Below the pieces are notes generated by a model. That model was given only the letters and a program-made list of their open reading frames with translations, ran no database searches and had not been told where the DNA came from. Position numbers and translations under genes: made by a program. From contig MU271407.1 of NCBI GenBank assembly GCA_021432655.1, positions 1-64,000 on the forward strand: DNA of 64,000 nucleotides. The letters are read 5' to 3'. Shown here piece by piece: positions 1 to 64,000 of this stretch (positions within the stretch are counted from its first letter, which is position 1; every line of letters starts with the position of its first letter). Source of the stretch: Atractiella rhizophila (Eukaryota).

Positions 1-597
1 GAGCAAGCAGCAGATCTCATGGCAAAACATTATGACAGAAAACGCGCACCGGCGCCCGAATATCATATCGGCGATTTCGTCTGGTTGAGCGCGAAAAACA
101 TCAAATCAACGAGACCTGTCAAAAAGTTGGACGACAAATGGCATGGCCCTTTTCGCGTTTTGCAAGTTTTGGGTCCCCTCAACCTTAAACTCGAGTTGCC
201 ATCCTCATGGAAGATACATCCAGTGTTCCACGTGGGCCTAATACGAAAAGTCAACGAAGACGACATCCCTGGCAGGGTTCAGCTGCCCAAACCACCTCCA
301 GAATTGGTGAATGGAATTGAAGAATGGGAAGTAGAAAAAATGGTTGATGGGAAATGGTTCGGTACCCGAAATAGAGTTTTCAAATATGGCGTTCGATACA
401 AAGGGTATTCACCATCTGAAGACGAGTGGATCAACATCACAGATCTAGAAAATTCCCAGGATGCTATAAAAGACTATCACACTGCACACCCTCTCGCAGT
501 TCGTCCCGATTCCATACCGAACTCCGCAACAAATCGCCCAAATACGCGTTTTCGTAACCTTCGACGAAAACGCGCTGAAGGGTCTTCCTCACTTTAA
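1..597 (+). CDS. pol: Ty3/Gypsy (chromovirus) Pol C-terminus: Tf2-type SH3-like domain plus chromodomain; 5' part lies outside the window
   Basis: The frame is open from base 1. GDFVWLSAKNIKSTRPVKKLDDKWHGPFRV...IHPVFHVGLI matches the post-integrase GPY/F and SH3-like region. EEWEVEKMVD...YGVRYKGYSPSEDEW...L matches a chromodomain. Confidence 0.93.
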   Translation, partial: EQAADLMAKHYDRKRAPAPEYHIGDFVWLSAKNIKSTRPVKKLDDKWHGPFRVLQVLGPLNLKLELPSSWKIHPVFHVGLIRKVNEDDIPGRVQLPKPPPELVNGIEEWEVEKMVDGKWFGTRNRVFKYGVRYKGYSPSEDEWINITDLENSQDAIKDYHTAHPLAVRPDSIPNSATNRPNTRFRNLRRKRAEGSSSL

Positions 598-1030
598 GGG
601 GCCCAACACCCCTATATGCCTTGCCGGGTGAAATCCTAGTCTTTGATACTTAGGTCAAGGCAAGGCGCCGACTTGTTCCTCAACGGACAAGTCGGCGACT
701 TGGTCGTTGGTGAGCCCATTCGCCGCCCGTCAAAGACGAATGCTCATTGCGTTCTCGCACCATCGCCAATGTCGCATTCATGAAAATTGTCCTCAATCGC
801 GAGGTCCCCTCCCCCTCACTTTAAGAGGACCTACTCCTCTACACGCCTCGCTGGGTGAATCCCTAGTCACATTGTTGAACATAGGTCTAGGCGAGGCGCC
901 GGTCTGTTCCTCAACGGACAGATCGGCGACCGGTTTGTCGGTGAGTTACTCGCCCCATTTTCACAAACGGTTGCTTACTGCACCAAAAACAATACCGGTC
1001 AAACTTCAAAAACCCCTCAATTGCGAGGTA
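588..1030 (+). ncRNA. Two tandem ~227-nt copies of a structured RNA motif in the retrotransposon 3' region
   Basis: Units start CTCACTTTAAG at 588 and 815. Five homologous helices occur in the same order, with compensatory substitutions between copies (see findings). Confidence 0.65.
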
Positions 1031-1573
1031 CACAACGGCTTCCCCTCATCCTACACTCTGTTCTGGTTTTGATGATTATTGTCTCCTATTTTTGCTTTTA
1101 CCTTTGCTTCCCCATGCTTGATTGCTTGACAACACATTCTTCCACAAAGAAGGCAGACCGGCGACGAGCACGCAAATCGCCGACCCGTTATACTGCGCGT
1201 TGTGTCCACGAGCGCGTGGCCCAGGCCTGTTTGGTTGCGAGCTCCAAAATAAGCTTGGGTAGCTAGTGGGAGGAACGCCTGAGAGTCTTCCCCTAGACAG
1301 GGGAGTGTGAGTCCTGCATCACCCTCTTTGCCATTGTTCTCCCCACTCACTACAATCCTTTTTGCCACTACGACAAATTTACATCTGTCGCCGCCCGGCA
1401 ATTCGCCGCTAATACGGAGACGCAAAACGCATACATTTTAGAGATCAAAATCACCACTCTGGACTGACTCCTCACTATCGCTGCTGCTTGAAGAAGAAAC
1501 GGAATATGCATCATAATTGGAATTATCATAGGCCTCCTGGGCCAACGAAGGGTTTAAGTCGCCCAGTCGAAAC

Positions 1574-2800
1574 TCAATTTCGCCGATACGACACATTTTC
1601 TGCAACTGGCGATGGGTCAGGTGCCCTACGATGCCTAAACAACATCTAGATAGTCAGACAGATCGCCGAAAAACGGATGAACTCACCCTACCCGTCACAT
1701 CGGCGATCACACCTTCCACAGCCGAATCTTCACTAGCCTCATCCTCCGCGGCTCGATCATCCTGCCTCCTTTTATACAATTCCATCTGCAACTCAGCGGC
1801 CTTCAGAGCGTCCGCCGCCGCTTGTGCATTCAATTTAGCGGCAGCTAGCATGGTTTGCGCGAAGTCCAGGCTGAATGCCTCAGAGTACAACCGGGCGGCG
1901 CTCAGCAACGATTGCGAAGGAGAATCCTCGTCGACATCCGAAATGTTCTCGTAATTGCTTTCGATGAAAGCCGATGGACGTTTTTTCCCGTCGCCGATAC
2001 GTTTAGGATGGAATGAAGTCGACATTACGACTAGCATCGAGAGTTCCCGCAAATATCCCAATGGCAAAACCTCACACATTTTTCGCGAACTATGACAACG
2101 CGAACAGACCCGTCCGAACGCGGTTGCGACATACCCAGCAGAGAAATCGCACACCTGCGAGTCGTTGTCACCCTTGGCCTTCTTTTTCGCCGCTTTGACA
2201 GGTGCCGCTCGAACCTTTCCAGTACAATTGCTACAGCGCTGCGTCCCGATGCTTGCCAACGTGGGAAGAATGCGCGCATTCGCCCCGAATAAGAGTACGA
2301 CGCCGTTTGTAGTTAGACCCGCTCGACCTAGAGCTTAACCAATAGTGCTGAGGAGCNNNNNNNNNNNNNNNNNNNNNNNNNTCGCCGATTCGGAAGGCTG
2401 AAACCCAAGTTTCACTGCTTCCTCCTCGACGAGCGCCGCTTGTCCGACCCAAAGCCGGAGTTCATCCCGCAATGCCTGTAAGGCTTCCACAGGCATCCGC
2501 AGCGGAAACGACAGAACCCGACCATCACCAAACCCTCTTGCGGCCTCATAAGCTGTTCGCACCTTCCCACCGGCGACGGGTTACACAACCACAATATACG
2601 AGACACGAAAAGCTCACCTCTTCTTGCACCTCATCACAAAATTTGACATACAGAGGATAACACCTTTTCCCCCACTCCAGCACATCGGCAAATCGCCCAA
2701 AGTTCACCTCTTTCGCCTTTTCCACGTCCCAATAAACAGTGCTCTCCCTCCTATCTTTGTTCGCCAGAACGAAGTCGAAGAGTTGCGCGTCGGTTGACAT
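1574..2800 (-). CDS. Spliced antisense accessory gene of the retrotransposon with a six-Cys Zn-cluster-like motif
   Basis: ATG at 2800 (MSTDAQLFDFV). Candidate GT-AG introns at 2617-2563, across the N gap (acceptor ~2329) and at 1686-1646. The 201-aa ORF contains CSNC-x24-C-x14-CSRC-x6-C followed by an Ala/Glu-rich helix. Confidence 0.55.
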
Positions 2801-3761
2801 TTTTGCAAGGAAAGAAGATGAGGACGATGAGGGTAGAATTCTGGAAAAGGTTGCGCCCAAGCAAGCCGCAAACCTTAACCTTAAAATTCCGTGACGAGAA
2901 TTTTACACTATAAGGTCAGAAATTTGGAGTGGTGGTCGTTTGTGCAGGCTTGCTACCCTACGCTATTTGTTGGACCGAAGATATACCATGTCTGTGCAAT
3001 CAGCTTGTGACCTGACTTGCAGAAAACGCGCTAGGAACTCCGACAAAAATTGTGCCCACGAAAATCGTTCCGCATTTGCGACAAGTTCGCGCAAAATCCC
3101 AGCAGCGAAACTTCTCCGCATCTCACTCGAATCGCAGCTAAGAAAACCGTAAATACATTTTCGCCAGTCTGCACCGTCGCCATTATTGGCCTGGTTAACT
3201 GTTCACACGTGTACACCTAAATATAGCGTAAAAATGTCCGAGCTGTATTGGGTACTCCTTTGAAAATTGAAGGTGGGGCAAGTCTGATACCTGCATATAG
3301 CTGCAACTTGGACATGTTTGGGGTACAGAAGGAGAAGCGTAAGTCACAGGTGATGGGTCAGTTCGCCATAAAAAGGGGCAAATGGTCCCACTATCTATAC
3401 AGGGAGAGGTAGTGCTGGTAACCTCAGCAATTGTAAAATTCGGTCATTTTAGTGTTTTGGACCTCGCACCACAGTTACGCAATTTCGATCGCATATCGGC
3501 GAGGTTTCCGCATCATAGTTGGTTGAAGCTTCCTAACAAGTCAGGTGCGAGTCGTGGGAATAGCTGGTCAGGAGAAAGGCGTAGAGTTTGGAACATCCTA
3601 TTCTAAGTGCTGGATGCGTTCTACACTCGACGGCAGTTCGCGCGTTACCATGGAGCCACAAACTTCCGACATTATTTAAGGGGAGCAGTTCTGAAAAGGC
3701 AAAGAGAGCATTCTTCTATTACCGCCTCACACTATGTCCGGTCGCCGATAGGCGATGCGTC

Positions 3762-4213
3762 TGTAGTGGAAGGTGAAACCTAAGTGAATCGTATACCACC
3801 AGAAGACTAACCTGTAGTGGAGGCAAACCTAAGAGAATACTCTCAGGTCATCCACCACTACGTCCCAATGCAGCTATATACATATCCCAAAACACCTCCC
3901 AGAAACTCTAACAGAAGATCCTTGAAACATATAAGATACCTAGATCAGGAAAGCAATAAAGGGAACACTCGGAAATAACATATACTGAGCAGTACAAGTG
4001 AGAAAAGATAACAGGGCAATAATGGCGACGGTGCAGACCGGCGAAATGTATAAGGTTTGCTGAGCGGCGATTCGAGTGAGAGGAGAGAAGGCGGCGTTCA
4101 GCGCGAACGTGCGCAAAGCGGCGATGTGTAGGCACTTGATCCTACGATGTACTGAAGTAGGTCACGTGACTCCGAATGGTACATTTCGGAAATGCGTAGG
4201 GGCAAGCCTGACA
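3762..4213 (-). repeat. LTR (~452 bp, TG...CA termini), inverted relative to pol
   Basis: The minus strand starts TGTCAGGCTTGCCCCTACG and ends CCACTACA. It has an internal direct repeat of the terminus (TGTAGTGGA at 3762 and 3813) and is homologous to the noisy plus-strand copy at 2941-3320. Confidence 0.6.
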
Positions 4214-5059
4214 CCTATCCAGCATGATACAGATCCTCTAAATCCACCTCGTCATCCCCCTCTGCTTCCAACTCCTTCAACATGTCTTCCATCATATGGC
4301 ACAGAACACAAGGTCATCGCCATCAACCAGACCAAGCAACCGGTCGATTTCGGCTATGGAAAGTGAATGAGAAGGTGGCGGGTAGTCAATGGGCATTGAA
4401 TGGAGTGAAGGCGTCACTCGGAGGTCTTTGGGTATTGGACGGAGGTCTGGAGGTGGCGGAGGGATTGTGAAGTGTGGAGGATGAGGATGCTGTGATGGGG
4501 ACAAGGATGGCGACTTTGTCGCCACACACTTCTCACCAGTCTTCTTTGTTGCATGAGAGCCTTCGCATGGGGCAAGTTCCTTTGCAACAAGTATTTGCCG
4601 CTTTTCCTTTCGTTTTGCTTGGCGACCGGCTTGAAGCTTGAGGATTTTGGCTTTCTGAGATAGGGTTGGGTATCCTTTGCCCATCATAAATATGTTACTC
4701 AAAGGCAAGGGGTTCACAAAGCATGCAAAGTGGCTGACAAAGTTTCGTCACAAGGTTGCAAAAGGTGTTTTAGAGCCGATATCCGACCGCTAGAAGCCGT
4801 TCAGCCAAATTTAATCGGCTATATACGCGCCGAACAGGCTACTTTCAGCAATTTGCAAGCAATTCACAACTTTCTGAAATGTTCGGAATGTGATTTGAAA
4901 GTGCTCAGCAGGAAATCAAGTTATCAAAATTCTGTCTTACAGGTGCATCTTATAGGTGTCAATAAGCTATCTGTATGACAAATAGTGCATTGGAGCTTTT
5001 TTCACTACAGACTTTTTGTTGTGTATTTTAGGTTGGGACTAGGCATCCTGCACCATACT

Positions 5060-5961
5060 TAAATGACTCCATTGCATTGTAGTCCTGTTGTCATCTCATC
5101 TCAAACTCATACATTACTGCTGCAGATTGCAGTGAGTTTGACGAATATTTCGGACAAGCTATACTCACCAGGACCAGACCTACATTTTATTACACCCACC
5201 CAACATTTGACCGGAGGTCACTTCCTTTGCAGTGAAAACATGTGAGATAGAGGGAGAGTGCACAATAAAAATACGGACCAGAAACAGACTCTTTTAAGAC
5301 TGCATCAATCCAATGGCCATCAATAATGTTAAGATTCAATGAGATCCAGGAAGAACCCACCAAGCACAGCATCCTTCTCCTCCTCCCCTGTCCTGTTGCG
5401 GTTGCACATCTCCCTGCTGTGGCGATTGAGAAGTGGAACCATATCCTATGATATTCGGTTGCAGTCTGCGTCTTGCTATTCACATGAAAAACACGCACCT
5501 AAGCCTCCTCCTCTACCCCCACCCCGTTCAGGTTGCACATATGGCTGTTGTAGTAGTGGTGGAGACACATAATTATATTCTAGAAATACATGCTCCAGGT
5601 CTGCATCGTTACTGCCATAAAAGCAATAAAACACACACGGCCATGAGCTGCACCATAGGCTTGTATAACCTGGCCAGGTGGAGGGTAGTATCCTCCCTAG
5701 AACGATATGAGCAGTATCAACAAGGGTTGAGATGATAGTGCATTGGGTGAAGAGAGTCATCAAAATGAAACAAAAGTCCATCCTGTGGGAGAAAAAAGGA
5801 TCACATGCGGGGATATCTCCGCTTTCGCATCTCTGAAGAAGAGCACAGGAATTCCACTGCGGTGGTGAATGGAGGCTCACCTGAGGTGAACTGTATGGCT
5901 GTTGGCGAGGCTGAGGTTCTCCTACATACCCTCCCTGCTTGTAATAGTCTCGGTTGGACAT
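5060..5961 (-). CDS. Possible small Pro/Gln/Tyr/Gly-rich protein with a Cys-rich C-terminus (CYSTM-like), possibly degenerate
   Basis: Exon-like pieces MSNRDYYKQGGYVGEPQPRQQPYSSPQ (followed by GTGAGC), GGYYPPPGQ, QQPYVQPERGGGRGGGLGACF and PQQGDVQPQQDRGGGEGCCA. The full splice path and 3' end were not resolved. Confidence 0.35.
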
Positions 5962-7744
5962 AAATCTAAGTCTTGTTGCGTTCGAGCTGCTGTTTACATA
6001 GTCAATAACCGTTAGCATTGTGGTCCATATGACGAGCCAGGAAGGCTTACTTGGATATTTGCCTTCACTGGAGCGCTGAAAAAGCAAATTGATGAGGAAA
6101 GGGAAACGAGGATGGTTGTTTGTGGGTGATACGACATTTGGAACTCATTTGGGCAGCAAACCATCATGAACGGACGGTTCCAGGAAACATGGCTTGAAAG
6201 TTGAGCTTCTTGCCCAGATTTCTCTCCACCTTTCGTGCAAAACTGTTCAACCTGAAAGACTAATGCTTCAAAAAGGGAGGTATTTCAGTGATGAGATTGG
6301 GAGGGGAGATAGAGCCGTCCAACAAAGAGGGTCTACTGGAGACAGAAGAGGGAAGGAGAACGATACGAGAACGGTATCGATTGTTGATTAGGAGGAGAAG
6401 CTAACTCCCTCAATGCTGCCCCACACGAGAGTTCGCACGTCACGACTTGGACGCCTTCCGCTCCTTCTGACAACCACAACCACATCTGCTCCTCTCTGTT
6501 TATCTCTGTTTATATTGCCTCACAACTTCCACATCTACCGCTGTCCGTTCCCCGCTCACGATAAGCAGCACTTTCTGGTGTTGAGGAGGCACCAATGCAT
6601 GTCCTGTCGCAGAGATGGGTGACAACGGTGATGTGTGCACGAGCAGGAAGATGCCGAATATTACCGTGGAGCGAGGTAGCTCATCGGAGTCAGGGCAAGG
6701 GCGAGGGATAAGGTACAAAGATGAGCAGGATTGTGAAGTACTGCAAGAAGGTGATGTAGATCCCGAAGGAGAGGAGGCGGGAGCGAAGGAATGACCTTGA
6801 GACAGCGGAGAGTTGAGGAGACTTATCCCTCAGACCGTTGACTTTTTTTGCTGTCGAGATACTGTATTGGTACGTTGGAGTTGAGCGAAAGCAATCGACG
6901 CGACGTGTACTATACAGTCAAGCAGATGGCGCGCGTTAGATAAAAGCTCGAAAACGACATGCATCAGTGTTGTCACATGGTAATGGCATAGATGGATGAA
7001 AGGATTCCTTCACGGGACGAATGGTCTACCATAGTCCCTATCTTCTCGTAGGATGTCTCAACTAATCTCTTCAAAACGACCTAGGATAAGTTGAGTTATG
7101 CTCAATCGAAAAACATAACCTCTCAGCTTCATTCAAGTTGCTTATCTCTCATTGCTACCTGGTCTATTTCACTCCAGCTCCCCGGCTTCAAGTTTTCTCT
7201 CGAAAGCGAGAGCTCACGAACATGTAGTAGATAGGTAGTAGTAAAAGTGACGGCAATCTTTGGAGTTGCAGTCTCTTAACCAGAAAAAGGGAGGAGGCAG
7301 CAGCAGGAGTCTGTTGCAACACCCTGCATGTTCCCTCCTTTGACAAAAAAATACCATTGCCCTCCCACCGCTTCAGCTTCAGCCCTGGTTCAAGCATCCT
7401 CTGCCACCTCATGAGCAAATGGCAAAATGACATGGTCGAGGACCTATGCTTTCAACTGAGACGAATTGGAGGGATGTGGAGCGGCCAGATCGGGCAGGAA
7501 ACGGGAAGTGGAGGAAAGTGACAGAGCAGTCCAAGTTCTTCCCGCGCGCATGGACTCATGGGCTGCTGTCGTGGAGTCGGGGAGCGGTCGAAAGCGGAGA
7601 GACAGTATTGAGTGGGAATGTCTCAAATTATATCTTTTCCCAAGACAAACCAAGATGGATGCGCAACGAATGATGGGTATAATTCACATGTGCATTACCT
7701 GGGCATAAACGTAGCAAAAGTACAACCAAACAAAGTGTTCTCCG

Positions 7745-10463
7745 TCATACATCGTCCCCTCCATTCCGCCATATGATTTCTATTCGCTCCTCCTCAGCGC
7801 CGGATCCCTCATGTATGAGCCTCCACCAATCCCCACCGATGTCCTGAACGCCCCTCAGATAATATGTCTTCTTCTCGATGCCCTCGATTAACCCTCTCCG
7901 CAGAGAGTAGGCAATACCTTCGGTCGCCCATGTTGTTTCCTGTACCCGGGTCGAACGTCGTTAGCCGTGAAAGTATGAGCAGAGGAGGGAGCGGTACTAA
8001 CAAGCTTCGAAAAGTCCTCATCCGATAACCCACGTCCGGAATACACAGTGACTGAGTACCCAAGAACAACCACAACCTTGTGACGTCGAAGCGTCTCTGT
8101 GCTCTCGGCAATCGTTTCTGAGAGTCCCCAATCGGCAGGAGGAGGGGGTAAGAGGTCTTCGGTATCCTTCTTCGCGCGTTTGCGCAGATCATGTCCCGTT
8201 TGTTCCTTCTCCTTCTCCTTCTCCTTCACCACTTTTTTGTCTCCTTCTGGCACTGCGGCTTCTAAAAGTGGCAGCTTCCCTCCCTGCTGATCGTCCAGAT
8301 TTAATTTCTCCTTTACCTCCTCCTTGCCGTGATCGACTTTGGGCTCGACTTCTTCCTTTTTCGAATCGGAGCTCTTCTTCGCGTCCGCGAACTGCTTCAA
8401 CCGATTTTCGATCCACTCCATCTCCATCTCCTTCTCCTCCCTCTCCGCTCCTTCTGACTCGCCCACGGTCGCTTTTAGATTTTTCAACCTCTTCTCCCAC
8501 CATTCTTTCTCGAATTCATCGTCCTCAGCCTTCTGCTTCGCAGCATCAATCTAAAGTGCAAAGTCTAATCAATATCACCTCGAAGAGTTTTGTTCGGTGG
8601 ACTAACCTTAGCCTGCTCGAAAGCGGCGGCTTTCGCCTTCTCCTCCTCCAACTTGCGCCAATGTCCAGCTTCCAACTCCTTCCTCCGCCTCTCAATCTCT
8701 TCCGGTCGCATCTCCTTCCCGCTCTCCTTGTCCCGCACCATCCGCTCTTCAGCGGAAGAGGACTCGAGGATGAACCGCCTTCCAAAGTTGCCTCCCCCCA
8801 AAGCGTCCATCGCGCTCTTGATCCTGAAGTTCTCTTCCTCCTTCGACAGTCCAAGGGACAGAGGGAACAGCCAATTGCTATGCCTATCATTCAGTATGGC
8901 TCGTAGAAGGAAACAAGGATGGGTAATGAGACGAACCCTGTGCGGTGAAAAGAAGCGAATCGCAGCCCGCTCTGGATGAACCCGCTGGCATCGCCTTCCA
9001 TCCTGGTAGGATGGAATGCAGGGTCGTACGTCGTAATCTCATGGTTATGTTGTGCCATGATGAGGGCCGCACAGCGACTGAGAAGATCGTCGCCAGTTTT
9101 GGTGGGAAAGTCGATCTCGCAAGTTTCCCCTGTATTTCATTTCAGTGAGAGGGGAGTTGGTGAGAGGACATGACGACGGACATGAGTTGTGCGAGTTTAA
9201 CTTCAACATCAAACTTTTGCTGATGGCTATTCCCGCCCCGGCGTACGCTATCCGACCTTTGCTCGCGAACTGAATAGCCTCTCAGTCTTGTGGGAAGAGA
9301 GAAAAGTGGAAGCGCATACGTCAATCTCGCTCTCCGTAATACCACCCAGCACCCAATCACGTTCCGAATCATAACCACTGAGTGTCGCATAAAGACCCGT
9401 CAGATCGGGGAAGTAAGTATCTTCCTCCCTGCATAAGGATGATCAGGTACGCAGTGACTTGAGAGGAAATGTACGGACATGAAGATGTACCACTCCCTCT
9501 CGGGATCCACGGCCCACATCTCCTTCGCCAATCTAAAGAACCGCATCGCCTCGCTCTCGTGCTCCCATCCCACAACCCTCACATTCGAAGGCAGAGGCTG
9601 ACCCAACACTACCTTCTCGAGCGACGGATGCTGAAACACGGTGTGGTTGTGTCCTGTGAGGATGACGAGCAGCTCCTTGTCTTTCGGATGGGCTGGACGC
9701 TTGTACGCCTTCTTCCACTCCGGCGCGAGGTCGAGGGGACGACTATCATCGATCCTGAGCTCCTGAGCGTGTCGTAGGATCTCGATCTCGCTCAACTGGT
9801 CCTTCGGCGTCGCAGGGGCACGAGGGAACCAACCGTAGCCTCCACGTCGGGAGAAGGCTTGGAGGACACGGGACTTGGTGCTCGTGAAGCCGAACACCAC
9901 GCCGCCCGGAGTCAGGTCGAAGGGTCGTACTCTCGCGGTTCCTCGACGGGGTTGATGCCGTAACCCCAGGCGGTCGGTGGTCGAGCGGATTCGCTCTTGA
10001 TGGTGAAATGTGGTCCGGGATCGGAAGGGACGAGGTAGATGTTGGGGACTTGCTCCTTTCGACTGAAGCCGCGGGTGTTGATGTCGAGTGCGAGGAACGA
10101 GTTTGTTTCGTCTTCTGGAGGGAGGGAGGAGGAGGCGTGCTTGTGGTAGTGCATCCGCGCCTCAGCCGATAGCAGATGTGTCCTATCGTTCGGCCGTCCG
10201 CTTGCGAAGGTCTGTGTGCGGTCTCCGATGAGGAGGACTGTGGGCACTTTTGTGGTTTTTGAGGCTCGAATTAGGGAAAGGTAGCCTGGTCCCATGAGGA
10301 CAGGAGCGGAGGACAGGCCGAAGGACGGGAGGGAGGAGAGGGTCGATGGGCGGGAGTAGGAGAGAAGGAGGACGGTGACGACGAGCAGGAGAAGGGAGAA
10401 GAAGGCGCGACGTGTCGGACGAGGCGGAAGAGGCACGTGAAGGGGGAGGATGGAGGTGGTCAT
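7745..10463 (-). CDS. Fringe-like glycosyltransferase family 31 protein (type II membrane), multi-exon, with one apparent frameshift
   Basis: N-terminal TM segment. The spliced translation gives VVFGFTST..RFFRLAKEMW..EWYIFMEEDTYF..YDSERDWVLGGITES..AYAGAGIAISKSL..GDDLLSRC..GDASGFIQSG..VVVLGYSVTVY..IEKKTYYL, collinear with fungal GT31 motifs. Confidence 0.8.
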
Positions 10464-10991
10464 TATGACCTGCTTTTGTTTTGCGGTTACTTTCGACTAG
10501 GATGCTGTTTTACGATGAAATAGTATAGCCGTTTCCTGAACTTGTTCTCCTAGTTAGAATAAGGATGAGCTAAAACCAAGTGGAAGAGGGAACTCACCTA
10601 ACTTGTCCTTGCCGCTGACTTCGTCGTACTCGTGAAGGAATATGAACACGTCGCCAAAGCGGAAAAGACGTTTTATACAACCCGCTGAGGATAGCTTGGA
10701 ATTTGCTGGCTGAAGCTGTGCGAGAACCGCTCCACCGCTTTGCAGTGCGACTTCCCTTCGTGCAAACGCCCAGAACCTTGCTCTTACTTCCGTAATCTTG
10801 AGTGTCACACTAAGGTTGATCTTAGCTCCGGCTACTGAGTCTCCCATGTGTCCGGCTAATTCTCTCCACAAAACCGCCAGCCGGGGACTTTCACTCTTCC
10901 CTTCCTGCTTTATCAAGAAGTTCCTCCTCGCCACTCAGCACTCCATATCGCCCACTCAGCCCTTATCTGACGCCTTATACACCGAGTACAA

Positions 10992-13900
10992 ATGGCTAGA
11001 AGTTACGCAGACTCAAATAACCTCCCAGTGGGCCTACAGGAATCTGGTCCTGTCGATTGGAAAAAGCAGGCCTATGTGAGTCCTCTCTCCTGCACGTACC
11101 ATCCAAGGGTTGTGGAAGCGCTTCGTTTGTTATTTATGCCCAGAGCATGGCTGCTACTTTCTTGCCGTAGCTTTGCTTTGGAAAGAGCGTCGAGTTCAAT
11201 GACGACTGCTGCCGACATCATGCGTGTCGTGTCTTCTCTTTGGAGATAGTTCAGATTGTAGAAAGACTTGGTTCACCTCCAGTGGGACGTATTATCTCAG
11301 CAACGGTGGAGGTCTCCACGAAATTACGAAATTGCAGAATTCGAACCGCTCCCCACTTGCTCCTCCTCTCCCCGTATCTTCCAGGCGCCAAGCCACAGAT
11401 TCGAATTCACCGTGCATTGCGGTTTTGCCAGCGAGTCTTTTGCTCGGAAGTTTGCAGAGCCGAGGAGCTCTGCAGAACCACCACATACTGCCTGCGCGAG
11501 ACGAAGACTAACTCACACGTACTGTTGACAGGAAGTCCCGGGGACAAAGAAGCCTGGCCAAACTGGTATTTGGCGGAACGCGTACTGGTTCGTCTTTCCT
11601 CTCCAACTCCACCCAACGTCTACTAAAATTAAGATGACGACAGGAAGGATGTCTTGGACATCAACTCGAATTCCAAGTTTCCCAAGACGCTCTATGAGAG
11701 CTTTCAGCGCGGTCAGTCCTTTCTCTTCTCACATTATTCGCACGCTGAAACTTATACATGTAGGCCTCTCCCTCTCTACCGACAGACCGTGTTTCGGGAT
11801 CCGACCGATTGATCCCAAGACTGGTGATTTTGCGAAATATTACACCTGGCAAACCTACGCCGAGGGTACGCGCTCCCTCCATTTCTCCCTCATTCCCAAC
11901 TAAGGCACTTCGGGTGGCCCAGTCGCGAAACGGATAACGCACGTCGGATCTGGGCTCGTTCACCTTGGGAACGAATTCGGGATCGCGCCTAGGGACTCAG
12001 AGGGCAACGGATGGAGGGTCGGGATGTGGGCCCACAACAGGTGCGTCTCGCTCGTTTGTGCGAGGTGGCATTGACGACGAGATGGTAGGCCGGAGTGGCA
12101 GATTGTGTCGAAGGGACTTCAGTCGTACTCCCTCGTCCTTGTCTCCGTATACGACACTCTGGGAGAGGGAACGTGAGTCGTCTTTTTCTCCCTTCTGATA
12201 CGTCTACATGTAGGCTGATAATTCCGTTTTCAGCGTAGAGTATTGTATAAATCATGCTGATATACAAGTCATATTCGCCAATCCGGCGCACATGCCTTCC
12301 ATCCTTTCGCTGAAGAAGGAAGGAAAGATCCCTGGCTTGAAGGCACTCATCTGTACCGAACCATTGTCCGGTGTTCCTGAGCCAGCGACCAAAGCTGTAT
12401 GTGCCATTCTGGTTGATGTGTAAATTCTGAAGGTGAGGGACAGGTCGGAGCCATGAGACGAGGAGACATGTTGAAGGAATGGGGAAGACAGGTGGGGCTC
12501 AAGGTGTTGGGCTTCGACGAAAGTGCGTAGTCTTCCGCTTCTTACTTCTGAGGAGACAAACTGACTCGGAGGCGTCACCAGTCGAAGCTTTAGGCGCCGC
12601 CAATCCCTTTCCTCACATCCCTCCGAAGCCAGAAGATATGGTCTCCATCTGCTACACGTCAGGAACGACCGGTAACCCGAAAGGTGCAATCCTTACACAT
12701 GCCAGCGTCACCTCTGCAGTTCTTGGAAACCTCCAGTGTGTCATGCTTTTTGCGCAAGATGGATCATAACCTCACATTGTGTTGATTATAGCGGCGGCGT
12801 AAACACTGCCGAGGACGTTGCGCTCAGTTTCCTCCCTCTTTCCCACATCTACGAGCGGTTCATCGAGGAGGTCACAATGTGTGAGTCCCCCATCTTGCAT
12901 CCCTGTCCTGAATCTTCAGCTGAGGCAACACGCAGGTATTGGGTAACGCCATTGCTTTTGTTACCTGCCCAATCGTTGACGTCCTCCCTAGATGCCCGCT
13001 CGGTTTCGCATGTGGCGATACACTCCGGCTCGTCGAGGACATGCAGATCCTCCGCCCTACCGTTTTGGTCGGCGTACCTCGTATCTTGAACCGGTTGTAT
13101 CAAGCTGTCAAGGTGCGTGGCCTTCGATTGGATATTGCAGTCGCTGATTTGAGCACAGTCTCAAACCCTGGAAGCGCCGGGCGTCAAAGGTGAGCATCCC
13201 AAATAGAAATATCACGATGCTCAAGCGCGTACCAGGCAAACTCTTGAACCACGTTATCGACACCAAGATTCACAATCTGCGCACCTACAACACGGTGCAC
13301 CATGCAGTGTACGACCGCCTCATCCTCCGAAAGGTGAATTTTGTTTCTCATTGACTACTCCATCCTGATGTGAGCTGGCAGGTCCGGGCGGTCTTGGGTG
13401 GTCGCATTAGAATGATTGGGACAGGATCTGCGCCAGTCGCTCCCGAGGTTCTGGACTTCCTCAGGGTACGCCATCACCATTTCTGTGACTGGCTCAACTG
13501 ACGTGAAGTCTAGGTTGCGTTTTCCTGCGAAATCGTCGAGGGGTACGGTCAGACTGAATCGATGGGAACGACAACTCGCTGCTATCCAGGAGATTACCAT
13601 GCTGCTGGTTCGGTGAGTTTAGTTGTGTTGAGCCCAACTTGACATGTTCCTGACAATGCTGGATCTAGACGGGACCGCCTCAAGTTTGTTGTGAAGTCAA
13701 GTTGCTTGATGTCCCTGACGTTGGTCCCTCTTTCTCTAACGACTTGCCTCATTGACTTTGAGCCATTAGATGGGATACACAAGCGAAGACAAGCCTTTCC
13801 CTCGTGGCGAACTGCTCGTTCGCGGCCAGAACATTATGCCTGGGTACTTCTACTCAATACTTTGTAACTGAACACTGACTCTTTTCAGCTATTACCACGA

Positions 13901-14712
13901 CGAGAAGAACACCAAGTCTACGCTTGATGAAGAGGGATGGCTACACTCTGGTGATGTCGCGCTCATTGATGCTGTCGGCCGTGTGAAGGTGAGACATTGC
14001 TTATCAGCCTCCTATTGCTGACGTATTTCCCCCAAGATCATTGATAGGATCAAGAACCTTGTGAAGCTCTCTCAGGGAGAGTACGTCGCCCTCGAGAAGG
14101 TGCGTATCATCTGTCTGAGACGTACCGGTCTTGATATAAACGCTGGATGTAGATTGAAGGTGTCTACTCGATGTCCACCGTTATCGCCCAAATATACATT
14201 CATGGAGATGGCTTGCGAGACCACATCGTTGCCATCATTGTGCCAGATCCCGAAAAATTTGCAGGCAAGTCTCATGTGGCCATCTATGACTGGTCTAACT
14301 GGGTATGGCAGAACTTGTCTCTTCTGTTACCAAGACCAAAGTATCCCCAACGGACATCAATACTCTGTCATCAGCTTGCCGGAATCCTAAAGTCAGCTCA
14401 GCGCTTCTGAAGTCTTTAGATGCTATCGCCAACAAAGAGAAACTAAGAGGGTAGGTGCCTCCTGATGCCCCAGATTACAGTCTAATTATGAGCAGGTTCG
14501 AACGGGTTAAAGCCATTCACCTCACTCTCGAGCCCTTCACCATCGATAACGAGCTGCTAACACCAACGATGAAGGTGAAGCGGAACATTGCCGCCCAATA
14601 CTTTCGCAAACAGATCGATGAGCTTTGTGAGCAGTATTTTATCAGCCTAGTGGACACGCTAACCCATGTTGATGCAGATGCGAATGATGAGAAACCAAAA
14701 GCGAAGCTGTAA
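10992..14712 (+). CDS. Long-chain-fatty-acid--CoA ligase (ACSL/FAA2-like), likely peroxisomal
   Basis: AMP-binding motifs [27 protein letters not shown] and [21 protein letters not shown]. Many short introns. C-terminal -KPKAKL is a PTS1 signal. Confidence 0.93.
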
Positions 14713-15125
14713 AGGACAGTCAGCACTGTTATTGTGTTATACTTGGTTTCTTCAGCCTCTGCTAATTCCATAACCACGTTGCTATTGGGAACTACGAGGA
14801 GGTTGTTATGCTCTTCGGTCACAAATGCAACGTTCTTGTCTAGACGAGGAATAGCATAGTTTGATAGATAGGGGGACAAAGATCTACTTTCTATCTCTAC
14901 GTGATGCTTTCCAGTCTGCCCTTACCACCCCAACCAACAGTACAACAAGCTTATCTCCAACCAATCCAGTCTAAGTGAAATAACGTAAGGTCCAAGATGA
15001 TGGATGATCCGAGAGAGGAAAACGCCCGTAGTGAGCGCCGATTAATGGTCTGTATACTTTTCCGTAGCACACGAGAAGAGAGAGACGGTCAAGAAATTCG
15101 TGACAGCCGACCTTCGCTCTGGGCT

Positions 15126-16610
15126 CTAGGATGGCGCGACGGTGGATTCATACTGTCCGATGCTGTCGAGGATGTAATGGGGTACCGTCGAGCTCTTTTC
15201 TAAGTCCTCAGGGCGTGTAACGCCTGTCAACAATTCCGCCAGTTATCAGCACTCCATCTTCAACCTGACGTGATGGGGTTGGGATGGGGAGGGAGGACAG
15301 ACCGGAGAAGACGAGTAAAGTGGATATGCCACCTTGTAGGCCGAATTCGATGTCGGTGTCGAGGCGATCGCCGCACATGACGGTCTTGTTCGGTTCGAGG
15401 TGGTGCCTGTTTCGTATCGCAAGACAGATTAATACACACTCTCCTCAGGAATGGAGGGGAGAGAGATGAAGGGAGGAAAAGGCTTACTTCTCCAGAATGA
15501 CCCTCATCATAGGTTTATTCGGCTTGCCAACTACGATTGGCTCCTTATGTTTGACCGCATACCGGAGCGGAGCACTGAGTGATCCAGCGCCAGGATAGAG
15601 GGCATGTTCGTGGGGGAAGGTGGAGTCGTCGTTGCTTCATCCCACCACATCACCGCATGAGATTCTCACAATCACAGGACAAGGGAAGAAGGGACATCAT
15701 GGAAGAGAACATGATTAGGGAGGACGACATGATTAGGGAGGACGACATACGTGAGGACGAAGAGGCAGTCCTTGTTCTCCCTCAAATAGGTGAACGCCTT
15801 GGCGAGTTTCTTGTAGTTGAGACGCATGTCAAATCCGCAGACGACTGCTCCAATGGATGGGTCGGAGTGTATGGATGAGAAGTCCATGCTCGACAGGACT
15901 TCCGCCTCCTCCGGGTCCTGTTTTCCTTCTCTTGAACACAACGCAAATGACATAAAGGGAGAATATACTGAGCCGCCGCAGTGCTGGATACCCTCGCTGT
16001 CCAGCTCCTCTTCTAGCCCTTTCTCACCAATGACATACACCCGTTTGTCCATGGGGAAGTTTAGATCGTATTTGAGGTAGAACGCAGTGGCATATGCGCT
16101 CCCAAAGATCTCATCCTGCGATCCATATCCTCATCAGAGAGCGATATCAAAAGGGTTAGGAGGGAGTAAGGAAAGGAAGACGCACGGTGTGAACCTCCAA
16201 TCCAAACTTTTTGAATTTGGCCTTGTAGCCCTTCCTAGACTGGGTGGCATTGTTGGTGACGAAGATGACCTTCTTTCCCCTCTCCCTGAGTGTCTTGAGG
16301 AAAGATTCTGCTCCAGGAATCATTGTGTTTCCCCTCCATATCACTCCTGCACTACCTGATCAGCGACTGCACTCCGTTGCGGGAATGGATAAATACCATC
16401 GCAGTCGAAGAGCCAATTGTCGTACTTGTCAAGGAGAGCGTCAAAGTCTGCCTTGTCCTTCAACACCTTCGACTGTCGCTTCTTCGGGGATAAGGACGTG
16501 GACGAGGTGGTGAGGCAGGCGAGGGAATGGCGGATGGATGGGAAGAGCAGCGGGAGCGTTGGGAGGAGGAGTAGCGGGAGGAGGTACTGGCGGGAGGAGA
16601 GCGAGTCCAT
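15126..16610 (-). CDS. PHO13: HAD-IIA 4-nitrophenylphosphatase / phosphoglycolate phosphatase
   Basis: WLFDCDG(V)IW, VIFVTNNA, VGKPNK and MCGDRLDTDIEFG motifs across spliced exons. The start codon is uncertain. Confidence 0.9.
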
Positions 16611-17099
16611 TTGCGGCCACTATTGGAATTCTATGACAGGAGTACTGGCGCTTGGGATGGTTATAGGTATTATAAAGGTCAAGTGGAGTGGTTGGGGCTG
16701 GAACTTTGCAGGAGTGGGAAAGGAAAAAAAGATGCGCCAAAGAACGCCGACTGACACGTTGCACCGGTCCGACCTCCACCAGCGGCTTATTCTTATTCGA
16801 ATCGATCACAAGTGGGGGATTGCAAACTGCGATGCACCTGACGCGTTTAGGGAGCGGGCAGGGAACGACGAGGGTAGCCTGGTCGGGTGCTCAGAAAAGC
16901 TTCAAAGCATTGTTGCAAGCCGCGCCCGAAATCAGAATGGCAGGCAGCATGCAGCACGGTTCATCGCAAACTTGTTTTTTACGTTACGATTGAGACAGGA
17001 ACAGCCATATGGCGAAGAAAATTGTACACAATCACAATCAGATGTTGCAGAGTTGGAGATGAAATCATAAACTCTGTTCTTCGTATGTATTGGCCTTCC

Positions 17100-17265
17100 T
17101 CTTCTTCCATTTCGGTAGGGTCAATCCGTGAACGCAGGGATTTGGTAGTCCAGAAAGGATCTTTTCCTCCGTTTCCTAGCTCCAACCCCCTCTTGTCGTG
17201 ACCCAAAGCCTCTGGCGACCAGACGCACCCTCCCTTCAAGTAGGTGGTGTCCTCATCCATGAAGG
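17100..17265 (-). pseudogene. Degenerate copy of the 3' end of the HNH-like gene at 19474-20640
   Basis: DEDTTYLKGGCVWSPEALGHDKRGLELGNGGKDPFW aligns with DEDTAYLKYRGTSGGVWSPEALGQGMDKKRLREDEGKDPFW. Confidence 0.65.
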
Positions 17266-17815
17266 ATAGACAAAGATCAAATTGCAATTTACGTAGAATG
17301 GTATCTGTTTCGGACACCATACCTCAAAGCTTAGCTATGATGGTACTCACTGACATCCAATCCACGTGTTTTTGCATTTAAAAACTCTGACCACTTAGCA
17401 CAGGAGTCAAATGTAATTTTATAAAGAATCAAGCTAAATTTTGTGTAGAAACGGAAATTACATTGCGGCATTTAGCCCACCAGTGATTTGTGCCATTGCA
17501 GTATTAGGTGTGAAGAAGAGCCAAGACGTTTTTAGGATTATGGCTCGATGGAACGGATCATATTACTTCCTGTTTACACTTCTCTTGATCAACACATTCC
17601 GTCCGTTTACCCTAGTAGCACAAAATTAGTTCAGTGAAGCTTGTGGCCATCCATGTTATAGTTGAGACAGACAAAGACTTCGGATCCATGAAGTCTGCAA
17701 AAATGATCGATGAATGCATGAAAGCATATAAAATGACCTTTTAATACATGGAGTATCTAGGAGAATATCCGTGGATCCATGAAGCCTAAAACAATGACTG
17801 TTAAATGCATAAACG

Positions 17816-17980
17816 TCTCAAGAATGACCGTTGAATGCATGGTCCATGGTCTCAAGAATGACCGTTGAATGCATAGTCTCAAGAATGACCGTTGAATGCA
17901 TAGTCTCAAGAATGACCGTTGAATGCATCTCAAGAATGACCGCTGAATGCGTAAACGTCTCAAGAATGACCGTTGAATGA
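17816..17980. repeat. Minisatellite: 6 copies of the 24-bp core TCTCAAGAATGACCGTTGAATGCA with 0-10-bp spacers
   Basis: Cores start at 17816, 17850, 17877, 17904, 17928 and 17958, with spacers of 10, 3, 3, 0 and 6 bp. A degenerate copy lies at ~17791. Confidence 0.95.
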
Positions 17981-19109
17981 ATAAAAGCATATAAAACGCG
18001 ATTTGATTCGTAAAATATTTAAGAGTTCCCGTCGGAGCAAGGACAGTCTCATCCACCAAAATGAGCGTTTCGTCCATATATTAGGCGAAGATATGTCCCA
18101 TCTACTACCCTCACTCCTGTGGATTTCAGCTTAACTTCTGTCCAGTGCGCAAAAACCTTTGATATGGAAGCGTTCCCAAACACAAACACTAGCCCATGGA
18201 GGATTGTCGTAAGTCTCTCCGTCGCTTCACTCCGAGTTATCACTTAGACCTCACTTTGTTCAGGGGCAGACGGAACAGGGATTCATTATTGAGCTACATG
18301 GAATATATTTCATTATTCCTGAAAACATGGTATTACCTCTCCTAGGAAGATTGCTCGCCCCTACGTTTTCCCCTTTCATCTTGCTTTGAGGTAACGGCTA
18401 AAGTCTGCGACAAGGGGCCATTTAAAAACCCTTCTCAGTAGCAGAGGGTCGGCATAAGCTATCGACTCCTGTTGACATCATGACCCAATGGTAATAGCAT
18501 CTCAAAGTTTTGTCACAGCGCGTAACACGTCTCCGTTCAATCTCAAGATATAAATCAACACTCCTAGTACCATTCCCACAACGCTCAGACCAGAGCACTC
18601 GGGATACTTTTGATCTCTTCATTCCCTTGGCTCCTCAATCTGCGTGACGATAACGGTCGGACGGTAGGTCATATTTTCCCGGCTTCGCCGTGAGACCAAA
18701 TAAGAACGTTGGTCTCACACTCTCAGGGCAGTTCTCTTTAGTAATGGAGCGTTGAATAATAAGAGACGAAAGCAAAAGTAAGTTTAAGCACACACCAAGT
18801 GTGATGAAAGTAGGAACGGTAAATGGCCCGTCACCTCATCACTGTTCAGACCCAGTCTTGATGCAGTTTTTGATGGAGTGACATTTTTTGAGACTGTTCG
18901 GAGCGCCCTTCGCTGTGTTTTTTTTTAGGAGAGGATCCTTATTTTTTCCATCCTTTAGGCTGCAATGCTCTTGTTTTTCGCAACCCCACTGGCAGAAATA
19001 ATGATACCGATAACACTATTCATCCCGTTGACATGCTATATAGTTACTGCTGCTCATGCGAAATGAATTGAGAATCCTGTATCGGTCCGCCTCGAAACAT
19101 AATTTCGAA

Positions 19110-19240
19110 CGTGCTACCAAAGATTGACGACTCCAAAAAGGGATCCTTTCCTTCGTCCTCTCCAACTTTAGTATCTCTTTATTGCCCTGCTCCAAAGCCT
19201 CCGATGACCGTATGCCGCCTTCCGTCTCCCTGTCCTTCAT
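19110..19240 (-). pseudogene. Second degenerate copy of the HNH-like gene 3' end
   Basis: EGGIRSSEALEQGNKEILKLERTKERIPFW resembles GGVWSPEALGQG...KDPFW. The nucleotide motifs CCAAAAAGGG and AAAGCCTCCG are shared. Confidence 0.5.
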
Positions 19241-19473
19241 CCAGCCAGCTCCATCCTTGATGCAAAAGTACGACTGAGGATGCTCAGAAATATGTACATT
19301 TCAATTATAAACTGTTCAGACAAGTGATGAATGTACAGTGATTGTTTACAGGTTTGACACTTTTGGCCATACTGGGCTGGGCTATGCTAGGTATTCCGAA
19401 GGGAATCAGATAAATCAAATGTGGCAGAATTGGGGGAAAAATTCTCCATAGAACCTTTGTTTCTGCTCTCAGT

Positions 19474-20640
19474 CTAAGGTTCTTGCACTCTGATATCGGT
19501 CAGGTCTCTCCATGCTAGCACGGATTGAGGAATCCAAAAAGGGTCTTTCCCTTCATCCTCTCGTAGCCTCTTCTTGTCCATACCTTGACCTAAAGCCTCC
19601 GGCGACCATACGCCTCCGCTCGTCCCTCTGTACTTCAGGTAGGCGGTGTCCTCGTCCGTGAAGGGTCGCTTCGGTTCTTCATCAGAATCCCACGTTGGGA
19701 GGGACTCCATCACCGGTGGAAGGATGAGTGTGCCATCTTTGCCTTTATAAGGAGCCCATTCCCACAAATGAATGAGACGGGGACAAATCTCGTGATACGC
19801 TAAAACTAGGGATGCTCCAGGTCCGACGGCTGGGATGGATGAAAGCCGAGGGTGATTTCCGTAGACGCAGAATGGAATCGAAATAGTCAAATTCATGCGG
19901 GTCCTAGCAGCTACAGGGTCGTCTGCTTCTACCCTCGGAGGGAAGTGATCAGGTTTGATGAAGATCTCTGGGACGGTGGGCAGTGCAGCAGAGTTGTCGC
20001 GTGGATTCCACAACAGTTGGTACATCTGCATTCGCTTCTGCCATATATTTTAGCTTGACGCTCAGTAGAAGAAAAAGGGACCAACAAAGTAGTATTTAGG
20101 CCGACCAGGATCGCCTTGCTCCAAGTGCAGTTTCCTCAGCCGGTACGACATCCACTCTTGCTCAAACCTCAATACCGCTCGGAGGTCCTCAAGGTCGGGC
20201 ATAAATGTCCAATACGCCTTGTCATAAGAACGATGTAGTGAAACACTTGCTGTGATAATTGCTATTAACGCCGATTCCTTGTTGCAAGAATCAATACGTA
20301 CCTGGGAAAATATTCTCTGGAACTTGAAGATCCCTATCCGAAGCTACAGTGGTACAATTTAACAGCCGTAACTCATGTCGTCCCATCATCTCGAGCTGAG
20401 GACATGAATCAGCAGCTCTCCCTAAAGAGAAATTTGTTGCACCAGTCCATTGATTCCAGGATAACCACTCCTTTCTGCAACTGCATGACAGTCCTCCACA
20501 TCGTCACTCGATCCACTTATAGGACACACTCTTCTCTCATAGACAGTGTCGAAAGCCCTCCGGAGCAAGCTGGTAGAGGCTCCGCTAGGAGGACTAGCAA
20601 TGGACAAGGTTTCTTCAGGGGTAGGAGCAGTAGCAGACAT
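19474..20640 (-). CDS. Fungal HNH-endonuclease-like protein (HNH_2-type), multi-exon
   Basis: RRVCPISGSSDDVEDCHAV ... PENIFP(A)SVSLHRSYDKAYWTFMP follows the C-x-I-[ST]-G...H...N...H-x2-[FY]-D pattern. Confidence 0.6.
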
Positions 20641-20886
20641 ATTCGTTCTAGACCTGAAAAAAGTAGATTGAAACCAACGCGCAGAACTTCACCTAACCAT
20701 AACGATAACCTCGACGTGCTATTAGCTACGGCAGTGAAGGTAGTAAATTCATTCTCTCAACATCTGCAACAAAAAGACATGTTGGTATTACTCATTAAGG
20801 TTCGGCCACTTTCCCATTTTCAGTATTCTTTCGTCATAAAGGACAAAGAACGCCACCAGAGACCCTCTCAATATTTCTAGGACACG

Positions 20887-22797
20887 ATGGGAGATGCTGG
20901 ATTGTCAGTTTTTTCTCTCAATCCGAGCAAAAGAAGAAATTTTGACGTGTTTTGAGGGCAGTTTCAAGGGGACCTCCATGGACCAGGTTCGTGCCATTTC
21001 CTTTGACAAGACAACTCATACGAATCTGAATGCCTCAACTACAGGATGTCCGTTTTACGGACAAGGAAAAGAAGCTGCTGAAGAGCATGAAGTTTCCACC
21101 TTCTTTCGAGAAAAAGGTGCGCTTCTACCCAAGTTGACGAGATAGGAGGATGGAGCGTTTGGTGGGCGAAAGGTCGATATGCGCAAGGTCGAAGTGTCCG
21201 TCATGAAGCCTTGGGTGACCAAGAAGGTCTCAGAGCTGCTGGGATTCGAAGATGAGGTCGTCGCGGAGTACGTCAATGGCATATTAGAGGATACGGAGAA
21301 TCCAGTGAGTGCTTTGTCTTTTCGACGTACGGGGCGGCATCTAGAGCTTGGATGATTGTTTTTCTCTTCTAACTATCTCAAGCCGCCAGTTGGGTCGCGT
21401 TCTGTTGCTGATACCGTCATTCCACCTAGATTTAACGCGAGTATGCCACAGACATGTCCCTCATCGCAGTCAAGTTGTGAGGCGCTTATTGCATCCTTTT
21501 GCTCTCCTTCTCTCCTTACTTTTCTTTTACTCACTCTTAGTGGCGCAGAATGAACAATACTGATTCCTCTCCGTGCTTTCTTTCAGATCGTCGACCCAAA
21601 GAAGATGCAGATCAACCTCACCGGTTTCCTCGAATCCAAAACCTCCGCCTTCATGTCTGAACTCTGGCAGCTCCTCCTCTCCGCCCAAGAGTCGCCACTC
21701 AAGGTTCCAGCTCAATTCATAGAAGAGAAGAAGGAGGAGATGAGGAAGAGGAAGGAGATGGAGGAGCGGAAAGCACGCGTTCTGGAACAGCGTGCCAAAG
21801 CTGGACATCCCGTGCGTATTCCCACATCATCCACTCACCGCTGGGAGATTTCGCTGACTGCTTGCCAATTGCGAAGGTCCCTCCGAAGCCTGAACCCGCT
21901 CTTGTTGATCAAGACGTCAGACGTTCTCCGCCCCCTCACCCCCGCGACAGGGAACGTCATGCTCCACGACGGTCTCCTCCTCCGCGAGAAAGAGAAAGGG
22001 ACAGGGACAGGGACAGAGGCTATGGAGATCGTCGTCGGTCACGTTCTCCACCTCGAAGACGTCGCACTCCCTCCCCGCCTCCCAGGCGGAGGCGTCCACC
22101 GCCAAGAGGGAGATCTCGATCCTACAGTCCGATGGATAGGGACAGATCGTCTTCGAGGGAAAGACCTAGAGGGAGGGATAGATCAAAGACTCCAGTTGGG
22201 AGGAGGGGTGACACGGATGACTCGCGCAGCAGGAGCAGGAGCAGGTCACCTCCCAGGAGACGAGAGGTGGGAAGAAGCAGGAGGGATGGTGGAAGAGGTA
22301 GGAGTCGGAGCAGGAGCAGGAGCAGAGATAGAAGGCGGGCACAAGAACGACGAAGGAGCAGGAGCAGGAGCAGAAACAGGAGCGTGGAGCCGCCAAGGAA
22401 GAGAGTCAGAACGAGGAGCAGGAGTCCAAGTCGCGATGCACGGCGGACGAAGAAGTCTCCCGACGGAGACGAGAGCATGAGGAGCCCATCTGCTTCCCCT
22501 AGATCCCCGGCCAGAAACGAGCGAGGAGCTAGGAGGAGTGAAGAGTATTCTCCCCGATCTCCCGTAGATGAGAAGAACAAGGAAGTCAGTAAACCGAAGG
22601 ATAAGCTGGAGGGGTCGAGATGGGCTAAGGAAGATGACGATGAGGAGATGGATGATCGCGAAAAAGTTCGTTCCCCTCTCATCAGTCCGAATTGACAAAC
22701 TAAGAGCAGATAGAATCATCGACGAGAAAGTGAGCTCAAAGAAGGTTTGTTGAAGGAAAAGGTGAAGAGGTCGAGAAAGAGTAAGGGGGAAAGCTGA
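20887..22797 (+). CDS. SRRM1: PWI-domain Ser/Arg-repetitive splicing co-activator (SRm160/SRRM1-like)
   Basis: Spliced N-terminus MGDAGFFKGTSMDQDVRF...VMKPWVTKKVSELLGFEDEVV...DPKKMQINLTGFLE...FMSELWQLLLSAQ, followed by a long RS/RP-rich tail. Confidence 0.92.
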
Positions 22798-23143
22798 GTG
22801 TTGCTCGGTCTTCTGTTAGCATTCGTCTCACATAATTTGAAAGTTCTTTGTATCCAGTCACCTAATCAGAGCCAATGGGTTGGAAATGGATTGGTCATTA
22901 TTTCATTCCCTCTCGTAACCTGACCCATACACTCCATCCTAAAGAGAATCTGAACGCCAGCGAGTCCCCAAGTAGAAAAGATACGATGACAAGAAAGGAA
23001 ACGTTCATATCAGAAAGCGGGGGGAGAGAACAGTTGCAAGAACAGATGGAATCGTTATTATGTGATTTGAGTATTGGATTGTGGAGGTAAATGGATAAAT
23101 TATCCCCTCATTTCGTCTGGTTTGATGGAGAAGCGACCTTCTT

Positions 23144-25478
23144 TTATGAAGATGTGCTCTCATCGTCGTCCTTTTTCGCGCTCGGCTCTTTCATCCCTGT
23201 TTTAACTTGCACAACCTGCAAGGACGATTCAATTTCAAATTTTCACAACAATGGGGAGACGCACCTCGAAAATTTTCAACATCTTCCTCCTGGCTCCTAG
23301 GGCCGCAACTCCTTTAGCTTCCAGCTGAGCGTCATCCATGACGACCATGTCCTTCCAGGTCATGCCTTGGAAATTATCAGTATACTGCAACGAACAAGGC
23401 ATCGTCAGATTTATGTTTCCACGAGTTGGAGCGGAACGAACTTTATGCAACCTCAAGCTCCTGAGCCACCCTGGTACATCGTTCAAAAGGTTCATGTCGA
23501 TAGCCTCCTCTGGATTCGCTCCGGAACCTGCGACAACTGGCTTGTTTCCACTTCGATTATTATCCCTTCCAGGGCTCCTCCTATTCGCTCCCATACCTCC
23601 CATTCCCATCATTCCCATACCTCCCATTCCCATTCCCATACCCATCCCAAGACGACCAGGGGACAGTCCACCACCCATCATTCCCATTGCAGCTTGCATA
23701 TTCTGCAATTGCTGAAGCTGTTGAACTTGCTGTTGAGCCGCCAGCAAGTTCATCATAGCTTGATTCGGACTGAGACCTCCCATGCCCATGCCTCCCATTC
23801 CCATTCCCATTCCACCCATCGCAAACATGGACGAATCGTCGCTTATGCCACTGCCCGTTCCCGACATGGCACCAGGGCTCAAGAGACCAGACCTCCAATT
23901 ATTCTGCGCCTGGATAGCTGCCGCCTGAAGACCGGGAGGGAGAGGAGAGTTGTTAGAATTCGCCACCGAGTTCGCGGCGGACGGTCTCCTGTTACCGCCA
24001 AACGAGTTTGAGTCGTACATCCCACTGAGAGCGCCACCGCCCATGGAGAGTTGCATGGAATGTGGCACGTTCGCGCTGCCGTTTCCGTTCGAGGATCCAC
24101 CGATGGTGCGTGCGTTCCTCCTGAACTTCCTGGCATCATCCAGTGTGAATCCCTCCTTCTTCCCATTTTCCTTGCTCGCTCCAGAATCTCCTCCCGTCGC
24201 TTTGCCCCAATCTCCAGCACCGCCGAGCTTTGAGTTGACCGATCCCAGGTCCGGAGTATGATTATTGAACATGGGAACCATAGGAGTATTGACCATAGAC
24301 GCCCAGTTCCCGCCAACAATAGGCGACAGCTGATCCTCCAACTTCATGCCTCCTGCCCTCACAGTCGCCACCTGAGGGCTGAGCATTCCATTGGGGAACG
24401 CATTGCCCACCGTCAACGTCTGTCCGCTTCCGGTGGCCGCTGTTTCAGCTGCAGCTTCGACAGCAGCGGACGGTTCGGGGCTCTTCCTATCCGCGTCATT
24501 CCAGAGCTTTTCGTCCTTCAACAGAGCCGGCGCGGAGATCCTATTCGCTTGCGCCTTGTTCAATTTCGCTCGTTGTTCGGCAAGGGTTGCAGCTGGATCT
24601 TCAGCCTGGACGGCGGGGCTGCGGTTCGTGTTCGCGTTCGGGGAGAGATGCTCGCCTGCTCCGAGGGATTGACGACCGGCTGCTGAAAAGTTGCGGGAGG
24701 ACGGAGACGGTGGAATGGGTACGGGTGACTTAAGACCCATTTGAGCTAGCTTGGCTTCCATTTGCGCTTCCATTGACGCTTCAGTTGATACACCTGTCAG
24801 CAAAGTCATCTTTGAGGAAAGATAAGACGAACCCTGAGCAGGATTGGCAGGGGAGAGGAGAGCGGTCATAGGATCGGCCCTGTTCATCTGCTGGAGGACT
24901 GTTAGGAAGAATCGGATCTGGACCTGTGTGCAGTTCTGGATTAGAGAGTAGAGAGCAGCTGTACGTTCGGCTTCCGAGAGAACTTTGAACCATTGCTCGA
25001 TGGCGCTCAGCTCTTCTTTGAAATTAGGGTCTAGAGAAGCAGCCGCCATCTCCTCCAAAGTGGCTTCATAATTTTGGAGATCTTCAAACCATTTATCGAT
25101 CGCTTCGGCTAACGACCGGACAGAGGTCATTCACTTCCATTTCTAAGCAAAAAAAGGTGGCGCACATTCCGGAGACACAAAATTTCCCAATCCTCCACCA
25201 CCCAATCCCAACATCTCAGAACTGGGCCTTCCTCTCCCTCCGGGACTCATAGGGAAAGGACTTCCAGCTCCGGCAGCGATATTGAGGGATTTCCCCACGT
25301 CCACGGACGACCGAAGTTTGTTCGGTGCTGGGCTGAGTGCAGGAGCAGGGGAGGGAGAGGTGGAATTGCCGGAATGGGAGTGCGAGTGCGCGTGCTTCGA
25401 GGGAGAGAGCTTGGAGGACGGGGCAGAGTTGGGGTTGTTGCTGGGCGAGGGACTCTTGTTCGGTGTGAGGGAGGCCAT
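23144..25478 (-). CDS. VTS1: SAM-domain RNA-binding protein Vts1/Smaug
   Basis: ELSAIEQWFKVLSEAERTAALYSL...QIRFF and SAM domain DVPGWLRSLRLHKYTDNF...GVAALGARRKMLKIFE, with a Met/Gly-rich low-complexity middle. Confidence 0.93.
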
Positions 25479-25853
25479 GTTTCGAATTTGTTCGTTTCCG
25501 CTAGTCCAATTGCAAGTTCAGCGTAGGTTTTTGGAATGTAGATGTAGGTGTAGAATGTGCTGAGCACGAGTAGGTATTGAAGGTGATCCGGCAGTTACTG
25601 TAATGTTGGAAGAGCCTTCTTTGGGTCTTCGTTCACTCGAATACTATTATTATCCTGCCGCTCGCTAGCGAAGCGGAACAGCCAGCTTCAATAATATTGC
25701 TGTTCGCCACAATGCGGTCACCATCCACGCTACCCCTACACCATGGACCAAAACGCACCTGATGTTCTACTCCAACAAAAACTCTTTACAGAACTCGACG
25801 TAAAGCGAGTTTTACAGGCTGGAGTGAATGAATTTCGGCGAATGCGTGCGCTT

Positions 25854-26271
25854 CGGACCTGAAGCCTGCAGTTACAACACCGTGGTGACCGCGAGATTCT
25901 GTGAAAGATGTATGGACGGTTTCGCCTTTAGTGTTACGTGGGAAGGAACTACGAAGGAGTATGCAGAAGGTGAAGTAGGATTGTTCGTCAGCAGTGAGTG
26001 GAATCAAGCTTTTCGCGCAATTTCGCCTCATGTATTGTGTTGCAGACCTTGAGCAATATTGCGCGTGAGGAATTCTTCCATGATGAAAGATGCGAGCTTA
26101 AGCATTGCTGCAAGCTCCTCGCCGCGATGCTACGACGTCCTAACTGATCGACCCATCACAACTGACTCGTGTTCTTCGGACGGCACACCTGTATCAGGAG
26201 ACTCTCGCGTCCCAAGAATCGGAATGCACTACGGATGGATTGTCGCTTTCATCACGATTGCGCTACAGTAA
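25854..26271 (+). pseudogene. 5'-truncated copy of a small Cys-rich, GPI-like secreted protein gene
   Basis: GPEACSYNTVVTARFCERC...SSPRCYDVL...YGWIVAFITIALQ*, with no signal-peptide exon upstream. Confidence 0.55.
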
Positions 26272-26559
26272 TTGTTTAGATCAGCTTCACGTTTCTCCAT
26301 TCTCATTAGACTCGCCTTATCGTCTTCTGCAATGTTATGACACATTTTGTATACCTATCACCCTTGAGTCGCAAACTGGAAATCGGAAGCAGAGTGAACT
26401 TCTCGTTGATTCCCAGTTAAAACTTTCATGGCTTCTTCAGATACCAGCGAGAGTACACTACGCTGCCGTTAATTTGACACATTCTGATTTGGTATCGGTC
26501 TAAGAAATACACATCTGAGAAATAACAAGAACTGGTCGCTTGTCTCCCTGCCCACCACC

Positions 26560-27641
26560 CTACTCTTCGCTCCCGCTGCCAGACTCACCATCGCTATCAG
26601 CGACAACGTCGCCCATATCCATCATGACCTGTCCACCCTCATGCTTTCTTAGAAGCTTCTTTAGCTTCTCTTCATCCTCAGTAGGGTTATGTGCAGGCAG
26701 GAGATCGATGGGTTTCCGATTGAATTTGTCTTTGATCCTACAACGTAACCCCTTCAGAATTCAACCTCTGAGACAGAAGCAGACGTACCGCGGATCTGCT
26801 CCTGCTTGTAACAGCATTTCCACTATACCATAACGAGCTTGTGCGTGATCAATTTTTTGTACTGCAAGGTGTAGCGGTGTTTGCTTGTCGAGCTTATTTT
26901 GAGGATCCACATCGGTTCCTAATACAAGAAAACATCAGCTCCGTAGCAAGTGATGGTTTAGCAATAAAAGATAGCCGTTCCTAAGTCTCCCCAAATGTTC
27001 TGACTCCATGACATCGCTCGTCATGAACACACAAGGATATGATCTACCACATCAAAATGGAGTAAAGACAAAGCCACTGAAATTCTGGAGAATTTGACCG
27101 TGAGAACAGGCTTAAGCGCGAAACCGCTTCATCCCTAAGAACGAGAACAAGAGATCTAAGTTGTCGATGCAAATTGATCAACATTTCATCTCGAAACCAC
27201 CTTATAGGTAGAAAGCTATAGCAATCCATAATAAAGATAGGCTAGTCCTCGCTCTCCACATTTAAGAGACTTGTCACAAATTACATTTTGTTTATTTTCA
27301 AGGCTTGGAAAGGAAAACAAACTAAGAATTCGGTACTCTTGCAGAGCTAGAGCTCCCTAGTTTTCTGCATTTCAAAACAAGAGCACAACTCCAATCTGCT
27401 AAAACATCCTTAATCTAGCAGAGCTGAGTGCTGCTGATAAGAGATAGACTGGTTGGAGAAAGGTAGAATGAGCATATTCATTGCTCTCCTCCTAATGAAG
27501 AGCAGGAATCGACCCAGTCCCTACTCTTCCTCTGCGCTGGTGGAGCGAAACATCATTGGTTTGTTGATACACATTTCCAACGTCATACATCTTCATTTTG
27601 AGAGAAAACGCACCGTCGTGATCCAGTAGCAGCTCCAAGAC
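26560..27641 (-). pseudogene. 5'-truncated duplicate of the ankyrin-repeat gene
   Basis: Starts at VLELLLDHD, retains the long intron and 3' exons, and lacks the MSEGASP N-terminal exons. Confidence 0.8.
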
Positions 27642-28242
27642 TTGGCCACCCTTCTGCTCTTTTCTTCCTTTGCTATCGTCCTGTCTCTTCCCCAGGCACA
27701 AACAGATTCTGTCTCTAACAGTCGTCCTACGCCGACTGCACCACCAGAAACACCTTCTTCGACGGGAGGAAGTGCAAGCTCCTATCAGTGTGCGCAACAA
27801 TGCAACGATTTTGCATCAGTTGCGGGCGGACCTGAAGCCTGCAGTTACAACACCGTGGTGACCGCGAGATTCTGTGAAAGATGTATGGACGGTTTCGCCT
27901 TTAGTGTTACGTGGGAAGGAACTACGACGGAGTATGCAGAAGGTGAAGCAGGATTGTTCGTCAGCAGTGAGTGGAATCAAGCTTTTCGCGCAATTTCGCC
28001 TCATGTATTGCGTGCAGACCTTGAGGAATATTGCGCCTGAGGAATTCTTCCATGATGAAGATGCGATCTTAAGAATTACTTCAAGCTCCTCGCCCCGATG
28101 CTACGACGTCCTAACTGATCGACCCATCACACCTGACGCGTGTTCTTCGGACGGCACACTTGGATCCGGGGACTCTCGTGCCTCAAGAATCGGAATGCAT
28201 TACGGATGGATTGTCGCTTTCATCACGATTGCGCTACAGTAA
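27642..28242 (+). pseudogene. Small Cys-rich secreted/GPI-like protein gene copy lacking an ATG and one splice donor
   Basis: Signal-like LATLLLFSSFAIVLSLPQAQ, Ser/Thr/Pro linker, Cys-rich core and hydrophobic tail. An in-frame TAG lies just upstream. The donor GTGAGG of copy 1 (26065) is CTGAGG here (28037). Confidence 0.55.
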
Positions 28243-28529
28243 TTGTTTACATCAGCCTCACGTTTCTCCTTCTCATTGGACTCGCCTTATCGTCTTCTGC
28301 AATGATATGACACCTTTTGTATACCTATCTCCTATGAGTCGCAAACTGGAGATCGGAAGCAGGGTGAACTTCTTGTTGATTCACAGTTAAAACTTTCATG
28401 GCTTCTTCAGATACCAGCGAGAGTACACTACGCTGCCGTTAATTTGACACATTCTGATTTGGTATCGGTCTAAGAAATACACATCTGAGAAATAACAAGA
28501 ACTGGTCGCTTCTCTCCCTGCCCACCACT

Positions 28530-29985
28530 CTACTCTTCGCTCCCGCTGCCAGACTCACCATCGCTATCAGCGACAACGTCGCCCATATCCATCATGACCT
28601 GTCCACCCTCATGCTTTCTTAGAAGCTTCTTTAGCTTCTCTTCATCCTCAGTAGGGTTATGTGCAGGCAGGAGATCGATGGGTTTCCGATTGAATTTGTC
28701 TTTGATCCTACAACGTAACCCCTTCAGAATTCAACCTCTGAGAGAGAAGCAGACGTACCGCGGATCTGCTCCTGCTTGTAACAGCATTTCCACTATACCA
28801 TAACGAGCTTGTGCGTGATCAATTTTGTGTACTGCAAGGTGTAGCGGTGTTTGCTTGTCGAGCTTATTTTGAGGATCCACATCGGTTCCTAATACAAGAA
28901 AACATCAGCTCCGCAGCAAGTGATGGTTTAGCAATAAAAGATAGCCGTTCCTAAGTCTCCCCAAATGTTCTGACTCCATGACATCTCGTCATGAACACAC
29001 AAGGACATGATCTACCACATCAAAATGGAGTAAAGACAAAGCCACTGAAACTCTGGAGAATTTGACCGTGAGAACAGGCTTAAGCGTGAAACCGCTTCAT
29101 CCCTAAGAACGAGAACAAGAGATCTAAGTTGTCGATGCAAGTTGATCAACATTTCATCTCGAAACCACCTTATAGGTAGAAAGCTATAGCAATCCATAAT
29201 AAAGATAGGCTAGTCCTCGCTCTCCACATTTAAGAGACTTGTCACAAATTACATTTCGTTTATTTCAAGGCTTGGAAAGGAAAACAAAGTAAGAATTCGG
29301 TACTCTTGCAGAGCTAGAGCTCCCTAGTTTTCTGGATTTCAAAACAAGAGCATAACTCCAATCTGCTAAAACATCCTTAATCTAGCAGAGCTGAGTGCTG
29401 CTGATAAGAGATAGACTGGTTGGAGAAAGATAGAATGAGCATATTCATTGCTCTCCTCCGAATGAAGAGCAGGAATCGCCCAGTTTCTACTCTTCCTCTG
29501 CGCTAGTAGAGCGAAACATCATTGGTTTGTTGATACACATTTCCAACGCCATATATCTTCATTTTGAGAGAAAACGCACCGTCGTGATCCAGTAGCAGCT
29601 CCAAGACATCTGGCGAAGGAACGCTCGCGCTTCCACCCCATCCATGGTCATCAATAGATCCTCCAACCCCACGTTCACCGGGTAGAGACGCTCACGCATA
29701 GTGCAAAGCTACCCAGTTAAAATCAGCAAAGTTAGGATCGTCGTAAAGGAAGATTCAGGAGGCAGGTGTCATTTGAGAAACGTACGGGTCATTCCCAATC
29801 CATCCACACAGTTAACATCCCAATCTTTCCCTTCGCCCGGGGTAGCAAAGACTTCTTCCACCATGTCTTGGGCATCGCTTTTCGCAGCGAAGAGGAGTCG
29901 TTCATCTTTGCATTGTCCCAGATCAGAATCTGGGCTCATCTGCACAGTAAATAAATATCATACTGGGAGAGGCGCCTTCAGACAT
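28530..29985 (-). CDS. Conserved fungal ankyrin-repeat protein (resembles yeast YGL242C)
   Basis: Spliced MSEGASPNERLLFAAKSD...DVNCVDGLGMTPLHYA..SVPSPDVLELLLDHDGTDVDPQNKLDKQTPLHLAV...MLLQAGADPRIKDK, ending in an acidic tail. Confidence 0.85.
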
Positions 29986-31005
29986 CTTTCAAGCCGTGCG
30001 TTGACAAGTGTGGTTGGGAGGTAAGTGTGTAGGAGACAAGAATCCGAATATATTGGACAAGCAAATCGACAACAGAGATTGGGTTCGGGTGCCTGATTTC
30101 CTGCCGCCGACCAAGTTAGAATTTAGGACAGGGAAAATGATCAATGCTCATTGGTGACAATCCTGGTCTTGTATCGTGATGGCCATTAGTGGAATATTTC
30201 GCAAATCACGAAATGTCGAATATTCTCACATCGCAGTTCTTTCAACAATCAGCGTGGCCAAACTTCATGTATCTGCGGATTAAATATTTTGTCATCGACT
30301 TGATAGAAATATTACAGTTTATGCAGCGAGGGCGAGCTGCGGGCAGCGCGCAACTGAAGGTGCACTTCAAGAGTTTCTTTGGCGATGCAGACGCAGTACC
30401 CAACCGCTAGCACTGGGTCGGAGTCGCTTCGGCATGGGGACACCAACAGTCATCGAGAGCGCCGACAGAGATGGAGACCAGAGTTACGTCTTCAGCACAG
30501 AAGAGCATTCGTTACATTTTGAAGAAGGAGGAGCAGATGGAGAGACGTAGCCACCGAATGCGGCCATGCAAGTGCAATCAGTTCAAAGGCGAAACATTGG
30601 ATTTTTACCCTTTTCCTTACTTCAAATTTGTTACAATCTCCCGTTATGATGAGGGAGTCTTTTGGATAGGCTTTGTGGGCCACCCGTCACTCTTTTCCGC
30701 TTCATATTTGTCGTGGACAGATTGCTGCTTCCTCCTTATCGGGCACCGAAGTCGGATACAACAACCAACACCATCGCTTTCGGAGCTCGCTTCCCAAAGA
30801 CATCTCCGTCTGATTCATCCCCCTTCATCTTCGGTTTAGGATGCCGGCGACTGATAACAGTTGACAGACCTTCATTTGCCGCGAAGCGTCGTGGGCTGTC
30901 AACGAGGCACTTATAACCAACTCCATCTTTGTTTACTCGGCGTCTTGAAGCCCTCCGCTAAGAACTAACTTGAAAGGTTCACATTTAGCGAAAACTCAGT
31001 TGGCA

Positions 31006-31842
31006 ATGAAGCTCTTGCTCACGGGTGCAACAGGTCTTGTCGGCTCAGAGGTATCGTTGAATGTTCTGTTCTCCAGTTGAATTCTTTAACAGAAAGTGTA
31101 TTGAATAGGTGCTACGACAAGCGCTCTCCTCTCCTCACGTCCAAAAAATCACAGTCCTAACACGCCGTCCTCTCCCGCCATCTTTCAGCTCTCCAAAACT
31201 GACCGTGCACATCCATTCGGACTTTACATCCTACCCAACGTTTCTCGACCTCGCTGGACACACGGCCTGCATCTGGTCTCTGGGGCCGTCGAGCAATGGG
31301 ATGAAGGAGAAAGAGTACACGGTCGCGACATACGACTACCCGTTGGAGTTCGCTAGGGCGGTCGTGCGTGCTAAAGAAGAGACAGAAGAACCGTTCAACT
31401 TCGTCTTCGTTTCCGCAAGAGCGGCGAGGCAGGATGAAGGGAAAACTTCGCTGATGTATGGCCGCGTCAAGGTTCTGTATTTTCTCGCCCAACCCAACCA
31501 AAATATTTTTTTATTTACTTTGTTCCACAGGGACGCGCAGAAAAGGACTTGCTGGCACTCTCCCCCTCCAAACTGAACGTCCTCCCCTTCCGTCCCTCTG
31601 CCATCATGCCCCACGGCGGCTGGAAGACGTACGAGACGAAACACAAGCTCGCGACGTTGATTACAAAGCCTTGGAGTTTGTTGGATAAGGACATCGAGAT
31701 CACGGACGCGCAAGTCGCCAGTGGATTGCTGTATAGCGCTTATACGGGTGCGAGGGAGGAAGGCGCCAGGGGCGAGGCGGTGGAAGCGAGTGAGATCAAG
31801 AGGTTGGCGGCCAAGTGGGAGGAGATGAATCGAAATCGATAG
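31006..31842 (+). CDS. NAD(P)-binding Rossmann-fold protein (atypical SDR, TIP30/Fmp52-like)
   Basis: MKLLLTGATGLVGSEVLRQAL...VLTRRPL...TYDYPLEFA...FVFVSA...YGRVKGRAEKDL...FRPS; two introns. Confidence 0.88.
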
Positions 31843-32480
31843 ACAAGGGATACCAATCCCTCTCCTTGTTCTGTCCAAAGAAGCGGCTTATATGTATCTC
31901 ACCCCTCCCATGCCCTTCATTTCCTTTACCTCAATATGACTCTGGATCCTTATTGTTGAAATAAACAGCTGGTATTGCATTCAGGGACTTTCGTGCCACC
32001 GCCTCCAATGCAAGCTAATTGTTATGACATTGGGCGTATGAGCACCTTGGCCGCCTTACAACAATCCAGCCACAGGGTTCCAAGTTGCGAGTTAGCCTCT
32101 ATTCCGCTTGAAGGAGCTCTTGGGATTTCTGCACTTTCGGTGCCACGGACACCACTACACTTTCGGCCGAGTACCCCAACAGGGTCAACCAAAAGGCCAA
32201 TCACTGGTGGATTGTCAGGACAATGTGAAAGAGATGCGGCGCGGAAAGGGATGATAGAGAGTCACACAGTCCCCTCCTCATTGCCAAAGTGGCTCTTTGA
32301 CTGCCGTAAGGCTAGTTTAGGGCAAGCGGGAAGCGGCACCCAAGACTCTCGTGGCAGGTGGAGCTTGGGACTTGGCTGTCTCCTGTCTCTTGATCTTCTG
32401 GGTATATAAGTTGGCGCTTCTTTCCTTGCCCACATTGCATCATTTATTGATGACATTGACACTGTGCATGCAATAACACG

Positions 32481-34597
32481 ATGTATGCTGCACTCTGGCT
32501 TGCCATCCTGCTCACCACCGCCAAATCATCCCCAACTCCAACGCCCACTCCATCGACATCGCTCCATACGCCAGCCACCAATCCATCGGCTAAACTCCTC
32601 CGGCGATCCAATCAACGACAGACATCCCTCTCCTCCTACGCCCAGTCAGTCCGCCGCTCCATACGCACCCGCTATTCCCCCTCTCAGGTTCAATCTCCAT
32701 CTCAATCACACAAATCTCGAGATGTGGGTACAGAGGAAGTGGAAAAGGAGAAGGAGAACATGAGCAAACGCGCACCGTACGGTTCCATCGACCTGTACAA
32801 CGCTGGCGACGTATCCTACTTCTCCCAACGTCCGTCTGTTCTTTCTTCCCTTCTTCCTCTGTCTTGCTGACCAAAGAATGAACAATACAGTCGAGTTAGG
32901 CTCGCCTCCCAAACCGTTCTTCGTTCTCCTCGACACGGGATCCTCTGACCTCTGGATCGCCTCCTCGACCTGTTCCGAGGACGACGGGTGTCCCGAAGGA
33001 GTGGAGCGGTACGTTGGAGGGAGTGAAGAGATAGAGAAGCCATTCGAGGTCAGTATCCATTTTGACTTCCGTCCTCCGCATTGTGTGTCATCCTGCTGCC
33101 TTCCAATATTTCAAGAAGTCCCTCTTGCAGCCTGGTTTCTTCAACCAAACTGCCTACCGGAACTAGGGCTGATCTCTTCGTTCGCTTCCAGATAACGTAT
33201 GGCTTTGGTACTGCCCGCGGACACCTCGTGAAAGACAGAGTAGCGATAGCAGGCCACGCAGTCGGGAACCAAGTCTTTGGTCCGTCCCCCCTAATCCCCC
33301 CAACACAACAACCAACAAAAAAAAAACCCCCCCCGAACCCCCCAAAACCGGGCCGCCCCAACCCCCCCCCACCGGAATCCCCCGGAACTTCCTTCTATTA
33401 TCCGACTCGAGAACGGTGCGACTGACGGATGAATGGAAAGGTCTAGGCTTCCGGTCCATCGCCCACTCTGGAGCCGTACCCCTGGTCGAGGCACTCGCAG
33501 AGAGTGGGACGCTCCTTCAGCCCTTGGTGTCGTTCGCCATGACGCGATCCATCGACTCGCCTAGTAAGTTCTGCATCCACATCCTTTCCTCTGAATGCAA
33601 CGGGATGGATGAAATACTGACGAGTTAACCTCGGTGCAACAGACGGAAAAGCGGTGCATCCTGGAGGCGTCATGACTTTAGGAAGGACAGAGGAAGGCCT
33701 ATATGAGGGAGAGATTGAGTGGTTCGATGTGTTATTGGATGAAGGAGAGGAAGAACCTGGATACTGGGCCGTCCAGTTAGAGTCCATCGGGATCGGGGTG
33801 GGAGGAATTGGTGAGAGAGTGGAGGTCGAGGTCAAAACAAAGGCAGTGGTTGATACGTGAGTTCTCGCTTTCAATTTTTCTTCGAAAGAAGACGAGCTGA
33901 TGCGGGGCATGATTGGCGCAGTGGCACGTCCCTCATCGGCGGGCCGCCGTCCCAGATCGAAGAGTTGTACCGACACATCTCTGGCGCGAGGAGGATCACG
34001 GACGATTCGGCTTTCGAAGGCTTCTACGAGCTTCCCTGCTCTCTCTCCCTCAACCTTTCCTTCTCCTTCTCCTCCACCGCACCCTCAGCGGCCTCAACCT
34101 CAACCCCTTATCCTCTCAATCCTCTGGACCTCAACCTAGGATACCGCTCCTCAACGAACGACGGCACCCGCTACTGTCTCAGTGGCATATATGCACATGA
34201 CCTCTCCACCGCTCAAGGGATACTAGGGGACGCGTGGCTGAAAAACGTCTATTCCGTCTTCCGCTACTCCACCCCGTCCAGCACAGACACCTCAACAGCT
34301 TTCAATTCAGAGTTCGATTCAGACTTTAATGGATCCGCAAATGGAATTGCGAATGGGAGGGGAGCAGCGATCGGGTTCGCGCGCCTAAACGAGACGGCAA
34401 TGGTGGCATTGGAAGAGGACAAGGATTCGTTGGATGTGCTCGACGGGGTAAGCGTGAGTGTGGTCGGGTGGCCGCGGCCGACGAATGAGCTTGCGGAGGC
34501 AGGTGGCAGCACTAGTAGTTTGCGAATTGGTAGAGGGTTAGTGTGTATATGGCTCATCCTTTTGCTGGGAATGCCTTGGGTTCTGCTGTTTACGTAG
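32481..34597 (+). CDS. Secreted pepsin-family (A1) aspartic protease with a C-terminal hydrophobic anchor
   Basis: Signal peptide; catalytic motifs VLLDTGSSDLWI and AVVDT/GTSLIGGP; ILGDAWLKNVYSVF; hydrophobic C-terminus. One exon near 33280-33400 is unreadable. Confidence 0.92.
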
Positions 34598-34902
34598 GGC
34601 GACCATCTCATGCAATTGTTGACCCAAATTTTCAGCTTGCAGGCAGACTGGTACAAAACGTCAATTCCACATGAGGGATTGTTTGGCAAGATCGGAGATG
34701 AGATGAGAGATTCGCTTCGGCATAATATTGGGCTGGGGTGCTCGACAGGACGTCCAATCCCAGCAAGCATGCACCGCGCATTGCCTGCATGACCCATTAT
34801 TATATGTCGAAGGTGCATATGGGTGAAGCAAGATATAATCCTCGAGCCGTCGCTGCTCCCAGGCTCAAGCATTTCCATAAGGCTACGAGAGAACGAACTG
34901 GC

Positions 34903-36072
34903 ATGATGGAAGAAGAGCACGACTCGCCTATCGCCATGCGCGTCTACGTCCGCGACGAGGTCTTCCATCTCACAACCTCGCAGATCGCCTTCGATTCCCC
35001 AGAGTCCAACCTCTTCTCCACCTCCCTTGCTCGCGGCGTTCGAGTGCTTAAGAGCGACATGTCGCCTTCACTTTTCTCCTTGATAATCGACCATCTCTCC
35101 GGATACCCGATCTTCCCTCTCCCTCCATCAACGAATGTCAACCTAAATTACCTCCTCCTCGACGCTCAGCGGCTAGGACTAGACGACCTCGAGAGGATGG
35201 TGAAGAAGGAAATGTTTCGCACCAAATCCCTCCCGTTCCTCGACCGCGAGCATGTCAGAAATCTGGTTACAGCGTCCACGACAGGGAACGGGAGTGGAAG
35301 TGGAAGCGAACCTCTGGACGTGACCCGCTTGTTAAAGAATCCTGAGATGTTTGCTTCGATTTCTGAGGTTGTTGAACCGACATTGGAGGACGATGAGGGG
35401 ATATACAAACTCTCGCAGATATCTGTCTCGTCGGTCGTTTCATCCCCATCCAGGAATCGGACAACGATTACTGACATCTTAGCAGGATGACTTTCTCAAA
35501 AGTGACAACAGAAGATTCAGACAAGGAAGAGGAGCGGTGCGAGATCACGCTCAAGAGCCAACATCCCTTTAAATACATCGAGTTCCCGACTGTTCACATC
35601 CCCAAACGTCTGTGGGGGACCCTGCCAATCTATCTCCTGAAGGAAGGCGGAGGAATGGAGAAGCTCACAGTCGAAGAGATGCGCTCAAAATTCGGGGATG
35701 GTCCAACTCTCCTTTCTGCGATAACCATCATTTTGATTGCTACCGAGTGCCAGGGACGGTTTTATCAGCTGAAGGGGTTTCTGGGAATGATAGCATATGC
35801 CTTGAAGGATGTGGTGGGAAATCTGATGGAGTTGTTGCACTCATCCCATTGAGACCATGGGCGTGGATGACGATATTGATTTGAAACATGACCAGACATC
35901 TTGGACACACATTAGTCGTGCGATGTCTGGAGTATTCATGATCCGATGGAGCAACTTGCAATATGAATATGAAGATCCAACCAGAGTCACTAGCAGTAAC
36001 AGTGTAGAGTTGTCATGGGAATTGAATCAAGTGCAAGCGAATAAAAAGGAAATTTGTTCAGCAGCAAAGTAA
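34903..36072 (+). CDS. BTB/POZ-domain protein
   Basis: VYVRDEVFHLTTSQIAFDSPESNLF...DMSPSLFSLIIDHLSGYPIFPL...LLLDAQRLGLDDL fits a fungal BTB domain. Downstream exons are inferred. Confidence 0.72.
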
Positions 36073-36135
36073 CTTCAAGGGCATTCAGGTGAAACGCCTG
36101 ATGAATATTAACCACTTTCCTTTTGACCAGTCGCC

Positions 36136-36838
36136 ATGTCCAGTCCTGCGCCCCTCCGGCCAACCTACATCAAAGGCTACGAACTTAGCGAAAGGAAGTT
36201 AGCCGAATGGCTCAAAGTACCCGAAACTCATCCCAAGATTTTTCCGTGTCATGAAAATGACTGTCAAAGAATAGATTGATCACACCTAATATCTTTTCAT
36301 CAGTGGCAGAAGAAAGGTCGATGCCATAACAAATGAAACCGACATTGCTACAGTTGCGGTCTTGGACGAAGATTATGACGAAGGGAAATTGAAGAGTCGA
36401 GCTACACCCCCTTTTAGAATGACGATAAAGTGAAGAAATTGGCTTGGAGGATGAAGTCGGGACTAGCGAGAGATGCATTCGAGGAAATGAATATGAGCCG
36501 CAAATGCTGGTTTATCTGGATTGTTTTATCGCCAGTATCATTTCTGGACGTCAAAATACAGAGCAAACAAAGCTCCTCCAACTGGCAAACACTCAGGGGG
36601 ATCTATAAGCTGGCGCCATGTTGCGAACACCTCTCCTTGCCAGGAAAGCAATATAATATGATCTTCAGGATTCCGGTTCTGCGACCACTGATGCGAGTAA
36701 TTGACTTCGTCGACGTTTATGTCGGTGGACGAGACTACCACATAAGAGAAACATATAATAAGATGGACAAGGGATGAAAGAAAGAAGTGGTTCGGTGGCA
36801 ACGGTCATTGAGGATGAGGAGGGTAGGAGACGACCGTG
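36136..36838 (+). CDS. Possible small multi-exon hypothetical gene
   Basis: GCCATG start with MSSPAPLRPTYIKGYELSERKLAEWLK, then intron-like sequence. The splice path was not resolved. Confidence 0.25.
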
Positions 36839-37091
36839 AACACGATGGACAACAGCTCCGTTAAGACAATTATCATCACACTGCGGTCGTTCGCAAAAAG
36901 TGATCCATATTATCCTAGGAGTGTACTCCAACGAGACCGAAAGATGTACAGTCTCTCCGAAGAGGGCCCGTTTCGGTCAACAACGTAAAGAAATACTTTC
37001 AGCCCGTTCAGCGCTCTGATACGTTGTTGCTTTGCAATATATATGAGTGTGACAACAGGTTTTCACATTGCATGACCCAAGCAGCACTAAG

Positions 37092-38457
37092 ATGGCTCCA
37101 GTCCCAAATCCCAAAGTTGTTTACGACGGATTCGACAGGTTCAGGTTTGAAGACTCAGATGTCATCGAAGTTGATGCCGTCGAATTGAAAGACGGCCAAA
37201 CCCTTGTGCACACGCTGAGCGTGAGTCTAGACCCTTTCATGATCACTAGGATGTCAGGGACCAACTCGACCTTCCCGACATATGAAGAGGGGAAAGTGTG
37301 AGACGTCCTGTTTTGAAGATTATGAAATATGAGTGATGAACTATCCAACCAGCATCGACTCTCTTTGATCGGGAAAGTCTTACACACTAAATCCCGAAAA
37401 TTCAAAGAAGGTGACTTGCTTTTCGCTTTTGGAGGTAAGTCAAACTTCTTTTCATCCCCTGTATCGTCGCACCCCCAATGTCGACGAAACGAGCAGATTT
37501 CAGACGGTATTCGATCCTAGACGAAAACGACCCATTGCGAGGTCCAATCACCACCACTGTACCACCAGTGCCAATCGCCCCATCTGTCTGGTTGGGTGCG
37601 TTGGGAATGCCGGGTCCGCTCTATTTCGTTTCTTGAGAAGTCTCTAAGGTAGCGCAGGCATTTCCGCTTATGCAGGCTGGGAAGAATTCGCACGGCCGAA
37701 GGATGTAAGTTTTCATGGTCCCCCATTGTGCGATGAGAATCAAATGCAGTGTTCAGGGCGAGACCTGCTTCGTGACATCAGGAGCAGGTCAAGTTGGCTC
37801 AATGGCGATCCAACTTGCAAAACAAGCTGGTTTGAAAGTCATCGCTTCTGCTGGAAGCGACGAGAAACTGGAATTCATGAAGAGATGCGGAGCTGACAGC
37901 GTGTTTAACTACAAAACAACCAGTGTGGACGATGCTCTGAAGGCATTCGGGAAGATTGACGTCTATTGGGATAACGTGGGAGGCGAGACGACTGATATAA
38001 CCCTCAATCATATGAACAGACTTGGAAGGATGATTGTAAGTTCAAGTAATCTTCAGCAGGCTGATCAATAATCTTTGGCAAATGCAGCTTTGTGGCGCAG
38101 CATCGGAATACGGTGCCAAAGAGCATCATGCTTCAAAGGTGCGAATAAAAGCCTCCATTCACTGCTGTCTGTCTGACAGGGCATCAGAACTTCCACCAAA
38201 TCCATGACCTCTGCCTCAGTGTAAACGGGTTTCTGGTCTCGGACCTAGCAGCGAAGTACCAATCAAAGTTTTACGAGGCGATGGTTCCATTGGTGCTGGC
38301 CGGAAGGATAATATACGAAGAAACCGTTTATGAAGGACTGGAAAACACCACAAAAGCGTTCAAGGACCTTCTCGCGGTAAGTGGTTCTTTCGTAAGGAGA
38401 GGTATCCTGACTTGACTGAAGGGCAATGCCATCGGAAAGGTGACTGTAAAGCCTTGA
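37092..38457 (+). CDS. NADP-dependent MDR oxidoreductase (prostaglandin reductase / alkenal reductase-like)
   Basis: SVSLDPFM..RM, GALGMPG, GETCFVTSGAGQVGSMAIQLAK, IDVYWDNVGG and C-terminal GNAIGKVTVK. Confidence 0.92.
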
Positions 38458-39114
38458 AATAATGCAATAGATTCATGAACGTGGCTCTTATTGTATTTCT
38501 CTCACAATGTGATATCTTGATAAAAGAAGCTGGCATGAGGCATATCTGTCATCGGGAAGATGCAAAGCCGGTCGAAACTATGCCCTGTGCACTCAAAACA
38601 ACTGAGTTCGCTGCTTGAGCGGAGCATCTGCGCTTCGTTGCTCACTGCACTCGATATACTGGACGGCGTCTAACCAAGTACAGCCCGAACCAACGTCACA
38701 AAAAGTTCAAGTCACATAGATTGACAATGCGAGAGGCTTAATGAGAATGCAAGTAACATTCGAAAGAGGCTTGGTTTTCGCCATTGTAGCTCATTGCATA
38801 AGAATGATAACAGCCTCTCGTTAATAACAGCACTGTAGGGAGGCAAATACGCCCTCCTTCTGCTTGTCTGTTAAGGTAGTAGATGACATTGTGGAGATAG
38901 AACATTCCCACTCACTGACGGTCATCCTAAGAATACGAACCAAAACACTTTATTAACACCACCATACTTCCTCATTCACCCTCCCACCTTCCAAAATCAG
39001 CTCACATGTATTATCTCGGACCCTCAATATTAAAGCTAGACTACGTGATAAAACTATAGTGATCAACATCCACAAATTTTCCATCAACGTACAAGTTCAT
39101 CAACATTGAGCGCT

Positions 39115-41260
39115 ATGTCTTCCGTTGAGCTCATAAATCGTACGCACCCTCACTTCCGCCTCTGTTCTTGGCTCACTGCTGGGGTCACGCAGCAAAGGCA
39201 GAGTCCATCCGACGCTCTCAGGCCTTACAGGTCAACACCACCGGAGCGATTGGTCTAGCCAACGTTGTCAGGTCCAATTTAGGTAATCCTTCCATCTCTT
39301 CACTCTCCCTTAATCAGATTTCTGACACCAATGGTTTTCAGGTCCACGCGGGACGCTTAAGCTCCTTGTATCAGGATCAGGCGACTTAAAGCTCACGAAA
39401 GATGGAAAGAGCCTCCTAACTGAGATGCAGATCCAGAACCCGACCGCTTCGATGATTGCGCGAGCGGCAGTGGCGCAGGACGAAGCGACGGGTGACGGGA
39501 CAACTAGCGTGGTGCTCCTCGTTGGAGAGATACTCAAGTTGGCAGAGAGGTACACAAGCGAAGGCGTGCATCCAAGAGTTTTGGCGGACGGAGTGGAGAG
39601 TGCGAAGGTGGAGGTGGTCAAGGTATCTCCCATATTTCATTATCCAACGCCCCCTATCCTATTCCATTTTATTCCAGCTTTCACTTGACGGTGAAAGGAC
39701 GCTAATATGTGCACCAGTTCCTGGACAAATTTGCCGTTCCCCAACCGAATCCCACACACGCCTTCCTCACCTCCGTCGCATACACGACCCTAAGCACCAA
39801 GCTGCACTCTCGTCTCTCCACGCTTCTCGCACCCTCCCTAGTCGACGCCGTCCAGACCATCCGGCAGCCTTCCGCTTCCTCTTCGGACGGAGCAGGAGGA
39901 TATGAGCCCATAGATTTACATATGGTCGAGGTCATGAAGATGCAGCATAAGACCGATACCGATACTAGGCTCATCAAGGGTCTCGTGCTTGACCATGGTG
40001 GGAGACACCCGGATATGCCCAAGAGGGTCGAGAATGCTTTCATCCTCACTTTGAACGTCAGTCTAGAATACGAGAAAACGTGAGTCCCCTCACTGTTCCC
40101 TGCTCCCTTAAGATCTCGAATGCTAATGTATCGATGGATGGGGTTGTGCAGTGAGGTGAACTCTGGCTTCTTCTACTCATCCGCGGCCCAACGCGAAGCG
40201 CTGGTAGAGTCCGAACGTCGATTCGTCGACTCCAAACTTCAAAAGATCGTCGCCCTCAAACGACTCGTCTGCGACTCCTCACTCGATAAAGACGGAAATC
40301 GGACCGATGGTGGCAAAGAGAAGCGATTCGTAATCGTGAACCAGAAGGGTATCGACCCACTCTCTCTCGACGTCTTGGCCCGCGAAGGCATCCTCGCCCT
40401 CCGTCGAGCGAAGAGGAGGAACATGGAACGTCTCCAGCTCAGTTGTGGAGGGACGGCGATGAATTCGGTGGACGATTTGACGCCTGAATGTCTTGGATGG
40501 GCTGGATTGGTGTACGAGCAAACGCTTGGAGATGAGAAGTTTACATTCATCGAGGAGGTCCGGAATCCGAAATCCGTCACCCTCCTTCTCAAAGGTCCGA
40601 ATGCGCACACCATCACTCAGATCCACGAGGCTATCCGGGACGGATTGAGGAGCGTAAAGAATGTTTTGGAGGACGGAAAGATCGTTCCTGGCGCTGCAGC
40701 CTTCGAGGTCGCTGCTTGGTGGCATCTCATGAACGATAAAGAGGTGCAGAAGAAGTATAAAGGACGCGCAAGACTCGGGATTCAGGTCTTCGCGGAAGCT
40801 CTGCTCGTCATCCCTAAAACGTTGGCCATGAACGCAGGCCTGGAAGTGCAGGAGGTTACTGTGGGCTTACAGGTCTGTTTTTGTGCTCTTGTTTCTCTGC
40901 ATTTCTGTAGATGAGATTTGATTGTTTTCTCAACATAGGATGCATATGAGGAAGGCACACCTGTTGGCTTGGACTTACAAACAGGCGAACCGATGGATCC
41001 TGTCATGGAGGGAATATGGGACATTTATCGCGTCAAGCGACACCTCATCCACTCTAGGTTCATTTCTTCCTCTGTCCTCCTGCAGCATCTCTGACTTAGT
41101 GGACGATGTAGTGCTGTCATTGCTGGAAATCTGCTAATCACTGATGAGTTCGTCTTTCTTTGCTTTCTTCTCCTTCAGGTGGGGCCATATTCATTGTTCG
41201 GATAGAATGATGCGTGCGGGAAGGAGCTCGTTGAAGGCTGAAGGGCCTCCGGGAATGTAA
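39115..41260 (+). CDS. CCT6: Chaperonin CCT/TRiC subunit zeta
   Basis: [70 protein letters not shown] and MRAGRSSLK. Confidence 0.98.
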
Positions 41261-41448
41261 ACCAAATAACATGTGTCACAATAAAAATACAACGCTGAAT
41301 ACACATTCGAGGTCTCGATCCAGCTTCTGAGGCCCGAGGTCTCATTTCCACTACCAATCCACTCAAAGTATCTATTGTGATTGCTCTTCAGTGCTTTCAC
41401 ACATAACCATTGCATGAGGCTCCTGGCAATCGATTTTCAATTTCAATC

Positions 41449-42290
41449 TCAACTTCGATTGAGTTCATCCCACTTCTTCCCTAACCTTTTGATCTCGCCT
41501 GACATCACCGCCTCTCCCCTCTTTCCTCCATTGTGCTCTCTCTCTCCCTTCCATGCGCTCCATAACAACCCCTTAGCGACTTCCTCGTCGGTTATCTCCC
41601 ATTCGGAATTGATTGTGCTCGCGAGAGGCTTCACGATGGGGAACAAGACTTTGTCGCGGAGGGAGAAGGCGCTCCATCCTCTGTGAGGGAAGATGAAGGA
41701 TGGGCGGAAGGGGAGGGAGATGATTTTGTCAGGTGCCAGCTCGATGAGATGTTTCTCGGCGCGACCCTGTTCATTAGACGTAAGGGGCACTAACTTAGAA
41801 CGGGTGGGAGAGGAATGCTCACCTTGATCCTCCCAAACATTGCATAGGATGTTTCGTCCTGTCTCGCGCCTTCTCCACTAACGTAGATCATGTTGAATTT
41901 TCCACCTTCAACTGGCTCTCCCATCTCGCGACTCTTCAGAACAGCTTTTGCAAACTCCATGGGATAGGTGTAGGTAGCCATAGTATAATCCATCTCATTC
42001 ATCCCTCTGCTCGAAGGTCCAAGAGCCCATATACAAGCGGTGTGGCCTACCAGCAACGCAGGGTCGTACTTAGTAAAGTCGGTGAGAACATGGACTGTGA
42101 GCTTGGATGATGAGGGAACGGAGGCGGGAAGAGGACGGCGAGAGAGCACTGTGATGTGCTCAACGTGGGAAGAAGAGAGAGCTTGTCGGAGGACCTAGTT
42201 CAGTGTGAACCCATCGACAGAAGTTAGACGAAGCAGACCACCTACCTCTGACCCAACGAGGCCTGTTGCTCCAGCTAAGATAAGCTTCAT
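41449..42290 (-). CDS. NAD(P)-binding Rossmann-fold protein, paralog of 31006-31842
   Basis: MKLILAGATGLVGSEVLRQAL...GHTACIWALGPSS...FGRIKGRAEKHL; the two intron positions match the paralog. Confidence 0.88.
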
Positions 42291-44070
42291 CGTCCACAGG
42301 GTTATGACAGCTTTTGGGTTTGATTCTCGCTTTGGGGATTTTGGAGTCGTGCTGGATGACACACAGCTTAAACAACTTCCAGGACAGCTTCAAAGAACAA
42401 GTGTCAGCGAAGACTGGAGCAAGCCTTTTAATATATTTACATAGTTCCAGTTATCAAGCTCAAGGCCGACAAATCAGCGCAGAAGTCAGTGGGGAACTCA
42501 ATTGATCGAGCTGTTCCTCGCTTCGTTCATATTGTATGGTCGCGTCGCCAGTAAGAATCAGACAACTCTGTGATCCTGTTCAAACGTTCAAACACCATCG
42601 AATGGCGCTCCAACCAGCCTTTCATTCATTTCAATAGGAATTTTTTGGCGTTGAAACCAAGGCGGCAGCAGTCCCGTCCGAGCTTGCGCAAAGTCTCCTG
42701 TAAATACCCTGTTCTGTTCCGCGGCTGTTCGCCCTCTATTTGCGAGCATTTGCTGTTGGAGTCGGAACTTATGCGACAACCTGTCTGGCAACTCACTGAT
42801 AATTACGACGTTGCATAATGTTGGAGTTGTTAGCAGCCACGCAGAACGGGTGAAGTACAACTTTGGCCATTTCATTGGCAACAGGACATGCAAGACGCAG
42901 ACACGCCTCCATAGTTCGTGTTTGGGTTGGTGCTTGAGGACCATTAGAAGACAACCGCATGAGAAGTGCGGCCAGTGTGGCTTCAAGGTGAAAAGAGAGT
43001 ATTTGCAAGGCGACTCTTGAGAGCACATTGCACTTGAACCGCCGAAATCACGTGTGTCCAAAGCCATAAAGAAAACCACAACCCAGCACCTCTGCGCTTT
43101 GCTCCTCCAAATAGTCGGAGCAAGAATAACGGCGGATGTTCTAGATGGAGGACGGGCTAGAGGTTGCAGGGGATGCATATGATGGTGATACACGCAAGGG
43201 AAGTTGTCACCGAAAGAAGGAAGACAACCATTGAACATCAGTCCGTCAATTTCTGGAAAAGAATGACGACGTCCTTCTGCTTCAGAAGGATAGCCTTCTT
43301 GTTCGGATGACGAGGCGACGGCTGCAGGTTACAGGCAACTACAGCCCCTGTTGACCTAATTAGAGCACTTCTTTCTCCAGCGCTTTGTTTCCGCCTGCTG
43401 GAAGCTAATTAATGCGCTGATTCTCGATGTTGATCGTACCAATTATGGATTCAGTGCCTCTAAGGAGCTTAAACGAGCGCTTTGAACAGCTGTTCTCATA
43501 GGCTGCGAAATATTGAAGTAGGACAAACAGGGCACAAGGCTCAGGTAGTGCAGATAGTGGAGAAGCATAGCAGGATTGGATTTGAAAGGCAAGGAGATGA
43601 ATCAAGAGATGTTTGAGAACTTGCATTCCACGCCAAATGGTCTTCCTTCTTTGCTCTTTTGCGTCTCCCGATGGTAGCTTTGATCTACGTCAACACCTTT
43701 AGGCTTCTTGAGTCTCCACAGATGTTCATTGCTAGGCGTTCGCATGGTTCACTCGTTGGCTGCTCGCCAAAGATTGATAAATGACTTCTAATAGTCTTCA
43801 ACCGCCAAGATTGAGCAATCCTGTATCTGGCAAATTTTCCTTCAATGTTCAAGCTGCGATGCAGGCTATCTGGCAATATCAACAGAATACTCTAACACCT
43901 ATCGATAAACTTGTCACATAAACGTTTTACACATTCCTTCCTAATCCGGGAAACGACACCAACCGTCAGGTCATATGCCCTTCCAATGGTCATATAACCC
44001 TCAATGGCTCTGTTATTCACTTCCAGGACGTTTTTTTCCCAACAACACGGTGGCTTGACACTTGGACAAG

Positions 44071-44961
44071 ATGCAGGGAATCACCCTGCTCTTCCTCTTC
44101 ACTCCCACCTTCGCGCCCCGCAGCCCCTTGTTGCATCTCAAGAGGCAGGCCTCATCGTTCCCTGGTGGAACACCTGATTGTGCTCCTTTCTGCTTGGACA
44201 TCAAAATCACAGAGCAATCCTCCCTGGCACCGGGGACCGAACAAGGCAATTTGGCACAGGCTTGCCTCGTACAGAACTTCCAAAGAGCCTATGCGCACTG
44301 CTGCAGGGATAATTGCGTGGGTTCCTGTCATCCTTGTATTTATTTTTGTTGACAATAAGCAGCCAGAGGATGACCTACGTGCTGCCCTGAGCGCGGGAGC
44401 GGTGATCTGTCAGACAGCTCTGGAAGGTACCTCACTCCTCCTTTTTGGTAGTTTCGATGCTGACAGTCGATGGTCCTTTTGACTATAGCCACGTCATCTT
44501 CCTCTGCCGCCGCCTCATCCACTGTAACTCGGGCTTCGCTCTCGTCCAGGAGCTCGCTCTCACCCACTTCATCCGTTAACTCCTCCACATTCTCAGCAAT
44601 GACTACTTCAAGTACCAGTAGTGCCACTAGATACATCACTTCCTCCGGTTCTGTGACGAGCACCTTTGCTTCATCCTTGAGCTCAGCGCTTCAGAGTATG
44701 AGCAGCGAAATCTCATCGATCTCATTGGCGCTTGATTCAGAATTGGGAACTGCGACGACCGTGACCACGACCGTTCCTGTTCGTCCTTCTCTTACATCTT
44801 GATGACAAGAATAGGGATAACGATGCGTGGCGTAGGAAGCTAACAGTACCACGACCACCTCGTCAGATGAATCGTCGTCTCATGGATCTCGGGCTAGATT
44901 GTCAGATGAAGCGACCTTTGTTGGTCTGTTGGTCAGCTTCGGCCTGCTCTTCTTAGTTTGA
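44071..44961 (+). CDS. CFEM-like secreted Ser/Thr-rich protein with a GPI-like tail
   Basis: Hydrophobic N-terminus and KR site; PDCAPFC...GNLAQAC...YAHCCRDNC...AVIC; Ser/Thr stalk; C-terminus FVGLLVSFGLLFLV. Confidence 0.75.
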
Positions 44962-45448
44962 TCGCTGTTCTTTTCTTCCTTTACACTTGTTTTTCATCTT
45001 GGATAGATTAATAAAGGTGCATTTTGTACTTTAGACTTGCGTATGTGTTTATGTGATATTATGGGAATGGATCTAGTTATCATCCAGGTATCATCCAACT
45101 ATTGGGGTGGACTCAGAATATATACAGTGAGTCATGGGGAGAGTATGATTTTCATGACCTTGCCTAGCGTCCTCACTTGAGAACCCGGTGATGCTCTCCC
45201 GGATTGTGCCTGTACGTTTGCGCCAAGCTAACGATTGATCTTCACTACAGCAGAGAACCACCATTCAAAAAGTCACTCGTAGGTTGAGCCTCCGAGCATC
45301 TCATCGCGACTTGGTTTGTGTTCCTTTCGTTTTTATAGCAACAGCACCTCTGATGGCTGCCGAGCTAGCGAGACTTGCTTCTCATCTCCAAACCAACACG
45401 GCAAAAGGCATCAGTTCGAGACGTTCGGCAGTTGAACTTCGTTACAAG

Positions 45449-47758
45449 ATGCCTCCACAACGGGCTGTGATGTCCACAGCAGAAGAGCTGGAGCGCGCCA
45501 TTTCTCCAAAGATGAAACGTACACGCCCCTCTCGCTATTCGCGTTGCGTACCATGTCGCGAGAGGTAAGTTTACGCCTTTCCCTGTGGGCATGACGGAAG
45601 AGCTGGCAGCACAGGAAGGTCGGTTGCGACTCCGGTTCACCGTGTGAGGGATGCCTGAAGAGAGGGAGGGGGGAGGAGTGTTGGTACGATTTTGATAGGA
45701 GTGCCACAGTGAAAGGAAGGGAGAAGGATAGGTTTGTTGATGCATCCTCGTCAATATGGTTGATACAATCGCGCGCAGGGCAGATAAGGATAAGGTGACA
45801 ATTCGACAACAGCTCAATAGACTGGAGGGTGTACTTTTATCGCTTGCTTCTGGACACGGTTCCTCAGGTTCGACCAATGCGACGTCCTCAAGCGAAGCAA
45901 CTGCATCCCCTGCAAATACTGGGCACGCTGCCGCCGTTTGGAATAATGAGGGAAATTTCGCTGTGTGGGAGGAGGCAGAGCCGCTTGAACAGTGCGGGTT
46001 ATTGCACGCTGCCCTTCAAGAATTAATACTTGGATCTGGGAGAGGAGGAGTAGATGTAGAATCAGGTATTGGGGGATTGTCTGGAGACATCCTCGAACTA
46101 GTCTGTCTCTGTTGCTCATTGCATGCGATGTCAATTAAAGAGAGGAACAGTCGAAAGCTTCCCTCTCTAATCTCCCGGTTCCCACCATTCCTCCCGCGAC
46201 AGCAACAAGGAAGTTGGATTTTCCTCAATGTTTCTCCTTCGATGCTTCCAGCCTGCCTCCATTTCCGACTAGTCGGGATCTTCCTTGCACTTCAATCATC
46301 AGCGTTTCTATAGCATCCTTTCTTCAGACACTGAACACGATAGACATGCTCATAGATCTGCGTGTTCTCGCACCGGAATACCAGGATTTCACTCGTCGAG
46401 TCAATGCTGTTGATGGGCGGGAGACGCCATTGGACCACGTAGATCCAGGATGGTTGGCCACCCTTTTCATCGTTTGTGGGCATGGACTACATGTGGTTGG
46501 GCACGAAGATTGGGACGAGCTGTTGCGGACGGATGACAGCTTGAAGGGGATTGAAAAAGCTGACGTTATCAAAAGATGCGTCGAGATCTCAATGTCCATT
46601 TTACTTGCGAGCGGTATTTGTTTCATTTCCGTCTGCTTGTATGAGGGTGGACTTTAATGAGAGGAACAGACATCTTCATACATCCTTCACTGCAAGGGTT
46701 TCGGGCCTTGATTCTTCTCCAGGATTTCTTCGTTCGCACATCTCCGTCACCTCACGCTGTCCATGCCTTCACTCCGACCCTCCAATCCCTCGCTGACCGA
46801 CTTGGCTTATCTCAAGATCCTCTTCATCCTTCCGCTCCTTGCCTTGACGCAGATCTGGAACGAAGCGATCAAGAAGAGAACGCGGAGTTGAAGCGGCGCT
46901 GCTACTATGCGCTCTTGAGACTAAGTTGTGGCGCACCTTTCCTACGCGTCTTCATGCCAGTTCACCTCACCTGTCCACCTCAGTACACATATCCTCAAAG
47001 AGATAGTAGTGGGGCAGAGGATCACTTCGAGCAATCAGTTCGTCTCTCCTCTCTCATGTTCGCCTTCCAATCTGCGCACTATTCCGCCTCCCGCTCTCCT
47101 GTGACATCGTCCTCTCGCGCTGGAAAACGCGGCCTGTCCTCGAGAAAGCTGGATGAATTTGTCCACGCGTTGGACGACATCGAGCACAGCATGAGTGAAA
47201 CTTTGAAGGTTCGGACGGACGAAAGTGGAGAGCTCGCGGAAGAGATTTTGGCTGATGCCAGGTGGTTCAATCTCAGTCTGAGCGTCGCTTTCCTTGTCCT
47301 GTTGCTACCCTATTCGAGTATCGAGAGCGCAGAAGGCGATGAAAAGCAGAGAGGATTTAGAGATAGAATACGACGCCATGCTAGTGGGTGTTTCCTCTTT
47401 CTTCAACGACGAAAGAATAAATTGCTTCGTGGGGCAGTAACAATCATTCTCCTCCTTGAAAGGGACGAAAGGATTGATCGCTGCGTCATCCTCCAAACCT
47501 ATAGTAGCATGTATGCGTCTACTTCCGTTTCCACTGAACGAGGAAGTTGACATTAGAATCAGGGCAGCGAACGCTCTTGCTCTCGACGTTCTGGTTGAAC
47601 CGTATTCAAAAGAGTCCGATCGTGAAAGACTCCTCGTACAGCGCACTCTCGAGCTATGGAGTAACGTTGATGCAGCTTTCGCGATTATGGAGAGGGCCAA
47701 AGCTGTCGTTGAATGCCTAGTCAAGGTAGCAGAAATGAGGAGAAGCATTTCCACATGA
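45449..47758 (+). CDS. Zn(II)2Cys6 fungal transcription factor
   Basis: Spliced CVPCRERKVGCDSGSPCEGCLKRGRGEEC, then a coiled coil (IRQQLNRLEGVLLSL) and a middle-homology-like region (WLATLFIV...LGLSQDP...AELKRRCYYAL). Confidence 0.88.
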
Positions 47759-48659
47759 CCCTGAATTTCATTCCACAAGTTCGCTTTGTAGTATTGTATG
47801 ACTTATACGGATTCGCTCTGCTATTCATGTTTGAAGTGCTCCGGTCCTAGGTTTTTACTAATGTGTTGTCTGCAACATCCTCGCGTCGATGTTTCCACAT
47901 ATTCTATACCAAATGAATGTCCAAGTTACACCACTTATCTAACATTTCACCTCCCACACGCCCAGCAACACTCCCTCCTACACCCACATTTTCCTTTCCC
48001 TTCATGAGTATCTTTCCACCCAAAATGCTTCTTTATCCCCTCAAGACTGCTCTCCGCCCCTCCTAAACTCCACTCGAGCTTTTTGATCCCATTACCAAAG
48101 TAATAGTTGCCTCCACAGGGGGAGAGGGAGTCCGCTCTCTGATTAAGCTGAGAGCGCATGTAGGAAAGGTCGGAGGAGATATACGAGACAGTCTTGCCTG
48201 CGAACCTGGTAAACCACTAGTAGAAACCTGTTGCAAGAAGCAGCCGCACCTGCTTGTTTGCTTTGTGGTGGTTTGCTGGAGGACATTGCGGATCGCGAAG
48301 CTTCAGCGAGTGACGACAACAAGTTGAGTTAGGACTTTGTCTGGGGGAATGGTGAACAAGGTGAAGGAGATGAGTGATTGGTCGGGAAAGCTAGGCCCTT
48401 TATAGGCCTTTATGATTCATAAATAACATTTCACCTGCGATAATGAAATGAGGTCGCAATGGTGACTAGATGTAAGCATTACGTAAGCATCAGTTCAGTA
48501 ATTGTGGTGATCTCTTCCGTCACTGCATGGCATTGAACAAACGAACTGCTCTTTTTTCCTACAGTGAATGAATTAATGAGAAATCGTCTTCATCAACTAT
48601 GTCAAATTACTTCTAACTGATGTATTACTGATGTACTTATTAAAGTAATAAAGTAAGTT

Positions 48660-51600
48660 CTATACATTTTTATGGGAATCTTTGTAGCGTTTCCAAGCCT
48701 CTCTCGCGAGATCCTGTGCCTGCTTTGCGGAGAGGGTAGAGTTCTCCGATTGCAGCTCTTTGCCTTTCGCCTTTATAAAGGACTCATATTGACTTCTGCT
48801 GGGAGGTGGCGGGTTCCGGCTATCATAAAGAGTTCTCCAAGCTTTCCTTGCCAGAGCGTTGGCTTCCAGCAGGGTGATAGTGGCGTCGTTCTGGCGAATC
48901 TCTTCAGCCTTCTTCCTCGTGAACAAGATGTACTCCTTCCTCCCCGGTGAGAGTTTCTCCAAAATCGCGACGGGCTTCCGTCGGCGGCTGGGCTTGACAG
49001 TTCGTGGATCTAAGCACCATCTCATTCAGACGAAAGGAATGATGAAAGCTAGTTCCTCACTCTCGCATGGCTTACGAAATTCGTCCCATTCCTCCCCAAC
49101 CCGTTTACGAAGTTCAGATGGCGAAAGGTGTAAGTTATCTGCCTTGACCATGTCCTTCAAAAAGCGTTTGTAGTCCTCGACCGTGGTAAGGGCGGTAGTT
49201 ACATTGATAGCACATGGTACTAGGGCGTTCCTTCAGAAATCAAGCGTGAATCGCGAGAGAGGAAAGAAGAACCGACCATCCTTGCCTGATGAGACTTTCC
49301 ACTCATCGATAGCGATTTGGCGTCGCTCCTTGGGTGAAGTATCCGGATTGATACCTTTCAGCTCCTTCTCCTTCTGCCTCACGAAAGAAAAGAACTGCCT
49401 CCTTGTCCTCACTTCCTCCTCTACACGTCTCAGCTTCTCCTGCTTCCAGTCCTCGGCAACTTGTATTCTCGCAGCTTGTCGCTCGATATCTGGGTCCTGG
49501 TTCAAGATCTCCTCCATACGGCGACGTTGAAAGAGTATCTGCTCCATTTGCAAACTGCTCAATGCACTAGTTTTCTGTGCTGCTTCTGCCTGCTGCATGT
49601 TCTCCTGCGCTGTCAAAACATCAACAACGCTTACATCCTAATGCATTGAACATCCAGACTCACTCTCCCTCTTCACAACCCTTTGTTCCGTCCCTTCTAA
49701 CTCCATCTTCTTTTGACGTACTCCTGTTCTGGTCTTAGATTCTCTCCACTTCTGTTGCGCTGCCTGCTGAACTTCCACCTTCGAAAGTGTAGGGTTTTGA
49801 GCCGCGATTTCCTTTGATACTTGCCGCATGAACAAAACGTAGATCTTCTGTGCTGGAGTGATCCCTAACCCAATCAGAAGGAAGGTGTCAATGCCAGTTG
49901 AAAGGCGGAAACGGAGACTGACTCTCAGATATATGATCTGGACCGATCACTGTAAGGGCAGGCATAAGTTTTGTCCTTAGCAGAGAGCAAATGAATCGAG
50001 AACACACATGCTCGTGGTGGTAGAGAGGATCTCTCGTCGAGTTTCGCCACATCCATTTTCGCTTGTCGGCGTGCGTCTTCCGTAGACATCTCAGGATTGA
50101 GGTCCAAAATCTCTCTCATCCGATTCCTAACAGCACTGTAGAATTCGTCGACCTTTGTCTTCGGTGCTCTCACATTAACCTGGTCCGGAACTGATTCACC
50201 AAGATCAGCCATCTTCTTGACACTTAGAAAAGGAACTGGGTAGAAGAAAGGAAGGGTGGTGGTCGAGGAGACTGGGACGAGAAACGAACCAGGCAAACCA
50301 GTGTCCTTCTTCCACTCCTCTATCGCTGCACTTTTCAGCTGAAAGATCGTCATCGTCCTGCCACTCGCCGTCTCCCCCAGCTCCTTCTCCTTATCAACCA
50401 GGAACTGTTTATACCTCAAGTACAAAGCCCTCTTCTCTGCCAACCGTTCCCTTTCGCGCGCCTGGAACTCTGCCATCGCTTGCTCAGGCGTGAGGGTTGA
50501 CGTCGAAGTGTGGGAAGACGGATGGTTCGACATGGTGAGGCCGTTGGATGCTGCCCTGATTCTCGAACGGATGAAAAGAGCTAGCTCCTTTTTCTTGCCC
50601 TGAGGAAGAGATTCCAATTCTTCCTCTGATATGTCGAGTAAACCCCCTATCCATAACCCACGGTCAGGTCTTACATGTTTCTTACAAGTTATTATCAGCA
50701 GAATGAAACGTACTTCTTTTTAACCTGTTTTTCTTATTCTGTACTGCGCCCACAACTCTCCTTAGTCCATCTCTCAAGCTAGGTCGTCAAGGGAAGAGAT
50801 TGAGAAGGAGGAAAGACAAACATCGTTTCCAATCAGCCACGGCTTGCTTCCTCGCCTCCTTCCTCCTCATACTCAGATCGGAGTCCAAAATCTCTGCCGT
50901 CCTTGACCTGACGAAAGAGAGGAACGTGCGTTTGCCTCTCGATTGTATCGATTCGAGAGGGACGAGCTCTGTTAGATTTCGCGACTTCGAAAGCGATGTA
51001 GCTATAGGCAGGAACAGCACAACCGCAAAGTTCATCAGACCAACCCGAAATCAAAGTGGTGTAAGACGAACCCGCCTTCCTTTCCTTCTTAGCTGTTCAA
51101 CACCCTTCCGTCAGTCGTGGAGAGACGAGAAAGAAAGTGATGACACACCTTCTGCAGTTTGCTCGTTCCATTCTATTGTCGCTTTCTTCCTAGCTTCCCG
51201 ACCTGTCATCTGTATTCCCATTTCCCTCGCCCCAGCGCGGATAACCTCCGACCTTGCCTTCAAAAAATCGTAGAAAGGTTTCAAATCTGCCTTCTTCGCG
51301 CTCGGCGGCCCTGCATCCATCAACAATCAACCTGCCTCCTCCCCCCCCCCCCGGAAAACGTGGAATGGGAATGGGGAAACAAAAGGGGGACCTGCCTGCT
51401 CCAGCACGCTCTTTCGCTTTCTTCTCCTTCCACTCACTCCCCGCCCTTCGTCTCGCCTCTATCCCATCCACCTCCTCACCCTTCAATCGAGCTTCGTACG
51501 CAATTTCCTTGCTTCTCGACCTCAAGAAATCGTGGAGCGGTTTATTAGCTTCTTGCCTCGCGGTCATCGGGGGTTCATCACCTGTATACGTTTAACCCTA

Positions 51601-52430
51601 CACTGTCAGCAGTGTATCATTTGAAGGAAAGGAAGGAGATGTACGTACCGAATGCATCCCGTCCCTCAGCTCTGGCAACTTCCCAAGCGCTCAACGCCGC
51701 TTTGTACATCTCTCCCCTACTACCACGTTTTCCTCCCGAGAATTTGTGCATGTTAAGTGCGAAAAAAACGTCAAAGGATCTCATGATCTTCCTCCTCATG
51801 TTCTGCGGTACGCCTATCCATCCGCATCAACATCAGAGGGGACAGAAAGTACAGGGAAGAGGAGGAAGGAAGTGGATGACATGGTCAGAGGACAAACCAG
51901 CATTGTATTCCTCCAATACCCTCTTCGTCACGATCGACATCCCCTTCTTCTCCCACTTCCCTCCGTTCTCTTTCTTCCACTCTTCCCTCGCGGCGGGGAA
52001 CCTCTGAGCTATGAAACGAAGAAAGTTGTCAATCGAGGCTTCCACTTTCGCTTCGTGTCTTTGTCAGCAAAGTAACGTTGGGAACAGGACTCGAGGGCTT
52101 ACGGGTGGTGCCTGTGGAGGGAAAATTTGTTTCTTTCGGTAGAGGAGAGTCAGACGGCGGCGTTGGGAGGGATGCGAGACGCATTCGTTTAGGGGGAGGA
52201 GGGTGAGGGAACGTGGAGGTGAGGAATCCGAATCCCGTTCTATCAATCAATTGGTTAGAGCATAGGACAAAAAATAGAAGAAGAAAGCGAACACATCGAG
52301 TAGAATACCTAGCCATTCTCTGACGTACTTCCCTTCCAGCACGCCAACCTCCTCCACAGCTGAAGCTTCGTTTTCCACATCTGCCAGTCTGAAGAAAGAC
52401 TGCGTGGACAAAGAAACCATCGTGGGAGGT
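48660..52430 (-). CDS. Multi-exon protein with ~14 YABBY/HMG-box-like helical repeats
   Basis: A recurrent [FY]xxFxRxRxxEI-x(5-10)-[ST]xxEAxxxAxxxW motif appears in consecutive minus-strand exons. The start codon is uncertain (~52420 or up to 52760). Confidence 0.72.
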
Positions 52431-54160
52431 ATGCTAGGCGATGGAAAATGTTTTTTGAGGTCATAAGCGATAGAATGGTGCTTCCTCGTTCCCAAACGAC
52501 CATTCGAACTGGAGCTGCTTCCTTCTTCAGAACTCGAAAGCCGGGAGAAAAGAGGGACAAACACAGAGTTGGTTGAAGGATTGCGAAGAAACGGGAATGA
52601 ACGATGCAGGGAGAGCACAAACGGGCTCATAGCATACCACAAGCTGACACGACCACGAAACTTTTTCAGTTAGGCGGCCGGAAAGACATACCTTAGGGGG
52701 ACTGAGAGCGCTCAGCAAAAGGAAGCAATAGGCGGAAATGGCAGGACGCATGAGATACATGAGGCCTCATGAGGCATGAGGCATGGCGCTAGCGAAGAGG
52801 AATTCAGCATTCTGGGAGATGATAGGCTAGTGGCGGAATTTCGACAGGGAACAGTGGTTCGCCTTCAAGTCTTCACTCACCCATTCCTTTGAATAGCGTT
52901 GGAATCCCGCCTACTATGCATTGCTCGATGTACAGCGTCATCTGAACTTTTGATTCTACCTCCTGATAGTCGTGGCAAAATATCGAGATTTGTTCTACAA
53001 ATAAGATGTGCATGCCAAATGGGATCCTTGTCTCTTACAATCGAAACATGCGCTATCACCGTCGTGATCTTGGAGGACAGATTCTGTCAAAGTATAATAT
53101 ATATCAAAGGGCAGGACTACTGCACTCCAACCACAACGACTTAGGTGGACGTTTCGTCAGCATTTGAGCCTCGTCTCCACCTCCTCTCGCTCGAGGTTGG
53201 GGAACCTACTGAAGGAAAGCAGTTCCGTCAATGACCAAAGAACTACCGCTTCGCCCTGTCCTCATTCGCGTCCAACTTTGCACACATTTCAAACTGACAG
53301 ACGACATCATCTGTTCTTGAACCAGGATGTGCTCGATATATACCTCGGATCTGAGGATACCACGCTAGAGGTTGGCGGGTGATGCAAACAGCGTAGTCAG
53401 ACAAAAATGTAATGTGTCTATAGATTCAGGACGATTTATGGATGCTTCATGGAATGGGGTCAAATTGGAGTTTGGAGGGTCAATAACAATGTTTTCGGTG
53501 AGGCAGGTTGGAGCCCAACGTGATGGGCTCCAGAGTTCAAATATCTAACTAGTCGCCCATTCGCCTCTATGCCTGCCTCTGTCCTCTCCATCTTCCAACA
53601 TTAGACAGAATGATGAGTTCTTCTTCTATTCTTCTGCATCTTCCCGCGATCATGTGATCTACAAGATCGATGCTGTTCATGACGTAACTTTTGACGTCGA
53701 CCGTACCCAATGAAATGCTAAACCTCGTCTTGCTCCTTCACTTAGAGCCACTCAGACTTTCTTGAGAGGCATGTTAAGTCGAAGAAGACGCGCTGTGAGG
53801 AGGCAGGTAAATGCTCCCGTTGTCTTTTGCTTCGTGATACAAGGCATGGGGAATGATGGCCAGGATTGTTCAGCGGCGAAGTTTTGAGGAACGCACGTCA
53901 TTCTTGCGCTGTTATCCCGACAAAAACAGGATACAGCGAGTGAATTGGGATACCTGAACAATTGCTGATGCAATAATTGAGCAGCTTCCACGCGTTTTCC
54001 TGGAATATCCTGACGTCTGCTTTGTTGATGCTTCCAACAGCAAGCCTATAAAAAACCTGATCCTGATCCTTCCCTTTCCCTCATCTTCAACGCTTCAGCA
54101 GTTCTTCATTCGACTTTCGAGCTTTCGACGACTCTAACGAAACCCAAGAAATCAATCATC

Positions 54161-55126
54161 ATGATCTCCCTCCTCCTCAGCGCTCTCATCGCATCGGCCA
54201 TCGCCACGCCTTACGGATACCCAGTCATCAAGCGCCAGTCCTTCCCCAACAACACTCCCTCTTGTGCTCCTTTCTGCCTCGCCGTCAAGATCACAGAACA
54301 GCCCTACCTAGCTCCAGGTACAACTCCAGGAGATTTGGCGGCCGCTTGCAACGTTAGCAGCTTTACGGGTGCTTACGAGCAATGCTGCAGGGATCACTGC
54401 GTGCGTTTCCATTTTCTGTTAATCTGTTACTGTCGGAGTTTACTAATAAATCATTCACAGAGCAAGGATGACCTTCAAAATGCTCTCAACGCTGGAAGCG
54501 CGGTGTGCAAGTCTGCGCAAAACGGTTCGTCTTTCTAACATCTCCCTATACGTAATATCTAGCGTAATCTGACGACATCGAATGAATAGGAGACGCGCCG
54601 CCTCCTTCCTCTGTCGTCTCCAGTGCTAGCGCGGCCATCTCTTCCGTCCAATCCAGCGTCTCGTTCGTTCCCCCTCCTTCAAGCCTCAAGCCATGACGAC
54701 TAACATCATGGAAACAGCCAAGAGGTAGCCTCCCTCTCCTCCTCAGCGTCCCAAGCTTCCGCCTCCGTTTCCTCTGTCGCATCCCAGCTCTCAGCCTCGC
54801 TCTCATCCGTCCGCTCCTCCCTTTCCTCTGCCGCTTCCCAGCAACTCGCATCCGCCACCTCTGCCAGTGGAGCGGCGAGCAGCATCCAGGCGAGCGTCTC
54901 TAGCGTGCTGAGCCAGGCTTCAGCGAGCGCAAGCAGTGTGTTGGCCGTACGTATTCCTGTCCTCCTTCCCAAAACACGTTTATCTCATCTTTCTTTCTCG
55001 ATACAGAGCGCCACGTCTGCTGCTGCAACCCAGCAAACAAACTCAAACTCTCCGGCATCCACTCTCCAAGTCGAAAAGGCTGGAATTCTCCTTACTGTGG
55101 TCGGAGCTGTTGCTTTTATGCTCTAA
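54161..55126 (+). CDS. CFEM-like secreted Ser/Ala-rich protein with a GPI-like tail, paralog of 44071-44961
   Basis: Signal MISLLLSALIASAIA and KR site; PSCAPFC...GDLAAAC...YEQCCRDHC...SAVC; Ser/Ala stalk; C-terminus GILLTVVGAVAFML; TATAAAAA at ~54048. Confidence 0.82.
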
Positions 55127-57045
55127 GCGATGTCTTTCCACAGTTTACTGTAGTAGAGGGTATGATTGATTTCACGACGTGATGTAATGATTTTCATTCT
55201 GTGAATACTTCGACGTTCGACGTTCGATATACGATGTCGTCGCTTATTGTTAATGATTCAATGCATTAAACCACTTTTAATATCATACCTGCTTACAGTA
55301 ACATTCGGTTAATTAACAAAGATCTTAAATGTTACTAACTGCGTTGTAAAAGGATATCAAAGAGAGCTGATTTATTATGTATTACTGGTTAGCCAAAGTT
55401 GCGTGTGGCAAGAGGGGGTTCAAGATCTTGATTATTTCATGAGAGGGGAGATAACAGGTGAGTCAGTCACATCTAGAGAACGGCTTGAAAGCAACAACAA
55501 CAACGTTTCATCTGCAATGTCTCTTAAGGTTCTCGGTGCCTCTGTGACTTTGATGAACATCAAATAAACAACATCTGACTTTCACGAAATGGATCACTTG
55601 CCCATTCTTAGTAACAGGGAATTTTCCATCCCAGATGTGGAGCGGGCTGGAATGTGCCTCGGATCGGGTGGAGCGGGCATTGGACAAAGTAATCCGCAAT
55701 CTGCCGGCAGGAACAAGAGTGAGGTGAGGAGGGAGTGCTGGAGCCGAACGGATGTTTCGCCCATTCATGGTATGTCTTCTAAACGCTGTTGTTTCAGAGC
55801 ACAACTCAGTTTTCCATTGTGCCTTCTTGACAAAATTGTGGACGAGATTGAGAGTTGAAATTACTTGCTCACACTGCATTCATATTTTTGTCCGGTTGCG
55901 GAATTATTATTCTGTTCTCTCTGGCGGAATCTGCGCTCTTGTGAGTTTCGGCGTTGTAATATCTGGATTCATTGTCTTGCTTGACAAGCTACATTTACTG
56001 CCCGTCTAAATAAGCTGTTGCTGCAACATCGTTGTTCGATCAAAGTGTAACCGATGAATCTGATGCTAAGTCCTCTGAAACCTCCTTGACTATGTGGAGT
56101 TCAAGACATTTCTCCCAATCATCAATCAGTCAGCGTTAAACGATCTTGGCATCATAACTCTGTTCAGCGCTCAACTTTCTCCTCGTTGCTGGGCTAAAGC
56201 GGAGGATGTACGTAGAATGTGTGCCTAGTTCGCATCTCACCCTATCCTTTCTCTAAGCAAAGACTGATTCCATCGCGCACCACATTAATGACGCTGCCGC
56301 CGACGTCAAAGTCACGGCGCCGTGATTCGATGCGCGAACAAGCCACACCAATCCAGTGGGCCTTGCTTTCTCCATCGGTTCAATCGCTCCCTAGAGTAAT
56401 TTCTTCGTACAGCCTACTATCAGGCAATCTTTTGACCCGCAGACTAACTACAACATACTCAGGCCGTTGCTGTGATTATTGAGGAAGTGTAACATTTTTC
56501 TTGTACGACCTTCACCTTCCTCTGTAAAGCCAGATATGATCAGCACGATCATCTTAGACCTAGATTAGTGATAATTTTGGTGATAAATTACCAACTTTGT
56601 CCTGTAAAGTCCTGCATATACCTCCCGATTGTTTGATCCTCTTTTGTTGCACTGTCCGCGGTACAGGCTTGTGTCCAGTTCATTGGCACCACCACGCCGC
56701 TTTAACCGGATTTGCTTGGGATGTTCCAATGTTATCTCGGATATTGTACAAAATCCCGCTGTTCGATGTTCCCAACAGAGGGGGGAAGCCTTTGCGACCT
56801 TCCAGTCCCAATTCGCTGCTTGAATGAGAGCAAACCGCGTATTATAAGTGGGCTCGAATGCCTCCCTTCCAGCACCCTACAGTGCGGAAGGAGGTAGAGC
56901 TAGCTAAAACATCCACTTCACTTCATCCTAACACGTAAAACGATTTGGAAATAGATGGCCTGTAGTTCTTGCAAAACACGAAAGGTTGGCTTTGAGTTTT
57001 GCCTCGATCGCGTTCTGACCCACAGTCGCGGTTAGATCAAGTGCG

Positions 57046-57691
57046 ATGGTAGACGACCGACCTGCACTTCGTGTTTGAGGCTGGGGAAGACCAAAGGTTG
57101 GAATTCGAACGACATCGACTGCGTCTATCCACCGCCCTCAAAATGGGCCCAGGCTGCCAACAAAATCCTAGAGGAAAACAAAGCAGAGTTGAAGCGCTTG
57201 AAAGCTGTCGAGGACCTTGAAACTCGATTGCGTAAGCTTCTTTCCTGCATTCCCGCCCCCTGATCTCTTTAATGCAGCTAATTGCTCATGTAGAGTCCTT
57301 CGAGCACAAGTTATCACTTTTTCTTGAACCCTCGTCGACAAAGGACCAGATGATGGGAATGGCAGCAGAACCGTCTTCATCTGGAGCTCGGTCGCCTTCC
57401 CTCTCCCTCTCATCGTCCATTTCGTCGTCCTCGCGGAGAGACCTATTTTCTCCTCCTTCACCGTCTTCTTCGTCCTCTTGTACCTCCTCCGTCCGCTCGC
57501 AGTCAATACCAGGTTCCCCTCCACCGCCACGTCAGTTCGAAGAGTATGAGGATTTGGGACCAGACGAGGCATTACAGATGCTCCTTTTACACTTTCCAAC
57601 ATCGAGCATGCTTGATGAGCTGGCTCTATATCGTTCGAAAGCTCATCCTTCAAGCCCACATTTGTTATGGTACCCTGCCCACCAAGGCTAA
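57046..57691 (+). CDS. Hypothetical protein with a coiled coil and Ser-rich region
   Basis: Exon-like KWAQAANKILEENKAELKRLKAVEDLETRL is joined through a GTAAGC...TAG intron to a Ser/Pro-rich ORF. The start is uncertain. Confidence 0.4.
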
Positions 57692-57794
57692 AGGCATTAA
57701 TTTATTGGTTTGCTTTTAAGTGTGCACTTTATGACTTGTATTTGGTTTGGTTTATGATTGTACAACAAATTTGGAATGTCATTAGAGTTTCTGC

Positions 57795-59120
57795 TCACTG
57801 ACCCAATCGCTCTGTCCACCACTTCCTGAACCTGTCTTCCCCTTCGATTTTGTGCAAGTCCAGACCCAGATTCCCCTGTGCCTTCATTCCAAGTTTGCAG
57901 TCTTTGGGTCTCCTCGTCTCTCCCTTCGTGAGATCCGGCCCCCGGCGTATTGGAACCAAGTGCTCGAGCGATGGCTTAGAAGGCAGACACGATGCAAAGA
58001 GTTGGCACATCGTGAGTTTTGTGTAGGGCACGGAGGAGGAATAGTGTAAGATCTTGGGAAACGGAGAAGTGGTATCCTTGAGGTAAACGTCTGCAAAGTA
58101 TTTGTCAAAATGCCGAGGAGAGTTTGAAAGATGCACCTGTTATTCTCAGAAGCGCTACCGCCACGTCCTGTCGTCTCAATTAGATAGAAAACGAAGAAGG
58201 ACTCGAGCTCACATCTACATGAGTGGGATACCTGACTGCCCAATCATCCATATCCACCTTCTCCTTCCCAGCCTTATTGAGAACAACGTCGACCAAGATG
58301 TTGACTGCAGATTCCGCATTGTATTCCGCCTTGCCGTATCTGGTCACTGCAATTATATTGGGCGAAGTTGGCCATGAAGACGCACAGGATGGGCACTCTG
58401 ACTACCACGTTCTTGCCTTTGCCGGCAACTGTCTCTCTCTCTCCTAGCTCCTTCGTCTTCCCGTACAGATTAAGGGGTTCAGTTGGGTCCTCTTCAGCAT
58501 ATCCACTCTCTGGCGCATCGCCTGGTTGTCGCTGATTGAGTAACCTCCAGTCATTCTGTGTGTGAAGGGATGAACCGACCAGGGAATACGTAGTCCGTGC
58601 TCACATAGACAAGCAGTCCATCATACTGAGCAAGGGTGCGTGTGGCTTCCACGTTCAATCGCTCAGCAGCCGAAGGATCTTTCTCGGCGACATCGGGGCG
58701 TCTCTCAGCGGCGCAGTGCACGATGGCTTTCTCCCTTATTAAAAATTTCCACTGGTTAAGAAGGCAGTACGCACCATCTGGTTTGTACGATTCCAACAGT
58801 GATTTTACAGCATTGGTATCTGTGAGATCGAGCTTCGTAGCACCCGGCGCAGATCGAGAGTAGGAAAGCGGGAGAACTATTGGATAGTGAGCACTAGACG
58901 GTTTACCATATGGTAGATATGCTGAACGTACCTTGGTGCCCCGCGTCGCGAAATACTCTCACAACGGATCGTCCAAGCAGTCTATTATGCTTCATCAAGT
59001 TATTTTCTTCTGCAACATTGGAACCCAAACCCGGTGGAGCCAGTGATAAGGATTTTTGGTTTCGATTCTACCAAGTGGTGAAATGGAGGCAGAAGACCAA
59101 AGGTTGTGCACACCAGTCAT
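57795..59120 (-). CDS. RmlD-like extended SDR (dTDP-4-dehydrorhamnose reductase / MAT2B family)
   Basis: KILITGSTGLLGR, IVHCAAERRPDVAE, YVSTDYVF, PLNLYGKTK, VRVPIL and RYPTH motifs. Confidence 0.92.
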
Positions 59121-60142
59121 TTCAAGTTAGATCTGTGGAGAAACCCTGTTAGCTATGAGGAATACTCGGATGTCGCTGGTTTGAGGGTATTAGATCTACA
59201 TTTCCAGGCAGCTCCGCTCCAAGTTTGTATTTCCCCTTTCTTCTCTGCTTGTGCAATAGGTGCCAACATAAATGACATGTTAGTCTCATCAGTCTTACCA
59301 TCAGTGTGCACCACAGCTCCTCTGCTCAAACAACCAATTGCACAAGATAAAGAACGTCCGTTACAGTCTCCACTCTAACGCAATGCGTCTGGATCAATAA
59401 CACGAGCACTCACATCTGATTGACCTATCAGCCCGTTTGCGACGCGCCTTTAATCTCTCTGTAGTACCTCTTCGATCAGCTACGATGTATGTACGACGAA
59501 CCACAAATGTTGCACTGGCCCCCAAGGCCTCCTATCCCAGCCCCTTTTGATGTCTTTGCTGAAATGAAAATTTGAAAGTCATATTGCGGAGTTCAAGCGC
59601 TCAAGAGCATAAGACACCCGTTTTGAGTTAGTTTGCAGACACATTGTTACGGCTTGACGAGGCCAGAACTATGTGGAGCTGCGAGCTCTTCACACCAACC
59701 CCCTTTCCCGTAACTTCACTGTGTTCCAGCAAATAGGAGTCTCCCTAAAGCTGCAATGGTCGCAACCTAAAGTCTTATTCGAAGGTAACATGCGTTACGA
59801 AATAAATTCCTGATTGTTCCACGACACGGCGATACAAGATCGTGTCAAATCCAATCCGTATGGCGCTGAGGGACGGGAGGCAGAGCATTACCGTCTTTGG
59901 GAAGTCAACATGTCAGCCTTCGCCGTTCTCATACGACATGTGTAACAAAGTTATGTAGCAAAGACGCAGTGTTCAGAATCTGACAGTCACACATGCCACG
60001 TCACTGGAACAGGTTCAGATTGCTCCAGAGAACAAATCATATTAATGCGGCTTGTATCTCTTTCAAAGAGTTTTCGAAAGGGGAAAAGGCAATTTACATC
60101 GAACGAAGGTGGTGGGGAGATACTGCAAAGAGTACGAACTGT

Positions 60143-60580
60143 CTATTTTGATGATCCCAACTTGAGCGCCTTCTGTACGCCGTCACATCCCCCTCTGACG
60201 CAAACGAATCCACCTTCTGGTCCTCCTAGGTCGCAACGAACATCCTCGGAGAAGGGACAAGGCTGTTGAAATGCTTAGCGTGGCTCTCAGCACAAGTTTA
60301 CATGAAACGCGAACACAATCTTTTGGGCTGTTGACACAGTCAAAGGTGTTGCACAAATACCGGTCGCATTCAGCTGTTCCAAATATAACCGTCGTCAGAA
60401 AGATAGGATTGCCGACGAGGACATAGGAAGACCTTGAGCCATGCTCCAGCGATATTGTTCTCCAGGCTGAGGTTCCCGCTGTTGCCTCTGCTCTGCCCTG
60501 TCGTGGTGAAAAATTTGCTCGAAGAGGTTTCCAAACTGAGCAGCAGCGAGCGCTGGCAAGAGGAGTAGGTAGACCAGCAT
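60143..60580 (-). CDS. LCL2: Long chronological lifespan protein 2-like small secreted Cys-rich protein
   Basis: Signal peptide, then QFGNLFEQIF; ECDRYLCNTFDCVNSPKDC/PCP...RC...FVCVRGGC. Confidence 0.82.
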
Positions 60581-60892
60581 CTTCGCTTCGAAAAAGAGTG
60601 TTGACTTAAGCGTTGGAAACAAAGAATAAGGTCCAGAGCTTAACCCACAATAAGGTTCAACAAAAAAGTAGGGTTTAGAAATGCTTGTTAAGTTTAAGAT
60701 TTAAATAGAAAAAGCACAAGCCTTGTTGAGTCATACACGCGTAAAGTCATTTTTTTCCCTTGCGCTTGTGACCGCATTCATCGACCGCCCGCAATTTACA
60801 CCTAAACTCCACCGACTCAGCATATAACTCAACTCAGCTCAATTCCACTCGAATCGCCACCACCCACTTGCATAATTATCTGCTCCAGGAAC

Positions 60893-62102
60893 ATGCATAC
60901 GCGTCGCACCCTGGTCTCCTTGGCCACCGACGCCCAGGGTCCCGCCTTCCGAACCCGCTCGAAAGGCCCTCCCCTCCCCCGAGTGCAGAGCACCAGGAAT
61001 ACTTCGAAAAAGGGCAAGAAGAGGGCGAGGGAGCTGGATGGGGACGAGTCCACGAGGCGACGGAAGAGGCAGAAATCAGAGGGTATGTGGACTACTCTCC
61101 CTTCTCCCGCGTCTCCGAGGTACGTGCTGTCATGTGCTGATGAAGACGGCAGCAGATTCGGATATCCAAGTCATTGAAAGTCAAGAATCCGAGCTATCTC
61201 CCTTCGACATCCCTCCCATTGAAAGCGCGGTGTCGGAAATCGCCAGTGCGGAATCAGCCAGTACAGAAGGGGACGAAAACGGCTGTATGCAATTTCCTCC
61301 CTTCTTCACCCGTGAATTCCATAAAAAAAACTATTCGAACTACAGTGTACTCGGATCCCTCTCGCTCTCCTTCAAGAACGATATCCCCCGCTCCAAATCC
61401 GCTCGAATACACCTTTTCCAACCGTCTTTCCCAGATCTCAAGTTTGCCTCCCTCCCCTCCTCCCCTCCAATCCCTCTGATGGATGACCTAGTCCATCGTT
61501 CCCGCTGTCGCACTCCACGAGAGCATGATTCTTCCACTCCCACCGCCACTCCCTTCACCAAGGACGGGAAAGAAATCTCCGCCTCCTCCCTCGCGCGAAC
61601 TGAACCAGACCTCGATTCCTCCTACGTCATTCCAACCTTAACCACTCCCTGGAAGAACTCATCTACCCATCCTGACTCTCCCACCGGTTCCCTCGCTCCC
61701 ACCGAACCTCCAACGCCAGATGTTTCCTTTCGACAACCCCCAATCAGAGGGAAGAAGCCGATCCCTTACATCGTCCAACTCCCTAATGGAGGCTGCGAAT
61801 ACAAGTTTCCGCCAGACGCGGATTTCGACTATCGCTCCCCCTCTCCCACCCCTCCCCCTACTCCGAAACCGAGCCAGGGGCCGATGCCTCTCAGGAAAGA
61901 GGAAAGGGTGAGGATTAGGAGACCGAGACTGGTGAAGCAAGAGGATGTGGAGGCGGTTTATTCGAAGGAGAATATGAGGGCGGTCACCGTGCGGGACTTC
62001 TTGTTCCCAGAAGGAGAGGAGAAGAGGAACAACCCGATAGCTTGGAAAGTGAAGATATGTGGAGGGGTGAACGAGCAACAATGGGTCGAGGCGAAGAGGT
62101 GA
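60893..62102 (+). CDS. Hypothetical Ser/Pro-rich, probably disordered protein with a basic NLS-like N-terminus
   Basis: An ATG exon with KKGKKRAR...RRRKRQK is spliced (GTATGT...CAG) to a long open frame. No recognisable domain. Confidence 0.55.
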
Positions 62103-62797
62103 CGGACGGGACAACGCAATAACTGGTTGGGATGGAATCGAAGAAGGAGAAGGAAGAAGTGAATACGTCGTTTGTGAATACATCACTCGGTAAATACGTC
62201 GCAGGTCCTCGAGACCTACCTCAAGCAATACTTTATCGATTTCGATCGCGATCCATTCCAACAACATCAAACTACTTATGAACATTCTGTCGTTGTTCTG
62301 TATACCCGTCCAACAACAACATTTCCTGTCTCTCAAATTCACCTGCTTCTATTTGGCTCCACGCATATCATGGTTGAAGGTTCGATGTTTCGTCTTCGGT
62401 ACCTCCATTGAGGTGCATGCAGGCTTACTGTTCATTTCTTTCTCTTTTTTTCTCGAGTCTGAACCATAGAAATGTCTGAGAACTGTCTTCTGGGCTGAAG
62501 TGAATTACATATGCGTTGCTACGATTAGTGAAATCTAAACATGTCTGTCTGTCTACCCATTACAACTCCACCAATACCAACTCATGAGAATCGCACGATT
62601 ACCTTCTTCTCCATTCCTTATGTCACCACATCGAGCAGTTCGCGGATGTAAGGGAAGAAGCGTTCGGGTGCAAGCGTTCAGAAGGGCCAGGCAATTCTTC
62701 GTCCATCCCTAGAGACAAATATTAGGGGTGGTAATGCAAGGGAGGGTCCTTATACCTGAAGCCGTTTCTCGTTCAACACGTAGATGCTCATTAGTGC

Positions 62798-63349
62798 CTA
62801 CGACAAACGTGGGTAAGACTGCCAGGAAGAAGTCGGAGAAGACGAACCTGGGCCTGCTGTGGTTGACGACAAATCGAGGGGAGGCAGACGAAAGGTCCTC
62901 GTCACATTCGCCATTGACAGAGGTTGGAAACCTGTAAAAGGTCGAGATGGAAGAAGCGGTCGAACTGGTACGAAGGGCATGTCCCCTTCGCTCATACTAC
63001 TTCTTCCCTCCTCCTCGTCGCTGCTGCTAGCAAGCGAAAGTCGTCTTCTCAGCTTCCCTTCCAAATGCTTGATCTTCTCCTTCGACTCCAGTAGCTTAGA
63101 CTTCCACCTCCTCTCCTTCCTCTCAAACTTGCGCTGCTGTCGGAGTCGTTCCAGATATGCCCTCGCACACTCCTTCCGTAATGCACGCTCCCTTCGAAAT
63201 GTTCGGGCTTCCCTTTCGTCCAAAGTAATCGCTCGCAGTTTGGAAGTCGCCTCGCGTAAACCTGACGCATCTGAGTATGAAGCAGACAATCGAAAAGTGG
63301 GAGAATGGAGGGAGATGGAGTGTTGAAACTTCTTGTTGGTGCGCGTCAT
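62798..63349 (-). CDS. Hypothetical basic coiled-coil protein
   Basis: 183-aa ATG-initiated ORF with an Arg/Lys/Glu-rich helical segment. No recognisable domain. Confidence 0.45.
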   Translation of the reverse strand: MTRTNKKFQHSISLHSPTFRLSASYSDASGLREATSKLRAITLDEREARTFRRERALRKECARAYLERLRQQRKFERKERRWKSKLLESKEKIKHLEGKLRRRLSLASSSDEEEGRSSMSEGDMPFVPVRPLLPSRPFTGFQPLSMANVTRTFRLPPLDLSSTTAGPGSSSPTSSWQSYPRLS

Positions 63350-64000
63350 AGTTCTAAAAGTTGTACGAAATGATATGAGAGACTGAAAACGAAGGCAAAT
63401 GGCCTGTCTGTACTGATGGAGTGAAGAAGGCCATGCAGGGGCCTAAGCTCAAAGCTCCGGGCTGATTTTCGCCCACTGATCATCGATCATCATGTCAGCG
63501 AACAAAGGGCTGCATCATTCATGATGGTTCGCCCTGTTTGGGCAAAAGTAAGCCATGGGTCGAGTCTCCATGAACATGCAGACCGCTTCTGAACTGTTTG
63601 TACTGGTTTACAGTCGCGGCACGAACCGAACTGACAAAGGACATAGAGCGATATAAAAGCTTGTCTGATGGCGATCATGACTCAAAAGCACATGACGTGC
63701 TGAACTGAACACGATTTGAACCAGAAACGATGTTGTCCCTTGAACGGCAACGCGGGACTCAGCTATAAATTGAAGTGTTCCGCCTCATGCTCACCAGCGC
63801 ACCAGCGGTCTCTCCACCTCCACCCACGAACGCCTCAAACCGAAATGCGATCTTCCCTTTTCTCGCTCTAAGCCGTCCCCACGCTCTTCCACGCCTCATC
63901 TTTATGATGCACCGATCTTACCTCCTAAACGACATTCCGGAGCGAGGTTCGAGCCGAATGTAGATTTAGGTAAGGAAGAGGATGTGGAAAGAGGAGGGAA

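Follow-up and report, generated by a model that had tools for sequence, protein, structure and literature searches.

A tandem pair of multi-helix RNA units at the end of pol in a chromovirus of Atractiella rhizophila

The element and its two direct units

The DNA analysed here (the window) is a stretch of 64,000 nt from Atractiella rhizophila, comprising positions 1 to 64,000 of contig MU271407.1. A CCT6 exon within it is 98% identical to A. rhizophila. On its plus strand, the window opens within the pol open reading frame (ORF) of a Ty3/gypsy retrotransposon, of which only the 3′ end is present: the ORF continues beyond the window start, and its stop codon, TAA, lies at 595–597. Two Pfam domains are found in this pol end (window 1–594), namely SH3_Tf2-1, the integrase C-terminal SH3-like domain (E 2.2e-16), and Chromo, the chromodomain (E 3.3e-07). 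Chromoviruses are defined as Ty3/gypsy elements in which a chromodomain comes after the C-terminal domain of the integrase, and the element that bears the motif described here is one of them. The initial annotation of this DNA, made from the sequence alone, had let the motif begin at a chromovirus pol stop codon, with which both the TAA and the two domains agree. The best long protein relatives of the pol end are full Ty3/gypsy RT–RNaseH–integrase polyproteins and, at 35–42% identity, are too distant for a comparison of untranslated regions (UTRs).

The motif following pol is indeed duplicated, as first observed. It consists of two direct units (Table 1), spaced 227–231 nt apart and 77–81% identical across their first ~130 nt; blastn aligned 587–714 to 814–945 (77.3% over 132 nt), and a repeat search returned copies that are 80–81% identical at spacings of 227 and 231 nt, in line with the two diverged units of ~227 nt that had been proposed. 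At both unit starts, the invariant leader CCUCACUUUAAG is followed by RGG, and the leader is identical at 12 of 12 positions in unit 2, which is non-coding. The word CCUCA occurs three times per unit, and seven times in 587–1044 as against 1.9 times per kb window-wide. Short CCUCA-type repeats adjoin the units, and unit 2 is followed by what looks like a weak remnant of a unit start (local alignment score 20). The heptamer TCGCCGA, which is part of the H3 stem, has 11 of its 13 window matches within 1–3750, on both strands.

Table 1. Features of the pol end and of the region downstream of it (all on the plus strand)
Feature	Position	Second position (unit 2)	Strand	Details	Basis
3′ end of pol ORF	1–597		+	integrase SH3-like domain and chromodomain	open ORF and Pfam
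Unit 1 of RNA module	586–813		+	starts with the final pol codons and the stop (~11 nt)	pairwise unit alignment
Unit 2 of RNA module		813–1045	+		pairwise unit alignment
Invariant leader	587–598	814–825	+	CCUCACUUUAAG	unit alignment and repeat search
H1 hairpin	597–613	824–840	+	AGGGG/CCCCU in unit 1, AGAGG/CCUCU in unit 2	consensus structure
H2	618–666	845–897	+		consensus structure
H3 hairpin	666/667–697	897/898–928	+		consensus structure and repeat search
H4 domain	697–775	928–1000	+		own fold of each unit
H5 hairpin	791–804	1015–1028	+	CCUC-aauygc-GAGG (aaucgc in unit 1)	unit alignment and folds
Pyrimidine-rich inter-unit spacer	805–819		+	UCCCCUCCCCCUCAC	read from sequence
Candidate polypurine tract and possible 3′ LTR start	1299–1311		+	AGGGGAG, then TGTGAG	purine-run scan

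Three translational readings of the region were dropped. A signal for stop-codon readthrough would extend pol by only 13 codons to the next stop; CUUUAAG, considered as a −1 frameshift site, is not a canonical slippery heptamer; and a coding ORF at 707–1072 would start with TTG and span both units out of phase.

Pairing preserved in H1–H3, and a looser H4–H5 half

All 33 consensus pairs of H1–H3 are canonical in both units, none being broken, and the pair changes between the units amount to four double compensations and two wobble changes. H1 carries one double change (G–C to A–U). H2 carries one as well (U–A to C–G), together with a change from C–G to U·G, and H3 carries two (C–G to U–A and U–A to C–G), together with a change from A–U to G·U. 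In unit 1, the outer stem of H2 has 8 bp and encloses an internal loop, which holds the invariant GGGUGAA (626–632), and an inner CCUAG.. stem at 635–654 (CCUA/UAGG), the inner part not being the same in the MFE and consensus predictions. H3 comprises 12–13 bp, has an invariant CUCAAC loop, and keeps one U·G pair in both units; its three changed pairs adjoin one another. The helices, conserved segments, and substitutions that the initial annotation had listed for H1, H2, and H3 were all recovered.

The units differ at 23 of the 100 ungapped columns of H1–H3: at 10 of the 66 paired columns and at 13 of the 34 unpaired ones (Fisher p 0.013). At paired sites, all 10 changes are transitions, whereas unpaired sites have four transitions and nine transversions (Fisher p 0.0016); transition-only change is the route expected if pairs pass via G·U intermediates. 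Under a random-substitution null, one of 200,000 trials ended without a broken pair. The strictest null, which places 10 transitions on paired columns, gives P 0.0055 for zero broken pairs and P 8.7e-5 for zero broken pairs plus at least four doubles. Depending on the null, P for H1–H3 pairing ranges from 5e-6 to 0.0055, as calculated from the two units, which are paralogous, and a few letters of the family majority, and against a consensus structure that derives in part from these same two units; with the MFE of unit 1 as reference, 29 of the 33 H1–H3 pairs, rather than all 33, are kept in unit 2. Since the duplication, the pairing of H1–H3 has been preserved by compensatory, transition-only change.

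Thermodynamic predictions single out the same strand that the initial annotation had favoured on account of the G·U pairs. The predicted MFE is −79.8 kcal/mol for unit 1 (z −4.72) and −78.4 kcal/mol for unit 2 (z −4.65), and H1–H3 by themselves reach z −5.79 and −4.72; in each case, 0 of 200 shuffles were as good. The minus strand, too, folds better than its shuffles, but more weakly than the plus strand (z −3.47 and −2.20), and on it one G·U pair of unit 1 and three of unit 2 would become A·C mismatches. The predicted fold is compact and multi-helical, with zero-nucleotide junctions between H2, H3, and H4. Additionally, a pseudoknot is possible in both units between UCACUU of the leader (589–594) and GGGUGA (626–631), both of them invariant; the leader UCACUU also has a competing pairing with GGUGAG.

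The downstream half of each unit is less regular. In unit 1, H4 has a basal stem GAC-UUGG/CCAA-U-GUC, the invariant GGUGAG, and a variable apex, and in unit 2 the basal stem reads GACCGGU-UUGU/ACAA-U-ACCGGUC; the middle helix GGUGAGY/GCUYAYU has seven of seven pairs canonical in both units. The basal stems appear in each unit's own fold and not at aligned MAFFT columns. Across the H4–H5 half, 10 of 22 unit-1 MFE pairs are kept in unit 2 (MAFFT alignment), and the folding z of H4 is −1.96 in unit 1 and −2.86 in unit 2. The long interrupted hairpin of the initial annotation therefore stands as a shared architecture, but not as conservation pair by pair. Its GCGAC arm shares a few bases with the 3′ arm of H3, so that H3 and H4 compete at their junction. 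H5 is present in both units where it had been proposed and is conserved in sequence, but as a fold it is thermodynamically not distinctive (z −1.16 and −0.31).

The initial annotation had regarded the whole motif as a selected cis-acting RNA, for instance one serving export, packaging, dimerisation, stability, or translation, or else an unknown ribozyme. For H1–H3, the unbroken pairs, the double compensations, and the plus-strand stability argue for a selected plus-strand RNA structure, whereas H4 and H5 contribute much less; the support is partial because it comes from two paralogous units and because H4 and H5 are far weaker than H1–H3.

Selection is dispensed with altogether if the units represent an old duplication of a hairpin-rich stretch that has no present function—produced, for example, by reverse transcriptase template switching between short CCUCA repeats—and if the compensation arose from templated mutation and chance. 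The adjacent changes in H3 could in principle stem from one templated mutation event in a near-perfect palindrome. H4 and H5 have decayed, the CCUCA-type repeats and the weak unit-start remnant count in favour of such a duplication, and tandem repeats are common in retrotransposon UTRs, to go by the parts of the source drawn on here (PMC3648361). However, three separate helices are compensated independently, and H3 holds a G·U at a changed pair beside its conserved U·G, unlike a perfect templated copy. The lower and transition-only change of paired columns also speaks against it, as do the loops and the 12-nt leader, which are invariant even though almost a quarter of the ungapped H1–H3 columns differ, and the retention of the two-unit form in family copies (see below). 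We consider a lack of present function unlikely.

Family copies, the LTR boundary, and searches for homologues

The element family is high-copy in one sequenced organism (run X1), from which 1119 contigs map on 1–2300, and a rhizosphere metagenome contig (X3, record 11) covers 559–938, which takes in the whole of unit 1 and unit 2 as far as H3. Family copies from several samples show two units, and none of the three joints listed has one unit or three. The carrier is a chromovirus of a root-associated basidiomycete, high in copy number and probably active in recent times. Among the 40 places listed, of 557, at which the family majority differs from the window, the eight best supported within 588–1045 comprise five unpaired positions (602, 779, 781, 829, and 844), two at which the pair is kept via wobble (715 and 765), and one (723) at which the family T restores a pair broken by the window C, pairing partners having been read from the window sequence.

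Where the LTRs lie bears on whether the units belong to the 3′ untranslated RNA. The 5′ LTR is beyond the window, and for the start of the 3′ LTR the tract at 1299–1311 is a candidate only: it is the sole purine run of at least six nucleotides directly followed by TG in 560–1500, and the summed contig depth in X1 drops about four-fold past ~1310. An LTR start right after AAGGGG (602) was dropped because TG does not follow and conserved family sequence runs on to at least ~1309.

With the LTR start at the stage of a candidate, the units could sit in the U3 region as a DNA-level repeat, in which case they would act as a duplicated enhancer or promoter, their palindromes binding dimeric transcription factors. 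In fungal elements, the pol stop can be near the LTR, and tandem U3 repeats are classic retroviral enhancers. The local enrichment of TCGCCGA on both strands would also fit. Set against this are the position of the candidate boundary downstream of both units and the conserved G·U pairs, transition-only compensation, and plus/minus asymmetry in z, all of which point to RNA. Summed X1 depth over 598–924 is like that over pol and not at least twice as high, which is a weak hint in the same direction, contig depth not being copy number. A blastn search of 1–2340 against the window gave only self and unit-to-unit matches, and hence no second copy of any part of it. A U3 repeat appears distinctly improbable to us.

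The unit starts bear on another explanation, in which the module helps reverse transcription as the 3′ part of a primer-binding site (PBS) that is bipartite or as a partner in 5′–3′ cyclisation, with Ty3 and Ty1 as models, or as a context for plus-strand priming. Each unit opens with a small purine tract, UUUAAGRGG, and the abundance of CCUCA fits a repeated pairing or recognition word. In Ty3, moreover, PBS segments in the 3′ UTR pair with the primer tRNA, according to the portions of the sources consulted (PMC4974528, PMC11381356). Yet the units open with purine runs of just 6–7 nt that no TG follows, the strongly conserved parts are helices rather than long single-stranded tracts, and ARAGORN found no tRNA gene in 1–5000 or in the whole window. 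We judge a role of this kind to be unlikely as well.

Known RNA families did not account for the motif. An Rfam 15 scan of 400–1500 on both strands, with E up to 10, found no family near threshold, pistol, hatchet, xrRNA, and retroviral elements included: the best matches were four of 14.6–16.6 bits, as against thresholds of 41.5–84, all to unrelated families, and the whole window at gathering thresholds gave zero matches. The initial annotation, which had failed to match the motif to hammerhead, HDV-like, twister, or ENE consensus motifs, had named a strong Rfam match as a possible refutation of novelty; the scan is in keeping with it on both counts. An H1–H3 covariance model, run window-wide with filters off, recovered both units at 131.8 and 128.2 bits, and elsewhere in the window scored 8.2 bits at best; its minus-strand matches (12.6–24.5 bits) overlap the units themselves.

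Searches of other collections were likewise unproductive. In viral contigs, a 14-mer scan returned at least 115 stretches, too many to be specific; the H3 pattern (20 specified bases) was found at zero loci, and the leader pattern at two, with no covariance-model match at E up to 1; and protein-guided scans using the pol end and a second alignment found no homologue. The H3 pattern was found at seven metagenome loci, which match only 24–31 nt around the pattern, and at 17 loci in genome contigs, all in records titled bacterial. On the 26 pattern loci, the H1–H3 model scored at most 23.5 bits. A keyword-level search of the open-access literature on chromovirus RNA structure, CTEs, UTR repeats, Ty3 packaging, and Atractiella did not return a description of the motif.

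These results have a bearing on the idea that the units are RNA folds of a kind not described before, each active by itself, either as a new class of self-cleaving ribozyme or by stalling exoribonucleases, which would leave stable non-coding pieces of the retrotransposon RNA from its 3′ end. The UCACUU/GGGUGA pseudoknot would close such a fold. The compact predicted fold, its zero-nucleotide junctions, the invariant unpaired motifs, and the availability of the pseudoknot in both units are compatible with it, and viral elements that resist exonucleases typically occur as tandem duplicates. On the other hand, no ribozyme or xrRNA family was matched in the Rfam scan, and the pseudoknot, being invariant, lacks covariation support, with GGUGAG as a rival partner for the leader. 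Either activity would be the first of its kind known from a fungal LTR retrotransposon, but we rate the idea as very improbable.

Proposed function and comparison with known systems

The reading that we favour, at roughly even chances, is that the units form a tandem plus-strand RNA module in the 3′ untranslated RNA of the chromovirus, serving as a protein-binding platform that governs the fate of the RNA; it is modelled on the DR elements and the CTE, which play such roles in simple retroviruses. The module would start at the pol stop, within the putative 3′ untranslated part of the genomic RNA. Each unit would present the contiguous strong helices H1, H2, and H3, then the looser H4 domain and the small H5 hairpin, and would expose invariant motifs in loops: GGGUGAA in the internal loop of H2, CUCAAC in H3, GGUGAG in H4, and CCUCA. 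One or more proteins bound there may direct the post-transcriptional fate of the full-length RNA, the possible steps being nuclear export or cytoplasmic accumulation, the shielding against decay of a long 3′ UTR, and/or the Gag-mediated uptake of the RNA into particles. The duplication would provide twice as many binding sites.

To our knowledge, cis-acting RNA signals of LTR retrotransposons beyond yeast Ty1 and Ty3 are almost unknown, and even for Ty3 it is stated in the part of the source drawn on (PMC11381356) that the 3′ signals which direct localisation and packaging have yet to be defined precisely. A compact fold with internal evidence of selected pairing may provide an RNA handle on the export, protection, and packaging of fungal retrotransposons, and the natural duplicate offers a built-in comparison for mutational tests. 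Were the fold confined to one family in one genus, its wider impact would be modest.

Several identities with known elements were considered and dropped. A tRNA-like or tRNA-derived element is contradicted by the lack of a cloverleaf in the ARAGORN searches. An ENE has a U-rich internal loop between stems and a downstream A-rich tract; the consensus and MFE structures contain no U-rich internal loop, and Rfam gave no match. In the MPMV CTE, one extended hairpin contains two identical internal loops related by rotational symmetry, which constitute repeated binding sites, and this RNA binds NXF1/NXT1 (Mex67/Mtr2 in fungi) directly and is active in export. Neither unit folds as a single hairpin; unlike the MPMV CTE, the units are predicted to be arrays of separate hairpins and form a direct repeat without rotational symmetry. 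What they have in common with it is the putative location of a structured RNA with repeated candidate sites towards the 3′ end of a retroelement RNA, the CTE being described, in the passages used here, as a structured RNA that acts in cis close to the 3′ end of an unspliced retroelement RNA and recruits a host export factor (PMC9143442).

A further likeness is to the DR of RSV/ALV, a hairpin on the ~100-nt scale in the 3′ UTR that acts in cis on export or cytoplasmic accumulation and was historically linked to packaging; RSV has two copies of it (PMC9143442, in the passages used). Both systems have two direct copies of a structured RNA, located in the 3′ UTR of the virus and, putatively, in that of the chromovirus. 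The DR copies, however, flank a gene, whereas the units described here are adjacent, and each of these is an array of several helices, ~230 nt in length. Their carrier is a Ty3/gypsy chromovirus, hosted by a basidiomycete fungus, and the two systems are likened here by description.

Within the Ty3/gypsy superfamily, Ty3 itself has cis functions in the 3′ untranslated part of its genomic RNA: its 3′ UTR of 214 nt holds the 3′ part of the bipartite PBS, and UTR sequences are needed for retrosome localisation and packaging (PMC4974528, PMC11381356, in the portions consulted). The signals described there are short tRNA-complementary segments, unlike the duplicated multi-helix fold of the chromovirus. 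Finally, the tandem UTR repeats of plant Ty3/gypsy elements (e.g. the CRM-derived repeats) resemble this locus in that they arose, as the two units putatively did, in the untranslated stretch separating the LTR from pol in an element of chromovirus type. They are arrays at the DNA level that grow into satellites, for which the parts of the source drawn on make no claim of conserved RNA pairing (PMC3648361), whereas the chromovirus of A. rhizophila has just two copies, old and diverged, in which the helices are compensated.

The 3′ end of pol and the two units that follow

The open reading frame (ORF) already open at the start of the window is, judged from its sequence, the 3′ end of a Ty3/gypsy chromovirus pol, because in Pfam its last 198 residues match both the SH3-like domain of Tf2-type integrases (E 2.2e-16) and the chromodomain (E 3.3e-07), and the closest long proteins (35-42% identity; six with E no higher than 0.001 out of 568 candidates) are RT-RNaseH-integrase polyproteins. 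The module behind it is duplicated (see the table): blastn gives 77.3% identity between 587-714 and 814-945 (132 nt), a repeat search gives copies at 80-81% with spacings of 227 and 231 nt, and MAFFT aligns the whole units (alignment A1), the second half poorly. Tandem Repeats Finder, at its thresholds, does not report the pair, and neither blastn nor the covariance model finds a further copy in the window. The 12-nt leader CCUCACUUUAAG is the same in both units and is non-coding in unit 2. Directly 3′ of unit 2, TCCCCTCATCCTACACT bears a weak resemblance to the spacer plus leader in front of that unit (local alignment score 20); on this likeness it may be what is left of a third unit start, or of short repeats through which the duplication arose.

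Features of the pol end, the units and their surroundings
Feature	Position	Strand	Remark
Pol stop codon	595-597		TAA
Unit 1	586-813	+	direct copy, from the last pol codons on
Unit 2	813-1045	+	direct copy
H1 (units 1; 2)	597-613; 824-840
H2 (units 1; 2)	618-666; 845-897
H3 (units 1; 2)	666-697; 897-928
H4 (units 1; 2)	697-775; 928-1000
H5 (units 1; 2)	791-804; 1015-1028
Segment 3′ of unit 2	1040-1057		possible remnant
Hairpin	1157-1190		CGGCGA-12 nt-UCGCCG
Purine run with TG	1299-1311		AGGGGAG, then TGTGAG
ORF, 201 aa	1654-2259	−	no Pfam match
Assembly gap	2357-2381		25 N
Inverted-repeat pairs	3121-3193, 4012-4081		35 nt, 94%; 31 nt, 87% complementary
Host gene fragments	21605-25130, 33857-34597, 40120-40914

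The 5′ LTR falls beyond the window, so comparison gives no boundary for the 3′ LTR. Both units start with a purine run (AAGGGG and AAGAGGA) that is short and without TG after it; the tabulated run is the only one in 560-1500 with TG directly after. The contig depth of sequencing run X1 falls about four-fold there, and homology runs on past 1307, since one contig joins 1307 to 1424. We slightly favour placing the two units at the head of an internal 3′ UTR some 700 nt long (598-1305), with the PPT and LTR behind it. The alternative places the units inside U3 of the LTR, the setting of one rival reading, a U3 DNA enhancer; another rival casts them as a reverse-transcription helper. In UTR or U3 alike, the units lie within the 3′ region of the genomic RNA. 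The conserved-looking hairpin farther downstream, inside a block of high X1 depth (1156-1309), may be a further structured part of this region.

A duplicated plus-strand fold with maintained pairing

The two units share a duplicated plus-strand fold in which pairing is maintained, and all helices and base changes claimed in the initial annotation are present where it had placed them. Minimum free energies are -79.8 kcal/mol for unit 1 (z -4.72) and -78.4 kcal/mol for unit 2 (z -4.65), with 0/200 shuffles as good in either case. The folding signal is concentrated in H1-H3 (z -5.79 and -4.72); H4 is moderate (z -1.96, 7/200 shuffles as good, and z -2.86, 1/200) and H5 undistinctive (z -1.16 and -0.31). 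RNAalifold finds 51 pairs across both units, and H1, H2 (outer and inner) and H3 together make 33 pairs, every one canonical in each unit. H2, H3 and H4 adjoin without linkers, C666 and G697 each being able to join two adjacent helices.

Compensation was counted in A1 columns 12-115 (100 ungapped columns, 23 differences), where the 66 paired columns contain 10 of the differences and the 34 unpaired ones 13 (Fisher p 0.013). No pair of H1-H3 is broken, four changes are double (two of them in H3, one each in H1 and H2) and two lead to G.U. When 23 random substitutions are drawn at the observed transition/transversion mix, 1/200,000 trials leaves no broken pair; with 10 substitutions confined to paired columns the probability is 4e-5. 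Under the strictest null devised (10 transitions on paired columns), it is 0.0055 for all pairs staying intact and 8.7e-5 when at least four doubles are required as well, all these statistics resting on two paralogous sequences and a consensus structure informed by both. With unit 1's own minimum-free-energy structure as reference, unit 2 retains 29/33 pairs of H1-H3, and those that disagree lie in inner H2. All 10 paired-site changes are transitions, against 4 transitions and 9 transversions at unpaired sites (p 0.0016); transition-only change at paired sites is the signature of stepwise RNA compensation via G.U intermediates. A rival reading of the units is a functionless duplication carrying templated mutations. 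Structure beyond chance, as originally proposed, is thus borne out for H1-H3 by the unbroken pairs, the four doubles and the folding scores.

For H4 and H5 the proposal held in part: the architecture of H4 is kept, but only 10/22 unit-1 pairs of the H4-H5 half hold in unit 2 at MAFFT-aligned columns, and H5 does not stand out in folding. By eye, H4 has a basal stem with a bulged U in both units (GAC-UUGG/CCAA-U-GUC vs GACCGGU-UUGU/ACAA-U-ACCGGUC), and its middle helix, GGUGAGY/GCUYAYU, has 7/7 canonical pairs in each; this likeness is one of architecture, not scored covariation.

The plus strand, which has the same sense as pol and the genomic RNA, is the structured one, as had been argued from G.U pairs, because the reverse complements are less exceptional in their folding (z -3.47; z -2.20, 4/200 shuffles as good) and the G.U pairs of the H1-H3 consensus (one in unit 1 and three in unit 2, among them the U.G that H3 conserves) become A.C mismatches there. 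Invariant unpaired words sit on the conserved helices (GGGUGAA, CUCAAC, GGUGAG and CCUCA), the last occurring 7 times in 587-1044 vs 1.9 per kb across the window. In both units the leader can pair invariantly with loops (UCACUU with GGGUGA, or CUCACU with GGUGAG), without covariation.

Family copies and genomic surroundings

Sampled words of 400-1500 are present in 10 listed runs from 8 studies, none recorded as RNA; about half occur in two runs of one sample (organism A), and small shares in eight other listed runs, six of them rhizosphere or soil metagenomes. Contigs of four runs were aligned to 1-2300 at 80% likeness. X1 alone contributes 1119, and the family is therefore high-copy. Summed depth is alike over pol and 598-924, and lower and patchy past about 925. 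One contig of a rhizosphere metagenome (run X3, record 11) spans 559-938 and has 15 differences; contigs from organism B lie over 452-748 (9 differences) and over 881-1034 (19 differences, 2 gaps), and one from organism C over 813-947 (3 differences). In none of the three joints listed is one unit lost or gained.

Among the 40 of 557 differing places listed, eight lie in 588-1045 where essentially all aligned contigs disagree with the window. Five are unpaired (602, 779, 781, 829 and 844); at 715 and 765 pairing is retained with either letter via wobble; and at 723 the family T (21 X1, 2 X4 and 1 X3 contigs) pairs with A736, completing an 8-bp apical H4 stem (717-724/735-742) that the window's C interrupts. 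Loose contig ends at 947 show that, at the apex of H4 in unit 2, most copies depart from the window, with strong divergence after that point. These letters and ends agree anecdotally with helix constraint. The window copy is a somewhat diverged family member, since its letters at 715, 723, 765 and other places are absent from the aligned contigs and divergence follows 947.

The heptamer TCGCCGA, found in the H3 stems (692-698 and 923-929), has 13 matches in the window with both strands counted, 11 of them in 1-3750, clustering locally at the repeat-rich left end; whole-window enrichment is not significant (7.7 expected; 7/100 shuffles reach 13). The minus-strand ORF lies in a region repeated in X1 and has a single protein relative, a hypothetical protein of Atractiella rhizophila (93% identity across 23% of the query); it may belong either to the chromovirus LTR or to another repeat. 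The assembly gap falls in the repeat-rich region downstream of the element. The adjacent inverted-repeat pairs enclose about 820-900 bases and look like TIRs of a small DNA transposon or MITE. The host gene fragments (PWI domain, Vts1-like RNA-binding protein with SAM domain in a 631-aa ORF, aspartyl protease, and CCT6, whose exon at 40120-40914 is 98% identical to Atractiella rhizophila CCT6) confirm an intron-bearing fungal nuclear genome. The CCT6 identity makes the host a basidiomycete belonging to that genus or close to it.

A candidate RNA family and its possible role

The Rfam scan that the initial annotation had proposed yielded no family: at E up to 10, Rfam 15 gave only four matches in 400-1500 (14.6-16.6 bits, unrelated families, far under threshold), and at gathering thresholds 0 in the whole window. 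ARAGORN found nothing, and no relative came out of searches by pattern or protein in viral, metagenome and prokaryote collections; blastn showed the metagenome pattern matches to be chance. Among the fetched loci tested, none exceeded 23.5 bits with the covariance model, and keyword searches of an open-access literature collection returned no account of the motif. We regard the module as a candidate for a new RNA family, one whose general kind is known and which has so far been seen in a single retrotransposon family; a rival reading is a new ribozyme or nuclease-resistant fold.

A selected cis-acting RNA, as first suggested, is a reasonable reading of the sequence: H1-H3 show more than chance, although the evidence comes from two paralogues. 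It is conceivable by analogy that the units shield a long 3′ UTR from decay just downstream of the stop codon, as the RSV stability element does. We infer that they most likely form a platform for protein binding that influences what becomes of the unspliced full-length RNA, be it through export, stability or packaging. Their closest functional analogues would then be the DR elements of avian retroviruses, described as hairpin-forming and acting in export (PMC9143442), and the MPMV CTE is another.
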